Positions 1 to 63,313 are shown, numbered from the whole stretch's first letter. The stretch is 63,313 bases of DNA, filler included, from Basidioascus undulatus (GCA_000826855.1; 4 parts of 4 records of this genome joined end to end with filler, not necessarily neighbours in it), one strand, 5' to 3'. Notes: a model not told the origin generated them from the sequence alone. Translations and numbers: made by a program.

Positions 1-190
1 GCGTGGATCTGGACATCGTGGTGGGGGCGAAGGGCGAGGGAGACCAGACGCACTCTTCCGCCCCCTCCTCATACTCGATCCGCGTAACAGGCACATCGTC
101 CTCCCAGCTGCGCGCCAACCCGCCCCCATTCCCGCTCGACAGCGGCGAGCCGACCGACCAGCTAGACGGGCCCAGTCCGGTGACGCTCAT
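1..190 (-). CDS. 5' end of a hypothetical protein running off the window edge (MSVTGLGPSSWSVGSPL...)
   Basis: ATG at 190-188 opens a frame with no stop before position 1; CT-rich leader upstream. No family recognised. Confidence 0.35.
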   Translation of the reverse strand, partial: MSVTGLGPSSWSVGSPLSSGNGGGLARSWEDDVPVTRIEYEEGAEECVWSPSPFAPTTMSRST

Positions 191-2790
191 CAAGTGAGTC
201 CTAGCGCTCGAACAGTGTGATTGAAAGTGAGTGAGAAAGAAAGAGCGAGAGAGCGAGAGATGTGCCTGTGACTGGATGGGCTGAGGCAAAGGTACAGGTG
301 CGCCCGGTCGAGTCGGGGTGATTCGCGATGATCTGCAGGGCGTGCAGCTGTCACGCGAGGATGCGCGTCGTTGCGCAACGGAAGAGAGTTGGGATGATGA
401 TGGAGGGAAGTTGAGGCAAGAAGGATGGGTCCCGAGTGCACCGATGACACCCCCAGGCCTAAAAGACCCGCCCGGCATGTGCGCAACGCTATCGTCGGCT
501 CGATCGTCAATTCGTTTCGGGAGGGCAAGGAGAGGCGCGCTCGCGCTACAGCCCCCCGACGTTCCCTTGCTTCCATACTCCACTCATACATACATTGGCC
601 ATCTATGTACTTATCCGCCAGCAGCCGCGCGCAGCTGCCGGCCTGAAACCAGTGCGTCCGAATCAAAGTTCGAGCAAGGTGTGCGAGGTGCGAAACCAAT
701 AGTCCATCCACGCCGACTGAGCAGCACCCGCTCGCTGCATGCACACCCAGCATGGTCATCTTACAACCTCAAAGCACCACCCGGAACGCGTCGTCTTCCT
801 CACTCTTTCGCTTCTTCCTCCGGCTTTTTGGGAGGAGGTGTGCACGTGTGCAGTCGAGGGATAAGTTCGAGGAACGTCTGAGCCAGGGTTCGGCGACGTC
901 TGTGATCGACAGTAATGGTAGAATGGGGTCCCTCGACTAGAGAGATAAGCGTCCCCGACTCCGTGAGAGCGGTTACAGCGCGATCAGTTGAGCTGTGACT
1001 GCCGGACCGAAGCCGGTACTTTTTCGGATGAATTGTGGATGCAAGGAGCATGGCGGTTTGTGAAATGGAAGCGTCATGATGCGATTATGGGGGTGATGGC
1101 GATTGGCTGCGGCGGTTGCGGCGGTGTGGGGAATGGGGAGGCATTCATGCATGGCGGTCCTGGAGAAGTTGTGGTATTTGCTCGAACAGGAAGGTACAGC
1201 GTAGACCTTGGATTGAAGGGGAATGAGAGAGGGAGGGTATACGACCTTGCGAAGGAGGCTTGGGAGCCGCGGTCGGATGTATGTTACAGGTCCTCTCGCC
1301 GAAAGTTGAGGGTAGTGCCTGCCCACGAGCAGTTACATACCTGAAGTCCCAGCTTTCCTAGACAACATAAACCCCCCTCTTCATCTCTCTGAAGCCGCAT
1401 CTACCGTTCATTGGACCAAACATTACTGTCCTTCGGCAACTACGGTTGGCTGCGCATGCAGCGTCTTCCAGCTGTATAGCCTCGCTGTTCAGTCTCTCCA
1501 CCTTTCAGTCTTTTAGCCTCCTCGATCAAAGTGCAATTGCAGTTCGTTGCGCTGATCATAGAAAAACTGATAGAAGGTTCAATCGCAAATCATCCACGCA
1601 ACACATACCTTTACAGCCAATCTATGGGCTGCGATGCTTCTGCGTGAGTGTCAGCGTGCGGGAGTCCTTCTCTGTTTCGGGGATTCCTTGAGGTAAATTG
1701 CTTACCTCCTTCATTTTGAAGGGTTTTAGCTGGACGAAGGAGGATATAAGGTTCTTGGGTCCAGCTCGGTCGAAACCCGTCGGAGAGCAGGCCTGCGGTA
1801 GGCCATCGTGCACTTGAAAGGGAACAGAAACACTTCTCACTGCCTGCGGAGTAAGCAAGGGCTAGTGAAGCCCTTAATTAACTTTACCAGTAGTAGAATT
1901 CTTCTTCATTCACCGTCATTGGTGACCTCGGGCGATGAAGTGGCGGCCATCTGCCGGTACAGGAAGAACAAGGCTTAAAGACCGTTCAGCGGCCCTCTGC
2001 AGCTTCCTTGACCCAGAAAAGTACTAAGGACAGTGCATGACAGGTTTCCGAACAGGGGTATAGGGAAGAAGTTTCACTCCGAAGACGTAGATGAAGGCAA
2101 ACGCGGGCACAGCAGGACGCCATACTCGCTCTATGATCCCAAATCGGCATCGGCTGTAGCTTCGCTTTGAAAGTTATTAGGGGACGGACTCACTATTTTC
2201 CTTCATGTCAATAGGAAAACTGAAGAGGACACGCTGCCAAGCTGGGCGAAGGCAGTTGGAACTGCGACGTCGCGGCAGTGGGGGGAGGCGGAAACTTACC
2301 GCTGGCCGATAAGACGATAACAGGTCCATGTAGCTAGCTCCTCCCCTCACCTCGCTATACCTTTTTTTTTCTACAACCCCATCCGATCTTCACCCATCCA
2401 ATCCTCCCCACTATGCAGCTCCAGCCCTTAAGGATCCGCACCCGAACGGCTGCACACGCAATACATGCAATGCGTCTCCGCGACACGTGACAGCGATTGA
2501 CTTCCTTCGCCCGTCTTCTGATCGTCAGACCGCTCTGCTCTGCACGCTGCACGTTGTCCGACTTCGCGAACCGTCCGCGAGAGTTTACATCTTACTACCT
2601 GTACCGCGCTCCCGTCGGGCTCCACTGGCGGCCTCATCATCGAAAGCACGGCCCCTTGCGTTGCTCCACTCCGCTCTGCGCTGGGTCTTATAGACGCTCT
2701 GTGCCAACGACTCTCAACGAGAACCCCCTTTCGAACCCTCTTCATCAACCCGCACCACCACCACCACCATCAACAGAAACAAAATCAGAC

Positions 2791-5700
2791 ATGTCTGCCC
2801 CCGGTGCCGCAAGCGACCCCGCCAGCGGCGGACTCCCCGCTCAGAGGCCGCGGTACCACAAGCGTGCGTGCTCCTCCCTCCCCCCGCTCTCCCCACTTCC
2901 CCTGACAATGGACTCCTGCCGGGAAAACACAGGCTCCGCGACGGGCTTCCTCCCCGAGAAGGAGGGTGAGGAGGACGTGTGGACTTTGGGCGACGAGAAG
3001 GGTGCGTCCTCGCCCCCGTCCCTTCCCCTCCTTCCTCTTCTCACCCTTCCCCACCCCCCAGTCTGGAAAGCCAACATCCCCACCGTCACGCGCAGCACTC
3101 CCGCAATCGAGCGCGAGATAGTGCACCACGTGTACTCCTCTCTCGCGCGCCAACCCTACGGTCTCGACGAGCTCGGGGCGTACCAGGCGGTCGCCCTCTC
3201 TGTGCGGGACAAGCTCGTGCAGCTGTGGAACGAAACGCAGGCGTACCACACGATCAAGATGCCCAAGCGCGTGTACTACTTTTCCCTCGAGTTCCTCATG
3301 GGGCGCACGCTCGACTCGGCGCTCTTGAACCTCGCCCTCCGGCCGGAGTATGTAGAGAGTGTGAAGGACTTGGGATTCAGGATGGAGGACGTTATTGAGA
3401 GTGAGAGGGACGCGGCGCTCGGGAATGGGGGGTTGGGACGGTTGGCCGCGTGTTATCTTGATTCGATGGCGAGTTTGGACTTGCCCGCGTGGGGGTACGG
3501 GCTGCGGTACACCTGTGCGTCGCTGCCCCTTCCCCTCCTCCCCTGTGCCTTCGTCTCTCCCCTCCCCCGAACGTACTGACATGTCTTTGTTTCCCCCACA
3601 GACGGGATGTTCAAGCAAGGCATCCGCCCCGACGGGCAGATCGAGGTGCGTCCCCTCCCTTTTCTTCCACTGTCCCCCCTCCTTCTGTACCGACTTCCTC
3701 GCCCCCAGCTACCCGACCCCTGGCTCGAGCACTCGAACCCCTGGGAAGTGGCCCGTCTCGACGTGCGTCCCCCTTCTTTCCACCCTTCCCCCTGTACTCC
3801 CATCCTTCCCCTCCTGCCCTGCCACATCCGACCCTGAAACACAACACTGTCTACAGGTGACTGTCGACGGTCAGTTTTGCTTCCGGGGACGGTAGACTGT
3901 GAGGGATGGTGCTGATGTGGGGAGACGGAACGGACAGTCCGCTTCTACGGGACCGCCGAGCGCCTGCCCGGCAAGGGCAAGGGCGTGTGGCGCGGGGGGA
4001 AGGAGGTGCTGGCTGTTGCGTACGACGTTCCGAGTGCGTCTTCTCATCCTTATTGCTTCTTCCTTCCGCCTCCTCTTCCGCTCTTCCCCTTCCCCTGTCC
4101 TTTTTCCCCTCTTTGCCTCTTCGCGTCTTTCCCTTCCCCTCTTCCCTATTTCCAAATTCCCGCTCTTGCATATCTCTAGTCACCCTTGACAGGAATACTG
4201 AGGGACTGCGTGCGTGGAACAGCCCCCGGCGCCGGTACAGACAACACGAACAACCTCCGCCTGTGGGCGTCCCGCCCCAAGCGCGAGTTCGACCTCGGCG
4301 CGTTCAACGCGGGCGACTACGACGCTGCCGTCGCGGAGAGCGTGGATGCTGAGACTATCTCGAGCGTGCGTTTCCCCCTTCCTCCCCCGCACTTACCTTG
4401 CTCATTCGGTTCTGGGGTGGGCTAGGTTCTGTACCCTAACGGTATGCAGAATGTCTCAAGGCTGCGTGGACGTTGCTGATGTGGGACGGGTGGGGACAGA
4501 CAACTTCTATGCGGGCAAGGAGCTCCGGCTGAAGCAGCAGTACCGTGCGTCGTCTTCTCCCCCCCCCTTATTCTCTATCTCTCCCCCGGTTGTGAAAGTG
4601 GGCTGATGGGGTTCGGCAGTATGGTGCGCCGCGAGCTTGCACGACATCATCCGCCGCTTCAAGAAGATGCGCAAGCCGTTCACGGCGTTCCCGGACTACG
4701 TTGCTATGTCCGTGCTCTCCCATCCTTTCCCCTTGCCCTCCCTACCTCAAAAAGTTGAAGCGGGCTAACGTGAAAGTGAAATGATGACAGTCAGCTGAAT
4801 GACACGCACCCGACCATTGCGATCCCGGAGCTGCAGCGCATCCTAGTGCGCCGTTCCTCAGTTCCGGGGAGCAGGGGGAAGGGACATACTAATGGAGTGA
4901 GATGGGGTGGGGGGACGGCGTAGGTGGACGAAGAAGACGTCGAGTGGGACACGGCGTGGGCGATAGTGCAGAAGACGTTTGGGTACACGAACCACACGGT
5001 CATGCCCGAGGCGCTTGAGGTGCGTTCGGTCCTCCTACCCCATTCTCTCCAAAACACAGCTAATCAAGGAGGATCATCAGAAATGGCCTGTTCCCATGCT
5101 GTGTACTTCCAGTCCTCTCACAGTCAAGTCCGACAGCCGAGATGACGCTTTCACATGGCACAGCCAACCTCCTCCCAAGGCACATGCAGATCATGTCCGT
5201 CCCTCCTACCCCACTCCTCTCCCAGCTGAAGCTCCCTGATAATGGATGAATCAAAAACAGCTTCGACATCAACCTCTTCTTCCTCCAAGCGGTCGAGCGC
5301 AAGTTCCCCAAGGACCGCGAGCGCCTCGCGCGCATGTCGCTTATCGAGGGTGCGGTTCTGCCCTCCTCCCCTCTCTCAGCTGGAAAGCTGAGATTTGGTG
5401 AGGCGGGGGGGGAGCAGAGGGGAATCCGCAGCAGGTCCGCTTCGCGTTCCTGGCGGTCATCGGCAGCCACCACACGAATGGGGTGGCGGCACTGCACTCG
5501 CAGTTGGTCAAGAGTGCGTGCTGTTGCTGGTGCGGAGAACGGACGCGGCTGATAGGAGATGGCATGTAGCGCAACTGTTCCCGGAATTTGTCGAGTGCGT
5601 TTCAAGTTGCAAAAAGGTTGCAGAACCCAGCCTGACTGATTTATGAACGCAGGTTCTTCGGCGCCGAACGCTTCGGGAACGTCACGGTACGTTGCTGCTT

Positions 5701-7677
5701 ACTTCTCTCCCACCACTTGCACCTGTTTCCCCTCGCTCACAGCCACCTCCCGCACCGCCCATACAGAACGGCATCACCCCCCGTCGCTGGCTGCAGCAAG
5801 CGAACCCTCCCCTCGCGTCCCTCATCACGTCCACACTCGGCACGGACCTGTGGGTGAAGGAGCTCGACCGCCTCAAGGCGCTCGAGAGGCTCGTGGACGA
5901 CGCAGCGTTCCACGCCAAGTGGAACGGCGCCCGCAAGGAGGCCAAGGCCCGCTTTGCAGAGTACGCGAAGAAGCACCTCGGTCTGGAGTTGCCCGTTGAG
6001 GGCGTGTTGTGGGACGTGCAGGTTAAGAGGATTCACGAGTACAAGGTCCACTTTCGGCGCGTCTGGGATGGAAAGGGAGAGGAGGCTGATGCAAGGTGAG
6101 GGGGAGCAGCGTCAGAGCCTCAACATTCTGGGCGTTCTGCACCGGTAGGTCTTCCTCGTACACAGCCAGACCCTCAGGTAGGCGGATCCTGATGTCGAGC
6201 GAGTGCGTTCGCAGCTACCGCGCGATCAAGTTCCTCTCCCCCGAGGACCGCAAGAAGGTCGTCCCCAAGGTCGTCCTCTTCGGCGGCAAGGCGGCCCCGG
6301 GGTACTACATCGCCAAGCAGGTGAGGAGGTTACTCTGGCTTCGCTTCCTTGAGGAGAACAGGAAGCTGAAGGAGCTGGGGTGTCCGGCAGGTCATCCGCC
6401 TCATCGTCCAGGCGTCGGAGGTCATCAACAACGACCCGGACATTGGGGACTTGCTGAGTGCGTTTTCTGCTTGAATGTCGTTTCAGAAACGCAGCTGACT
6501 TGAGAACCTTTGGTGCAGAGGTCGTCTTCGTGCCGGACTACTCGGTTCGGTTATTTTTTTCAAACGAGGCCGAACATATCAAGCTGAGTCTGACAAAGGC
6601 CTTCAACAGGTCTCCGTTGCCGAGGTCCTTATCGTAGGTCTGCTTGCGTTTCCTGAGTTCTGGCGGGAAAGCTGAATTGTGGGGGATTTCACAGCCCGCT
6701 GCGGACATTTCGCAACACATCTCGACTGCGGGCACCGAGGCGTCGGGCACGTCCAACATGAAGGCGCGTACAGTCCAAAATACTGCAACCATCATCTGGC
6801 TGAACGCTATTTCGTGTTTCACAGTTCTGCCTCAACGGAGCTCTTCTCGTCGGCACCGTCGACGGCGCGTCGATCGAGATCGGCCAGGAAGTGGGCGAGG
6901 ACCAGTGTTACTTCTTCGGGCATTTGTCGGATCAGAGTGGGTTCAGCTCAGCAAACGGAAGCTTGAACGCTTTGGCTGACTCCCTGAACGACAGTCGAGG
7001 ACCTCCGCTACAACCAGCGCTACCACCGCGTGCCGCTCGAGGAGCGCTCTCCGGCCCTCGCGGTTGTTGTCGAGGACCTCAAGAAGGGGACGTTCGGCAA
7101 CTACGGCGACATCGCGCCCCTCATCGACACTATTATCAACGACGACCACTACTGCGTCGCAGACGGTCAGTCTCCACCACTCAATGCGCAGGTAACTCTT
7201 AGCTGACGCAGTCTTCGGGCACCAGACTTCGACTCCTGTAAGCCTTCTTCCCATTCCACACTTCCAGACCGCACTGAGAGCTGCAATTGTCATTCAGACA
7301 TCGACACGCTTGCGCTGATCGACGCCGACTGGGTCGACAAGGACAAGTGGGCCAAGAAGTCCATCCTCACCGTCGCTCGCGTGCGTCTTCAGCTGCTCTC
7401 TGCCGCACACAAAGACCGCGCTGACCGGTCCTTCCGGACAGATGGGCTTTTTCTCGAGCGACCGCGCTGTCAACCAGTATGCCGAGGAGGTGAGCTTGGA
7501 TCTTTCTCCTTCACTTCGTACCGAGTGCTAACCGGCTACGCATTTTCAGATCTGGTCGGTCGAGCCCGAGAAGGTCCGCTTTTCATGGGTTCTCCCTCAT
7601 CCTGAGACGAGAGGAACTAATAAATCTTCCAGGTCAACTACGCGACTGCGGCCGCGCTCAGCGGCACAAAGGGCTGA
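2791..7677 (+). CDS. GPH1: Glycogen phosphorylase (GT35), about 33 exons
   Basis: Spliced translation gives HKRSATGFLP (resembles yeast regulatory Thr site), [71 protein letters not shown] and the PLP motif [10 protein letters not shown]; ends [17 protein letters not shown]. Confidence 0.97.
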
Positions 7678-8232
7678 TCGCCTCAAACTGTGCTTGACGA
7701 GACTGGCGACGAACAGTCATGCTGCCTCCCTTTTCGCTTGTGGTCTTGAATATCTGTACGACTTCTTGCGTGTTTGAGAATGGACAATTGTATTCGTTTG
7801 GTCAGACGTGCTGCATCGAAAGAAGGCGGCAGCGACCTGTCCTGTGAACGCTCATTGCTCGTTACTGTTGTGTGTGCATTGCTCTTGATCCATTAATTGG
7901 TGCTTAGTCAGGTATAGGGGAACCAGGAAGGTTATCCTGCCGCCCACGGACGTGAACATCGATTGGCGTTAGGTGCGCCGAACTGGGCACCGGCTAAGGC
8001 TCACATTTCATATGAAGAACTGTCATTCGTGAATGGATCCGGCAGAACATGAAGTGTTCTTAGTGAAAGGCGAAAAGAATCCCGTTCGTCAAGCAGTCAA
8101 TGTTCACATGCGACTCTGCAAACAAACTTTCAACACGCTGCGAAGTGAACTGCACATCGAAAGTAATATAGGTATCCGCAATCTACGAAGTCTGCATGTC
8201 CGCCTGAAATCACCATCCCGCCCAATGATCCT

Positions 8233-11200
8233 CTAGTTCCACTCCTTCTCCTTCTCGTCCGCCCGAGGCTTGCCACGGTGGCCGTCCTTCTTGCCATCCT
8301 TCTCCTCGGCCGCCTGCTGCAGCGCTCCCCCATTGACCTTCCCGCCGCTCACCGGGCGCGAAAGCCGGTTCTCACCAGCGGCAATGGTGAAGTTCGCCAG
8401 CGAGAGCTCCGAGGGGTCATCCTAAAACCGCAAGACTCGCAGTCAGAAAGCAAGATTTCGATCGCGTTGGGCAACATCACTACTGACAGCCTTCTCGATG
8501 TTCAGGATGCCGAAGTACTCGGCGATGGCCTGCTGCTGAGTGAGACGCAGCTCGAAGTAGCCACGGAGCTGGCCCTGTAGGGGTAACCGGAACTTGTGAG
8601 ATAACGTTTTGACAGAGGTAGCTGGAATGAATGGGAAAGGTAGGCTGAGGAAGAGACCCTACCTCCGCGTATTGGAGGACGTCGTTTGAAGCCACAAGCT
8701 GCTCCGCGTGCGACTTGTAGTAGGTGTCGTTCTTGTTACGGCCGTAGCTCGAGGGAGATGAGACCGCCGTGCCACCAAGCTGATGTGGACTTGTGTTCAG
8801 CTAAGCTGAAATGCGAGGTGCGAGAAACTCACCTCGACTGCGATGGAGCCCTCTCCAGTGGCCGGGTCGTACGTCTGAGCGATCGAGAGGGTAAGCATAT
8901 AGATAACTCACTTTAGCACAGAAAAAGGCACTTGCATGGTCGCCCGCAGTGTTGTATGCGGGGATGTCGGAGACCCAGTTGGCGTGAGTGTCACCTGAAG
9001 AATGTCGGGCCCACTCCAAGTAAACCATACAATCACAGTTGTTGGGAAAGTCTGTATGAATACGCACCCGTCAAGATGATGGTGTTCTCCTTATGAGACT
9101 CAGTGATGGCCTCGATGACTCGGGCGCGGTTAGCCTGCGTGGACGCATTAGCATGAAACGCGCAACCCTCAACGCTGCAAGAAACGCCAAGGAAACTCAC
9201 TTGGTATCTGCTCAGCAATCGCAATGGCTAGATTAGCGACGCGCACTCCCACGCAGATGGTCTTCAAACGTGAAGACTCGCCCATCCCAAGCGTCGTAGT
9301 TCAGGTCAGTGCTGGTGTTGAGCTGATACGTAGGGAAACAAGTTCAGTGTGCATGCCGGGTGCCCTGTCAGTGAGACGAGACGGACACTAGCAAAGATGA
9401 CCTGGTTGCCCAGGACCCTCCAGGTCGCTGAAGACGCAGCGATGGTCTCGTTCAACCAAGCCTCCTGCTTGTCGCCGATCATCGTACGGTCTGATGGTGA
9501 AGTATAAGCACCTTTCATCAACCTGATCCACAAGTTGAAAACTCACTGGCCCACTGCGACATCGCCTTGACTTCCTCAGTGTTGTAGTACACGTCGGTGA
9601 TGCTGGCACTCCCAGTTTCAGCGTTAGACTCGCAGTCAGAAGTGAGGCGTCTCCGACGTACGCGCGCTCGTAGTTCCTAGTATCGATCATGATAAGGTCG
9701 AGGAGGTTGCCGAAGTGGAACTCGCGCCAGATACGGCCAAAGTCATCGCTCTGGACCTGACGAGTCGGCTGCCACTCCCTGTTTTCGATGCGCCAGCTTA
9801 GATACGCCTTTCCCCACAAAACAGTCAAAGGTAAAACGCACCACCAAGCGCGGACGGCGTGTGCCTGAAAGGGAAATTTCAGTATCTGTGAGGAGCAGCA
9901 TGGTGCGCAACAGTGCGTACCTTGCGCTCGTTGAAGAAGATGCCCTCAATTGCACCAGCCTCAGTGTTGTTGCTGTCAGCGGTACCCTGAAACAATCATT
10001 CAGTAATACTTTCTGTAATCTGTGGTCGATCGTGCGCACCGAGATATACTGTCAGGGCCAATAGTCAGCAAAATCACAACAACCGGTTCAGCTGCATAAA
10101 AGGGGTGCTTACAGAGTTGTCCGCAACCTCGTGGTCATCCCTGAACATTTTCTGTCAGTATACACTCTCACGCGTTTGCATCCGGAACATACCAAACGAT
10201 GCTGACGATTAGGAATTGTGAGCATAGAAGCTAAAAGTGCACACAGGAGACTGACATACATCCAAGCGTTCTTGGCGTGTGCGAGCTGCAAGTCCGCATC
10301 GGCACGGTAGGACTTGTAGCGGAGGCGGTAGTCCTCAAGTGTAACAATCCTGGACAGATTAGGAACAAGCTCAGTCAGCACTAATTCAAACGCGTACGTT
10401 CTCGGCATACGCACTCCTTGTTCGGTTGCGGCACGCGGCCGAGGGCGGTGCCGTTGCCGTAAGACTTGCCCTCGCCGTCACCCCGGGCCTCGTAGATGTA
10501 GTCGCCCAACTGTGAGATGGATGGTTAATGATCTTTCTATCAAGTGAGAAGCGAGCGGGATCTACGTGGACCGCATAGTGAACCGAGTCCTTCCGCGCAG
10601 GATTGCCAAAGGCGTGGAAGAAGCCCCTTGGTAGCTTCGAATCAGCTGTGTTGTTACATGAGCAGGATCAATATTCATTACCAGGGAAGGTTGCTGCACG
10701 AGTAGACACTGCAGTATGTGAACGCTCAGCGTTGGTCAGCTCATGTCGTCCAACGGCAGTAACGGCAGTTAAGAGTGCAATTACGTACGCGAACTTGAGC
10801 TCCTCGTCGACCTGCCAAATTTCTGGTTAGAGGTGTTGCAGGTCTCGGACAGGAAAAGCTACTCACCTGTGCACCCTCTGCGGGGGTGGTGCGGAAACGG
10901 CCGACAGGCGAGGCAACGGTGTTGTCGACCTGGCTCACGAAACTGTCGAGTAGACACGACTGTCAGCATCTGAATCTTCGTTCTGAAAGGCACCAAAGAC
11001 TTACCGATAATAGTAGGTGTTCCAGGGCTCGAGGCCGTCGGCATCCACCTTCACACTGTAGTCAATGGCATTCGAGGTCGAGACAACACCGCTCGCGACG
11101 GGGCTGTCAAACGAGTCCTCCGAGGTAGAGATCTGCCACCTGGTTGACAATCAAAGGGTCAGGTAAATTGTCGATAAAGTAGAGAAGAAAATACACACTC

Positions 11201-11530
11201 GAGCTCGACGCGCTGCTCGGTCTCTTCCGCCGGCTCGGCATGCGTCCAGAGAATGATACCGTTAGGCAACGGGTCACCCGAAGCGACACCCTGACGGCGT
11301 GTAAGACATAAGCAAGCACAGCACCTCACAAAAGAATGATAAACGACGGCGCTCACGTAAGGGAAAGAGACCTTCCCCTCGTAGCCGCCGGCCCGACGGG
11401 AGAAGAGAGAAGGCTCAGGGTTGTGGATCCCGCGCTCCTCGATGGTAGGGGAGCGGAAAGCGAGGTTAGCGGAGAATGAGCCGAGAGCGGGCGTCGCCGC
11501 GAGGGCGAGAAGGGCGGCTGCCGCGAGCAT
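8233..11530 (-). CDS. Secreted PhoD-family alkaline phosphatase, multi-exon
   Basis: Signal peptide MLAAAALLALAATPALG; GVASGDP, GDYIYE, YRLRYKSYRAD, WDDHEVADN, IWREFHFGNLLDLIMIDTR, WRVLGNQVIF, DAWDG, GDTHANW. Confidence 0.92.
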
Positions 11531-13377
11531 CGCGATAGACTGTGAGGGAGAGGGCGGACGAAGCTGCACGGAGAGGGGGCCTCTTCAGCAGGCAACAGGC
11601 TGATATATAGTCTCCTGCCGGCCTCCGCAATATGAATTTTGATGGTGCATTTCCGGCCGTCCAGCGCGACGTGCCTTGACCGAACACGAGGGCGAATGCC
11701 AGCGAGCAAATGCACCATGAGGCGAGGGCCTCACTCAAGGCTGGGCGCGAGGGCGACAATGGAGCGCTGCATAAATATGTACGCCAAGGTCATGGGGAGG
11801 GGGATGTTTGTTGGAGGATGGCAGCGAATGGGGTGCAAGAGAGAGCGCACATGCGGCGAGCGATACCTCACTGGGTTGACGTCAATCAGGGCCGCTAATC
11901 GAAGGGGCAAATACGGCCGGCCGGCGAGTGCCGTGGATTTCAAGGGGACTGCACTGCAGCAGAGGACAGTTGCGAATGAGCAACGTGTTGCTCATCATAA
12001 CGTGGATGAGTGGAGATACCGGCATGAAAAACACCGCTTCGGTGCATTTGCGTGGGACAAAGTGATGAAGGAGACACTTCCGACCCGGGCGACAACGGTG
12101 CCGGCCAGGTAAACGTACATACAGTCTTTGAATGTTCTTCAGATCGGCTACTTCTGACTTCCTGGTCTGTAGATACAAGGTCAGTTGCCTGTATGGAGCA
12201 AGGAGAGCTCCTGTTGCAGCTGATTCACTCATACCACCAACCGTGCCTGGCTGAGATAGGCTCCAAGCTGCAGCTGTCCGTCTTGCGCTTGGGCACTGCT
12301 CGTCAGTTGATGTGAGCATTAGGCTCGTAGACTGCAGAGCCTATGTCCCAGAGACTGTAAAGTTTCCGGGAAAGTGTTAATATAGGAGTCTTTGATGTGA
12401 AAGTCGTGGATCCAGGCCGCGGCCTGACTGTGTGCAGTTAGGATACCTGTGCAAGACGTTCGCGCCAGAGCGGGTAGTAGATGGTGCGTAGCTCAAGAAT
12501 TGCATCTGACATGTTAAGACGACCTAACAAAGTGCCTTCCAGGTCCATTTATTAATCTGTCGACCGACCCATGTTGTTGAGCCGCCTTCATCCATTGCAG
12601 GTCGGGACCTGAATGGCCAGTCCTGGAATCACTGGAACTCCACCGTATACGCAGTTGGTACCTGAAGATCAACCGAGTTACAACCGATAAAGATGACTTG
12701 CTTGAACCCATTTGTGAAAGGGCGGACCACACGTGGAGACTGCAGCGCGCCAGTCCTCCGCCGTAACAGTTACACAAAGGTATACCTGCGAAATTACACT
12801 AATAATGATTCCAAAACTTCCTGTTAGCGTCTTTCATCGTCCCTGATGCTCTTACATGGCGCGAGGGAGCTCAGACATCTCAAGCTGTCGAGCGGGCGGC
12901 TGCGCTGCCAGGCACACACTCGCCGTGAAAGTCTGCCCGTTTGTCGGTCTACGCCTGAGCCTCTTACCCCTACATACTCCATCCTGATACATCGTTTGAT
13001 GTCGCAACCCTCCTTCCAGTGAGATTGAGCACGCGGACCTCTCCTCTGGACGCTGCGGCCTGCGACCGCACACACTGTTGTTCTTTCCTACCCCTCCCCA
13101 TACGCATTTCTTCCTCCCAGCTACTCCTCCAACATCTACCTCACTTCCCTTCACTCATCATTCCGAACGACAGATCGACAAAGCACGACGCGACGGCAAC
13201 GCGTCCTGTAATAGCTTACCTAATCCTTCCCAACAGCGTGTCTCAGCCCGCAGGCGCGTGGCGTGGAAGTTGAGCGACGATCGCCCTTACCTTTCAACCT
13301 CACTCCTCACTCCTCACTCACACCACCACTATCCACCACCACCATCCACCCATTCTCCTCCGGCATCCACACCAAAC

Positions 13378-14501
13378 ATGGTGCGTACTGATGAAACCGG
13401 TATGGGGAGGAGGGGTGCAGGATCCAGGGACGCTGATGGCAAGGGACGGCACGCGAGCAGTCCATCAACCCCACTGTCATCCGCCGGATCGCGAAGGAGA
13501 CGCTCAAGCTGCGGCAGGCCCCGCCGGAGGGCATCCGTGTTGAAGTGGATGAGGAGGATTTGGGAAGGGTGCTGGGGTGGGTTGAGGGACCTGGTCAGTT
13601 CACCTTCTTTGAGGTCTGCTTCGTGCGTGGCGGGAGCGCACACACACCACCTTCTATGCATCGCGACTGACCTGGAACGACGGGCAGCCGGCACCCCCTA
13701 CGCCTCCGGGTACTTTAAGGTCGCATTCCACTTCGGGCCGGAGTTCCCTGCTGCCCCGCCGAAATGTGCGCTCACTCGTCCACACACCACCTCTCCTCCT
13801 GCTTGGCGTGGCGCTCATTGAGGGGAGCGGGGGGATGGTAGGCACGATGATCACGAAGATCTTCCACCCAAACGTGTCTAAGACGGGCGAGATCTGCGTC
13901 AACACGCTCAAGAAAGACTGGAAGCCTGAGTTCGGGATCGAGCATATCTTGGTGGTACGTCTGCGCCACCCTTACTTCCTTCCATCCTCCTCCCCATCCC
14001 ACTTCCCCATCCCCTTTCCCACACCTCCTGCATCTTCTTCACACCCCGCATCCGTCCTCTCAGTCTCGATACCCTCCAGACACCCGTTACTGACCTCCCC
14101 CACCCCGTTACCAGACGATCAAGTGCCTCCTGATCTACCCCGGCCCCGACTCCGCACTGGACGAAGAAGCGGGCAAGCTCCTTCAAGAGAACTACGACGA
14201 CTACTTCCGGCACGCGCGGCTCATCACCGACGTCCACGCGCGCACCGTCCCCGCTCCCTTCCTCTCCTCCCCCACCACTACCTCCACCTCTCCTTCCTCT
14301 TCCTCCTCCGCCGCCGCACCCACCTCCGCCACTGCTGCGCCCGCCGCAGCGCGCTCCAGTCCCAACGCATTGACGCCCAGCAACGGGAACGGCTCGGCTG
14401 CAGGGACGGGCGCGGGGGTGGGGGTGGGCGCGAAGCGCGCCGCGGGCGCGGAGGCGGGGAAGAAGGACGCGAAGGCGAAGAAGGGGCTTAAGAGGCTGTG
14501 A
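13378..14501 (+). CDS. UBE2S: Ubiquitin-conjugating enzyme E2 S-like
   Basis: [43 protein letters not shown] (catalytic Cys), [11 protein letters not shown], and the basic tail KKGLKRL typical of UBE2S. Confidence 0.93.
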
Positions 14502-14976
14502 TTCCCCGTCTTCTCTCTTCCCCTCTCCTGCTGCTACTGCTCGTCCATTGCTATAATGCCGGCATGCTCGCATCTTTCTTACTCTACCGCATCGTTGTAC
14601 TCTACGCACGCCAACCTGCCTTCCACCTTCCCATTTTGTTTTCCCCCTCGCTTCGCTTCGCTCGCATCGCATCATCGTACTTGCTAAGCCTTACTACAAC
14701 GCCTGCTTGCTTGCTCGTCTGTCCATGCCCCATGTATTGCGATCGCCCATCAACATGGAGGACTTGTGAAGGGACGCGACGTCCACGCGTGCGCCCTGAC
14801 ATCTGACACGATTCCCGCGCCTCCTCCCTGGCTCCTTGCCGCCGCCGCAGCGGCAGTGCACTCGCTCGCTCGTGCCAAATTAAACGAGCTCGTCCGACCC
14901 CTCTTCTTTCTCTCATCAACTTCTCATCATCTCATCTACATCCACATTCTGCCATTTACCCTTCACCCGGACGCGG

Positions 14977-15815
14977 AATGCCCAGGATATCATCCAATTC
15001 GCCCACGCCGCTGCCCCTCCATGCGGGCCATCCGGGAGTGGGACAGCCGGAGCTGAAGCGGCGGTATGCCGTTGGGCGGTGCGTCCTACCAGGGAACCAA
15101 GTAAGGGAGGGTGGAAGCTGAATGTGGATGTGTGGGGTTGGGAGAAAGCAGGTCGGACTCGGTGGGCGATTTGAGGGTTGAAGTGCGCGAGTGTGTGCCG
15201 GGCGCTGCGGCGCCGGGGAGGGTGAGGTGGTGGAAAGTGCGTCCGTCTTTCCGTTTCTCTGCTTTGCTGTGAAGTCTATCTCATGCTGGATGGGTTTGTG
15301 GTGCGGTGTGGGCGTGGGGTGGCAGGACCGACTCCTCACCCAATACGAAGTCCTCGACCTGCTCATCGTCCGTCTTCCCTCTCTTCCCTCCCTTCACACC
15401 CCGACTGTGACACTCTCCCTCAATTTACCTACAGGACCCCCTCACCGCCCGCCCTACACACGCGATCCACCGCCCCCTCCGCCCGCGGCAGCAAGGATGG
15501 TACATCGTCCTGCGCACGGCGTCCCCCGCGCACCCACACGCGAGCGCGATGCTCGTGCCCGACGGGGACGGGGTAGGGTTCCGACTCGTCCTCTCCTCCT
15601 CCGCTTCCCGGGGCGTTCCGCACGGAAAGCACCAGGCGGAAAGGGTACTGGGAGTGCCGGGCGTGCCCGAGGGTGTGGGGAGCAGCACGAACTTGGTTGG
15701 GCCTGAGGCGGAGGAGGCGTCGAGCTCTGCGACGCCGCTCTCGCCGACGGATCAATTACATCCTCCAAATCAGAAGCAAAGAGCGTACTCGATCCGACCA
15801 GGCACGATCCTTGCG
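14977..15815 (+). CDS. Hypothetical multi-exon protein truncated by contig end
   Basis: ATG MPRISSNSPTP followed by several GT..AG introns and GC-rich exons (DRLLTQYEVLDLLI; MLVPDGDGVGFRLVL); runs into the N linker. Confidence 0.45.
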
Positions 15816-15915
15816 NNNNNNNNNNNNNNNNNNNNNNNNNNNNNNNNNNNNNNNNNNNNTTAATTAATTAANNNNNNNNNNNNNNNNNNNNNNNNNNNNN
15901 NNNNNNNNNNNNNNN
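15816..15915. other. Artificial contig linker N44-TTAATTAATTAA-N44
   Basis: Exactly 100 nt; the core has stops in all six frames; identical to the other two linkers. Confidence 0.98.
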
Positions 15916-16750
15916 TAATCTATCCCTGCCACCATAAAGCCCCGTCAGCTGGTAGCCCCCGCTGTGGTCTGCCCCGCCCAGTTGAATTCTTGACAGTCCC
16001 TTGCGTGTGTCATCCTGAGCGAAGCCTACACAGAGCAGTATAAACTGTCCATATAGCATCTCTGGCACAAATTCTGCAGTGTAAATGGAGGATCAGTTGC
16101 AAGGTACTGCCAATCCAGGGGAAATAGTGCAAGCTATGATTGCACCTGCATGTTCATCTTTCAGGACTAAACTTGAACAAAGTCAAATGAGGAGCCTTCT
16201 ACAGTTTATTTACTCTGTGGTTGAACAGACATTAGATGCCCATCAAGGGCTGGACATCTCCAGCCATCTGAGGCACCCTTCATGCACAGTCCAATGTGGG
16301 TGTTACACCAGGCCAATGTACAGAACAGGCAGATATCTGACTAACATAACTCAGGGCAGGCAATGAGCCTGGGGAACTGATATCACTGAAAGAGCATGCC
16401 GAAGTGGTCACCAGTAAAGGGAGGCCGTCACAGGCCAGCGAGGAAGCTGCATTACAGAGCCTGGTGGTGGTTCTTCTCGGCCAATATGACTTACTGTAAA
16501 GGCCAAGATGACCTACCACAAAATCAAAAGCCGCTGGGATTGACTTTCCGTCGCACTCCAACTTCCATTTCTAGACAGATCAGCAGCTGATTGTGTCCCA
16601 CAGGAGTATGTCCTTGATTCTGTACAGCCGTGACCAACCTGGTCAACTCTGCTGCGAGGTTTGTTGGTGGTCAGTCCTTTTGAAGCCAGCTGACTCGCCT
16701 TATCGACAGACAATCTTGCCTGTCTTTTTGTTCCTGATACATACATCTGC
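15916..16750. repeat. CpG-depleted degenerate repeat or transposon relic, family not identified
   Basis: No CG seen between about 16023 and 16399, many TG/CA dinucleotides, at a contig end, no intact ORF. Confidence 0.45.
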
Positions 16751-16915
16751 CTTTACGCTTGAAACCCTGCAACTGAGTCAGGGAGTCTCGCGGTCTATTT
16801 GCAGGGGAGTCCACTGTTCGAAATGTCGTCATTTGATGCTTGGCCAATCTCTCCACCACTACCCATCCACCCGAGCATTTTACACGACCATCACCACCAG
16901 CTAAATCCGAACAAT

Positions 16916-17678
16916 ATGCCTCGGACATCCCGCGACATCCTGCAAGATCTGTCCACTCGCATCCCACCGCCTCCGCTCGCGCCGGCCGGGCCGCACGACC
17001 CGACGCTCAAGCTCGAGATCGACCGACTAAACGAGAAGCCGGGCGTCAAGGCAGGTGAGCAATCACCCTTGGACATGCTTAAAGACGGATTGCGGTGCAA
17101 TTTGGCGGATTTAATGCATAGATCTGATGAAGCACGGCCGGGCGGGCAGCGCTGCATCTTCTGAACGACGACTTGAACGAGTGTCATGAGATTGCGCAGG
17201 CACGAGAGGTGCGTCAGCGGCGAGGCTTTGGGTGATATTTACCGCTGTTGGTGTGCTGAGGTATTTCTCTGGCTGTAGGGCGTACCCACCTTCGACTACC
17301 TTCATGCTGTCCTGCACAGGCGAGAAGGCGACTACTGGAATTCGGTCCGTTTCCCCTTCCTTCCGCCTATCCTGCTCTTCTAATTTTATCGGTCCTCTCT
17401 TTCCCAAAACAGAAATGGTATACATCTCAAAAATATGGCCCGTTTGAGTTATCGTTTGCCACAAAAAGCTCATTTCTTCTCGTTCCAGGTGGTTCGCCCG
17501 CTTCTCGCACCCGCTCTTCTTGCGACTGTACGGGCACAAGCTTTCTCCCTCGGCGTTTATCGATCGCGTGCAGGCTGTAGAGACGGGGGGAAGCGAACGT
17601 GCACGAGGGGATTTGGAGGGGCTTCAGTTGAGAGAGATGGTTGCCATCGCGGAGTATGCCCTAGAGAATGGCATTTGA
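16916..17678 (+). CDS. Uncharacterised protein with LHRREGDYWNSKWWF motif, 5 exons
   Basis: Spliced: ...KAALHLLNDDLNECHEIAQAREGVPTFDYLHAVLHRREGDYWNSKWWFARFSHP...YALENGI-TGA; needs the 5-nt exon AAATG at 17413-17417. Confidence 0.85.
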
Positions 17679-18399
17679 ATGTTCGCAGGGCATTGTGCGC
17701 GCACACCACATACCGTGGTGCCAGATCGCCGCAATGCTATTCATTCCTGGACTACCTGGATTGATAAGAAATAATATCTAGGCTTGTTGGTTGTTCACAC
17801 TGAGCGCCGTCGACGTTGTGGCCGACCCGCCCGGTTGGTGCTGCTGCCCCGCACCGAGCTGCGCCAGCTTGCAGCGCTTGCGGGTTTCCTTGCACCTGCC
17901 TACACGTAGCCGTATTGATTCAAGGGCACGAAGAATAGGCGGGGTGAAGCCTTGAAACAAGCGCCCGCGAGCGCTTGAATCAGGTGCTTGAATCAAGCCG
18001 AATTATGTAGCATAACGCACATAATGCGCTTGTAGCGCTGCATAATTGCTTGAAACAGCCATTTCTGGCACTTTCCTACTTGAGTTTTGGCCTCCTTTAC
18101 TTCACAGAATCCCTGGCTGAAAAATTTATTGGTGAGTTGCAATTGCTTTAATTTCTTGAGAAGAATGATGCTGCAAGCAAAAAACGCCAACTGACACTCC
18201 AGAGCCCGGACCCGCGTCGGGCCGCACGACGTGAGGCCCCCTCTGCTCGCTCGCTTGCTTCATCCTTCCCATCGACTGTACAGCCGCTCACTTTTCCTCA
18301 CTTCCAAATCTCATATCACACACAAATCTGTATATAACTATCGGTAAACATCAATCTGGGTATCAACATTTATTTTCTGCTCTTGCGCGGCTTTGCCCT

Positions 18400-20800
18400 T
18401 CAAGCCACCTTGTTCTTCTCCCGCACCGCCTTCACCAACTTCCCGAAGCTAATCTTCCCATACTCCGCATCCCAAACCGCCTTCCGCCTCCCCAGCCTCC
18501 CACTCCTCGTAATCCTTCTGCCGCTGGCTGAAGGACCCATATCCTGTCCGCTCCGCCTGTGTCCAGTCGCACAGAGCGACCGGGAGGCCGGTCGTCTTCG
18601 CCTCCGGGATGCGGAGGTGACGGGACACGGGGCGCGGCGGTTGCGGTCTGCTGCTGTGCGGGGTGCTGAGAACCAGGGAGGTGGAGGGGAGACGCTCCGG
18701 TGAGTGAAGTGGAAGCAGCTGGCGCTGTGGTAGCCGTGGTGGGTGGTTGAGGAGCAGCTGAGGGTGTTGTGGATGTGGAGGGTGCTGGAGTGCTCAGCAA
18801 AGCGAGGAGAGAGGGGAGGAGGGCTTCGAGCGAGGGGGATGTGGGAAGGACTGAAGGGGAGGGAGTGGGGAGATTGAAGGGCGGGGGAGCGGAGGAAGGG
18901 GAAGCTGTTTGTTGCGCAACAAGTGAATATGATGAGCAAGAAAATTGGGAGAGATGGTCGATAGACATACGGAGAAAAGAGTGAAGCCATCGACGCGTCT
19001 GCGCCTCGCTGCGAATCCGCAAGCATCGCGCCCATGCTCGCGACCGTCTGCGTCAGGAAGTTGAGACGCGCGTCCATATGACGCAGTAGCTTGCATCTCG
19101 TGGACGGCCTGCTCGGTCGCGTGCTTGACCTCGGCGGCAGTGGCGGGCGAGTCGGCGATACCGCCGGACGCGAACATGTCCTTCTTGGTGCGGAGGTCCG
19201 GCGAGAAGAAGTCGCCGTGGGTCTTTTCGTACTTTACGAAGGCCTCGAGCAAGTACTTGGCGAGAACGTCCTCCTACAAACAGACGGCAGAGTATCAGTG
19301 CAAGCCTTGCGCTGCGTGCTGGGGAACGAGGAAAGCGGCGGGCTTAAACTTCTCGTCGTCGTCCGACCATGCTCCCACCACTTCACAGCCGCAAGGGGCA
19401 TGTTGGGCAGACCGTACTCGATCCGGCGGAAGTTGTGCTGAACTGGACCACGACGAGGAGCGTGGTCGGTGAACGTGCCGAGGCGGCCTTCGAGGAGACC
19501 GGCGTCCGCGACGAACTTCTGGAAGAGCTTTGTGATCGCCGAGTTGTCCCACTTGCTGCGGGGCTGTATAGAAGGATTCAGCGACATAAACCAATTGAAT
19601 TGACCAGTTGAACTCACCTTGAGACGGCCATTTGCAGCAATAGCCGGGAAGAGGAAGAACTCCGGTCTCCAGTCCTGGCCCATCTCGTTCTTCGCCCACG
19701 CGAGCCAACGGAGGAGGAACCTGAATGGTTCGTTGTACGGGAGGTCCGGCTTCTCGTGAACTTCGTACTTGTTGCCTGAAAGAAAGAGGTCAGACTGGAG
19801 GCGACAGCAGAAGACTGAAGATTTACCCTTGTTGGGATCAATCTGGTTCGTCTTGCGCCAGAGGACGGTGATGGTGAAGAGGCGGGAACGGGAGGAGGAA
19901 GTGTGGATGCCGGAGAGCGCAGAATAGAGGAGAAAAGTGAGCTCGTCCGTCCTGCAAGACAGCCTTGTCAGTAGCCCGCATTTGCCTGAGTTCCGAGACA
20001 ACCGCACCGCGTCCAGAGGACCCACGCAATCGAGATAAACCCGATCATGAGCTCGACCTCCGTTTCCTCCTGCGTCCCTGGCGTGGGGCGAAGGCGAGCA
20101 AGTACTTAAAGAGCTTCTTGAGGTCGCGGGACATGAGCGGCAGGCTACGCTTTGTCTCGCATGCTTGCGTTTCTCGCGCTTCTTGACTGACTTGTACAGG
20201 AAGACGAAGTCCTGATCGTAACTGGGTTGCACTCAGTAACAAGATCCCCATCCACCTTTTTCACCTTCCACCTCCCCTCCTTCACAGCCCAAACTCATGA
20301 GAAGATGCAGAGAGAGAGAAGGGAGAGCCGTCACTCACGGTGTCCGCCCCCAACTCCTTAATGAAGTAGTCCCTGTATGATGAACGATTACCGTCCAAGC
20401 CGGACAGACCGAGCCCCTCGACATCGCATTTTTGCGTGATGTAGAGGCGGAGTGCCTCAGCGGTCTTGTCCGACAGCGTGTCGAACGCGCCTGCGAGCTC
20501 GCCCTGGCCGAGCGACACGGGCCACCTCTTCCCGCGATCGACGTAGCCCTTATAGTTATGTTGTTCCGGCGACGTGATGGTTATTTACGGTCGCTTTAGC
20601 CTGAGCCTTGAGGTTCTTGACCGTCTGGGCGCCGGTAGAGGAGTTGGGGGATGGAGTGGTGGACGCGGTGGGAGCCGGAAGGGGGTTAGAGGTCGGAGCA
20701 GGTTGCGTGCGGGAGGACCGGGTGGTTCTGGGCTACTTGTGGCAGCTGGAAGGGCTAACGCAGCTGGAGCGTGCGCTTTTTGGGCCGCATCTTTGATATG
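18400..20800 (-). mobile_element. Decayed Crypton-like DNA transposon: intron-containing tyrosine recombinase pseudogene with a possible GCR1_C-like tail
   Basis: LWTR|TDEL (Arg), WRKTNQ (Lys), FLFPAI, FTDHAPRRG (HxxR), VKWW-GAWS, LAKYLLE (Tyr); N-terminal YVDRGKRW..AFD..ALRLYITQKC; several frameshifts. Boundaries approximate. Confidence 0.8.
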
Positions 20801-21406
20801 TGAAGAGGAATGATGGATAAGCCAGAGAAACAGAGAGGAGTGCTCAGAACGCGAGAACCACTTTCACTGCATGCGCTCGGCGCACGCGTGCCAGCTTGCA
20901 GCCAAGGAGTCGAAACCGTTGCAGCTAGCAGTTTTATGTATAAGCAGTGAACGCTCTTAGATAAGCATTAGAAGGTCAAAAATTAAATTTAATATTCATG
21001 ATCTTCCCAGAAAATCAGTCGTACAGAGGAGGCATTGAACCATGTAAATTAGTTTGCCGATGCAGGCAAGTGCAAAGGCAGAGCGCGTGAATCGCGCGCT
21101 TGCTACGGACCTCTTTATGAAGGACATAAATAATACACATTTTGAGCAACGGGTAGTCCGGCAACAAGTCTTAGTCAGGAGCCCATGGCACTAAACGTTA
21201 TGTCACACAAGCTTCCTGCAATGTTTGGTTGTCGCGTTGCGTTCCCTTTGCCCACCTCTTTAGCGACCGCTGTCAGGCCGGAACGCTGATTTCCGAGCTT
21301 TTCTTTCTCACTCGAACGACTCGTCGGCTGGGCCCCTATGACCAACGTTCCCAGCGTTCAGCCGTTCACACGCCGCCCTTACCAAGCTTCCCTCACCGCC
21401 TCGACA

Positions 21407-22965
21407 ATGCCACTCATCAGTATACTCGCACCGGCTGTCTTCTTCATAAACTGGAGCATTGTACTACTAGTGTTGGCACCAAACTGGCACGGAGCGAGAG
21501 CACAGTATAGCAATGTCACATGCGGCGACTGTGGGTGTCGACTCTCGGGGACTGTGGGGCATGCGAGCACAGCCGCTGACTCTCTCTTCCCTGGGTTTTT
21601 AGGGTCGTCCTGGATGGTAGGTTTGTTGGGGGTACATACCATAGCGACGCTGACCGCAGGTATCTTCATGCCAGCTCAACACCTTCGGCGAGACACCCTG
21701 CCTTGTTTGGGCTCGCATCGGCGCGTTGTGTTCCGGCGAGAACTGTGAGCCTGCAACACTCATTCGGTGAATAGGACGAGGCTGAAGCGCCGGGAGCATG
21801 CCAGACACGGTCGCGTCTTTGCAAGCGGAGAGCTACATCTATACTTCTCCCGACGGGACCCAATGCACCCCGTGCCAATGCAATAGCGTGGCCTTCAGTC
21901 TGATGGTACGTGGAGTTGTCCTTAGAGGCTGATACCCTACCGTGCCATCTGACGATCTCTTGTGCTTACAGTCCGCATGCACTGTGTGCCAGTATGAGGA
22001 CGCCAAGAGGCGGCTGCAGTTCGATAATCAAGAGTGCGTACCTCTACGCCGCCTGCTCAAGAAAGTGCGCACAGCTTAAGGGAGTGCGGCAGGTATTGGT
22101 CCTTCTCGTGCAATACTTCGGGCGTCGATGGTTCCCTCTATCGGTTCAAGTGTGTACAAAGAAACACTCATAGTTTCATGAAGGATTTTTACTGACAAGC
22201 TGAAGGAAACAAAGTGGAACGATGGACCTGAGCATCGAGCAGGCCGCCACGAACGCCGGAGTGAGCATTCCGATATGGGCGAGGTTGCCCATCACCGAAG
22301 ACCCTGGCTATTGGGATCAAGGTGATATCTGGATGCTCAGCCGTCCCGTCCAAAAGAAGGGTATGCTCAGTTGAAACGTACCTGGCGACGATACAGATGC
22401 CGCCTACCAAGTCGCACTTATCGCAGCTGCAACCGCATCCCAGACCTTGACAACGGCCGATCCAACCTTCACTTTTCCAACGGCAACAGCTTCCTCGACA
22501 CTTTCTTCGACCCTGGGGACTGTTCTCCACCCGAGCCCCAGCCCCGCAGCTGTAGCAGGCGGCACGGTGGGTGGCATTCTGCTCGTCGCAGTGCTGCTCG
22601 CTCTCTTGTGGTTCTTCTTCCGTCGTCGCCGACGCCTGCGCCGCGAGCGAGACCTGCAGGCGCAACAGGCAGCCGCATACGAGGAGTTCCGCTCATCCGT
22701 CGCCGTCTCCTACCCGAGAGTCGACAATCGGCCGCGCGGACGAGCCCTGTCGACAAGCAGCACAGCCAAGGACGGCTTCAACAGCTCGCCAACGTCGACA
22801 GACAACTCGCAAGGGCCGCTGCTGCGACTGGCTCATGGACCGACCGCACCGTCGTTGGTTTATGTCCCGTACAACGAGAGCTTACCCACGACCCCGACCA
22901 CGATTTCTGGCGCGTACCCGCACTTGCCCGAGGTCGAAGCTGTCAAGCGTGGCGGTTGGCGTTGA
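21407..22965 (+). CDS. Single-pass membrane protein: signal peptide, Cys-rich ectodomain, Ser/Thr stalk
   Basis: SNVTC, WMLNTFGETPCLV, CTPCQCNSVAFSLMSACTVCQ, TM AVAGGTVGGILLVAVLLALLWFFF then RRRRR. Alternative start at 21338. Confidence 0.8.
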
Positions 22966-23259
22966 GGCGACGCAGTTTCACTCTTAGGATAGCCCAGGGC
23001 TCCGATAATCATTTTGTATATTCACTGAATGTCATTTTGTCTGACACGCTATAGTCACGTATCATACGACGGTGGTTGAGAGCCCTGCCTGCGTGAGTCG
23101 AAACGACAGTGACGGCGTGCCACTCGCCTATGCTAAGTGCATGGTTTCTTACCGTTGATCTCGAGCTTCAGCACTCATAAGCCAGTATGGCGCATTCAGT
23201 GGAAGAATGAACATCGCGTCGCCTGCGAATCCACGGTACAACGTTACATAGCAGGGCAA

Positions 23260-26200
23260 TCACCACGCAGTCCCGACCTCAACTAAACATCTCCGCGCCA
23301 GCTCCTTCACGCTCAAACGCTCGCCCGCCACCTTGTCCTTCTCCCCGTTTTCAACCGCGTTTTCTGCCGAAAGCGGTCCCGCTTTCGGCAGAGAACGGCG
23401 GCGCCAGGACTGGGAGGTCGGTTGCGAAGGTGCAGGAGCGACCGGCGCGGTCGTAGGCAAGACGAGAAGCTCCGTGAAGAGGCGGTAGGCGTGGAAGAGA
23501 TGGGCGACCGGCGAGCGCGAAACGACGTTCCTGATCTGCATGTGCGCAGGCGCGGTGACGTCGAGAGCTACAAAAAAGGAACAGAATGAGCACATCTATG
23601 CAATGCGTAATTTGGTGGGCTACGACGCACGAGAAGGGTTGAGCGCCTGCCCCGAGGGATTATCCGAGAACGCCGCATGCAGTGTTCCAGGATACAGCCG
23701 GAGCGCGTACAGCTTTCGCAGGACGTAGTGCAGCTCCTCCTCGCGCACCCTGGCCAGACCAGCGTTAACTAAGATTCACGCCGAAAATGGAAACTAAGAC
23801 TCACCGAGGGAATGGCATTTTGCCCCTGAGCGGGGCTTCTGCGACGTATGCCGACAGCACGCTCGTGCATCTCTCCAGCAAAGCTGGTAGACACAACGCT
23901 GCCACGCGCCGCCGGGGCGGTTCTTGATCTGCGGACAGCGATCATCCTGTCAGCTGAAACCAAGGCCCGTAAAGAACAAACGCAGGTACCTGCCGCCGCG
24001 TCTGAGCATACTGCGAACAGCAGATCAAAGCACCAGTACGCGAAGCGTTCTCGAGGCGCCTCGACGAGCGGGGCGACGCTGCCGTTGACGCCATCGGCGT
24101 GCATGTCGGGGTCGTGGACGTACGGGCGGCTCGCGCGTTGCAGAACCGTCGCGAGCTGAACGACGAGGTCGTCGGGAATGGCTGTGTTGCCGAGTCGGGG
24201 GAAGATGTCCGCCTCGAGAGTGGCGAGAACGGCGAGGTCGAAGTCCTCCTCGGCGGCTTGGTCGGACAAGGGGAATGCTTGAACAGGTGAACTAGAGACA
24301 ATTGGCAGTCAGCGCGAGAGAAGGCGGACAACCGCTGACGTTGGCGGAGCTTACCAGTCGGCCTGAAGGTTTCCTCGGAAGACATCGACGATCTGCCGCC
24401 AGATGGCCTCGAATTGCTCAGCTGGCAGGCCTGGTTATATCTGTCAGCAACGGGCGTGGCTGGAGTACCAGAGCCGGTCTGCGCACCTCGCTCCATGGTG
24501 TCAAGGACCTGAACGGCGTCGCGTACGAGCTGGATGAAGTTGAGGGTCGCGGTCTTCCACAGCGGTGGGTCATCGCCGAACTTGCTCGCGGGCGGGACGT
24601 CGTACTTGAGCTTCATCGGGATGCCGTACGCCTATCCAGCCATCGCCGATGTGTCAGTATTCAGCACAGACGTTTCACTGTGCAAAGACCATACGCACCC
24701 CGAGCATCTTCTCGAGTGCCCCGCTAGAGACCACCTCCCGATCGCCCTTGTGCTTCCTGAACAGCTCGACCACTCGAGGCATCGCGTCCTTGCAGAGCGC
24801 GACGTACGTGACTCGGCGGGGGGGGGTCTTGGCCGTTCCCCCACCGGGAACGGACACAGTCGTCCCGTCCGTGTAGTCGAAAGCGCCGAGGAAGGGGAGC
24901 GTGCCAAATTCAGCAAGGTCGGCCAGGACGAGGGCAGACGCGCCGGGCGGGGAGGAGAGGTCGACAGACATGACGACGTCAACGACGGCAGTTTGCAGCG
25001 GTGTCTAAAAGAGCGGTCAACCCAAGGGACGTGAGCTGGAGCCGGGCGTATCTCGGTGGAACAGAGACGCACCATGACGTCCACGTCAGGCCGGTAGTCG
25101 CGCGAGAGCGGGTAGGTGAGCAAGCCCTTGAGGACCTTAAGCATGCGCTCTATCCTGCGGAGCTCCCACTTCGCTCCCGCAACGGCGTGGATGGGCCGGA
25201 CAACGTCAACGAGCGCGCAGAGGTTCTCCTGCGTGTACGGCTCAGCCCTCGCGCCGTGCTCGCTTGTTGCCGGTGTCGCCGCCGCTGCGCCGAGCACCGC
25301 CTCGCCCATGTCGTCCCATGTCTTCCACGCGCGCTCCCACGGCTCGTCACCGACCGCCTTGCCGGCGCTGAGGACCTTGCCGAGCGCCTGTAGTGCAGAC
25401 GTCGCGAGCGCGCGGCTCTCGTTCGAGAACGTCGCTGCGACGTGGCGGAGGAAGCGGTCCCAGAGCGCGGGGAACGAGGATAGGTGGACGAGCTTGGACG
25501 CGAGGTAGGCGTGCAGAACGGTCGCGACCGAGTGGAGCGTGAGCGTCTTGGAGTCATCCCAGCTCGCAGCGGCGCTGGGCGGCGGGAGGGGTTCGGAGGT
25601 CGGCTGCGGGTGGATGACAGGCGAGGGGGTCGACGCGGTTTTGGAACCCGCGTCGAGCTGGTCCAGAAGCGGGAAGACAATCTTCCAGACGACGTCGTTC
25701 CATGCGTGCTCGTCGAGCGACGCGCCGTACAGGTCGATCGAGCGGAAGAGCGTCTGGATCGCCCCGTTGCGGACCTCGGGGCGCGGGTCCTCCGCGAGCG
25801 CGCGCAGCCGGTCGAGCAGCATCATCCACAGCTGCGTGAAGCGCCGTTCGTTCGCGGCGTCCTCCTTGCGGCGAGCCTGGAGGTAGTCGCTGACGTTCCA
25901 GAGCCTGCATTCGCAACCACGGTAAGCAAGTCGGTCATTTCAGCCTCGTCGGCGGACGTACAAATGCGAAGCCGTCAAGCAGATGTTGAGGTCGTCCGGC
26001 TGGTGCCCAAAGTCCGTTAACGTCGAGATGCAGAGCTCGAGCTCGTCCGGCGAGAGCGCGGACAAGAAGTCAGTGCAGACGAGGTTAAGGCAAGCGAATG
26101 CGACGCGGACGAGATTCGGGTTCCTGCTCGGCCTTTGCGCAGGGCCGAGCGACGTCGGGCGACTCTTTGTTGGCGTCGACATAGACGTACGCGGCTCCGA

Positions 26201-29200
26201 CGACGTCGGCGCCGTGTCGCCCGCCGTAGACCCCTCGCTCTCGCCCACTTCCTCCGCGATCGACCACGTCTTGCCGTTGCGCGAAGCGGACACGGGTGCG
26301 CACGCGGCGCGGAGGATCTCGAAGATTGATTCCCAGCCGCCGACGAACGCGTGCCCTGCGGACTCGAGGACCTTGAACAGCGTCTGGAGCGCCTTCTCGC
26401 GGATCTGCGCCTCTGCGCTCGTCCACTGCCGCGGGGCCAGCTCGCGGGGGGCGACCTGCTCGAGCAGCGCTTCGAGCACTCGCCGCTGCACGCGTGCTTG
26501 CAGCTCGGGCGCGCTCGTCGCGTTGCGCGGCGCGACGGCGAGGAGCTCGTTCAGGACGTCTGCGGCTTGTATACGGATCGCTTGCGGCCCGGAAACGTGG
26601 GCGATGACAGAGAGGAGATGTCGGGTGACGACGTTCCAGGCCTAACAGGTAAGCGAATGTCAGTCAGTCGTCTGCTCTTGTGCAGAAGATGAAATGCGCA
26701 GCACGCACAGCGTCTGGGTCGCGGTATATCAACCGGTGGAGGTTAAGCTGCGCGACGGTCCCGATCTTGCTGATCCCGAACGACGTCTCGCCAGAGCGCT
26801 GCATGTCCCAACCCACTCTCAGCCTCTTCCCTCTTCGCCCACACACTGCCACCTCATCCCCAACTCACCAGCGTCCGAATGACCGAGATCCCGCTCGCGC
26901 GTCTGCGATGCGGGGGCGGTGCCGCCACACCGGGGTCGGGGCTGACGGGCGTGCCCGCCCCCTCGTGCAACTCCTCCCCGTCCTCGGACATGCGCATGTC
27001 GACCATCTCCCCGCTGAGCCTGCACAGCGCGCCGACAAAGCTCCGGAACGCGGCGTCGTCGAGGCTCTTGCTCGCCTCGAACAGGCGCGCAATCCCCGCC
27101 TGGATCGCGTCGACGTCCAGGTCCGCGAGGAGCGCCGGTCGCCGGCGGGCTGCAGAGTCGGAGGACGACGTTGCCGCCGCTGCGGCTGCTGCGCTGGACG
27201 CCGCCGATGCGACGCGCTTGGCTGAGGTGTTGGAGGACGCGCCTGCGCCTGAGCTTGGGTTCGAGACGACGCGCCGCTGGGTGGACGCGGCGCGTGCGCG
27301 CGCGCGGAGGACAAAGTCTGCGTTTTGCAGCGCCTCGAGGACCTGGAACCACGAGGGGCCGAGGTTGCCCGCGAGGTGGTGCGCGACGGCGAGGAGGCAT
27401 CTCAGGCACGCGAGGTTTCGTTCCGAGAGGCCCGGCGGGCCCGCGCCGCTGCCGCTGCTGCCGGCAGCCATGGCAGCAAGACCGCCGAGGCTCTCGACGG
27501 AGAGCATGGCAGGCGAGCGCGGGGTCTGGGGCGGCGCGTCCGACCAACTCGCGATGGCCGCTACGACCCCCGAGGGGATGGCCGCGCGGCAGAGGGTGGC
27601 GAGGAATGCGTCGCGCGGGGTGGACAAGTCCAGGGCGCCGCAGACCTGCGCGAAGGACTGGAGCGCGTGCAGCGCAGAGGCAAAGAGCTCGTCGTCGAGG
27701 TTGGTGGAGAGGAAGAAGGAGAGGCCGGCGAGGAGCGCGGGCCAGCCGGCCGAGGCCATGGCGTGCACTGTGCGCGCGGGGTCGTCGGAAGGGAGGGAGG
27801 AGAGGTCAAGGGATGGAGAGGCCCGCACGACGGGCTCGCCTGCTGCACGCGGGCGCGCGGCGGCGGCGGAGGTGTAGAGCGGGAGGACGAGCGAGGCGAA
27901 ACCTTCGCAGAGGGAGGTGAGGCATTGGAGGGCGAGGAGGGCGGGGTAGGTCTCTGGGATGGAGGGCGCTTCCGCTTTGTCGCGCTGGTCGATGCACTGG
28001 AGTTTCATCGCGTTCCCGACGCTCAGTCCCGCCTCCTCAGCGCCCATCATCCCCGCGACGCCGCTCGCCGCGGCGCTCGCGACGCCGCCGACCATAGCGG
28101 CCATCTCGCCCATGTAGCTGAACGCGTGGTGGTCGGACGCGGAGGGGGACGCCGACGGCGGGGACACGCCGACGCCGTGCATCTGCGTGCCGACGCCCAG
28201 TAGCGACGCCTTTTCCGTCGCGATCCGGTTGAGGGCCGCGACCAGGGAGGCGAAGACATCCGAGGCGGAGGGGGAGGCGTCGTACGAGGTGTAGACTGTG
28301 CGCATCAGGACGGCGTCCGAGCAGAGCCTATCGCACCACCACCACACAGTCAGCATTGCACATTCCCACTAAAACTTTGAGGGTGTAAACGCACCCTCGC
28401 GAAATCTCCATCGCCAGCACGCGCACCCACCCGGGCAGGTGCCGCCCGCCCTCGTCCGCGGACTCGCCGTTGATGAAGCGCACGATGAGCTGCCAGAACA
28501 CCTCGCCCTCGGCCATGAGCTCAGCGGAGAACTGCTTGAGGAGGAGGAAGACGACGCGCGTGAGGCGCAGCGTCGTCGGGAACGCGGGCGGCTCGGCGAG
28601 CGCGCGGAGCAGGAGCGGGCAGAGGTTCGCCTGCAGGAGGTTGAGGAGGTGGGGGTGCTGCTCAGGTAAAATTGAGTCAATCTCATCAGCCTCGAAGCAA
28701 AGTTGAAAGTGGGGTAGAGGAGACGCACCCTCCGGAACAGGACGTAGTGGTTTGTCAACGCGGACTCGATCAGCTCGAGGTCGAACGTCCGCTGGAGGGC
28801 GGTGAGCTTGAGGAAAGTCGGGGGCTGCACGGCCGGGGGGGAGACACACAGCGCGCACAGGTCCTGGAAGAGGAGGTGCGCGTCACGCGCGGCGGGGCCA
28901 ACGGCGAAGGACGACCCGTCCGGCAGGTCGATAAAGGTTGACGGTTGGGCGTTGGACGAGTCTGATGTACGCGACTGACTTAGTGCGTCATTCACGGGGG
29001 GAAGGTGAAAGGTGGAAGTGGCAGGGTCACCTTCCCCTGCTTCGTGTGCCCGATCCGAACGCTTGTCTTCCTCTGACACGCGGTCGAAGACATTCAGCAC
29101 AAGCTGCATGAGCGTCGCGCTCGCTGTGCTCGAGACAACTGCGATCTTGGACTCTTGCAGGCGGAAGCAGAGGAGGAGGCACTGTCAATAATGCACAGTC

Positions 29201-29899
29201 AGCAGGGTGGCTCTGACGCATGGCGGGCCAGAAGGGGAAAGAAGCACCTCCGCCAGCTCGTCCCCGTGTATGGCAGGGACGTTGGAGACGAGGGAGAGGA
29301 GCGTCTGCGGGATTGGATTGTATCAGCTTCCACGGGAAAGGACTGGGAGAGTAAAATGGCACCTGTAGGATCTTGAGCTGGATCTCCACCCCCTGCGCGA
29401 GCACCTCGCGCATGATGCTGATCACCTCCGGTATTGCGCCCTGCCCATCCGGGCCCTCTTCAGCATGCCCCATCCACAGGATACCAGGGGAGATAGGACG
29501 CACCTCAGGAACCGCCCGGAGCATGACCAGACGCTGCAGGGAGCCCAAGCCGAGGGCAATGACTTTGGCAGTCTTGGTATGGCACGCGAGGAAGACGGGC
29601 TGGAGGAGGTCGTGCGCTGTTTTCCCATCTACAATGTTTTCCTCCAAGTCGTCAGTTTAACCGCGGGCCCTTCCTACCGTGTAGGTATATGCGCACCGAG
29701 AGACCCCACAGACGGGTTGGTGCGCAGCACAGTGAGCGCCTGGTCCACCGCCTGCACGCAGAGCGGAGGTCAGCTGCAGAAGCAGGGAGGGAGCTCGAGG
29801 GGCTGGATGGAGACGCACCTCGCGCACTTCGGGGTGCTTGCGCTTCGTCTCCGCCGCGAGGGAGGTGTACTCGGCCGTGAGGAAGCTCAGGCTGGACAT
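23260..29899 (-). CDS. MON2: MON2 (Arf-GEF-like endosome/Golgi trafficking scaffold), multi-exon
   Basis: SLAAETKRKHPEVRE, VEIQLKILQ, KLQCIDQRDKAEAPSIPETY, TPRDAFLATLCRAAIP, LSERNLACLR, DPRPEVRNGAIQTLFR, MKLKYDVP, RERFAYWCFDLLF. Confidence 0.93.
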
Positions 29900-30221
29900 G
29901 GTCGTGGTCGCTAGCCAAGCGGTGGTCTGGCGGGCCGGAGCTGCGGAGCGGAAGGAAGGGGATGGACGCGGCGGGGCTGTGCACCCAGAAAGAGGGACCG
30001 GACTGTTCGATTGTAGTGAGCTGTTTGACTGCGCAGCGATGTGGTTTGGTAGGAGAGTGAAGGCGTAGGATGCGGTGGGAGTCGATAAGATGGATAGGGA
30101 CGGACAGGCACCGGCAGCGTGTCGCGCTCCCAGTCGCGACCAAGTGACACGTGCTTCTTCACTTCGTTTCTGTTGAAACTGCCTACCAAGTTTCTCTCGA
30201 AGTCACCAAATACTTTCTCTT

Positions 30222-30437
30222 TTATCTGTTATGTTTCTTTATAAAAATTATCTCGTCCTCGATATACTGAATGCAGAAGTCGTAGACGACGTGGTGCTCG
30301 AATGGCAGGTGGATGACGGACGGAAGCGCGTCCGGGTGGTTGTCCTTCTTCTCGAGCGCAGCGCGCCAGCTCGGGAAGTACACCGCAAAGTTCATGTCCC
30401 ACAGTAGGAGCTCGTCGCCCACGACGATCTCCCCCAT
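30222..30437 (-). CDS. Orphan 71-aa ORF or gene fragment between MON2 and the RSC7-like gene
   Basis: GC-rich third positions as in real exons here, until the last ~9 AT-rich codons. No family recognised. Confidence 0.3.
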   Translation of the reverse strand: MGEIVVGDELLLWDMNFAVYFPSWRAALEKKDNHPDALPSVIHLPFEHHVVYDFCIQYIEDEIIFIKKHNR

Positions 30438-30695
30438 GTCGAGCTCGCGGGGCGGGAGGGGCTTGTCCCCCCGAAACTATACGCTGCCTCCCTATCGGCC
30501 TTACCGAATTCAAGCTGACCGCAATCCCACCCTGCTCCGCGCCGTCAATCAACCTTTGTGCACACCGCGTCGCCCATCCGCCGTCCCGCCGTCCAAACGC
30601 GTCCTCCTCGCGTCTTCCCTTTCCCAACCCATCCGCCTTCCTTCTCTTTCGACCCTCTGCCTGCCTGCCTTTCTCTTCACTTCCCACCCCCAGCA

Positions 30696-31684
30696 ATGTC
30701 CCAGCCCTCGACGCCTGGCCCCGAGCGCGAGAGCCGCGGCGGCCAGCAGAAGGCCGTGTCGTACGTGACCAAACGTGCGTGTCCTGTCCCTCCGCGCTGC
30801 GGTTTCTTTCCGGACTGACTGGGGATGGGTGTCTGGCTGGCTGGCCTGGCTGGCTGTGGTGGATAGCGGGATGTCAGTTGGAGGAGGACGAGAAGGGGAA
30901 CACCAAGGTGGACGAGAACGGGAAATTGCTGGGCGGTGCGTCCCCGTCGTTCTCCTACCCGCTCTCCCTCCCTCCTCTAACTTCTGCCCACGCTGCCAAT
31001 ATTCCAGGACGGGAATACAAAGGCCACGCCTTCACCTCCCACAAGCGCGCGAACCCGAACCAGCTCTGGTACACCCCTTCCCCGATTCTCACTCCCCCAC
31101 CTCCCCACCTGCTCACACGCCGCGCATCCCAGGCTATGGGCAACCCACGCGGCGCAGTACGTCGGGATCCGGGACGCGTTCTTCCTTTTTGCGCGCAACC
31201 CCGTGCTCAAGAAGGTGTACATGACCGCGGTGCGTTGCTCTTCTGCGCGCGTGGGGAGGGGAAAGAGGGCTCATCGGGGAGTGTTTGGGCAAGCAGGAGG
31301 AGAAGCAATACCTCGTTGATCAGGGCCATTTGGACTCGAAAGTCGCGAGTCGGGCGATGTCGATGGTGCGTTCCTCTGCTATCTTCTCGTTTGAACTGCG
31401 CTGACGCGTGAGGACGTGCAGGTTTCCGCGAGGTTCGCTTCTCCCACTTACTCCCCACCCGATCGGTCACCGACTGAACTCTTCGCTCGCACAGGGACGT
31501 ATTCAAGCTGTACGTCACGCCCCTCGCTCTTCCTAGGACAGCCGCTCACTCTTTCTCCTCAGGTGGGGCGCCCTAGTAGTCAAAGAAGGGCGGCACGTAG
31601 TGGACGACTGTGCGTCCCTCTCCCCTCCGCTCCCCACCATCCAGATCTCCCCCCCCCCCCCCCCCCCCACTCACAGATTACGAA
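30696..31684 (+). CDS. Rsc7/Swp82 (Npl6)-family chromatin-remodelling subunit, 3' truncated
   Basis: EDEKGNTKVDENGKLLGGREYKGHAFT, YVGIRDAFFLFARNP, EKQYLVDQG, GALVVKEGRHVVDDY. Confidence 0.85.
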
Positions 31685-31784
31685 NNNNNNNNNNNNNNNN
31701 NNNNNNNNNNNNNNNNNNNNNNNNNNNNTTAATTAATTAANNNNNNNNNNNNNNNNNNNNNNNNNNNNNNNNNNNNNNNNNNNN
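31685..31784. other. Artificial contig linker
   Basis: N44-TTAATTAATTAA-N44. Confidence 0.98.
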
Positions 31785-33855
31785 GGCGAGGTGAGTCCCC
31801 CCCCCCGCCCGCCCCAATACCACGCCTTACGCTGGATGGTGCTGACGAGATATCCGGCGCCTCCAGCCCAACCATGAGTGGTGTGACGCTTGCGGCGGTG
31901 AAGGCCGCGTCGTGATGTGTGACGGATGCCCGAACTCGTTCCATCCTGCCTGTCTCGAACCGCCGCTCGACGTCGGCGAGCTATCCGACGAGGCCTGGTT
32001 CTGTCGGACGTGCCAGAACGAGCGGGTTCGTTTGCGTCTCGTCGATGAAGCCTCTGGTGGCGGCTGACAAGGGCCCCGCGCAATTCAGAATCCACCACCG
32101 AGGCCCGGCAAGGGCATGTTCGACGGGCTGCTGCACCATGTCCAGGTCGAGAACCCGAAGAGCTTCCGGTTGCCAGAGGAAATTCGCACTTTCTTCCAAG
32201 GAGGTCCGTCCGTGGTCTCTTCGTAGGGCGTAGAGCGCACCGGAGCTGACGTGTTTTGTGCGTAGTGGAAACGGCGCCCAACGGTTCGTACCTCGCGTCT
32301 ATCGACACGAAGCCACCCAAGTTCGAGTGCGTCTTACCTCGCATTCTGCCCAGTCCTCTTGAACTCACGCGAGCTAGCCCCACAGCCGTTCCGGCATCGT
32401 CATCGAGCGCGATCCATACCCTCTGCGCGACCGCCACGGCGCGTCCGTCCACTGCTACCGCTGTGGCGGGTCGGCTGCACCTCCGACCGCCGCTCGGGGC
32501 GAGGTTCCGCGGCGCGCTTCCGTCGCGGCCACGACTGCGATGGGGACGACTGGGTGGAGGAAGATGGCGTCGTGCGACTATTGCTCGCTGCACTGGCATC
32601 TCGACTGCGTGACGCCGCCTCTCAGCCAGGTGCCGCCGAACACGCGCAAGTGGATGTGCCCGAACCACGCGGAGCACGCGATGGTGCGTTCCTATTTCAC
32701 TGCATCCTGCCCTAAGCACGTGCTCAACTGCTCGCGTTGCAGCGCAAGCCCCGTATTCCGCGCACCAAGACGACGACGATCGAGGTCAAGGACCGCGGTC
32801 GACGCAACAACGGCCTCGTGGACGTCGTCTCGGAGGACAAGGCGGAGATCGACCTGAACGACATTCCGCTCGAGGAGATCGTCATGGACAGCCGGCGGTT
32901 CCGCGTGCCGGAGAAGGTCATCATGTTGGACTTTTGGGACAAGCTGGCACAGCGACGGCCGAGCGAACGGTGCGTTGGGATCTGACTCTCGTGTTGCACC
33001 TGGGCGCTAATTTCGCATCTCGCTCGCAGACCGCGTCTTCCGCCGCCCAGCGCCGCCCCCCAAGCACCTCTCTTCGATGATGCACTCGCCATTGCGGCCA
33101 TCGACGGTCTACTCAACCTTCGTAGCCTCGCCCCGCAATTGGCTCTCCCTCCCGACGTCGCTATGGCCTCTGTGCCCCAATCCTCCCCGTCTCCTTCGGT
33201 GAGCCACCCAAGGTCTTTCATCCTATCTACGCTGCTGACGTAGAGACGTTCAGGATACCCAGTTCCCTCCGCCCGCACCGCCGGACGATGCCAGCTTGTG
33301 CAAGCTGGACCATCGCACGCTCGAGCCTGTCGGTCCTGTTCACTGGCCCGAGGGGATCGTCGGTTTAGAAACTGATACTTTTTGCCACAGATCCCGATTG
33401 TCCAGGAGCATTCCTCGCTCAAGATTCGACTGCACACCTCGTCCGCTGCGAAAGACGCGGCGCGTCGCATGTCGACGTCTCCCACGAAACCGTCCGACCC
33501 TCTGTCTTCCGCTCCACCGCTGCCCCTCTCTACCCTACCCACACGGACCCTTCCTCTTCGCCGCAGTCGCAGCGCACGCCTGAGCGCCTCGCCGTTCGAG
33601 GAGCCGCCTGCGCCCGCCGCGCCCGCCGCGCCGCCTCCAGGCTCGCCTGTTGGCTCCAGCGGCAGCTCGCCCCTCAGCAGCGCTCCGTCTCTAGACTCCC
33701 CAGAAGCCACGACGCTCCCCCTCCCTGCTCTGCCTAACGGCTCAGCACCGCCAGCGGCCAACCTCTCGCCGGAGGAGATCCAGCAGTTGCGCGCCGTCCG
33801 CGAGTTGATACGGGCAAAGGGAGAGCAGGCGCTGTTGGACTTCCTGCGTTCGTGA
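31785..33855 (+). CDS. Double PHD-finger protein, Rco1/Cph1-like, 5' truncated
   Basis: NHEWCDACGGEGRVVMCDGCPNSFHPACLEPP..WFC; NPKSFRLPEEIRTFFQGV; CDYCSLHWHLDCVTPPL..KWMCPNHA; RFRVPEKVIMLDF. Confidence 0.88.
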
Positions 33856-34148
33856 GGGTGCAACGTGGCGGACATTTACAGTTTTTGCCGTCTGTACTGT
33901 ACCGCCCTGCCCTGCCTCTTTATTGCCTGCAGGATATCTGCGTTTCACGTTTGCCCTGTTCTGCTCAAAGTGCCGCGCGTAGAGAGAGACCGACGGGCTG
34001 AGATGGCACAGTTGACCTGCCACCTCGCTGTCTTATGAATTGGTGAAGATCGTTACATCCCCTGAATGCGACGTAACAAGTGCTCCCGCCCGCTGGAGCG
34101 AAAATGGAAACAAGTCTCAACTGTCGCTCGAAGTCCTTAGCAATCTGC

Positions 34149-36893
34149 CTACTTCTTCCAGGCCCCATCTTGAACCTCCTTGACCAACCCGAGCAACCTT
34201 CCCCCCGCCACTTTGAAATCCTCTATCCCGACCCAGACCTGGGCGCTCACCCGGATCCAAAGCTTCCCGGCGTGCAGAAAGACAGGCGTGAAGAAGTCGG
34301 ACTCCAACATGCGTCGCTCAACGTACGCCTTCTGCGCGAGCATGGTCGACTCGTCTGCGGGAGCGAGCGGAAGACGGATGTTGACCTGTACGAAAGGAAA
34401 CCGAATTCCGCCATGTTCAGATGTGTTCTGGACAAAGCTTGTGAAAGGAACAGACCATGTTCGCGGTCAGCTCGCCAGCGTCGTTGTCCATGACGTCGGT
34501 ATCGAGGATCTGGGCAAGCAGCGAGCCGCCCTCGACGGCGAGGTTGTGGCAGTACTCAGTGATGCGTTCCTCGCCGCCCAGCTTCGCTCGGAAGTCGAGA
34601 GCTGGACAATGCAGCGCGCACGTTTGTCAGCGAGAGATGGACTTCGGGCGACCAGTGACTACGCACCAGCACCGATCGACAGAGCAGGCGACCAGTCCAT
34701 CGTGCCCGTCCAGGAATGGTTCAGCACGAAGTAGTCGTCCGGCAACTGTGTACCAGCAGGAGGAGGGAACCGCGACGAAATGTAGGTGTGATTCGTCGGT
34801 ATGCTCGAGCGGATGACGTGCTGGTTGCTGAAAGAAGGGTCTTGGTGTTTAGCGCTGCGGCTGAAAAACGGAACGTCGAACTTGCAACGGCCTCACCGCT
34901 TAGGGACTTGAAGCACCGCGACGCCGCGATGAGCGAGAAGCCACTTGTGGCAGTTCTGTCGTCGGAGTTCTCGCGTCAGTTTAAAATGAAGCTGCAATGT
35001 CAAGAATGCTTGATAGTGCACGTACGGAAATCCAAAAGTCGGGGTTGTCCCGCGCCAAATTGACTGGCTGCTGCCCAATCTCGTGCGCAGCGTCGACGAG
35101 GCTGAGGCACTCGTACTTGCGGCAGATCTCCACCATTTGTGGCCACGGGAAACGCACGCCGGGGTTGGATGCGATCTGCCGTTACATTCCTGTTCAATCA
35201 GCCACTCTGAATCCTGCTTGAGCTGCTGATACGGCCGCACGGCATCAATCATCGCGATCCTAGGGCGCTTCGACGCCTTGAGCGCGGCTTCGAAAGCCTC
35301 GAGAATCGAGACATGCGTGCAGGGGAAGGTGAGCGGAATGATGGTCAGCTTGACCTCCGGGTTCCGGTCTGCGATGTACTTGAGTGTCTGCCAACAGCTG
35401 CACAGAGATAGATGGCAGCATCAGCGGAATAATCAGGATGCGTTCGTGACCGCTCAGAGACGCACGCGTTGTAGGAAGTGGAGAACCCAAACAGCTCGTC
35501 GCCTTCCTCGTAGACTAGATTGCGGAGGACCTCGTTCACGCCTTGCGTCGCGTTCTGACGCGATCTCTCATGGATAAGTCATCCGCGTACGGCAGGTATT
35601 GGCTTTGAACGCTTACCGGCACGATGACCAGCTCGTTCATGTCACACTTGACGAGCTCTGCTAGGCGGCGGCGGATGTCGACAAGCAGGGGCATGTACGT
35701 GGACCGGAGGAAGCGATCCGGGTTCGCCTCAACCTGATCTTGCAGCGCGCGGAAGGCGGCCATCACCGCGCGAGGACATGATCCGTAGGAGCCTGCGGCG
35801 CGGAGGTCAGCCGAGCACCGAAAGCGGAGCAAGTTGGAAGCTCGAACTCGTACCGTGGTTGAGGTTAACTGTTCCGCAACTTCCAGTCAACGAAAGATAC
35901 GAGAAAATGCTGCGCAACTCACTGTAATCCGGGTCAAAGAAGAACTCCGACCTCAAGCTCCTGCCCAGCTTCGGCCAACCCTCCGCATGCTTTTCCACGA
36001 CCGGCACGCCGTGCTCGATCTTGCCTGCAAAACATCCCTCCTTAAGACCAATCAGCTATCCAGGAAAACACTGCGTTCCTTTTTTCACATCATGCAGGGC
36101 CGTACCGTTCATCGCGCGCCTTCGGTCAACCTCGCCGTATTCCTCCTGTCCGTCAGTCCAGCGGTGGAGCTTCTCGCGCACGAAGTCGGTGTAGCTCCAC
36201 AGGCTAGGCTCGAGACGCTCGATGCCGGCCGTCCAGATGTAGATGTTCGCTTTCGCGTTGGAGAGGGAGGCGAGGTGGAGCGAAGAGAGGGGTGTGACAG
36301 GGCATGGGGACCAGCTCGAAGAGGCCGGGACAGGAGGGTTGAGGAGCGTGACGTCGACGACGGTGCGGACGTACTCTGCAAGCCCACAGTCAGGTCAGCT
36401 CTGCGTCTGCTGAACGTCGTCCGAGTAAACTGGACTCACCGTCTCCTTCAAAGATGTCGAGCAACCTCAACTCCTCCTTGTTCAATCCCGTCACCAGCGC
36501 GCCCTTGACCGAGCTCTCTTCGGCGTCAAGCTCACGTCCGAGCAACCGAGCGCCGTCCGCTTTGGACACCACGGCCGGATAGTCGGCATCCCGAACGTGA
36601 TGCCTACTGTGATCGAGCAGGATCGCGTCCTGCACCTTCAGGTGCGAGAGCGAAGAGGGGCCAATGACACGGGCCTGCCAGCGAGATGGAGACGCATGTG
36701 AATGAAAGCCAGGATAATAAACGTCAGTGGAAGAAGAGGTGTACGAGGATGGCAGGTACGACGAGCGTGCCGTACTGCCAGCGAGCGATAAGGGATGGAG
36801 AGACGACGTCAGCGAGCCGCCCCGAGAACAAGGGATTTCGGTGGTATGCAAGCTCACGAAGAAGGCAGTCTCTTCGGCGAACATAGTGTGCAT
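34149..36893 (-). CDS. Fusion of N-terminal AIG2-like/gamma-glutamylcyclotransferase domain and C-terminal class-V PLP enzyme (Egt2-like C-S lyase)
   Basis: GGCT part: AFFYGTL, DYPAVV, VKGALVTGL..LLDIFEGDEY, NIYIW, WSYTDFVREKL. Intron 36105-36025 joins MNG|KIEHG in frame to LNHGSYGSCP, NATQGVN, DAAHEIGQ, PDFWISNCHKWL (PLP Lys, ~34941-34955), WTGTMDW, GGEERITEYCH, WIRVSAQVW. Both domains are confident; the joint is inferred from splice signals. Confidence 0.85.
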
Positions 36894-37259
36894 TTATGAT
36901 GGTCTATGGAGATGCGTGGGTATATCGAGACGTGAGGACAGAGGTCAACAGGTGAAGCCAAACCGAAGCGAGCAGCGAGACGTCGGCTAGATGCGGCTAA
37001 CACGCCAGGGCACCGCGTCCCGTGCGGCCAGCGGCCACGATATGAGTCACGACAACTGAGGAGGTTGCTTGAACGGAAATTTAAGATGAATAGGGTGGCT
37101 TTCTGAACTGAACATGCGCTCGCAACAAGTCTTCGATTGTCCGTCAAGCATGCAAACACGACATAAGCATGGGTGAACAGGGCACCGGACCCGAAGGCCT
37201 GGCCATCCATGCAGCAAGAGGTGGGCAGTACAACGCGAAGCTCAGAGCAAGCGATACGC

Positions 37260-38784
37260 TTAGTCGAAGAGACCGAAGCCCATGTCGTCGTCGGACTCCC
37301 TGGGAAGGGGGAAGTGTCAGCACTGAGGCAAGGGGTCGCGAAATGCAACACGAGGAGAACGCACTCCTCCTTCTCGGCCTCCTTGGCGGCAGGGGCCTCC
37401 TCGGCGGCGGCACCGCCTGCGGCAGCAGCGGGGGCAGCAGCGACGGCGAAGGCCGAGGGGTCGGCGAGGAAGGCCTGGACGCACGGAACAGGATCGTGTC
37501 AGTACGAAGTCCGGGACAGCGTGGAAGATCGGGTGAGTGCGGTGGCCATCAGGCTCAAAAATGGTCCTCGAAGCAAAAGCTCGGAATTTTCAGTGTGTGT
37601 TTGTGAAACATCGTTTGACCCAACGCGTGTCCCCTAAGATCCCGAAAGAGTGCGAGATGCGAGAACGCACCTTGGCCTTGGCGGCGAACTCGAAGTCGAC
37701 GTCGACCTCGAGGGCGACGGCGAGGACGTTCTTGTACGAGTTGACGAGGGAGTGGGGAACGGACGCGATCGTCGGGTAGTTGAGCGCGAGCCTGTGGCCG
37801 GGAATGGCGTCAGCGTGCGGCGGCAAGCAGAAGAATGCCATCTGTGGGAACTCACGAGATGGCGGCGACGGCCTTGACACCGGACAGGAAGCGCTCAATG
37901 AGGGTGTCCTCGGAGACGTCAAGGACAGACGGCGAGAAGATGTTGCCGTTGTCATAGACTGCGGAAGCGGGAGCTCGTCAGCTGCATGAAACCAAGCCGC
38001 TGCAAAAAGAGAATTGACGCACTCTGCTCCACAGTCATACCGTAGGTGAACGGACTGAGGACGAAGTTGAATCTCAGCACTCTATCACAGCGCTGGGTGT
38101 GTTCACGAGAAACATACGAGATGTTGAGCATGTTGAGGAGGGTTGCCTCGGAGGTACCGACACGGGTACCGGCGTGGACGACCTGGACCTCGGTGACGAT
38201 TTCGATCGTACCACGGGCGATCTTGGTGGGGATACCAAGAGCCTGGAAGAAGGAGGTCTTGCCGGGCTCCATGCCGGTGTTGCCGGCCGGGACGAAGACG
38301 TCCTTGGGGGCGTAGGCACCGGCACGGGCGGGCGCGGCGACCTTGTTGGCGACGATGATGTCGCGGACGTCCTTCAGGTCACCCGAGGTGAAGACGAAGC
38401 CGATGTTGCCCTTGACGTGCGGGAGCAGACGCTCGAACTGCGGGTTCTCCGAGATGAAGATCCGGAGCGCACGGCGGACCATGGTGTTCTTGCCCATGAG
38501 GACGACACCCTTGCCACGGAGAGCCTACACCAGAATCCGCCCGTCAACAGATCGCACCGCAGCGGATACACCGCAGTTCACGCACGCCACGGATCTGGTG
38601 CATCTGGTTCGACGAGACGTTGTCAACGTTGACAATGAAGATCGAGGCTGTCCGATCCCATACCGCGTTCAGCTCGGCCGCTTGCCTACTCCTCGAACTC
38701 CCTTCAGATCCACTCACGGTACGTCTCGATGTACTCCTGGAGCTTGGCGAAGTACGCCTCCTTCTCGCTGCGGTTGAGACCCAT
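37260..38784 (-). CDS. RPP0: 60S acidic ribosomal protein P0 (uL10)
   Basis: [63 protein letters not shown]-terminal [11 protein letters not shown]; probable 5'-UTR intron ending just before the ATG. Confidence 0.98.
37544..37620 (-). ncRNA. Candidate intronic box C/D snoRNA
   Basis: Inside a 196-nt RPP0 intron (37475-37670): GGUCA/UGGCC terminal stem, degenerate C box ACGAUGU, D' CUGA, C'-like CGAGGA, D CUGA; 77 nt. Confidence 0.35.
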
Positions 38785-40117
38785 CTGCACCACCCACATC
38801 GCACATCAACCTTCCCTTCCCGTGGCGCTCATCCCCGGAAGACGCACTGTTGCTAGATTTATGAAGTGTTAAAAGTGACAAGACCTCCCAATTGATCTCT
38901 GCAATTCCGCCCTCATCAGTCCGCTGCTCATCACGTCCGCGGAGAGAGTATCTGGGGATACGCACCAAAGGATGCAAAGGGCCGTGCGGTTTCAAGGCTT
39001 GCCGATGGATGAAGAGGAGAAGACGAACTTTTGCGCGGCGTGAGCGCCCTGCGACGGCCATTTCGGATTTGGCACATTCCATTTCGGGCCTGCTTGGACA
39101 TGTTTAGTTCTGCATCGCTTGCATTGCCCGTTATTCCCACTGCATCCTTGAACTGCTTAGATATAACTGATTAAGTCAAAGGCACATATGGAGTACGGTA
39201 GAAACATTGAGTCGGCTAGGGAGCGCTTCACCCCTTGGCTACGGGTGCCGAGCTCGTCCTTGCACTCTCGTCGTGCTGTCTCCTTTTCTCCACTCGAAGG
39301 TTTGAAGGTCAACGCTCTAACAGACTTTTAGTGAATTTGATTAACTTATCCTAAAGGTTTCCAACCCAGGAGCTGCATGCGCATTGAGGATACGATGGTA
39401 CCCTGCTGTTTGACCGAAGCCGCAGCGGTCATACTACTTCAAATCGTATATTCCTTCTCCTATGAAGAGCAGTTCTGATAGCAGGGAACATGGGAAAGTT
39501 CCTTTTTTATTTTGATGTGAATATTGCTCCGGAGGAGCAAAGCCCACACGCGCACGCGCACGCGTTACGACATATGCGCGTCTGCCGTTTCAATCGTTGA
39601 TTGTGACAGTGATTGATGCTTCCTGTTGTATAGTACAAACGCTCTACAAGCACACCGTGTCACGCTCGGGAGCAATGCGAATGCAGTTGACTGTGCAGTG
39701 TACCGAGGTCTCCCCGGGGCTTCCACTTTCAGCTCACGAAAGCACCTTTCCGTGTCCCCAAATCGGCGGTAAAAGATTGTAAATCGACCCCGGAACCTTG
39801 TGAGCGACGCCTACCGCGTGGCATGTGCCCTTCGTTGCGCAGTCAGCGAAGGCCGTCGTACCGTCGTTCCGCTGCGACACAGAACAAACAACTCCTGGCT
39901 CGTCTCACACAGCTCGTCCGAGCCTCGCAGCCTCGTTGTAGCGGTACACCGTGGAGCGCGCTTTACCGTCCTCATCGGTGCCTTATACAAGTTCAGCTTC
40001 GAGCCATGGGTCTTTGCTTCCACCCACCACCAGCGTACCCTTTCTTGTGTAGCCACATAGGCGTATTTTGGTTATTGTTCTCTTGCATTGTGAAACTGAG
40101 TTACTTGGAGTAATTAG

Positions 40118-41430
40118 ATGTCGTCGCTCTGCACCTCGTACTCCCGCCCACGTAAGCCTCCAATTTCACCTTCTAGGGCTGCGACAGTTACTGACCTGTT
40201 GGTGCGCTCGCAGGCTTCGTCTGCAACGACTACCTGCACTCTTTCCCTCCCCACTCCTGCCCTCGTGGGCCCACCTGTCGCTTCATTCATCCCACCACTC
40301 CTTCCGCTCTCCTGGAGAAGCAGGCCGCCCAGGCTGTCCCGTACGCACAGTGTGAGTCGCGCAGCTCACTAATCTTTTGCGGGGTCGAGGCTCAGGAGGG
40401 GAAGAGGACAGCGCAACTGTGCAATCGTTTCTTGAAGGGGATCTGCGAGGACGGGGACGAGTGCACGTTCGCGCACGACCGCGACGTGAGGGAGGGTCAG
40501 CAGAGGGGTGGGATGAGGCTGCGCGATGCCAGGCTCGAGGAAGAGGGTGGGTTCGTCACTTGAATATCGGAACGGGGGAAAACGGATCTTTGAGCAGTTT
40601 ACTGACATTAATGTACCCCAAAGACACCTTCTTGTCCTCTGCCTCATCCACTTCGACGCCCACCACCCCGACTTCACCGACGAGCACGGTCCGTCTTCCC
40701 CTCTTCCACCTAGCCTACAGGCTGTCCTGCACTTTTACTGATGTCATTTTTCTTACTTTTATCTCTATTCAGGAAGCATCAAGCTCGCCGCCCTCCACCT
40801 TCTCGGTGCTCCTCTCTCAAGTGCACACGCCCGAGAACGCGCACATCGCGCACCAGCTCAAACGTCGCAAGCCTCGCGGTCCGTCCATCTCTGCAGACCA
40901 TTTCATAAAACACACTGCGCACTGAAAGGGTGAGGGAAGGTAGAGTTTGTCTGCCGCTACTACCTCATCAGCCCGAGCAAGTGCCGCTGGGGCGACGACT
41001 GTCATGATCTGCACCCGGTCGACCCTGCGGCTCTTCAGGTACTTCTTCATGCCTGTCAATATTCCGCTCCCTAGATTTCAAACTGTTGTGATAACTTTCC
41101 CTTATAGCGCACTGCCGCCCTCCAGCAGCAAGTCCACCGTGGCTCATGCTACGTCCAAAGTATGTCTTCTACTCCATCTCCCTCCCCTTCCCCAACGACT
41201 ACGTCGGTCTGACACGTCTGACCGCGCACCCAGACCGCAACTGCACCTTCTTCCAGCGCGGCTCCTGCGACAAGCCAGACTGTCTCTTCATCCACCAGCG
41301 GGACGTGCGCGATCCCCGGTCGGCGCCTCCGCCTGCTGAGGAAGGGCAGGGCGGGCCGGGCTGGGTCAGGAGGAGGCCGAGGGTCGACGTGGGCCAGTTG
41401 TCGAAGCTCCTCAGTGAGACGAGGGTTTGA
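40118..41430 (+). CDS. Multi-CCCH zinc-finger protein; exon structure and start uncertain
   Basis: CNDYLHSFPPHSCPRGPTCRFIH, CNRFLKGICEDGDECTFAH, CRYYLISPSKCRWGDDCHDLH, CTFFQRGSCDKPDCLFIH. Confidence 0.7.
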
Positions 41431-41886
41431 GTGGGAAGATGGAAAATTAGGGAGGCTGGACCGCATAAGGGTTGAAGGTCGCGAGATGGGCAGTGTGACG
41501 AAAAATCGCGGTGTTCTTAATATGGGGTGGTTGCTTGCTTGTATCATTGAAGTTGCTACGCTTGCCAATTTTTTGTGTTTGCCCAAGCTGTTGGTTATGT
41601 GAAAAAGATGTCGTATCAGTTCCTGACACGTATCAATAGAATGTAAACAGCTAATGACAGTCAGTGGCAATGCTTTGACTTCAGCCGTTTTTCCCCCTTA
41701 GCAGATGTTTCTCTTCGTAGCGGCGCGGTGTTAGTAGGTGTGCGGGCTGCCAATGAGCCGGAACTCAACAGCATCCAGCGTACAAGTGCGTCGCAGGCAC
41801 TATAGATGAATTTCGCATGTATGTCGTCTAGTCGTTTCTCCGGGTTCACTCCAATAATTATGCACCTCCTCGATGCAAAGCTCGAT

Positions 41887-43945
41887 TCAAGCGCGGTTGA
41901 GGGACTTCTGCTCCGACGGGAACGCGAAGTTGGCCTGCGCCAACATCAATGCGCCTCGGGGACGGGACGGGACCGGGCCGGTTCCGAACATTTCGTTGTA
42001 GAGGAAGCTGTGGGGAATGAGAGTTAAACAAAGTGGGGTGAGGAAGTTAATAGAAACCTGGATGTGTGTGCTGAAGAAATGCAAAACTTACCCGAGGTCG
42101 AAGTCCTTGACGGACTCGAGCGTCTGACATTGCGAAAGCAGTTCAGCAGCTGCCGGTATTCACACGCAGTGTACGCGAACTCACCTCGGTCTGCTTGTCC
42201 GTAAGCTTGATCTTGAGCCTCGACATTGTCGCGGAGGTGCTGCAAATCCTCAACTGTAAGCCAACCATAGCCAACCGACAGGAAAGAAGGACATACCTCG
42301 AACTTGCGACCACTGACAATGGGGAAGACGTGGACCTCCTTGGCCAGCACGTACGCCAGCGCAACGGCGGTCAAGCTCTTGACGCCAACCCTACGACCTT
42401 CTGGAGGGTTACGCTGGCCTTGATCTCGTCCTAACTCTGCTCATTGCCCAGCATTTTAGGAGACCCTCGCCCGACTTCTGCGCTCCTCGACCTGCTTCTT
42501 GCTCTGAAATTTGCCTGTTCCGCAATCACATCAATCAACTAAGCTAAATCCGAGAGTTTGAGACGAAAGGTACCCCCGCCCAGGCAGTTCCAGGGAGCTG
42601 TAAAAAGTCTATGTTAAATATACTGAGAGTAGGAGAGGATGCGAAGGGACCCACCGAGGGCAAGACCGAAGGAACGAGCCATGGGCTGCACGATCGCTGC
42701 GTGAGTACTCATCTTCTACAAGCAGCAAGGCACCATAAACTCACGACGATTTTGCGCTCAAAGTCGCGGCGGATCACGTTCCATTTGCCTTGGTAAATGG
42801 CGAACTGGGCCTTGCCGTGTGCCCTCGTGTACGTGTTGGCCTGCGCGATCCAGGCTGTCTCGCTCATTTGTCAGGCATATTGTCGAGGGAACTCTGCCGC
42901 ACTGTGTGGAACTCACAGGGCGTGTCCGAAACACCAGGGTAGAGGACCTTGCCAGACTTGACGATAACGTCCAGCGCATCCATCACCTCGGCAATGTTGG
43001 TGGTGTAGTCCTGAAAGGTACGACTGTCAGGACGGGACCGCGCGGCTATCTTCGCTTCAGGTGATATCGCGACTTGCCCACCAGTGCAAGTAGAGGATGT
43101 CAATCTGGAGGAAATTGGGTAAACTTTCAGTCCTGACGAGGCGCACACAGAGGGAACAGGGCGCACTTACCCAGTCGGTCTTGAGCTTGGCCAGCGAATC
43201 CCGCACCTAAAGTCACGGCAGAGGGGTCAGCTACAGATCCCCGGGTTTTCGAAGGATTTGCCCTCAAAACGTACAGAGACGTGCAGAGAGCGCGCGTGGT
43301 TGCCCACGTAGTTCTGAAGCTCGCTGCTGTGTCAGAGCATCGGTTCTCGGCTCAGCGAGGCGGATCACTCTCAGCCTTGATCTTCGCGTCGGTCTTGCAG
43401 CCGGTCGTAAACTTGGTCGCGATGGCCATCTCGTCGCGGTTGCCGCGCTTCTAAAAGAGTCAGTCACAAGGTTCCCGCCCTTCGCGCGTGAAGGAGGACG
43501 TACGACTGCTCGTTCTGGTAGTTGTTGGCGGCTTGATGGCATAACGGCGTCGGCCCAAGTCAGCCAGCCGCTAAACAGGCTGCAATGCTCTGAAGCCCTA
43601 CTATCGATGAAGTTGCCGCTAGCATCTACACGGAACAGCCAGTCAATAACTTATTTTCACCACGCCCGTCAAAGCAGCTTAGAAAAGTATCACCGTAGTA
43701 CGTGTCAAGGAGCTCGAACGCCTGCTCCTTGTTCATGCTGCCCATCATCTCGGACCACGCATCGCAGATCGACATGCTGCGCGCAATGGCTTACGTCCGT
43801 CCACCGAGACGAAGCACACGGACACACGTACACATGGAACAGATGCGTACGCGCCGAGCTGGAGAGGCGACACGCGGAGACAGCAGTGGGGACCGAGCAC
43901 CTGCAGCCATGACACTGAGTAAGCAGGCGAGGAGTCTTCGAACAT
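41887..43945 (-). pseudogene. Aryl-alcohol dehydrogenase-type aldo-keto reductase pseudogene
   Basis: LRVSPLQLG, RDEMAIATKF, IDILYLHWWD, KSGKVLYPGVSD, YQGKWNV..RDFER; frameshift near 42480, TAG near 42432, apparent 2-nt loss near 42217. Confidence 0.85.
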
Positions 43946-45111
43946 GGTCTCTCGCGCAAGAAGGCACGCGATAGCGACCGAGCTCGGTCGGGGGCTGATG
44001 GTACAATAATGGACATTCAGTGATCTTCAGACTGCACTCTTGGATGACCGGTAAGGCACAGGCGGGGCAGGAGCAAACATGGACATTCTAGTTGAACTTG
44101 AGGGAGATGTGTACTGTGTGAGTGAACGTGACAAGGGAAGACAGAAGATGGTGGAAACACGTCCTCGTCCTTATATCTTCCTGGCTGACGAGTGGAGGCT
44201 CCTAAACAGTGTGGAGGGGTGTACGGGAACGTGAACCTGCTGCAGCTGCTGCTGGCGGTCGCTTTCATTCAACAAATCGTTTCCACTCGTTGTGAGACGT
44301 TGCGTTATCCAGGCAAGTACATTAAGTCGGCGCTCGATCTGTGCAGCGACCGATCGGCGACTGGCGTGAACAGCTGGTCCTTGCCTCGCATGTCAACTCT
44401 TGACGAGAAAGAACAGTGGTTTTCTTCCACTCAAAGCTCAAAAGAAGACCTTTGAAGGCCAATGTATGGCATACTCTCTCACATAGATAGAGACCGTTAG
44501 GCTCCTCATCGTCGCCATCGTTGCCCTCAACACCTCGAGCCGCACGCTCCAGGCTCGGGCAGATCGCTCATGGGCCACGTCCCTCTGAGCAGGTAAATGT
44601 ATCTCACGGAATTCCTATTGTTCTTAGGGCTCTTCCATGGAAACAAGACCCTGTATCCTCAGTAAACTCCAAGATTGTATTCTGCGATGACCAGTCCTCC
44701 GACTGGCTTTCATCTCGATAATACCTAGCTGTGAGCCCTCGAAACTCTTCAAAATTAATCTGGCACTCACCCCAGGAACCAGGAACTCTCAGCGACTAGT
44801 GCTGCAATCAGGACACGCGTCCACCGAGAACGTTTCCAACGACGAAAAACAAGTAGTCGATGCGCAAATTGCAGTCTCGAACCAGCAACAGACGCAATGA
44901 TACCGATTGAGGCCAATGACGAAAGAGGCGGGTCGGCCGCCGTCATGGTCCAGTTCGCACCGCCCTCTCGAAATCGCCTCTTCGCGCTCCCTTCGCCCTC
45001 TTCCCCTTCCCGCCTCCTTGTCCTCCAGCGCTCCGTCCCAGATATCCTTTTGAAAACCCCCACGCTAAATTATCTTATCAAAAACCACTCTTCACCTCAT
45101 CCGAGCAACAC

Positions 45112-47499
45112 ATGTCGACCTACCACCAGTCCGACGCGGCATCGCACCGCTCGGTGAGCCTCTCGCGCAAGGGCTCCACTGTCTCCCGCTCGGCGTCCCT
45201 CATCAAGAAGGTCAGTCCCGTTTGTTGTAGAAGAGTCGTGGGTGGAAGAGAGACTGACGAAAGGGTTCATTTCTGGCAGAACACAGCCCCTCAAGAGCTC
45301 AAGCCCAGCGACATCCTCCTTGACCGGTACGTACTGCTCAACCGCGGCTGGAAGGGCTCCCGGAATTGAAGAGGAACACTCTGGGTGGTAGCTTCAATGC
45401 TTGGAAAACCATCACCAAGAACCTCATCGCCTACTTCGAGGGCATCGCCGATATCGAGTCCAACACCGCGCGGGAGCTCACCAAGCTTGGCGGCGTGATC
45501 CAGGTTCCCTTCAAGGAGGGGAACCAATTCCTGGGCGAGGGCGGCCTGCAGGACATCTACTACAACATTCGTGCGTCTTCTTTTCCTTGTCGCTATGATA
45601 GACAGCTGACGTGATTGCGCGTCCACAGGCGACAAGACCCGCGTCATCGCCGACCACCACGCGAACCTGGCCAAGACGGTTGACGGCTCGATTGTGCAGC
45701 ACCTGCAGAAGCTCCGCGCGGAGATTAAGGCGCACATCAAGAACATTCAGAACGACACGGGCAAGCTCGCGACGACCGTCGCGCGCGAACGCGAGTACTC
45801 GACGCGCACCATCTCGGACCTCGCACGCGCGATCACGACGCTCAAGAACACGCCGACGAGCGTGCACGCGCGCGAGGACCCGTTCGTCATGAACCTCACC
45901 GTCGCGCTCCAGCTGCAGAAGCAGGTCAACGAGGAGAACGCGCTGCAGAAGAGCATCATCATCATGCAGCAGGTGCGTAGCCTCAACGCGTCTTGCATCC
46001 TACGCCATATGGCTCACACGTGTTGTGTTTCTTGCAGAACTCTGCGCACTTCGAGGAGGGGATCATTCGCTCGATCCAGTCGGCGTGGTCTACGTTCGAC
46101 GAGTGGCAGTCGCGCATGTCCGCGGAGGTGCAGGAGACCTGGCGGCACATGGGCGCGTTGATGTCGAGCCTCGAGCCCGACTCGGAGTGGGTCGCTTTCT
46201 CCGCGAAGTCGGACCACCTGCTCGACCCCGAGACGCCCTTGTGAGTCATTCAGAGTCATCTGCCCGAGCGATGGTATACTGAAGCCAGGACTCGATGTAC
46301 AGGCGCAACCCTCAACTCATCGACTACCCCGGCAAGGACGACCCGAGCGTCATCCCCGTCCACGTCGGCTGGCTGGAGCGCAAGAAGCGCTTCACAAAGA
46401 CTTACAAGGTTCGTCTGCAATCGTGACATTCGCGTCGACGCGCTTGGCTGAGCTTGCGCCGCTGCTTGCAGGAGAGTTACTACGTCCTCACCCCTGCCGG
46501 CTACCTGGTGAGTCATGGCTTCTTTGGGACTTTGCGACGATTGCTGACTGACGGCGTGATATTAGCACGAGTTCAACTCCGCGGACCCGACGCAGCAGGG
46601 CAGCCCGAACCTCTCGCTCTTCCTGCCCAACTGCACTCTCGGCCCGCCTTCCTCTTCCCGTCTCTCCAAGTCGCACAAGTGTTCGTGGGCTCATGTTTGC
46701 TTTGCCGCTTCCGATGCTAAATCAGTCTTCCGATCGCTCCAGTTCATATTGAGGGCCACAAGCAGACGCACGGCGTCGGCAAGCTCTCGATCTCGCGCGA
46801 GCACTCGTACACGTTCCGCGCGCGCAGCCACGAGGACATGACCGAGTGGTGGAACGACCTCCGCATGCTCGTCTCGCGCTACCTCGTCGCGTCCGAGACG
46901 ATGGACCGCTCCGGCCCCGTCGCGGCCGCCGTCCGCTCCGCGGGCTACCAGTCCGAGGAGGAAGAGGAGGAGGAGGACGGCAGCTCGGTCGAGGAGGAGG
47001 ACGAGGAGGACGAGGAGGACGCCATCCACCACCAGCACGAGCACGACTACGACCAGGAGCACGGCGTCGCTGCGCCGTCGGCCACGCACGAGCACCACGA
47101 GGAGGCCCCGGCGTACAGCCAGCCCAGCCCGGCGAGTGGTATCCAGATGGGCGCGAATGGCTACCCTGTGCATTGTCATTGTTACTCACGCATCTTGCGT
47201 GTCTTGCTGATGCGTCGGGCGTTGAACAGCTCGAGAAGAAGGGCGGTCCCAGCGGCGTGCCGTCCACGGGCGAGCCGTCTTCCGGTCCCGGCGTTCAGCT
47301 CAGCCTGAGCAAGAAGGAGCAGGTTAGTGATCCCTCAACCTTCATCCAAGTTGCGCGTGGCCGTTGCTGACAGTCGTGCCCGACGCTTTTCAGAAGGCGC
47401 CCGAGCAGCCAGTCGGTGAGCCCGGTCCCGCGCCTCCTTCGAGTCTTCCGGTGCAGGCCCGCAGGACGCACTGTCGGCCCGGCGCTCTCATCCTGCCGG
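45112..47499 (+). CDS. SLM1/2-like BAR-PH domain protein, 3' truncated
   Basis: ILLDRFNAWKTITKNLIAYF, helical region HLQKLRAEIKAHIKNIQND, DPFVMN; PH domain GWLERKKRFTKTYKESYYVLTPAGYLHEF, YTFRARSHEDMTEWW. Confidence 0.88.
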
Positions 47500-47599
47500 N
47501 NNNNNNNNNNNNNNNNNNNNNNNNNNNNNNNNNNNNNNNNNNNTTAATTAATTAANNNNNNNNNNNNNNNNNNNNNNNNNNNNNNNNNNNNNNNNNNNN
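47500..47599. other. Artificial contig linker
   Basis: N44-TTAATTAATTAA-N44. Confidence 0.98.
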
Positions 47600-47847
47600 C
47601 GGCACCCACCTCCTCATCCTCCCCCGCCTCCTCCGAGAAAGCAGTGGCCGCCGCCGCCGCCGCGCAGCGGGACGAGCTCGTGCGACTGGAAGACGGCGAG
47701 CCCGCGACGGCTGCGGAGGAGCTGAGAAAGAGCAGGAGCCGCCGCGGCGCGGGTGGGGAGGTGGGCGTGGTCAGCGTGGAGGATGAGAGGAGGGGGATTG
47801 AGCGCGCGGGGGGGATGCAGAGGAGAGAGGCGGAGGGGGAGGTTTGA
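47600..47847 (+). CDS. 3' end of an unidentified gene (...MQRREAEGEV*)
   Basis: GC-rich open frame from the contig start to TGA, followed by AT-rich UTR-like sequence. Confidence 0.4.
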
Positions 47848-48256
47848 GAGAGGGAGAGGGTTAGATCTTCTTGGGGTGGAGGGAGTGTAGGGTTTATTTA
47901 CTTTAATTCGTAATGAGTTTATTGCTTTGCAGTGCAGGGAGGCTGGTGGTGTTGCTTCTTGCTTGCGCTCTCCCGGGCACGCGTCTGTGAGAGTTTGGTT
48001 TCCGCTCGGTTTGGAAACCCGCACTTCCAGGCGCGCTGGGACACAGTTGACAAGAATCATCGAATGCAGCGTGAAATTTTCAACAAAACGACAAGGGCAG
48101 ACAGTGGCAGTACACGACGAGTGGGGGGGGACCTTAAAGAAGACATGGTTTCTGTAGAACACAAGGCCGCAGCAGACCATCAAAACTTGATCAAAACTGT
48201 CAGCTTGAACATCCTACAGCTGAGATGAATTTCTTACAAGCAACTCCACCCCCTCC

Positions 48257-48821
48257 CTACGGGCCCACTTTGATCGCGCACGGCCCCGCGCCGGCCGCAG
48301 ACAGAACCGTGTTGTTTGGATAGGAGAGCCTCAAACGCAACGAACGATCTTTCCTGCAGGACACTTCCCGATGGGCTTGAAACCGCCGGTGGAGTCGACG
48401 AGGATGAGGCACTGGTTCCCGCTCGTGGGGCTGCCGAGGAAGAGACCCCAGTCGTTGCACCCCTCCGTCGCCTGACACGCCCGGCAGCAGGGAAGGACGT
48501 CCGTGATGTTTTGGAGGAGGACGCCCCGCTGGGATCGGGGGAGACGGAGGGGAAGGGAGGGTCCGGGAAGGGGAGCAGGTGTCCTGCGAAAGGAGTTGAG
48601 GGGAATGCATTAGTTGGTAGGCAGTCTGTTTATAATTTTCCGGGAGGGGGCCTACCTTGTCCAACTTCTTGTGCTTCTTCCACTCCTTGTCCTTGCCTCG
48701 ATCATCCAAATCGATAAGACCGCAGTCTCTCCACCTCTTCGAGAAGGGGAGCAGCCTCCGCGAAAACGCTGGAGAGGCAGGCGAGAGAGAGGATGGGGAG
48801 AGAATTGGGGCTGAGACGCAT
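48257..48821 (-). pseudogene. Frameshifted small secreted Cys-rich protein
   Basis: Signal peptide MRLSPNSLPILSLACLSSVFAEA, one intron, DVLPCCRACQATEGCNDW..NQCLIL..KCPAG..GAGPC spread over different frames. Confidence 0.55.
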
Positions 48822-51800
48822 TGCTGGGTCGAGTGTGAGAGAGTGTAGGAGGGAATACATTCACCTGTGTGTTGAGGCGTTCTATTGAAGAAGGAGTGTT
48901 GTTCAACGCTTTGTATTCTCTCAACCCCCTAGCAAAAGTTATGAGGCGAAGGGATAGCGACAGATCCCCTACCCCTGCAAAACCACGGCGCCTGCGCGCG
49001 GGTGGGTCTTTGCGTGCGTGATGTTTTCAGTGTCGTTGAAGGGGAGAGGATAACATTCAATAATGTTTTCCCCTTGTTAAGCACTTAACTGTCGGTGTCC
49101 GGTACCTGACAGGGCACATGTCCTCCTCTCCATTCCTCGGCAAAGTGGGAGGAGCATAGGGGCCTCTGTTTGGAGCTCAAGCGGGACCTCGAGCGGAAGA
49201 CTTACGCTGAGCGAAGCGGCGCAATCGCGAGCTGGAGAAGCAAGCAGCATGTACAATGGAGTATTGGAGCACATTGAGCTGCTTCAGTCACATTTGTGGA
49301 TCTTCTGGGAGAGGAGGTGCGCCCATACCTGCACCCAGTGCCTGAGCCTGAGGTCTAGCGTTACAGTCATAGGAGGAACGCTTCTTCCTGAATCAAGTGA
49401 TGCATGTACGGTGGCCCTATCCATAGTATTGCAGAGTCTTAATGAGTTCTAGGGCTTTCTCCTTTCCTGCTCGACGCCGCAACAGCAATGCGCTTCGGCG
49501 AGGGCCCTGAATGGTCGCTGGCCCCACACCGGGGACTCCCACGGGGGTTGCGGGCCCTCACTAGGATCGAAACCTCTAGTTTGCATCCACCAGGGAGCGA
49601 GAAGCTGAACTTTTTCAAACAAATGTTCTCCCAAGGAACACGATGCTCGACCGAGCGGGAGCGACATTTGTTGCTCATATTCCGCGCTGGTCCTCCGCCT
49701 GCTTGCTCTTTCCAGACTCTTCTCTACCATGAGCTACCACGGTTTTATCTTACCCCACGTCTACAGGAACCTTGCAGTCGGGCCGGTCTGGCTCGTATGG
49801 CGCCTGTTCTGGCTCCTGCACGGCGTGTTCTTCGCGTGCTGTTCCGAATTGATGCTCCTGCTTGGCACTTCCGTGTTTTACCGTGTGTGGACCAAGCTGA
49901 TCTCTTGATCGTCAAATTAAAGCTCACAATTAAGCTCACAATATCCACACCTTCGGACTCCCAGCCCCCAAAGGAGTTAAAGCTAAATGATACAACGGAT
50001 GGACGGGAGTCAAAGACGACAAGCCATCCGTCTTCATGGCCATCTTGCTAATTGTGGGAAGTTTTGTTCGTCCTTGGTACGTCTCTTCCAAGATTACAGC
50101 ATCAGCCGCTGTGTAATAGTATGTGCTGCAGGGTTTTGATGGAACCCCGCAGATATCGCTTTCAAGTCCGCAGCTTGGCTAGACGCACTTTTCGAGCTCC
50201 TATCGCGCTTCAATTGGCGACCCCTGATGACCTGCTTGCTTGGCCGGCAAGTGAAGGCCTGCTTAATGCGTTGTCGCAAAGTCCAAGGAGTGACTGTGTA
50301 GCTGCTAATATTGTGCAGAGGTTATGAGGGTATGAGCAGACCGGGTGTGGTGGGAGATGACGGTGCAACGTACTTCCTCCTGACCATGGCAAACGCATTG
50401 GTACAGTGCAGGCATGCATCGTGCCGCCAACCTCCTGGTAGGAAGCATGGGATACCAAAGTCACAGCATAGCGATGCAGCTTCACGGGCTTGGAAGCAGA
50501 CGTCAGGCAAAGGCGCATTTCGCGATTTATCAGTGCTGGGCGCAGGTGTGGTGCAGAAGGAGGAGCGCAACAATTACATCTTCCATCCTCAGGTCGTCCT
50601 TTCCAGATTTTTTGGTTGCCAACTGCTTTAGGAAGGACATACAGTGACTTCTCAAGGCCCACGGTCAGCTTGCACAGAAAAACTCTTAAGAACTTCTTCG
50701 GCTGGTGTGTCGCTGTGCAGCGTAAGATGAAAGCCCTCTGTAATGAGAATTTTCTTTTTCTCAATAGGAAGCTGTGGAAGCGGACGATCTGAGACGGGTT
50801 CAGTCGTTGACGCTTCGTTTCTTTGTTTCCGCGATCCGCCCATACTTTCGCTCACCTCCTTGCCCTCTTCCCTCAGCCACGATTTGCGCACTGCGGTTCG
50901 TTCTGTCCTTTCTTTGCCGAAATTCCTCAACTTATTTCCCTCACATTCTTGACACGTTGGCGGCTCAAACATCTCAGTCGCTTCGTGTGCTGAGATAGCC
51001 TCGGTTTTTAATTAGCCACCCACAGTCACGCCTACTTGTATAAGGGGGCTGTTCTCTTGTGGACTATTTCGGCTTCTCGTCTGTGCTGCTGGTTTATTGG
51101 GGTCTTGAGGCGCTTTTCGAAAGGGGTTCGTCAACCATACTCATATGCGCTTGCGACGCTAACGCAACAGTCACTCAGGTACTCGAAGGTGGAAAAGAAG
51201 GCTGCTCATTGGAGTTTGTTGGCTCTTGGGCAGTGCGGTGACCACGATTCGTCACCCCACGGCGAAGCGGTTATTTGGGTGCCCCGTTTAGCCACAGGCA
51301 CTTACCTTGGCCAAAGCGAATGTAAAACAGACCTGTTTATCAAAGCTGGTGCCGGACTGATTCGGGTGTGGAACCCTTTCTCGTACGCTGCTGCCGGTTC
51401 GCCTCCCCCTGCTTCATTCCAAGCTTTTAATAACTGTACACGCAGCTGATGACCCGTGTGCAGTATGGAAGCCTCTGATTGAGTTCCTGAAATACGTCGC
51501 TCAGTAGAAGAGGGTCTGCGTGACGAAGAAGCAGCAGTGCGGCACCGTGACCTGTTTGAAGGGCACATCACTTTCCCACATGCTGAACATGACTGGTGAG
51601 GGGGGTTTGTGACCCAACAGGTTAAACAGCAACCTTGATTTTTGAAGTGGCATTATTGCCGATTGAGCACGCCACTCGCACCGAAAGACCTTCTGACGGT
51701 GAGGGCTATCAGCAAGAGCGCAACGGTTGGTTGTTCCAACGGGACATGGCATATCAGCCTCACACCGAACACTGTTCGCCGATTCAGCCTTTGCCGAACA

Positions 51801-52427
51801 TGAACCCCTCTTCAGGGCCATCCCTCTGATGTGAGAAGGTCTCCTCAGTGGTTAGAGAGTCTATCAAGTTCAGCGACAAGGAGCTGCCCATGGGTATCAA
51901 TGTGCTGCCCGCACGCCTCGGTTCGCATATACTCCACAGAGAGAGGGCATGACGCGCTTCGAAGACATGAGGAGTCTTTTGCATAACATACAGCTAGAAT
52001 TTTGATCTCCTATGGAAAGTTAGGAGCGCCGCGTTGAGTGATTACGCGACTTGGAGATTGTGCAGGGGCTGGCGCTGCGCCCCCGTAGTTGTGCGAGGTT
52101 TGCCCAGAAACGTCAGCCGTGCTTCTATCATTCAATTTATGGACAGAGAGATTGTTGGTAGTATGGAACCCCAAAACCAAAGGTAGGATAGGTCGCATTG
52201 ACTGCCGCATCACCATACACCTCGACGGTCTGAGCACTGAAATTTCGACTCGCAAGGTTTCATGCACTGCTGACTATCAATTGCTGAGCGCGCTCCCCCA
52301 CTTCTTCCAGCTCGGCTTCAAACACCGCCATCACAGTCAGCTCGAACGCTGCAAGCATCCAAGGTAGCCCAAGGTCAGCTGGTACTCGGCATTTGCACAC
52401 TTCACATTACAGCGCTCACCGAAAGCG

Positions 52428-53316
52428 TCAGCAGTCGCCCTCATTCCTGCCTTCGTCCCCCCTGATCATGCACGGGAAATTGCGCTTGAACACCGCCTTC
52501 TGCATTGCCCGACTCTGGATACGCGCGCAGACGCTGGGCACCCTCCTCCACATGACGGCCACCGTCGCAGGCTCGGGCGTGCGGATGGGTGGGAGCGGAG
52601 GCGGCTCCTCCGGAAGAGAACACAAGGAGGGTAGAGCGCTGTAGCTGGGGCTGCACAGGTCTATCATACGTAGCTTGTGGACGACCGAGGCGCCAATATG
52701 CTGCACGTCCGTCTCGGAAAGACGGCTGGTGCCTCGCCGAAGTAACGCAACGTATGCCTTCTCGAGTCAGTCCGGGACGGCATGCTCCTGCGCGATGGCA
52801 GCGATTTCAAACGGCTCGGTCCCAAGAGCTCCCTCGAGGTGCAGGTCTCCTTACTGGGTGATGGCGTACTCCCGCAGGCAAGAGGCCTCGTACAGCGCTG
52901 CGAGGCTGAGTGCATCGAGGAGCTGGCCCGCGGATAGCGTCGCCGGCTCTGGAATACTTCTTCCTGTCAGCTGCGCTAGTTTAGGTGGCACCTCGGCAGA
53001 ACCCACAATTTGCGCAGTACAGATACGAAAGCCTCGAATACGGCAGCTTCAACACCGGCTACGACGATGGGGTGATCGTTGGACTGGCCCTCCCCTTGCA
53101 CGCCCGGCATCTCAAACAGGTGTAGGAAGAACCGGAATTCTGACCATAGTCTTTCCCGAGGGATTTGGAAGAGTGTGTCCACATCCTACAGACCATGTAA
53201 GTATCAGGATGTTGGTGATGGAGACGACGAAAGCAGGCACTCACACGGAACACGACGCTCACCGTTAGAGCATCACGATCAGCCCGAGGCCCCTTGCTGA
53301 TATGCGTGGATTCCAT
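52428..53316 (-). pseudogene. BTB/POZ-domain pseudogene, copy A
   Basis: VVFR|VDTLFQIPR..FFLHLFEMP..EGQSNDHPIVVAGVEAAVFEAFV; LAALYE; stops TAA (52851-52853) and TGA (52767-52769). Confidence 0.8.
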
Positions 53317-53882
53317 AACGCTTTTGAGGTTAAGAGGGGTGATGGAAGGGCGGATCAGTGGGTTGCTGTGAATGGCATGACGAAACTTTAGAACCCGCCT
53401 TGCCGCACCGCCAAGCGGACCACGCATGTATTCCGAATTTCAATGGTCAAAATTTCGACTTGGAATAAACTATAATATTCCAGGTAACTTTCTAAAGAGG
53501 CAGAAACTCTCTCAACGATGTATATCGTACTCTGTCATGACCGTGGGCAGTGAGCGGCTCCTTCATAAAGCAGGTTGACGACGAGCAGAGATACAATAAA
53601 ACAATGAGTGCCCTGTCTGACATCAGACGACGGAGTCCCTGACGGCTAGAATCTCATTACGTTCATTCTAAAATCCGGCTTAAGGGCCCAAAGAAGTGTT
53701 GCACAGTTGGCTCGCCCGTTGAACGAAGACATCAAGGTGCCCCTGTCGCAGAGCGATGTGGGTGCAGGAGGAACAGACGCAGCCACTGGTCCTCATTGTT
53801 GGACTTCAAGTTCATTTCATTAGAATAAATATGAGGTTTGGGACACCTAGAGTGAAGATGAAGAAGTCGGGAAAGCTGAAGT

Positions 53883-54712
53883 TTGATGCCGAGGTTCATC
53901 CGTCTTAGTCCCTCCCTCACAGCTTACCACCAAGGAACCACTTTTATTCATCAGCATGCCCATGGACATTTATTCCCTTCACAGCTATACAGACAAACCG
54001 TCGTTTTCCGCGTGAGCACCTACCTTCGCCGTTGCTCTCTCGTAACGGCGATCCTGAACACCTCGATTGTGCGCAGGTCGAGAACACCCTCTTCCGAGAT
54101 ACTCACCATACGCTATGTAGCGCCTCCCCCTTCTTCCAGCACATGTTCGGGATTCAGGGCGCCCAAGAAGAGGGACGAACGGATGACCACCCATTGTCGT
54201 CGCCGGGGCCGAGGCGGCTGTGTATGGGGCTTTCGTGCCCGCACTTTTACACGCGAGTGCTGCTGAGATGCCCCGGAGGACTTGATCTGAGGTTTCAGAA
54301 AAAATTTAGGTGTCAAGACCCGCCGTACTTGTCTGCAAGCCAGCTGCTGGACGCCCTCCGCCTCGCTGCGCTGTACGAGGTCCCCCGCCGGCGGCAGTAC
54401 GTGATCAAGCAGTACAGCAACCTGCACCTCGAGCACGCGCTGGGGACCGGACCAGTGCAGGTTGCGGCGATAGCTGAGGATCATGCGGTCCCAGAGTGGC
54501 TCGAGCGAGCGTACGTCGCGATACTTCGGCGAGGCACCAGCCGACTCTCCGATGCAGACGTGCATCGCCTCGGCGCGTCCGTCGTCCGCAAGCTGCGGGG
54601 GCGGGGGAGGCGGACCCTCAAGGCTCCGGATCCCTTCCCCAAGGGTTCTGTCTCCCATACCAGACTCCTCGGCTGCAGCGCGAGGGTGGAAGTGTACATG
54701 GAAGCGTTGTAG
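53883..54712 (+). pseudogene. BTB/POZ-domain pseudogene, copy B (inverted paralog of copy A)
   Basis: TVVFR|VENTLF..SPFFQHMF..EGRTDDHP, 1-nt deletion near 54191, then LLDALRLAALYE..AVPEWLERAYVAILRRGTSRLS. Confidence 0.8.
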
Positions 54713-55330
54713 TCGGTGTGTGGGGCGTCCGAGTATCCTCGAACCGTAGCGGTCTTGCAACCCCGGTACGGAGGGAGTTGAAAGTCAGCAGGACGAGACA
54801 GACACAGCCAGTCAGCGTGCACCGTGACGCACCGAAGATAAGCACGCGATGCCCCGCCGCCGCGAGCGCTGGGCCAACATCCTTCCAAAACACGGAAGGT
54901 ACGGAGTACCTATGAACAAGGACCACCTTTCGCAACACGTTTCAGCTCTCGTCCTCGCCTACATAATACACGCCACGCGGGAGATTGTTGCGTCTAGCGA
55001 GTGCACCTTCTTCCCCTCCTCAGGCCCGAAGAGCCAGTACTGGACCCGACCATACGGGAGCTTCACCTCCGTGTCTCCTTCAAACAGATCGACCGGGTAC
55101 AATGCGTCCGAGCTTTGACGAGCTCTGGGTCGGTGAGCGAGCCGAGGCCCGGGTGGATGGCGGGGCTTTGCTTGGGAGGAGGGCCGGCGACGAGGCGGGC
55201 GCGGGTAAGTGTGGCGTAGGCTGCGTAGGCGGCTCCCCCGAGGGAGACGGCAGATGCGAGGATTCTGGTTGAGGGGAAAGAAGACGTGAGACGGAGTAGA
55301 AACTTGTCGGACAGTAGAGGGTATTGAAAT
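54620..55330 (-). pseudogene. Truncated alpha/beta-hydrolase gene
   Basis: LPYGRVQYWLFGPEEGKK|VVLVHRYSVPSVFWKDV..LAAAGHRVLIF..RGYSDAP; HG appears changed to HR; no GxSxG or C-terminal half. Confidence 0.7.
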
Positions 55331-55887
55331 GACGGATGTCTGAGGGGTCAGGTATTTGACATGACGAATCTCGGATGCGATGTGCGAAGGGTGTCGAGCT
55401 GTGATGGAGTTGAGAGCAAAAGAGGGGAAAGCAGGACAGCCAGCCGGGTCAAGGCGCAAGGACTTGCAGCACGCGATTGCAGCACGCGATACCTGTCTTC
55501 TCAGTCAGCAGTGACAGCGGCACTGTAATCGTCCATAGGTACTTGCGCGCGTATTTTCAGCGAGTCATTGTGGGCTTTATCATTTGTGTGAACGGAAGGT
55601 CTGACGTGGGTCCAGGGTCGAGAGCGGATGCGATGCTGGTTAGTTACGTCGTAGAAAGGCCGCGTTCGCAGTTGCGAAGCCTTGTGGAAACCCCAGGCCC
55701 CAGAACAGAAGGGGATCCTCCATATCTGCACTCACAATGGGCAGCCGGAGCTCGACAACGTCATTAGCTGGCTAAGAGGTCTCCTCACACATGCACATTG
55801 CACGCTGCAGCATGGGCGCAGCGCAACGCCCTCCCATACAAGCCCCAAAGCAAGCAAGTGCAGCAAAGATCACTGAATCCACACATC

Positions 55888-56907
55888 TCAACCCATGCTC
55901 ATCATCTCCCCCCTCTTCTCAAACCCCTCCGCCTTCCCACTCTCCCTCTCCACCTCCATCCCCGCCTCGCCCTCCTTCGCCGCCGCCGTCCGCTCCAGCG
56001 CCGCATACACGGGGGCCTTCCCCTTCTGGGACACGATCACGCGCTCCTTGTCCTCCGCGAATATCCGGACCATCCGCAGCTGCGGGAGGTAGTTCGGGTC
56101 GAGGCCGGCCGAACCGTCCTCCTCCGCCTCCTCCACCTCCTCCTCCTCGTCCTCCATCACGGACGCTGTCTCCTCGTCGGCGGCGGACGAGGGGCCCGCG
56201 CGCGGATGGACGGACGCGTGCGTCTTCCCTCGGGAGCGCTTGGAAGTTTTCCGGGCGCTCGGGAAGGCGAGGAAGAGCGAGAAGGTCGTGGGGTCCGTCA
56301 GGTCCGGCATCTCTGTACAGGCCGACCGAACAATCAGTCGCCCCTCACCTTCCTCTCCAGAGCACCTCAGACTCACCGAAACCACTTTTATACTCTCCAG
56401 TGTCCCGCTCAACGCGCATCTCGATCTCAGCCTCCCGCGCGCCCTTCCCCGTGCGCCGCTTGAGCTTTCGATCGCGCTCCTCGCGCTCTGAGCGCAACGC
56501 GGACAGCTCGGCGTCTTCGCGCTCGATAAAGGATTGCACGAGGTTGTGGAGTTCGGGAAGGGTAATGGAGGAGGGCAGGGGCGGGGGGAGGTTCGCGATG
56601 GAGGAAGCGAGGTGGTGGTGCCTAGCCACTGGGGAACCGCCGAGGGGAGAGCGCTGAGCGTTTGTGGAGAGAATGTGGACGATGACTGGACGTACTGGTA
56701 CCGAGTGCACTCGCCTGGCGCAGGCGCTTCTCGCGCTCAAGCTTGGACAGCCGGAGCGAGATGCGGTCGAGCTGACCGGCCTTGCGCGAGCCTGGGTGCA
56801 GGTTCGACCGGTTCTTGATGGTTTTGAGTGTATTGTGCTTGCCCCTGGGGAACGGATATACAGAATCAGATACGCTTCTGCGTGTTTCTCTCTCGAAGCA
56901 CGTACAT
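55888..56907 (-). CDS. TMA16: Translation machinery-associated protein 16
   Basis: MGKHNTLKTIK..LHPGSRKAGQLDR, ELHNLVQSFIEREDAEL, EYKSGFEMPDLT, YLPQLRMVRI; start codon split by intron 56905-56845. Confidence 0.85.
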
Positions 56908-57433
56908 ATTGAATGAGGACCTGAGACGAGGATAAGGAGACGTGAGAAGGCCAAGGGCAAGGGGGCAAGATTTCCCAGGCAATTTGGCATCACGTGCCTG
57001 CGAGCAGCAGATGAGTGCCGAGCAGGTGGTACACCAAGTCAATTTGTATCGTACTCATCATCCATCGCAAGTGTCGGTAAGAGCATTTATAAAGCTGTGA
57101 TGGTATAACATTGGTGACTCATGTGCATGGGAAGGCCTTTGCGGACGCGAAGAGCGTGCAGCGTCGTTCCAAATATCCCACCGCGCGCGCACACACACGG
57201 TGCCAAGTAAAGCAGCGAAGATAATACGCATGTAGATGTTGTAGAGTAAGCGTAGTGATGTACGGTGTATTCAAGGTAAGCGCGTGCGCAGGAGCTCGCC
57301 ACTCCCCCAACCACCCCTTCCCGCGCACCCCCTCCCACGCCCCCAGCCCGACCGGCAAGTCCCGCCTGCCCCAGCGCAGCCCAGCACCCTACCCGGCCCC
57401 GACGCTCGTCCCGAACGCCCAGAGCGCGGCGCC

Positions 57434-59113
57434 TCACACCTCCCGGTCCCGGAACATGACGACCCTGCTCACACAACCCGCGGGTCAGCAACATGCCCGT
57501 CGCCTGGAAGACGGGAAAGTGAAGGAGTGAAAGACGCACTTGAAGAACTCATAGCTCAGCCAGCAGAGCGCGTTGCTCGGCATGTGAGTCATTACTCTGG
57601 GTGCCCACCCGCGCGTGAAGCCCTTGAGGCCCTGGCGCTCCCAGATGATGCGCGCGGCGTCGGTCATGCCGCTCGCGTTGCGGATGCGCGGGTCGGGCGA
57701 GTCCCCGCGCGTCTGCAGCAGCGTCTTGCACACGTCCAGCGGCGTCGTCACGCCCGCCGCGACGGCGCCCGCGGCGCCGCCGGCGATCGCGTGCGAGAGC
57801 GGCGAGTAGACGTTGGACGGGTTCAACAGGCGCTTGATATACTCGTACGTCGAGAATTGCACGGCGGTGAAGGGGACGGTCATGGTGCTGTGAACGAGCG
57901 GAGCACACGCGGTCAGTCTCGCGCTGGGAGGAACGGTGCGGGATGTGATGAGGACCGGGACGCACAGGGTGGTAGGATAAGATACATAGAAGGCGGATAA
58001 TCCCTCAGTCCGGTATATAGTGGCCGCGCACTCGCGCACGGTCCGAAACTTGGAGCCCTCCACTTGCATTCGTTGTTTGACCACTGTGTGCGAGCGAGGC
58101 CAATCGAGTGAGCGGAGGAAAATGGGCGGAGGAGTGGAGAGGCGGTGATTAAACGCAATAGGAAAGGTCAGGAATGGGACTTACCATCGAAAGGATTCAT
58201 TAGGGCGTCGGAGGCGATTGTTGCAGATGCGCCGGCGATGGCTGGAAGATGGGGAGAAGACGCGGATGGTGGTGGGTCAGCGGGTGTGGGCGAGCAAGGG
58301 AAATTTGTGCGCTTCGAAGTGGTCATCGGTCCCAGCAAAGTGCTCTCCCCACTCACTGCCCACAGTTCTCCCACTCCGGCGCTAGAGCTGGCGCGCCCTC
58401 TCCCATCCCCTCCAGCGTCTTCTTCGCAGACCGAGCACGCCCATCCCCCGCATTCCTGCCTCCCAAGCGAAAAATCTCTCCGCGACTCACCAGTGCTACC
58501 GACCCTCAAGCCCCCCTCATTCCCACCCGTCGCCTCCTTCACCGCCTCATACACCCCGAAGTACACGGCGTGCGCGGGACCCGCGCCGAGGATCACGGAG
58601 GACACTCCGCGCCAGAGCGAGCGCAGGCCCTCGGTCGAGGAGACGCGCGAGAAGGCCTGCATAACGCCGGTGTACGCTGCTGAGGTTGGGGAGGTTTGCA
58701 GAACTTGCATGCGGGTCTGCGGGGCGGGGCGGAGGGAAAGGGATGGGTGAGTCGGTGGGTGGGGCGGGTTGGGCTGATCGCAAGCCCCATTCGAGCGGGA
58801 TGGGAACCAGAACAGATGGTGCTAGATATGATTGTATGAATCGGCTGCACACCCACTCACCTTGATAGAATCGACAGGGTAAATGAGCGCGTGCTCGGAA
58901 ATGCCCGCGAGCGCGCCCGCGAGGGCGTTCACGCTCAGCGGCGTGTTCTCCGGGAGGGCCTCGTAGTCGGGCTCCTCGTCGAGCAGGACCGGCAGGGCCT
59001 CGGGGGGTGGCTGTTGCACAAATTACAAATCCAAGCAAAGGATCAGCGTTCCGGACCCAGGAAAAACTTGAGTGCAAAAAGCGGCAAGAGGGACGCACGG
59101 AGGCAAGGGACAT
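57434..59113 (-). CDS. Mitoferrin, mitochondrial iron carrier (MRS3/MRS4 family)
   Basis: DYEALP, AGISEHALIYPVDSIKTRMQ, LWRGVSSVILGAGPAHAVYF, DALMNPFD, AFYVSYPTTL, TTPLDVCKTLLQTRG, WLSYEFFK. Confidence 0.95.
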
Positions 59114-59893
59114 GGTTCAGTGTCGGAAAAAAGGAAGCGGAAAGGAAGGAATTGGGTCAGAAGAAGCAAGAGAGTAAGCCGATGCGGAGGAGGAGGCTGG
59201 AGAAAAGGGAGAGTAGAAGCGCCCTGTGCGAAGGGCGAGCAGCGAAGGAAGACGAGGAGAGCAGAGCCGCGCAGAGGCGCTAGGCTGGGCGAAGCGAGAT
59301 CGATTCGGTGGAGGCTTCTCAGTCCAGATTTCAACGTCAATTGGATCCGCGGAGTGACAGATGAGGTCGGTAGACTCGCTTGGCGGGGAGAGCGTCCTTC
59401 GACTGGGATGAGGAGGAGAAGGAGGAGCTGGTGCGCTGAAAAAAACCCGGTGCGTCGTTTTCTTGCCGGAGCTCCAGCGGCGATGCGCAATCAGATTGAG
59501 ATTGGCTTCACGTGTACGCCCTTCTCCGCGGAAGGGACGGAAAGCTCGGCGGCGCACGGGTGGAAACTTGCAGCTTTGCAACGCTGCGTCTTCGAATCGC
59601 TTTTGAAGGCTTATCGGCCGCTGTATTACATCTGCTCTTTCGCGGATATCACAAGAATATTTCACCCTTAAGACGGCCCCGCTGCGCTCCTCTCACTCAG
59701 CAACTTCTGCCACCGGAAGCCCCACCGGTGAGGCCGGCCCAGATGCGGATGAGAAGACATGGAGGGGAAGGAGGCCGAGGACGGCGCCCAGCCGAAGATC
59801 TCCGCTCTGCACGCTGAGAGGTTGACGAGCACCGTTGCGGTATTTTGATGCATGAATGGGCAAGGGTACGGAGACTGATCAAGACAGTGTCAA

Positions 59894-61400
59894 TCACTGA
59901 GATCGGGTAGGTGCCCGATAAGATAACGGGTTGTCAGGGGCAGGGTTGCAGCACGCCATCGAAAGGGTGACCGGCGAAACACAATTTGCGACAAAATTCG
60001 ACGATCCCTTCCAATGGTCCACCACGAAGACTACTAATGCGGGTGACGATCTGAAAAAGGAGACGTTTGATAGTAATACTCTGGCCGTCCCTTCATGGAA
60101 GCACTTGAAGACATGCTGTTCCCGCTCGGGAGCTGCCGCACATGAATCCAAGGAAGACAGTGTATGGAAATATCTTGTCCGTCGTACGGAAACCTTTGTA
60201 AGTTGGTGAAACCTTGTTTTCAGATACACAGGTGATCCACTGCAACCATCCATACACAGAAGATACACTACAAGCTTCACCAAACTCACTTGCAGCATAA
60301 GGAAAGAAGAACTAAAGAACTGCAGCACTGAGGATTCAAGAGACTTAAGGCATAAATGAATGAAGGGTCAAAAGAATGGAAGATGCCAAGGTATTTCTGG
60401 AAAACTGATGAATTGAAGGCTTGAGTGTGAAGTGAAGAGCTGAGGGTTGATGAGCTGATAAGCTGAAGAGCTGAAAGGATCTGATTTGCGGGAATGAAGC
60501 TATGGTTTTCACAGGCTGTTCTTGCTGAGACTGGCTGCTACCGGCTGTCTGCTACCAACTGTCCATCACCAGACTATCCTTCACTAGATTGTCTTGCCAG
60601 GGACTGTCCTACTGCAGACCTCGTGCCCAAGCACTGCTTGTTTTGAGACTGCTGTTCTTTTCAATGCTGTCCTTCCCTTGACTACTGTAGTTTCTGTCTT
60701 TCCACGGATGATGTTTTCTCTGACTATCCTATTCTGTCTAACATGTCAGGGAGGTGTCCAACATGTCAAAGTGGCATCCAACATGTTATCCAACATGCTG
60801 TCCAACATGTTGTCCAACATTGCATCAACACGTCAGGGGGCTGTCCAACATGCCATCCAACATGCCATCCAACATGTCAGAGGGTGACCCAACATGTTGT
60901 CCATCATGTCTCATGATCATCCAACATTCTCTGTGTTTAGAAAGCAAGGACATTGGTCAGCAACATACTGAAGTAACTCAAAGAATGTTTCAAAGAAGAC
61001 TTTTAGCAGATTATTGACATAGCACAGCTTGCTCTGTTCATTTCATTGCTGTAAGCAGCTCCAAATTGTCGAGATTATATTGAATTTTAGCTCTGAAACA
61101 TTAAGTTTATGCATCCAATAAAACACTTTTGTTTTCACCAAGAAATGTATGTGTTCTACGGGACTGTGTTTACCAGCCTCAGTCTTCCAGATGTGATGCC
61201 AGATATATCACTAGGGGAAATGAGATTAGTTTTAGCTGATATGTAAACACCGAGGTGTGGTATAAGTGTGAGGTAAGTACGGGTGACAAAAGCGAGTGAT
61301 GGGTTGGGTAGCAAGGTGTGCAGCTCACACTGGCGAGCAATCCCATAGGATCAAGCCCCCAATGGACAAATCTAATTTTCAAAGACCTTTGAGAGCAGTT
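59894..61400 (-). mobile_element. CpG-depleted DNA transposon relic, possibly hAT-like
   Basis: No CG seen over about 60190-60488; SPVY..HVFKC..GSSNFVANC loosely resembles a fungal hAT BED-finger region; adjacent short repeat array. Family and boundaries tentative. Confidence 0.45.
60735..60927. repeat. About 13 TCCAACATG-type units, mostly at 12 or 20 bp spacing
   Basis: Units at about 60737, 60757, 60777, 60789, 60801, 60813, 60826, 60844, 60856, 60868, 60888, 60900 and 60920. Confidence 0.9.
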
Positions 61401-61541
61401 TAAATAGTTCAATGTCGTCTACAGAGGGTTGCTGGAAACGGTCAAGATAGCGATGGCACAGAAGGGTGTATGTGGGGTTTAAAATTTGGTTCACTGAAAA
61501 TCGCGCGTCTGGCCCTCTCTTCGTCCTGCCTCCCACGTTCG

Positions 61542-62745
61542 ATGCGGAACCTCGCCTTTCTTCCCCCGGAACTGCTCACGCTCATTGCCGAGCTACTTTT
61601 CATCACTGATCATGTCATCGAATCAACCGACGGGGACGATAATGTGGTTGTCCGCAACCCAGACCTTGCAGCGCTCTCGCAGGTGTCCCGCTCCTTCCGA
61701 AGCATCGCGCTTCCGCTGCTCTTCCGCAAGCTCGTCGTCGAGCACGACGGCGTGCTGGACTTTCTGATTGCTACCCCTGACCTGGCCGGGCTTGTACAGT
61801 GCGCATGCTGCATTGACACATTCGCAAAGGCGGGTCGACTGACTCCTTTTTTCGCAGATCCCTCGTCTTCTTCGCCCCTGACGAACTCCCGGTCGAAAGG
61901 GACCTCTGCACCTACTCGCGCAAGCTGCAGCGCGTCTTCGCCCTCCTTCCCCAGCTCAGCTCTCTCGTCCTCGACTCTCGGCGTTCAATCGCCGCGCTCG
62001 ACCCGGGCGCGCTCGAGTACTGGCTCGACCTGCCATGGTCGACGCTCCTCGCCGCCCTGCCGTCCAACACTAGCACGTCCGGCCAGCTCACGCGCCTGTC
62101 GGTCTTGAACGTTGCATATCTGGAGACGACCGCCGATTTTTGCCACACTTTGAAGGACATGGTCTGTGGTGCGGGCGCATCGCTCCGCGTGCTGGACGTC
62201 GAGGAGCGCAGCTTCGGCTTGTCGCTCTTCCTCGATACCATCTCGCCGGCGTGCCCGAATCTCGAGGCACTCTCCGTGCTCCATACGGACTTGCACGATA
62301 GCTTCCAGCCAGCACATGCGCGTCTTCTTCTTTCCAACCCAACGGCCTGTCTTGCTAACGCAGCCCTGGTTCTCAACAGCCTTACTATCCGGACGCCTTC
62401 AGCCGCTTCCACCGGCTACGTGTCCTGCGGCTTAGCAGCCACCTCGACTACGACGACCCTCGTCCCTTCTCTCCACCGCCTCCTCCGGCGGACAGTTCTC
62501 GTCCCTGGCCGGCTGCGAGCCGCGCACGGCACCGTGCAGCGTCCGCTGCGCTCTTCAGCGGCCATCCCACGCTACGGGTCGTTGCGTGGTGCCGATACCT
62601 GCACGGTGTCAGTCCGCTCGACATACCCGTTAGCGCCGCAAGAGACTGGATCGTGTACCGGTGGGCGAGGAATGGGGGTCCGGAAGAACCGGAACTCGTG
62701 TACGAAGGACGTGCATGGGAGCAAATGGATCGAACGTTCTCCTAG
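61542..62745 (+). CDS. F-box-like protein with LRR-like region, 3 exons
   Basis: LAFLPPELLTLIAELL..LAALSQVSRSFRSIALPLLFRKLVV; LRVLDV, CPNLEALSV, LRVLRL; second intron probably GC-AG (62318-62379). Confidence 0.78.
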
Positions 62746-62853
62746 TCGAGCTCCCTTCTGGCCGACCGGTCACGCGAAAGAAAATGACATATTGCTATGT
62801 AGAATAAAACTACGCAGTGCTGAGTAGACTATGCGCCATCCCGTCGTCGGCCT

Positions 62854-63313
62854 CTAGTCATCTGCCAACTCCTCCCAATCGCCCACCGCATCCTCCGCCT
62901 TCTCTACCTCCGGCGCCTTCTTCTCGCGCTCTTTCGACTTCGGCCGCCCATGCGCGACCAGCGGGCTCGGCACGCGCGTCACGGGCGCGCTGACCCTGGC
63001 GCCGAGCGCCGCACCCGACGTTGATGCAGCGGCCTGCGCCGTCGGCGGCGGGGTGCTCCAGGCCGATCTGGGCGTGGTCGGCGCGGGCGGATCAGCTGCC
63101 ACAGCCGCGGCGGCGCTCCATGGGCTAGCGGGCCTTGAAGCTGACGCAGAGTGCGTTGCGCTGGCGGATCCCCACGCCGACGGCTTGGGCGCTGCGGCCG
63201 CGGCGCTCCCGATATCGGGGTGGGACCCTCCTCCGCCCCGACGCAGCTCGATGACCCCCGTCGCGTGCTGTCGGCGCGCTTTGGCAGCCTCCGTGAGGAG
63301 TGGGGAGGGGATG
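62854..63313 (-). CDS. 3' end of an unidentified gene with low-complexity tail ending DWEELADD*
   Basis: Open GC-rich frame from the window edge to TAG; possibly an NF-X1/FAP1-like tail, not supportable from this fragment alone. Confidence 0.55.
   Translation of the reverse strand, partial: IPSPLLTEAAKARRQHATGVIELRRGGGGSHPDIGSAAAAAPKPSAWGSASATHSASASRPASPWSAAAAVAADPPAPTTPRSAWSTPPPTAQAAASTSGAALGARVSAPVTRVPSPLVAHGRPKSKEREKKAPEVEKAEDAVGDWEELADD

Follow-up and report, generated by a model that had tools for sequence, protein, structure and literature searches.

Does a locus of Basidioascus undulatus (GCA_000826855.1), in which the reading frame of an AIG2-like domain of gamma-glutamylcyclotransferase (GGCT) fold runs into that of a class-V PLP enzyme, specify one protein, and what would two such domains do on a single chain? 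The window analysed was a stretch of 63,313 nucleotides, filler included, joined from four parts of four records of this genome that are not necessarily neighbours in it. The question touches on ergothioneine synthesis, as the PLP enzyme resembles Egt2, which the published accounts consulted treat as having a single domain and as one of the two enzymes of the fungal pathway. No mention of a cyclotransferase domain on such a lyase was found in the papers retrieved. The explanation considered likely as a whole is that of a single 14-exon gene for a two-domain protein, one half AIG2-like and the other an Egt2-type lyase, which belongs to a vertically inherited family of fused proteins.

Gene model and domain junction

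The exon model built from the sequence places one gene on the minus strand (36893..34149), divided into 14 exons by 13 introns (54-83 nt, all GT..AG), and its spliced coding sequence of 1863 nt specifies a protein of 620 amino acids (Table 1). The limits given in an earlier note on this DNA coincide with the start and stop codons of the model. Intron 1 interrupts the FFYGTL motif (FF / YGTL), while the AIG2/GGACT frame of exon 4 is free of stops and closes with ...EVDRRRAMN and a further G, in phase 1, before a GTACGG donor at 36105. The sequence CTGAT (36055..36051) lies 27 nt upstream of the acceptor of intron 4, the 3' end of which is TTTTGCAG, at 36025, and exon 5 (from 36024) carries the frame onward into ...DPDY / INLNHGSYG, DAAH and NCHKW. 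The splice signals named in the earlier note (GTACGG donor, CTGAT, TTGCAG acceptor) were all recovered on reading the minus strand, as was its frame leading without a stop up to the donor and then into a class-V PLP enzyme; its remark that there is no intergenic space was also correct, the halves being only 81 nt apart. Three more of the gene's donors, GTACAC, GTACGA and GTACGT, are similar to the one at the junction.

Comparison with homologs was consistent with this model. The 620-aa product gave a single BLASTP HSP spanning the junction with 43 of 185 collected proteins, at 36-45% identity, and global alignments to the homologs P0022 and P0130 had zero indels at all 13 exon junctions. The residues that follow the splice, G-K-I, agree with 'MNGKITP' of Mixia and with 'MEGKIV' of a JGI protein. 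Splicing of intron 4 is thus predicted from homology. Within exons 4-5, no in-frame Met other than M189 (exon 4) precedes the essential block NLNHGSYG, and splicing of this intron would therefore be required for a working lyase in any scenario. The locus is very probably one fused gene with one protein product and, for the window alone, this amounts to a solid gene annotation.

Table 1. Predicted features of the fused gene, numbered from the first letter of the window
Feature	Position	Strand	Evidence
Whole fused coding region	34149..36893	-	Single-HSP end-to-end alignment to fused homologs; no indels at junctions
Exon 1 (M1..F12); ATG at 36893 directly after in-frame TAA 36896-36894	36858..36893	-	Model
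Exon 2 (Y13..L22); YGTL motif 36774..36763	36745..36774	-	Y, G, T and L each invariant in fused proteins (44/44)
Exon 3, AIG2-like/GGACT core; catalytic-type Glu98 (FEGDEY) 36449..36447	36440..36674	-	Pfam GGACT E=0.0017, 19.3 bits, under cut-off; Glu in 43/44
Exon 4, C-terminal part of AIG2-like domain; end motif EVDRRRAMN(G); M189 codon 36112..36110	36106..36375	-	Motif common to stand-alone Postia and Botryobasidium proteins
Intron 4 (domain junction), 81 nt, phase 1, GTACGG..TTTTGCAG, in frame, TAG at 36058..36056	36025..36105	-	Sequence and model
Exon 5, linker (N-terminal extension of Egt2 itself), as far as ...FFFDPDY	35923..36024	-	Aligned stretch of P0022 matches N. crassa Egt2 chain from residue 11
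Intron 5, 54 nt, in frame, without stop, just before exon 6		-	Model
Exon 6, 15-nt micro-exon (INLNH)	35854..35868	-	NLNHGSYG block gapless against homologs
Exon 7 (GSYG...VIVP); Y232 (= NcEgt2 F48), R259 (= R75)	35617..35792	-	Model and alignment
Exon 8 (NATQGVN...SYNA); A290/T291, Y316 (= NcEgt2 Y134)	35466..35554	-	Model and alignment
Exon 9	35241..35397	-	Model
Exon 10 (IASNPG...LVDAAH...DFWIS); S373, D398, H401	35026..35175	-	Pfam Aminotran_5 E=1.1e-5, 25.1 bits, over 21.5 cut-off
Exon 11 (NCHKW...); PLP-binding Lys424 34946..34944	34897..34955	-	Lys in 44/44
Exon 12; H453, W479, T482 (= NcEgt2 H276, F304, T307)	34667..34827	-	Model and alignment
Exon 13	34456..34601	-	Model
Exon 14 with TAG stop 34151..34149; Arg587 (= NcEgt2 R438) 34253..34251	34149..34385	-	Arg in 44/44

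An ergothioneine gene cluster was also considered for the window and rejected: of the 218 ORFs of 110 aa or longer in the entire stretch, the 63 in 24.6-47.4 kb were scanned, and the neighbours proved to be genes for ribosomal P0, Mon2, PHD-finger, CCCH-finger and BAR-domain proteins.

Distribution and age of the fusion

Fused orthologs, on the existence of which the earlier note had made its reading depend, proved to be abundant. Both PF06094 and PF00266 are present in 37 of 43 long relatives (352-1122 aa), and the fusion was found in at least 34 named Pucciniomycotina together with Wallemia, a Cryptococcus, Tulasnella, Auriculariales, Rhizoctonia and Clavulina. Exon 3 alone, used as a query, recovered P0001 and 145 relatives, and a Pfam re-scan of this ortholog placed Aminotran_5 (57.2 bits) and GGACT (44.3 bits) both over their cut-offs; exon 4 as a query returned 130 longer candidates, none of them at E<=0.001. 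Whether the AIG2/GGACT plus Aminotran_5 architecture had been catalogued for fungi was left undecided in the earlier note, and the same long relatives answer this: the architecture is already in databases, but without explanation, under names such as 'PLP-dependent transferase', 'Aminotransferase class V' and, once, 'hercynylcysteine S-oxide lyase'.

The alignment and tree were restricted to 44 rows, and omit P0034 (960 aa, partial), P0056 (1420 aa), the partial P0040 and P0072, P0023 (476 aa) and P0005 (an intron-blind ORF). In this quick IQ-TREE reconstruction (SH-aLRT support, several long branches flagged), the gene tree roughly tracks species groups, and the window protein groups with Wallemia with a support of 98, a placement to be read with caution because of the flagged branches. 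Agaricales, Polyporales, Pucciniales and Tilletia have later stand-alone forms. The fusion is genuine and ancient and is common to many basidiomycetes. The window protein is a member of a family of fused proteins passed on vertically across the Basidiomycota, as judged by a tree that is only a quick one. Apparently larger fusions in Rhizoctonia, of 1420-1461 aa, are likely mis-joins with a BRCT/rad4 neighbour, the same species having a 647-aa model, and were discarded.

The two halves and their closest known relatives

By sequence, residues 1 to about 190 are assigned to an AIG2-like domain of gamma-glutamylcyclotransferase fold that retains the YGTL pocket and a catalytic-type glutamate, Glu98. 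The score of exon 3 against Pfam GGACT falls short of the cut-off of 22.8 bits, the exon being only part of the domain, while the window protein aligns across the whole of it to relatives carrying PF06094. The YGSL-type pocket motif, defined in a 2025 preprint by its conserved Tyr and Gly (10.1101/2025.01.15.633182), is kept as Y13-G14-T15-L16, and the Glu of FEGDEY aligns with that of EGneYeR in 2jqv and 2g0q. In the AF2 model of the fused ortholog P0022, the equivalent Glu94 is predicted inside helix 84-97, close to its C-terminal end, a location that broadly fits the catalytic Glu82 of human GGACT, which ends the helix that delimits the cavity, the equivalence being by family description only (preprint 10.1101/2025.01.15.633182).

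Stand-alone fungal relatives, 15 of them combined into a profile, matched the Arabidopsis AIG2-like structures 2jqv (1.3e-13) and 2g0q (1e-12) in the PDB; exon 3 by itself retrieved only a pentapeptide-repeat protein (E=0.38), which was taken as chance. The match to these plant proteins (2JQV; At5g39720, 2G0Q) extends over the core as well as the C-terminal Y.W...W.FE.W part, with the Glu and a motif of the YG(T/S)L type common to both, but the plant proteins are stand-alone, of about 165-173 aa, whereas the fungal forms carry an extra C-terminal motif, EVDRRRxMxG, conserved also in stand-alone members such as that of Postia. The AIG2/AIG2-like branch belongs to the GGCT-like superfamily; the preprint calls the AIG2/AIG2-like family plant-specific and its molecular mode of action unclear (10.1101/2025.01.15.633182). 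The gamma-glutamylcyclotransferase domain of the earlier note was upheld as to fold and frame, the catalytic signatures of both halves being intact, and revised as to kinship, the closest relatives being the plant AIG2-like proteins.

Residues from about 205 to 620 are, in turn, assigned to a PLP C-S lyase of the Egt2 type. Exon 10 of the window exceeds the Aminotran_5 cut-off (Table 1), and P0022, which is 45% identical to the window protein, matched Neurospora crassa Egt2 with E=2.9e-84 over chain residues 11-481, followed by LolT (8dl5/9aza) at 4.5e-65 and by desulfurases at 1e-9 or weaker. Foldseek with the P0022 model ranked them in the same way, with Egt2 first (TM 0.90, 35% identity). 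N. crassa Egt2 (NcEgt2, a hercynylcysteine sulfoxide lyase; 5UTS, 5V12, 5V1X) is accordingly the best solved relative of this half, and is itself without an N-terminal GGCT-fold domain. The second-closest, the PLP-dependent Mannich cyclase LolT (8DL5; Foldseek 2.9e-40), scores under Egt2, differs in its chemistry and also has no such domain.

The active-site residues of NcEgt2, as given in PMC10805701, could be followed through the family. Its PLP-binding set (Lys247, Tyr134, Asp221, Asn244, His246, Thr307) is complete in the window protein as K424, Y316, D398, N421, H423 and T482, each kept in 43-44 of the 44 fused proteins. The contacts to the carboxylate and cysteine part, Arg438, Ser196 and Arg75, are kept as R587 (44/44), S373 (Ser in 36, Ala in 8) and R259 (Arg in 26, Lys in 15). 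Those to the histidine-betaine part, Phe48, His276 and Phe304, correspond to Y232, H453 and W479, of which H453 is identical and the other two are conservative aromatic replacements; the histidine-moiety contact His276 is a His in only 26 of the 44. Two positions were not kept: Gln224, which hydrogen-bonds to PLP and substrate, is His401 in the window protein (His 40/44, Gln 2/44), and Cys156, the proposed sulfenic acid trap, is Pro339 (Pro 37/44, Cys 0/44). Together with the Tyr and Trp replacements they distinguish most of the fused clade, the window protein included, from NcEgt2. Cys156 does not define activity, however, since MsEgtE is also without this Cys (PMC10805701).

The earlier assignment to class-V PLP C-S lyases of the Egt2 type is borne out by this intact catalytic signature and by the ranking of solved relatives. 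The lyase half probably functions as Egt2 and, going by homology and the conserved active-site residues, most likely splits hercynylcysteine sulfoxide into ergothioneine (via a sulfenic acid), pyruvate and ammonia. Rhodotorula and Sporobolomyces, both holders of the fused form, are listed among ergothioneine producers (PMC11993508).

As to how the halves are joined, the AF2 model of P0022 (pTM 0.70) has a low-confidence linker, with pLDDT block means of 43-71 over residues 141-190, and predicts no fixed interface between the two domains. This suggests a flexible tether between the AIG2-like domain and the lyase, formed by the N-terminal extension that stand-alone Egt2 itself possesses.

One member of the family appears to have been published already. 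The Rhodotorula toruloides ortholog P0015 (655 aa, PF06094 and PF00266) is 42% identical to the window protein over window residues 4-619 and includes EMS19535.1 of strain NP11, which lies two accession numbers before EMS19537.1 (= RHTO_04311). By consecutive accession numbering, P0015 appears to be RHTO_04309, the published 'RtEGT2' (PMC11089744). No mention of its extra domain was found in the excerpt of that paper, where support for RtEGT2 consists of co-overexpression with RtEGT1, with variable titres that were raised in some transformants, and not of an enzyme assay.

Possible roles of the fused protein

The extra domain is conserved, and apparently catalytically intact, across the fused family. 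In the mechanism favoured here, it would strip the gamma-glutamyl group, as 5-oxoproline, from an S-conjugate or sulfoxide derived from gamma-Glu-Cys, and the lyase on the same polypeptide would then break the C-S bond. Such catalytic coupling of the two domains is offered tentatively, as a possibility that is rather less than probable. A wider reading would take the fusion as a 'Rosetta stone': AIG2-like GGCT-fold proteins would be unrecognised partners of Egt2-type C-S lyases, releasing 5-oxoproline from gamma-Glu-Cys sulfoxides or S-conjugates, and many basidiomycetes would run or proofread ergothioneine synthesis via a gamma-glutamyl intermediate, as a eukaryotic, convergent counterpart of mycobacterial EgtC and EgtE combined in a single chain. 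This is speculative and, in our view, unlikely. Were it true, it would give stand-alone fungal and plant AIG2-like proteins their first biochemical function. An active domain would mean that the ergothioneine or thiol metabolism of basidiomycetes includes a step or substrate not yet described; it would bear on the biochemistry of AIG2-like proteins and on strain engineering, as Rhodotorula is already being engineered with this gene. Even with an inert domain, the protein would be a clean case of domain fusion, and an ancient one.

The analogy with mycobacteria is functional only. There, the glutamyl group is taken off gamma-glutamyl-hercynylcysteine sulfoxide by EgtC before a PLP C-S lyase, EgtE, acts (PMC10805701), but the two are separate proteins, whereas the window gene specifies one polypeptide. 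EgtC is also described as a glutamine amidotransferase, not a GGCT-fold protein (PMC10805701). It would free glutamate by hydrolysis rather than 5-oxoproline. EgtE has less than 20% sequence similarity to NcEgt2 (PMC10805701). In gliotoxin synthesis the cyclotransferase GliK acts on an S-conjugate derived from glutathione, taking off its gamma-glutamyl groups ahead of thiol release, and deletion of gliK in Aspergillus fumigatus led to higher ergothioneine (PMC6923255); here too, GliK and the later C-S cleavage enzyme are separate proteins, of a secondary-metabolite cluster.

Rather than being a cyclotransferase, the N-terminal domain might be a module that serves Egt2 in binding, regulation, stabilisation or sorting, comparable to the GGCT-fold domains in Paulinella transit peptides. 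Published accounts agree with this in two respects: AIG2 and AIG2-like proteins are without an established biochemical mode of action (preprint 10.1101/2025.01.15.633182), and the fungal Egt1 of N. crassa uses cysteine, so that the canonical fungal route has no gamma-glutamyl intermediate and no need for deglutamylation (PMC11089744, PMC6923255). The predicted flexible tether, with no confident domain interface, is a further point on this side. However, the YGTL pocket is kept in all 44 fused proteins and the catalytic-type Glu in all but one, whereas non-catalytic GGCT-fold domains have lost that Glu, which is Tyr or Arg in crTP part 2 and Arg in the E. coli BtrG homolog 1xhs (preprint 10.1101/2025.01.15.633182). 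A purely non-catalytic role is conceivable, and we regard it as unlikely.

The proposed coupling could also serve something other than ergothioneine in the main, the fused enzyme acting on other gamma-glutamyl-cysteine S-conjugates or sulfoxides, from glutathione-conjugate breakdown or of the flavour-precursor type, and yielding free thiols or sulfenic acids. Gamma-glutamyl removal with later thiol release does recur, in the sulfur volatiles of Lentinula, through GGT and a C-S lyase (PMC11677154), and in gliotoxin synthesis, with GliK after GliG (PMC6923255). The C-S lyase of L. edodes is reported to act in ergothioneine synthesis as well (PMC11677154), and the enzyme class can therefore be promiscuous; the clade also differs from NcEgt2 in having His for Gln224 and in lacking Cys156. 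Yet among solved relatives Egt2 is the closest in sequence and in fold alike, ahead of LolT and cysteine desulfurases, and at its histidine-betaine contacts F48, H276 and F304 the window protein has the same residue or a conservative replacement. We know of no other Egt2 candidate in the fusion holders, which would also count against a main role outside ergothioneine. These fungi do make ergothioneine (PMC11993508), and a different principal substrate seems rather improbable.

Least likely is a reading with two products in place of the fusion or alongside it, in which retention of intron 4 would give a 206-aa AIG2-like protein, or an internal transcription start in exon 4 a lyase alone from M189 (MNGKIEHG...), the fusion being, in the strong form, a minor product or annotation artefact; it is judged quite improbable. 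The intron is in frame and its TAG would end the retention product, with a tail about as short as that of the stand-alone Postia protein, which stops soon past ...EVDRRRAMNG. The 464-aa P0219 begins exactly at the equivalent Met on five contigs of the R. mucilaginosa cluster, which makes a lyase-only form conceivable, and the N. crassa Egt2 alignment begins at roughly the same point. However, P0219 may derive merely from 5'-truncated contigs, and 'MNG', which the earlier note had named as a possible start of the lyase, was rejected in that role, as its Met sits in the AIG2-like family motif EVDRRRxMxG, present in stand-alone Postia, and is not Egt2's. On a Rhodotorula-like contig of 104,568 nt, the ORF P0005 passes from the AIG2-like domain through the linker to the lyase uninterrupted, without the junction intron found in the window gene; upstream of this run the ORF includes two 21-aa in-frame introns that were read through. 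Likewise, P0220, a 593-aa ORF on a contig of 2295 nt, spans the junction and matches residues 49-638 of R. mucilaginosa P0013 with 100% identity, and the long relatives annotated as fused come from records of several different sources. The sole 'stand-alone' Rhodotorula model, a 166-aa protein of R. graminis that could be taken as a sign of a split gene, is a faulty model, as its reading continues past FEGD into an intron.

Gene structure and the junction between the two domains

The annotation of the fused gene (36893..34149, minus strand) is firm. It comprises 14 exons and 13 introns, every intron being of the GT..AG type and 54-83 nt in length, and its coding sequence of 1863 nt specifies a protein of 620 aa, starting with an ATG at 36893 that is immediately preceded by an in-frame TAA, and ending with a TAG at 34151-34149. 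The 58% G+C and dense introns of the window suit a basidiomycete. The FFYGTL motif is joined only by splicing across intron 1, and a 15-nt micro-exon encodes NLNHG. The earlier note had described a GGCT-type domain spliced in frame to an Egt2-like lyase, and minus-strand reading confirmed this junction in its frame, GTACGG donor, CTGAT, acceptor and PLP-enzyme motifs (see the table). Exon 5 keeps the frame via a short linker that leads to NLNHGSYG, DAAH and NCHKW, and GTACNN donors are used by three further introns of the gene.

Features of the junction and of neighbouring genes in the window
Feature	Position	Strand	Details
Exon 4, 3' end	36106	-	...EVDRRRAMN + first base of Gly codon
Intron 4 (junction intron)	36105..36025, 81 nt	-	5' GTACGG, 3' TTTTGCAG
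CTGAT within intron 4	36055-36051	-	
Ribosomal stalk protein P0 (uL10), upstream neighbour	~37260-38524	-	Ribosomal_L10 + RL10P_insert domains, acidic tail
Mon2-like gene, exon fragments	24635-29656	-	DCB, HUS, Mon2_C domains
PHD-finger gene, convergent with 3' end of fused gene	32378-33855	+	
CCCH zinc-finger ORF, upstream of fused gene	40195-40560	+	
BAR_4-domain ORF, upstream of fused gene	45610-46158	+	

Splicing of intron 4 was judged by comparison with homologous proteins. With the spliced protein as query, a single BLASTP HSP spanned the junction for 43 of the 185 proteins compared (query start ≤43, query end ≥543, identity 36-45%), and global alignments with the Leucosporidium (P0022) and Wallemia (P0130) proteins were free of indels at all 13 exon junctions. 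Within exons 4-5, M189 (exon 4) is the sole in-frame Met 5' of the essential NLNHGSYG block, so that a functional lyase needs intron 4 to be removed.

The alternative, that the locus produces separate isoforms, could take two forms. Retention of intron 4, the length of which is a multiple of three and which carries an in-frame TAG, would give a 206-aa, AIG2-like-only protein with a tail about as short as those of the stand-alone homologs, and could let the gene switch between a fused and a stand-alone product, a prediction from the sequence. Initiation at M189 has a comparable case in P0219, a 464-aa ORF found on five contigs of the R. mucilaginosa cluster, which begins exactly at the conserved EVDRRRxMxG Met and is either a lyase-only short form or a 5'-truncated assembly. 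The EVDRRRxMxG motif, which contains M189, is a conserved feature at the C-terminal end of AIG2-like family members and also occurs in stand-alone proteins (Postia ...EVDRRRAMNG, then a short tail), hence this Met is by origin no Egt2 start codon, and its candidacy as the original start of Egt2 was rejected.

Fused forms in other fungi

Exon 3 as query recovered a 641-aa R. babjevae protein (P0001) carrying both PF06094 and PF00266. When the first 175 residues of this protein were used as a second query, with targets limited to 352-1122 aa, both domains were present in 37 of 43 matches, so the search for the AIG2/GGACT plus Aminotran_5 architecture proposed in the earlier note did return fused orthologs. 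All but two of the 37 came from 34 named Pucciniomycotina taxa, and the genera included Rhodotorula, Rhodosporidiobolus, Sporobolomyces, Leucosporidium, Microbotryum, Meredithblackwellia, Phenoliferia, Pseudohyphozyma and Mixia, together with two Microbotryomycetes. A HMMER scan of 1.84 billion representatives gave 145 relatives of exon 3; cluster names and alignments indicated further fused forms in Wallemia mellicola, Cryptococcus sp. DSM 104549, Tulasnella, Auriculariales sp., Rhizoctonia solani and Clavulina, and the AIG2-like domain alone (~200-230 aa) was seen in Lentinula, Cyathus, Amanita, Postia, Tilletia horrida and Cronartium. A quick tree search of 44 fused proteins, in which long branches were flagged, agreed broadly with taxonomic groups and placed the window protein with Wallemia (SH-aLRT 98).

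The two domains also lie in one reading frame in relatives. P0005, an intron-blind ORF on a 104,568-nt contig, shares 75% identity with P0001. At two places it holds 21 extra residues, each set being an in-frame intron that was translated, and one of the two places is FEGD|EY, the site of intron 3 of the window gene. Apart from these, its frame stays open across the AIG2-like domain, EVDRRR, the linker and ~120 lyase residues; the junction splice is unnecessary in this Rhodotorula-like lineage. Likewise, P0220 (593 aa) spans the junction in one ORF of a 2295-nt contig and matches residues 49-638 of the R. mucilaginosa protein (P0013) at 100% identity. The sequence comparisons show the fusion to be ancient and conserved.

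In the literature searched, the coverage of which left out most subscription journals, no description of an Egt2-AIG2-like fusion was found; none appeared among the 10 best-ranked of 42 items on ergothioneine and GGACT, judged by titles and abstract openings, and literature pairing Egt2 with gamma-glutamyl cyclotransferase and fusion concerned A. fumigatus GliK. The architecture is catalogued, yet functionally undescribed. In PMC11089744, RHTO_04309 is designated RtEGT2 and was overexpressed together with RtEGT1. The fused R. toruloides protein (P0015, 655 aa) includes EMS19535.1, two numbers before EMS19537.1 (RHTO_04311), and so by consecutive accession numbering P0015 appears to be RHTO_04309, the published RtEGT2.

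Function of the two halves and their possible coupling

The C-terminal half probably functions as an Egt2, by homology. P0022 matched N. crassa Egt2 (E=2.9e-84, chain residues 11-481) ahead of the LolT structures 8dl5/9aza (4.5e-65) and cysteine desulfurases, and Foldseek with its AlphaFold2 model (42 aligned sequences, pLDDT 89.8, pTM 0.70) placed Egt2 first (TM 0.90), with LolT (8dl5, 9aza) next. NcEgt2 active-site residues, taken from PMC10805701, were mapped via the P0022-Egt2 alignment (chain number = native number + 7), and K424, Y316, D398, N421, H423, T482, R587, S373, R259 and H453 are kept in the window protein. Phe48 and Phe304 of NcEgt2 are replaced by Y232 and W479. In the window protein, as in most of the clade, Gln224 is His (40 of 44 aligned fused proteins), and Cys156, proposed as a sulfenic acid trap, is Pro (37/44, with Cys in 0/44); because of these last two changes, the release step of the fused proteins may differ from the N. 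crassa model.

Searched as a profile, 15 stand-alone fungal relatives of the N-terminal half gave matches of 1e-13 to 1e-12 to Arabidopsis structures of the AIG2-like type. YGTL is kept in all 44 fused proteins and the FEG Glu in 43; according to a preprint (10.1101/2025.01.15.633182), a YGTL-type motif and a Glu make up the active site of the GGCT fold. The linker (residues 141-190 of the P0022 model), which is the counterpart of Egt2's own N-terminal extension, had block-mean pLDDT values of 43-71, and the model suggests a flexible tether.

The architecture suggests a model in which the AIG2-like domain would act on a sulfoxide or S-conjugate derived from gamma-Glu-Cys, taking off its gamma-glutamyl group in the form of 5-oxoproline, after which the lyase would cleave the deglutamylated product. 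The earlier interpretation is partly supported: a single gene with two intact domains, established here at the level of sequence, and the conserved fusion stood, and the lyase is a probable Egt2 by homology; gamma-Glu removal coupled to C-S lysis is a hypothesis. Counted against coupling are the use of cysteine by N. crassa Egt1 (PMC11089744, PMC6923255), the prediction of no fixed interdomain interface in the P0022 model, and, in the same preprint, AIG2-like proteins without known activity. The N-terminal domain may instead be a non-catalytic module, a reading to be weighed with its retained YGTL and Glu. That the fused protein serves other thiol-conjugate metabolism is a further alternative, to be set beside the ranking of Egt2 above LolT and the desulfurases. 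Beyond the window gene, the fusion opens a line of enquiry, accessible to experiment, into AIG2-like proteins and into how basidiomycetes make ergothioneine.

Neighbouring genes, introns and public gene models

Among 63 ORFs scanned (24.6-47.4 kb of the window), no Egt1 or glutathione-related gene was found. The uL10 stop lies ~365 nt ahead of the ATG of the fused gene, on the same strand. Intron 5 (35869-35922, minus strand) is 54 nt, in frame and stop-free, and is followed by the 15-nt micro-exon; if retained, it would add 18 residues directly before the NLNHGSYG block. The FEGD|EY intron is common to the window gene and the Rhodotorula-like yeasts compared (P0005, P0046), the latter being without the junction intron and the window gene without their GE|DYPAVV intron.

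Public models at the fused locus are sometimes wrong (P0045, P0056, P0195, P0214). The only apparent counter-example to the fusion, a 166-aa R. graminis model, was rejected as it reads into the intron after FEGD. Rhizoctonia models of 1420-1461 aa are merged with a BRCT/rad4 neighbour, and a 2253-aa R. toruloides model with an aldehyde dehydrogenase.
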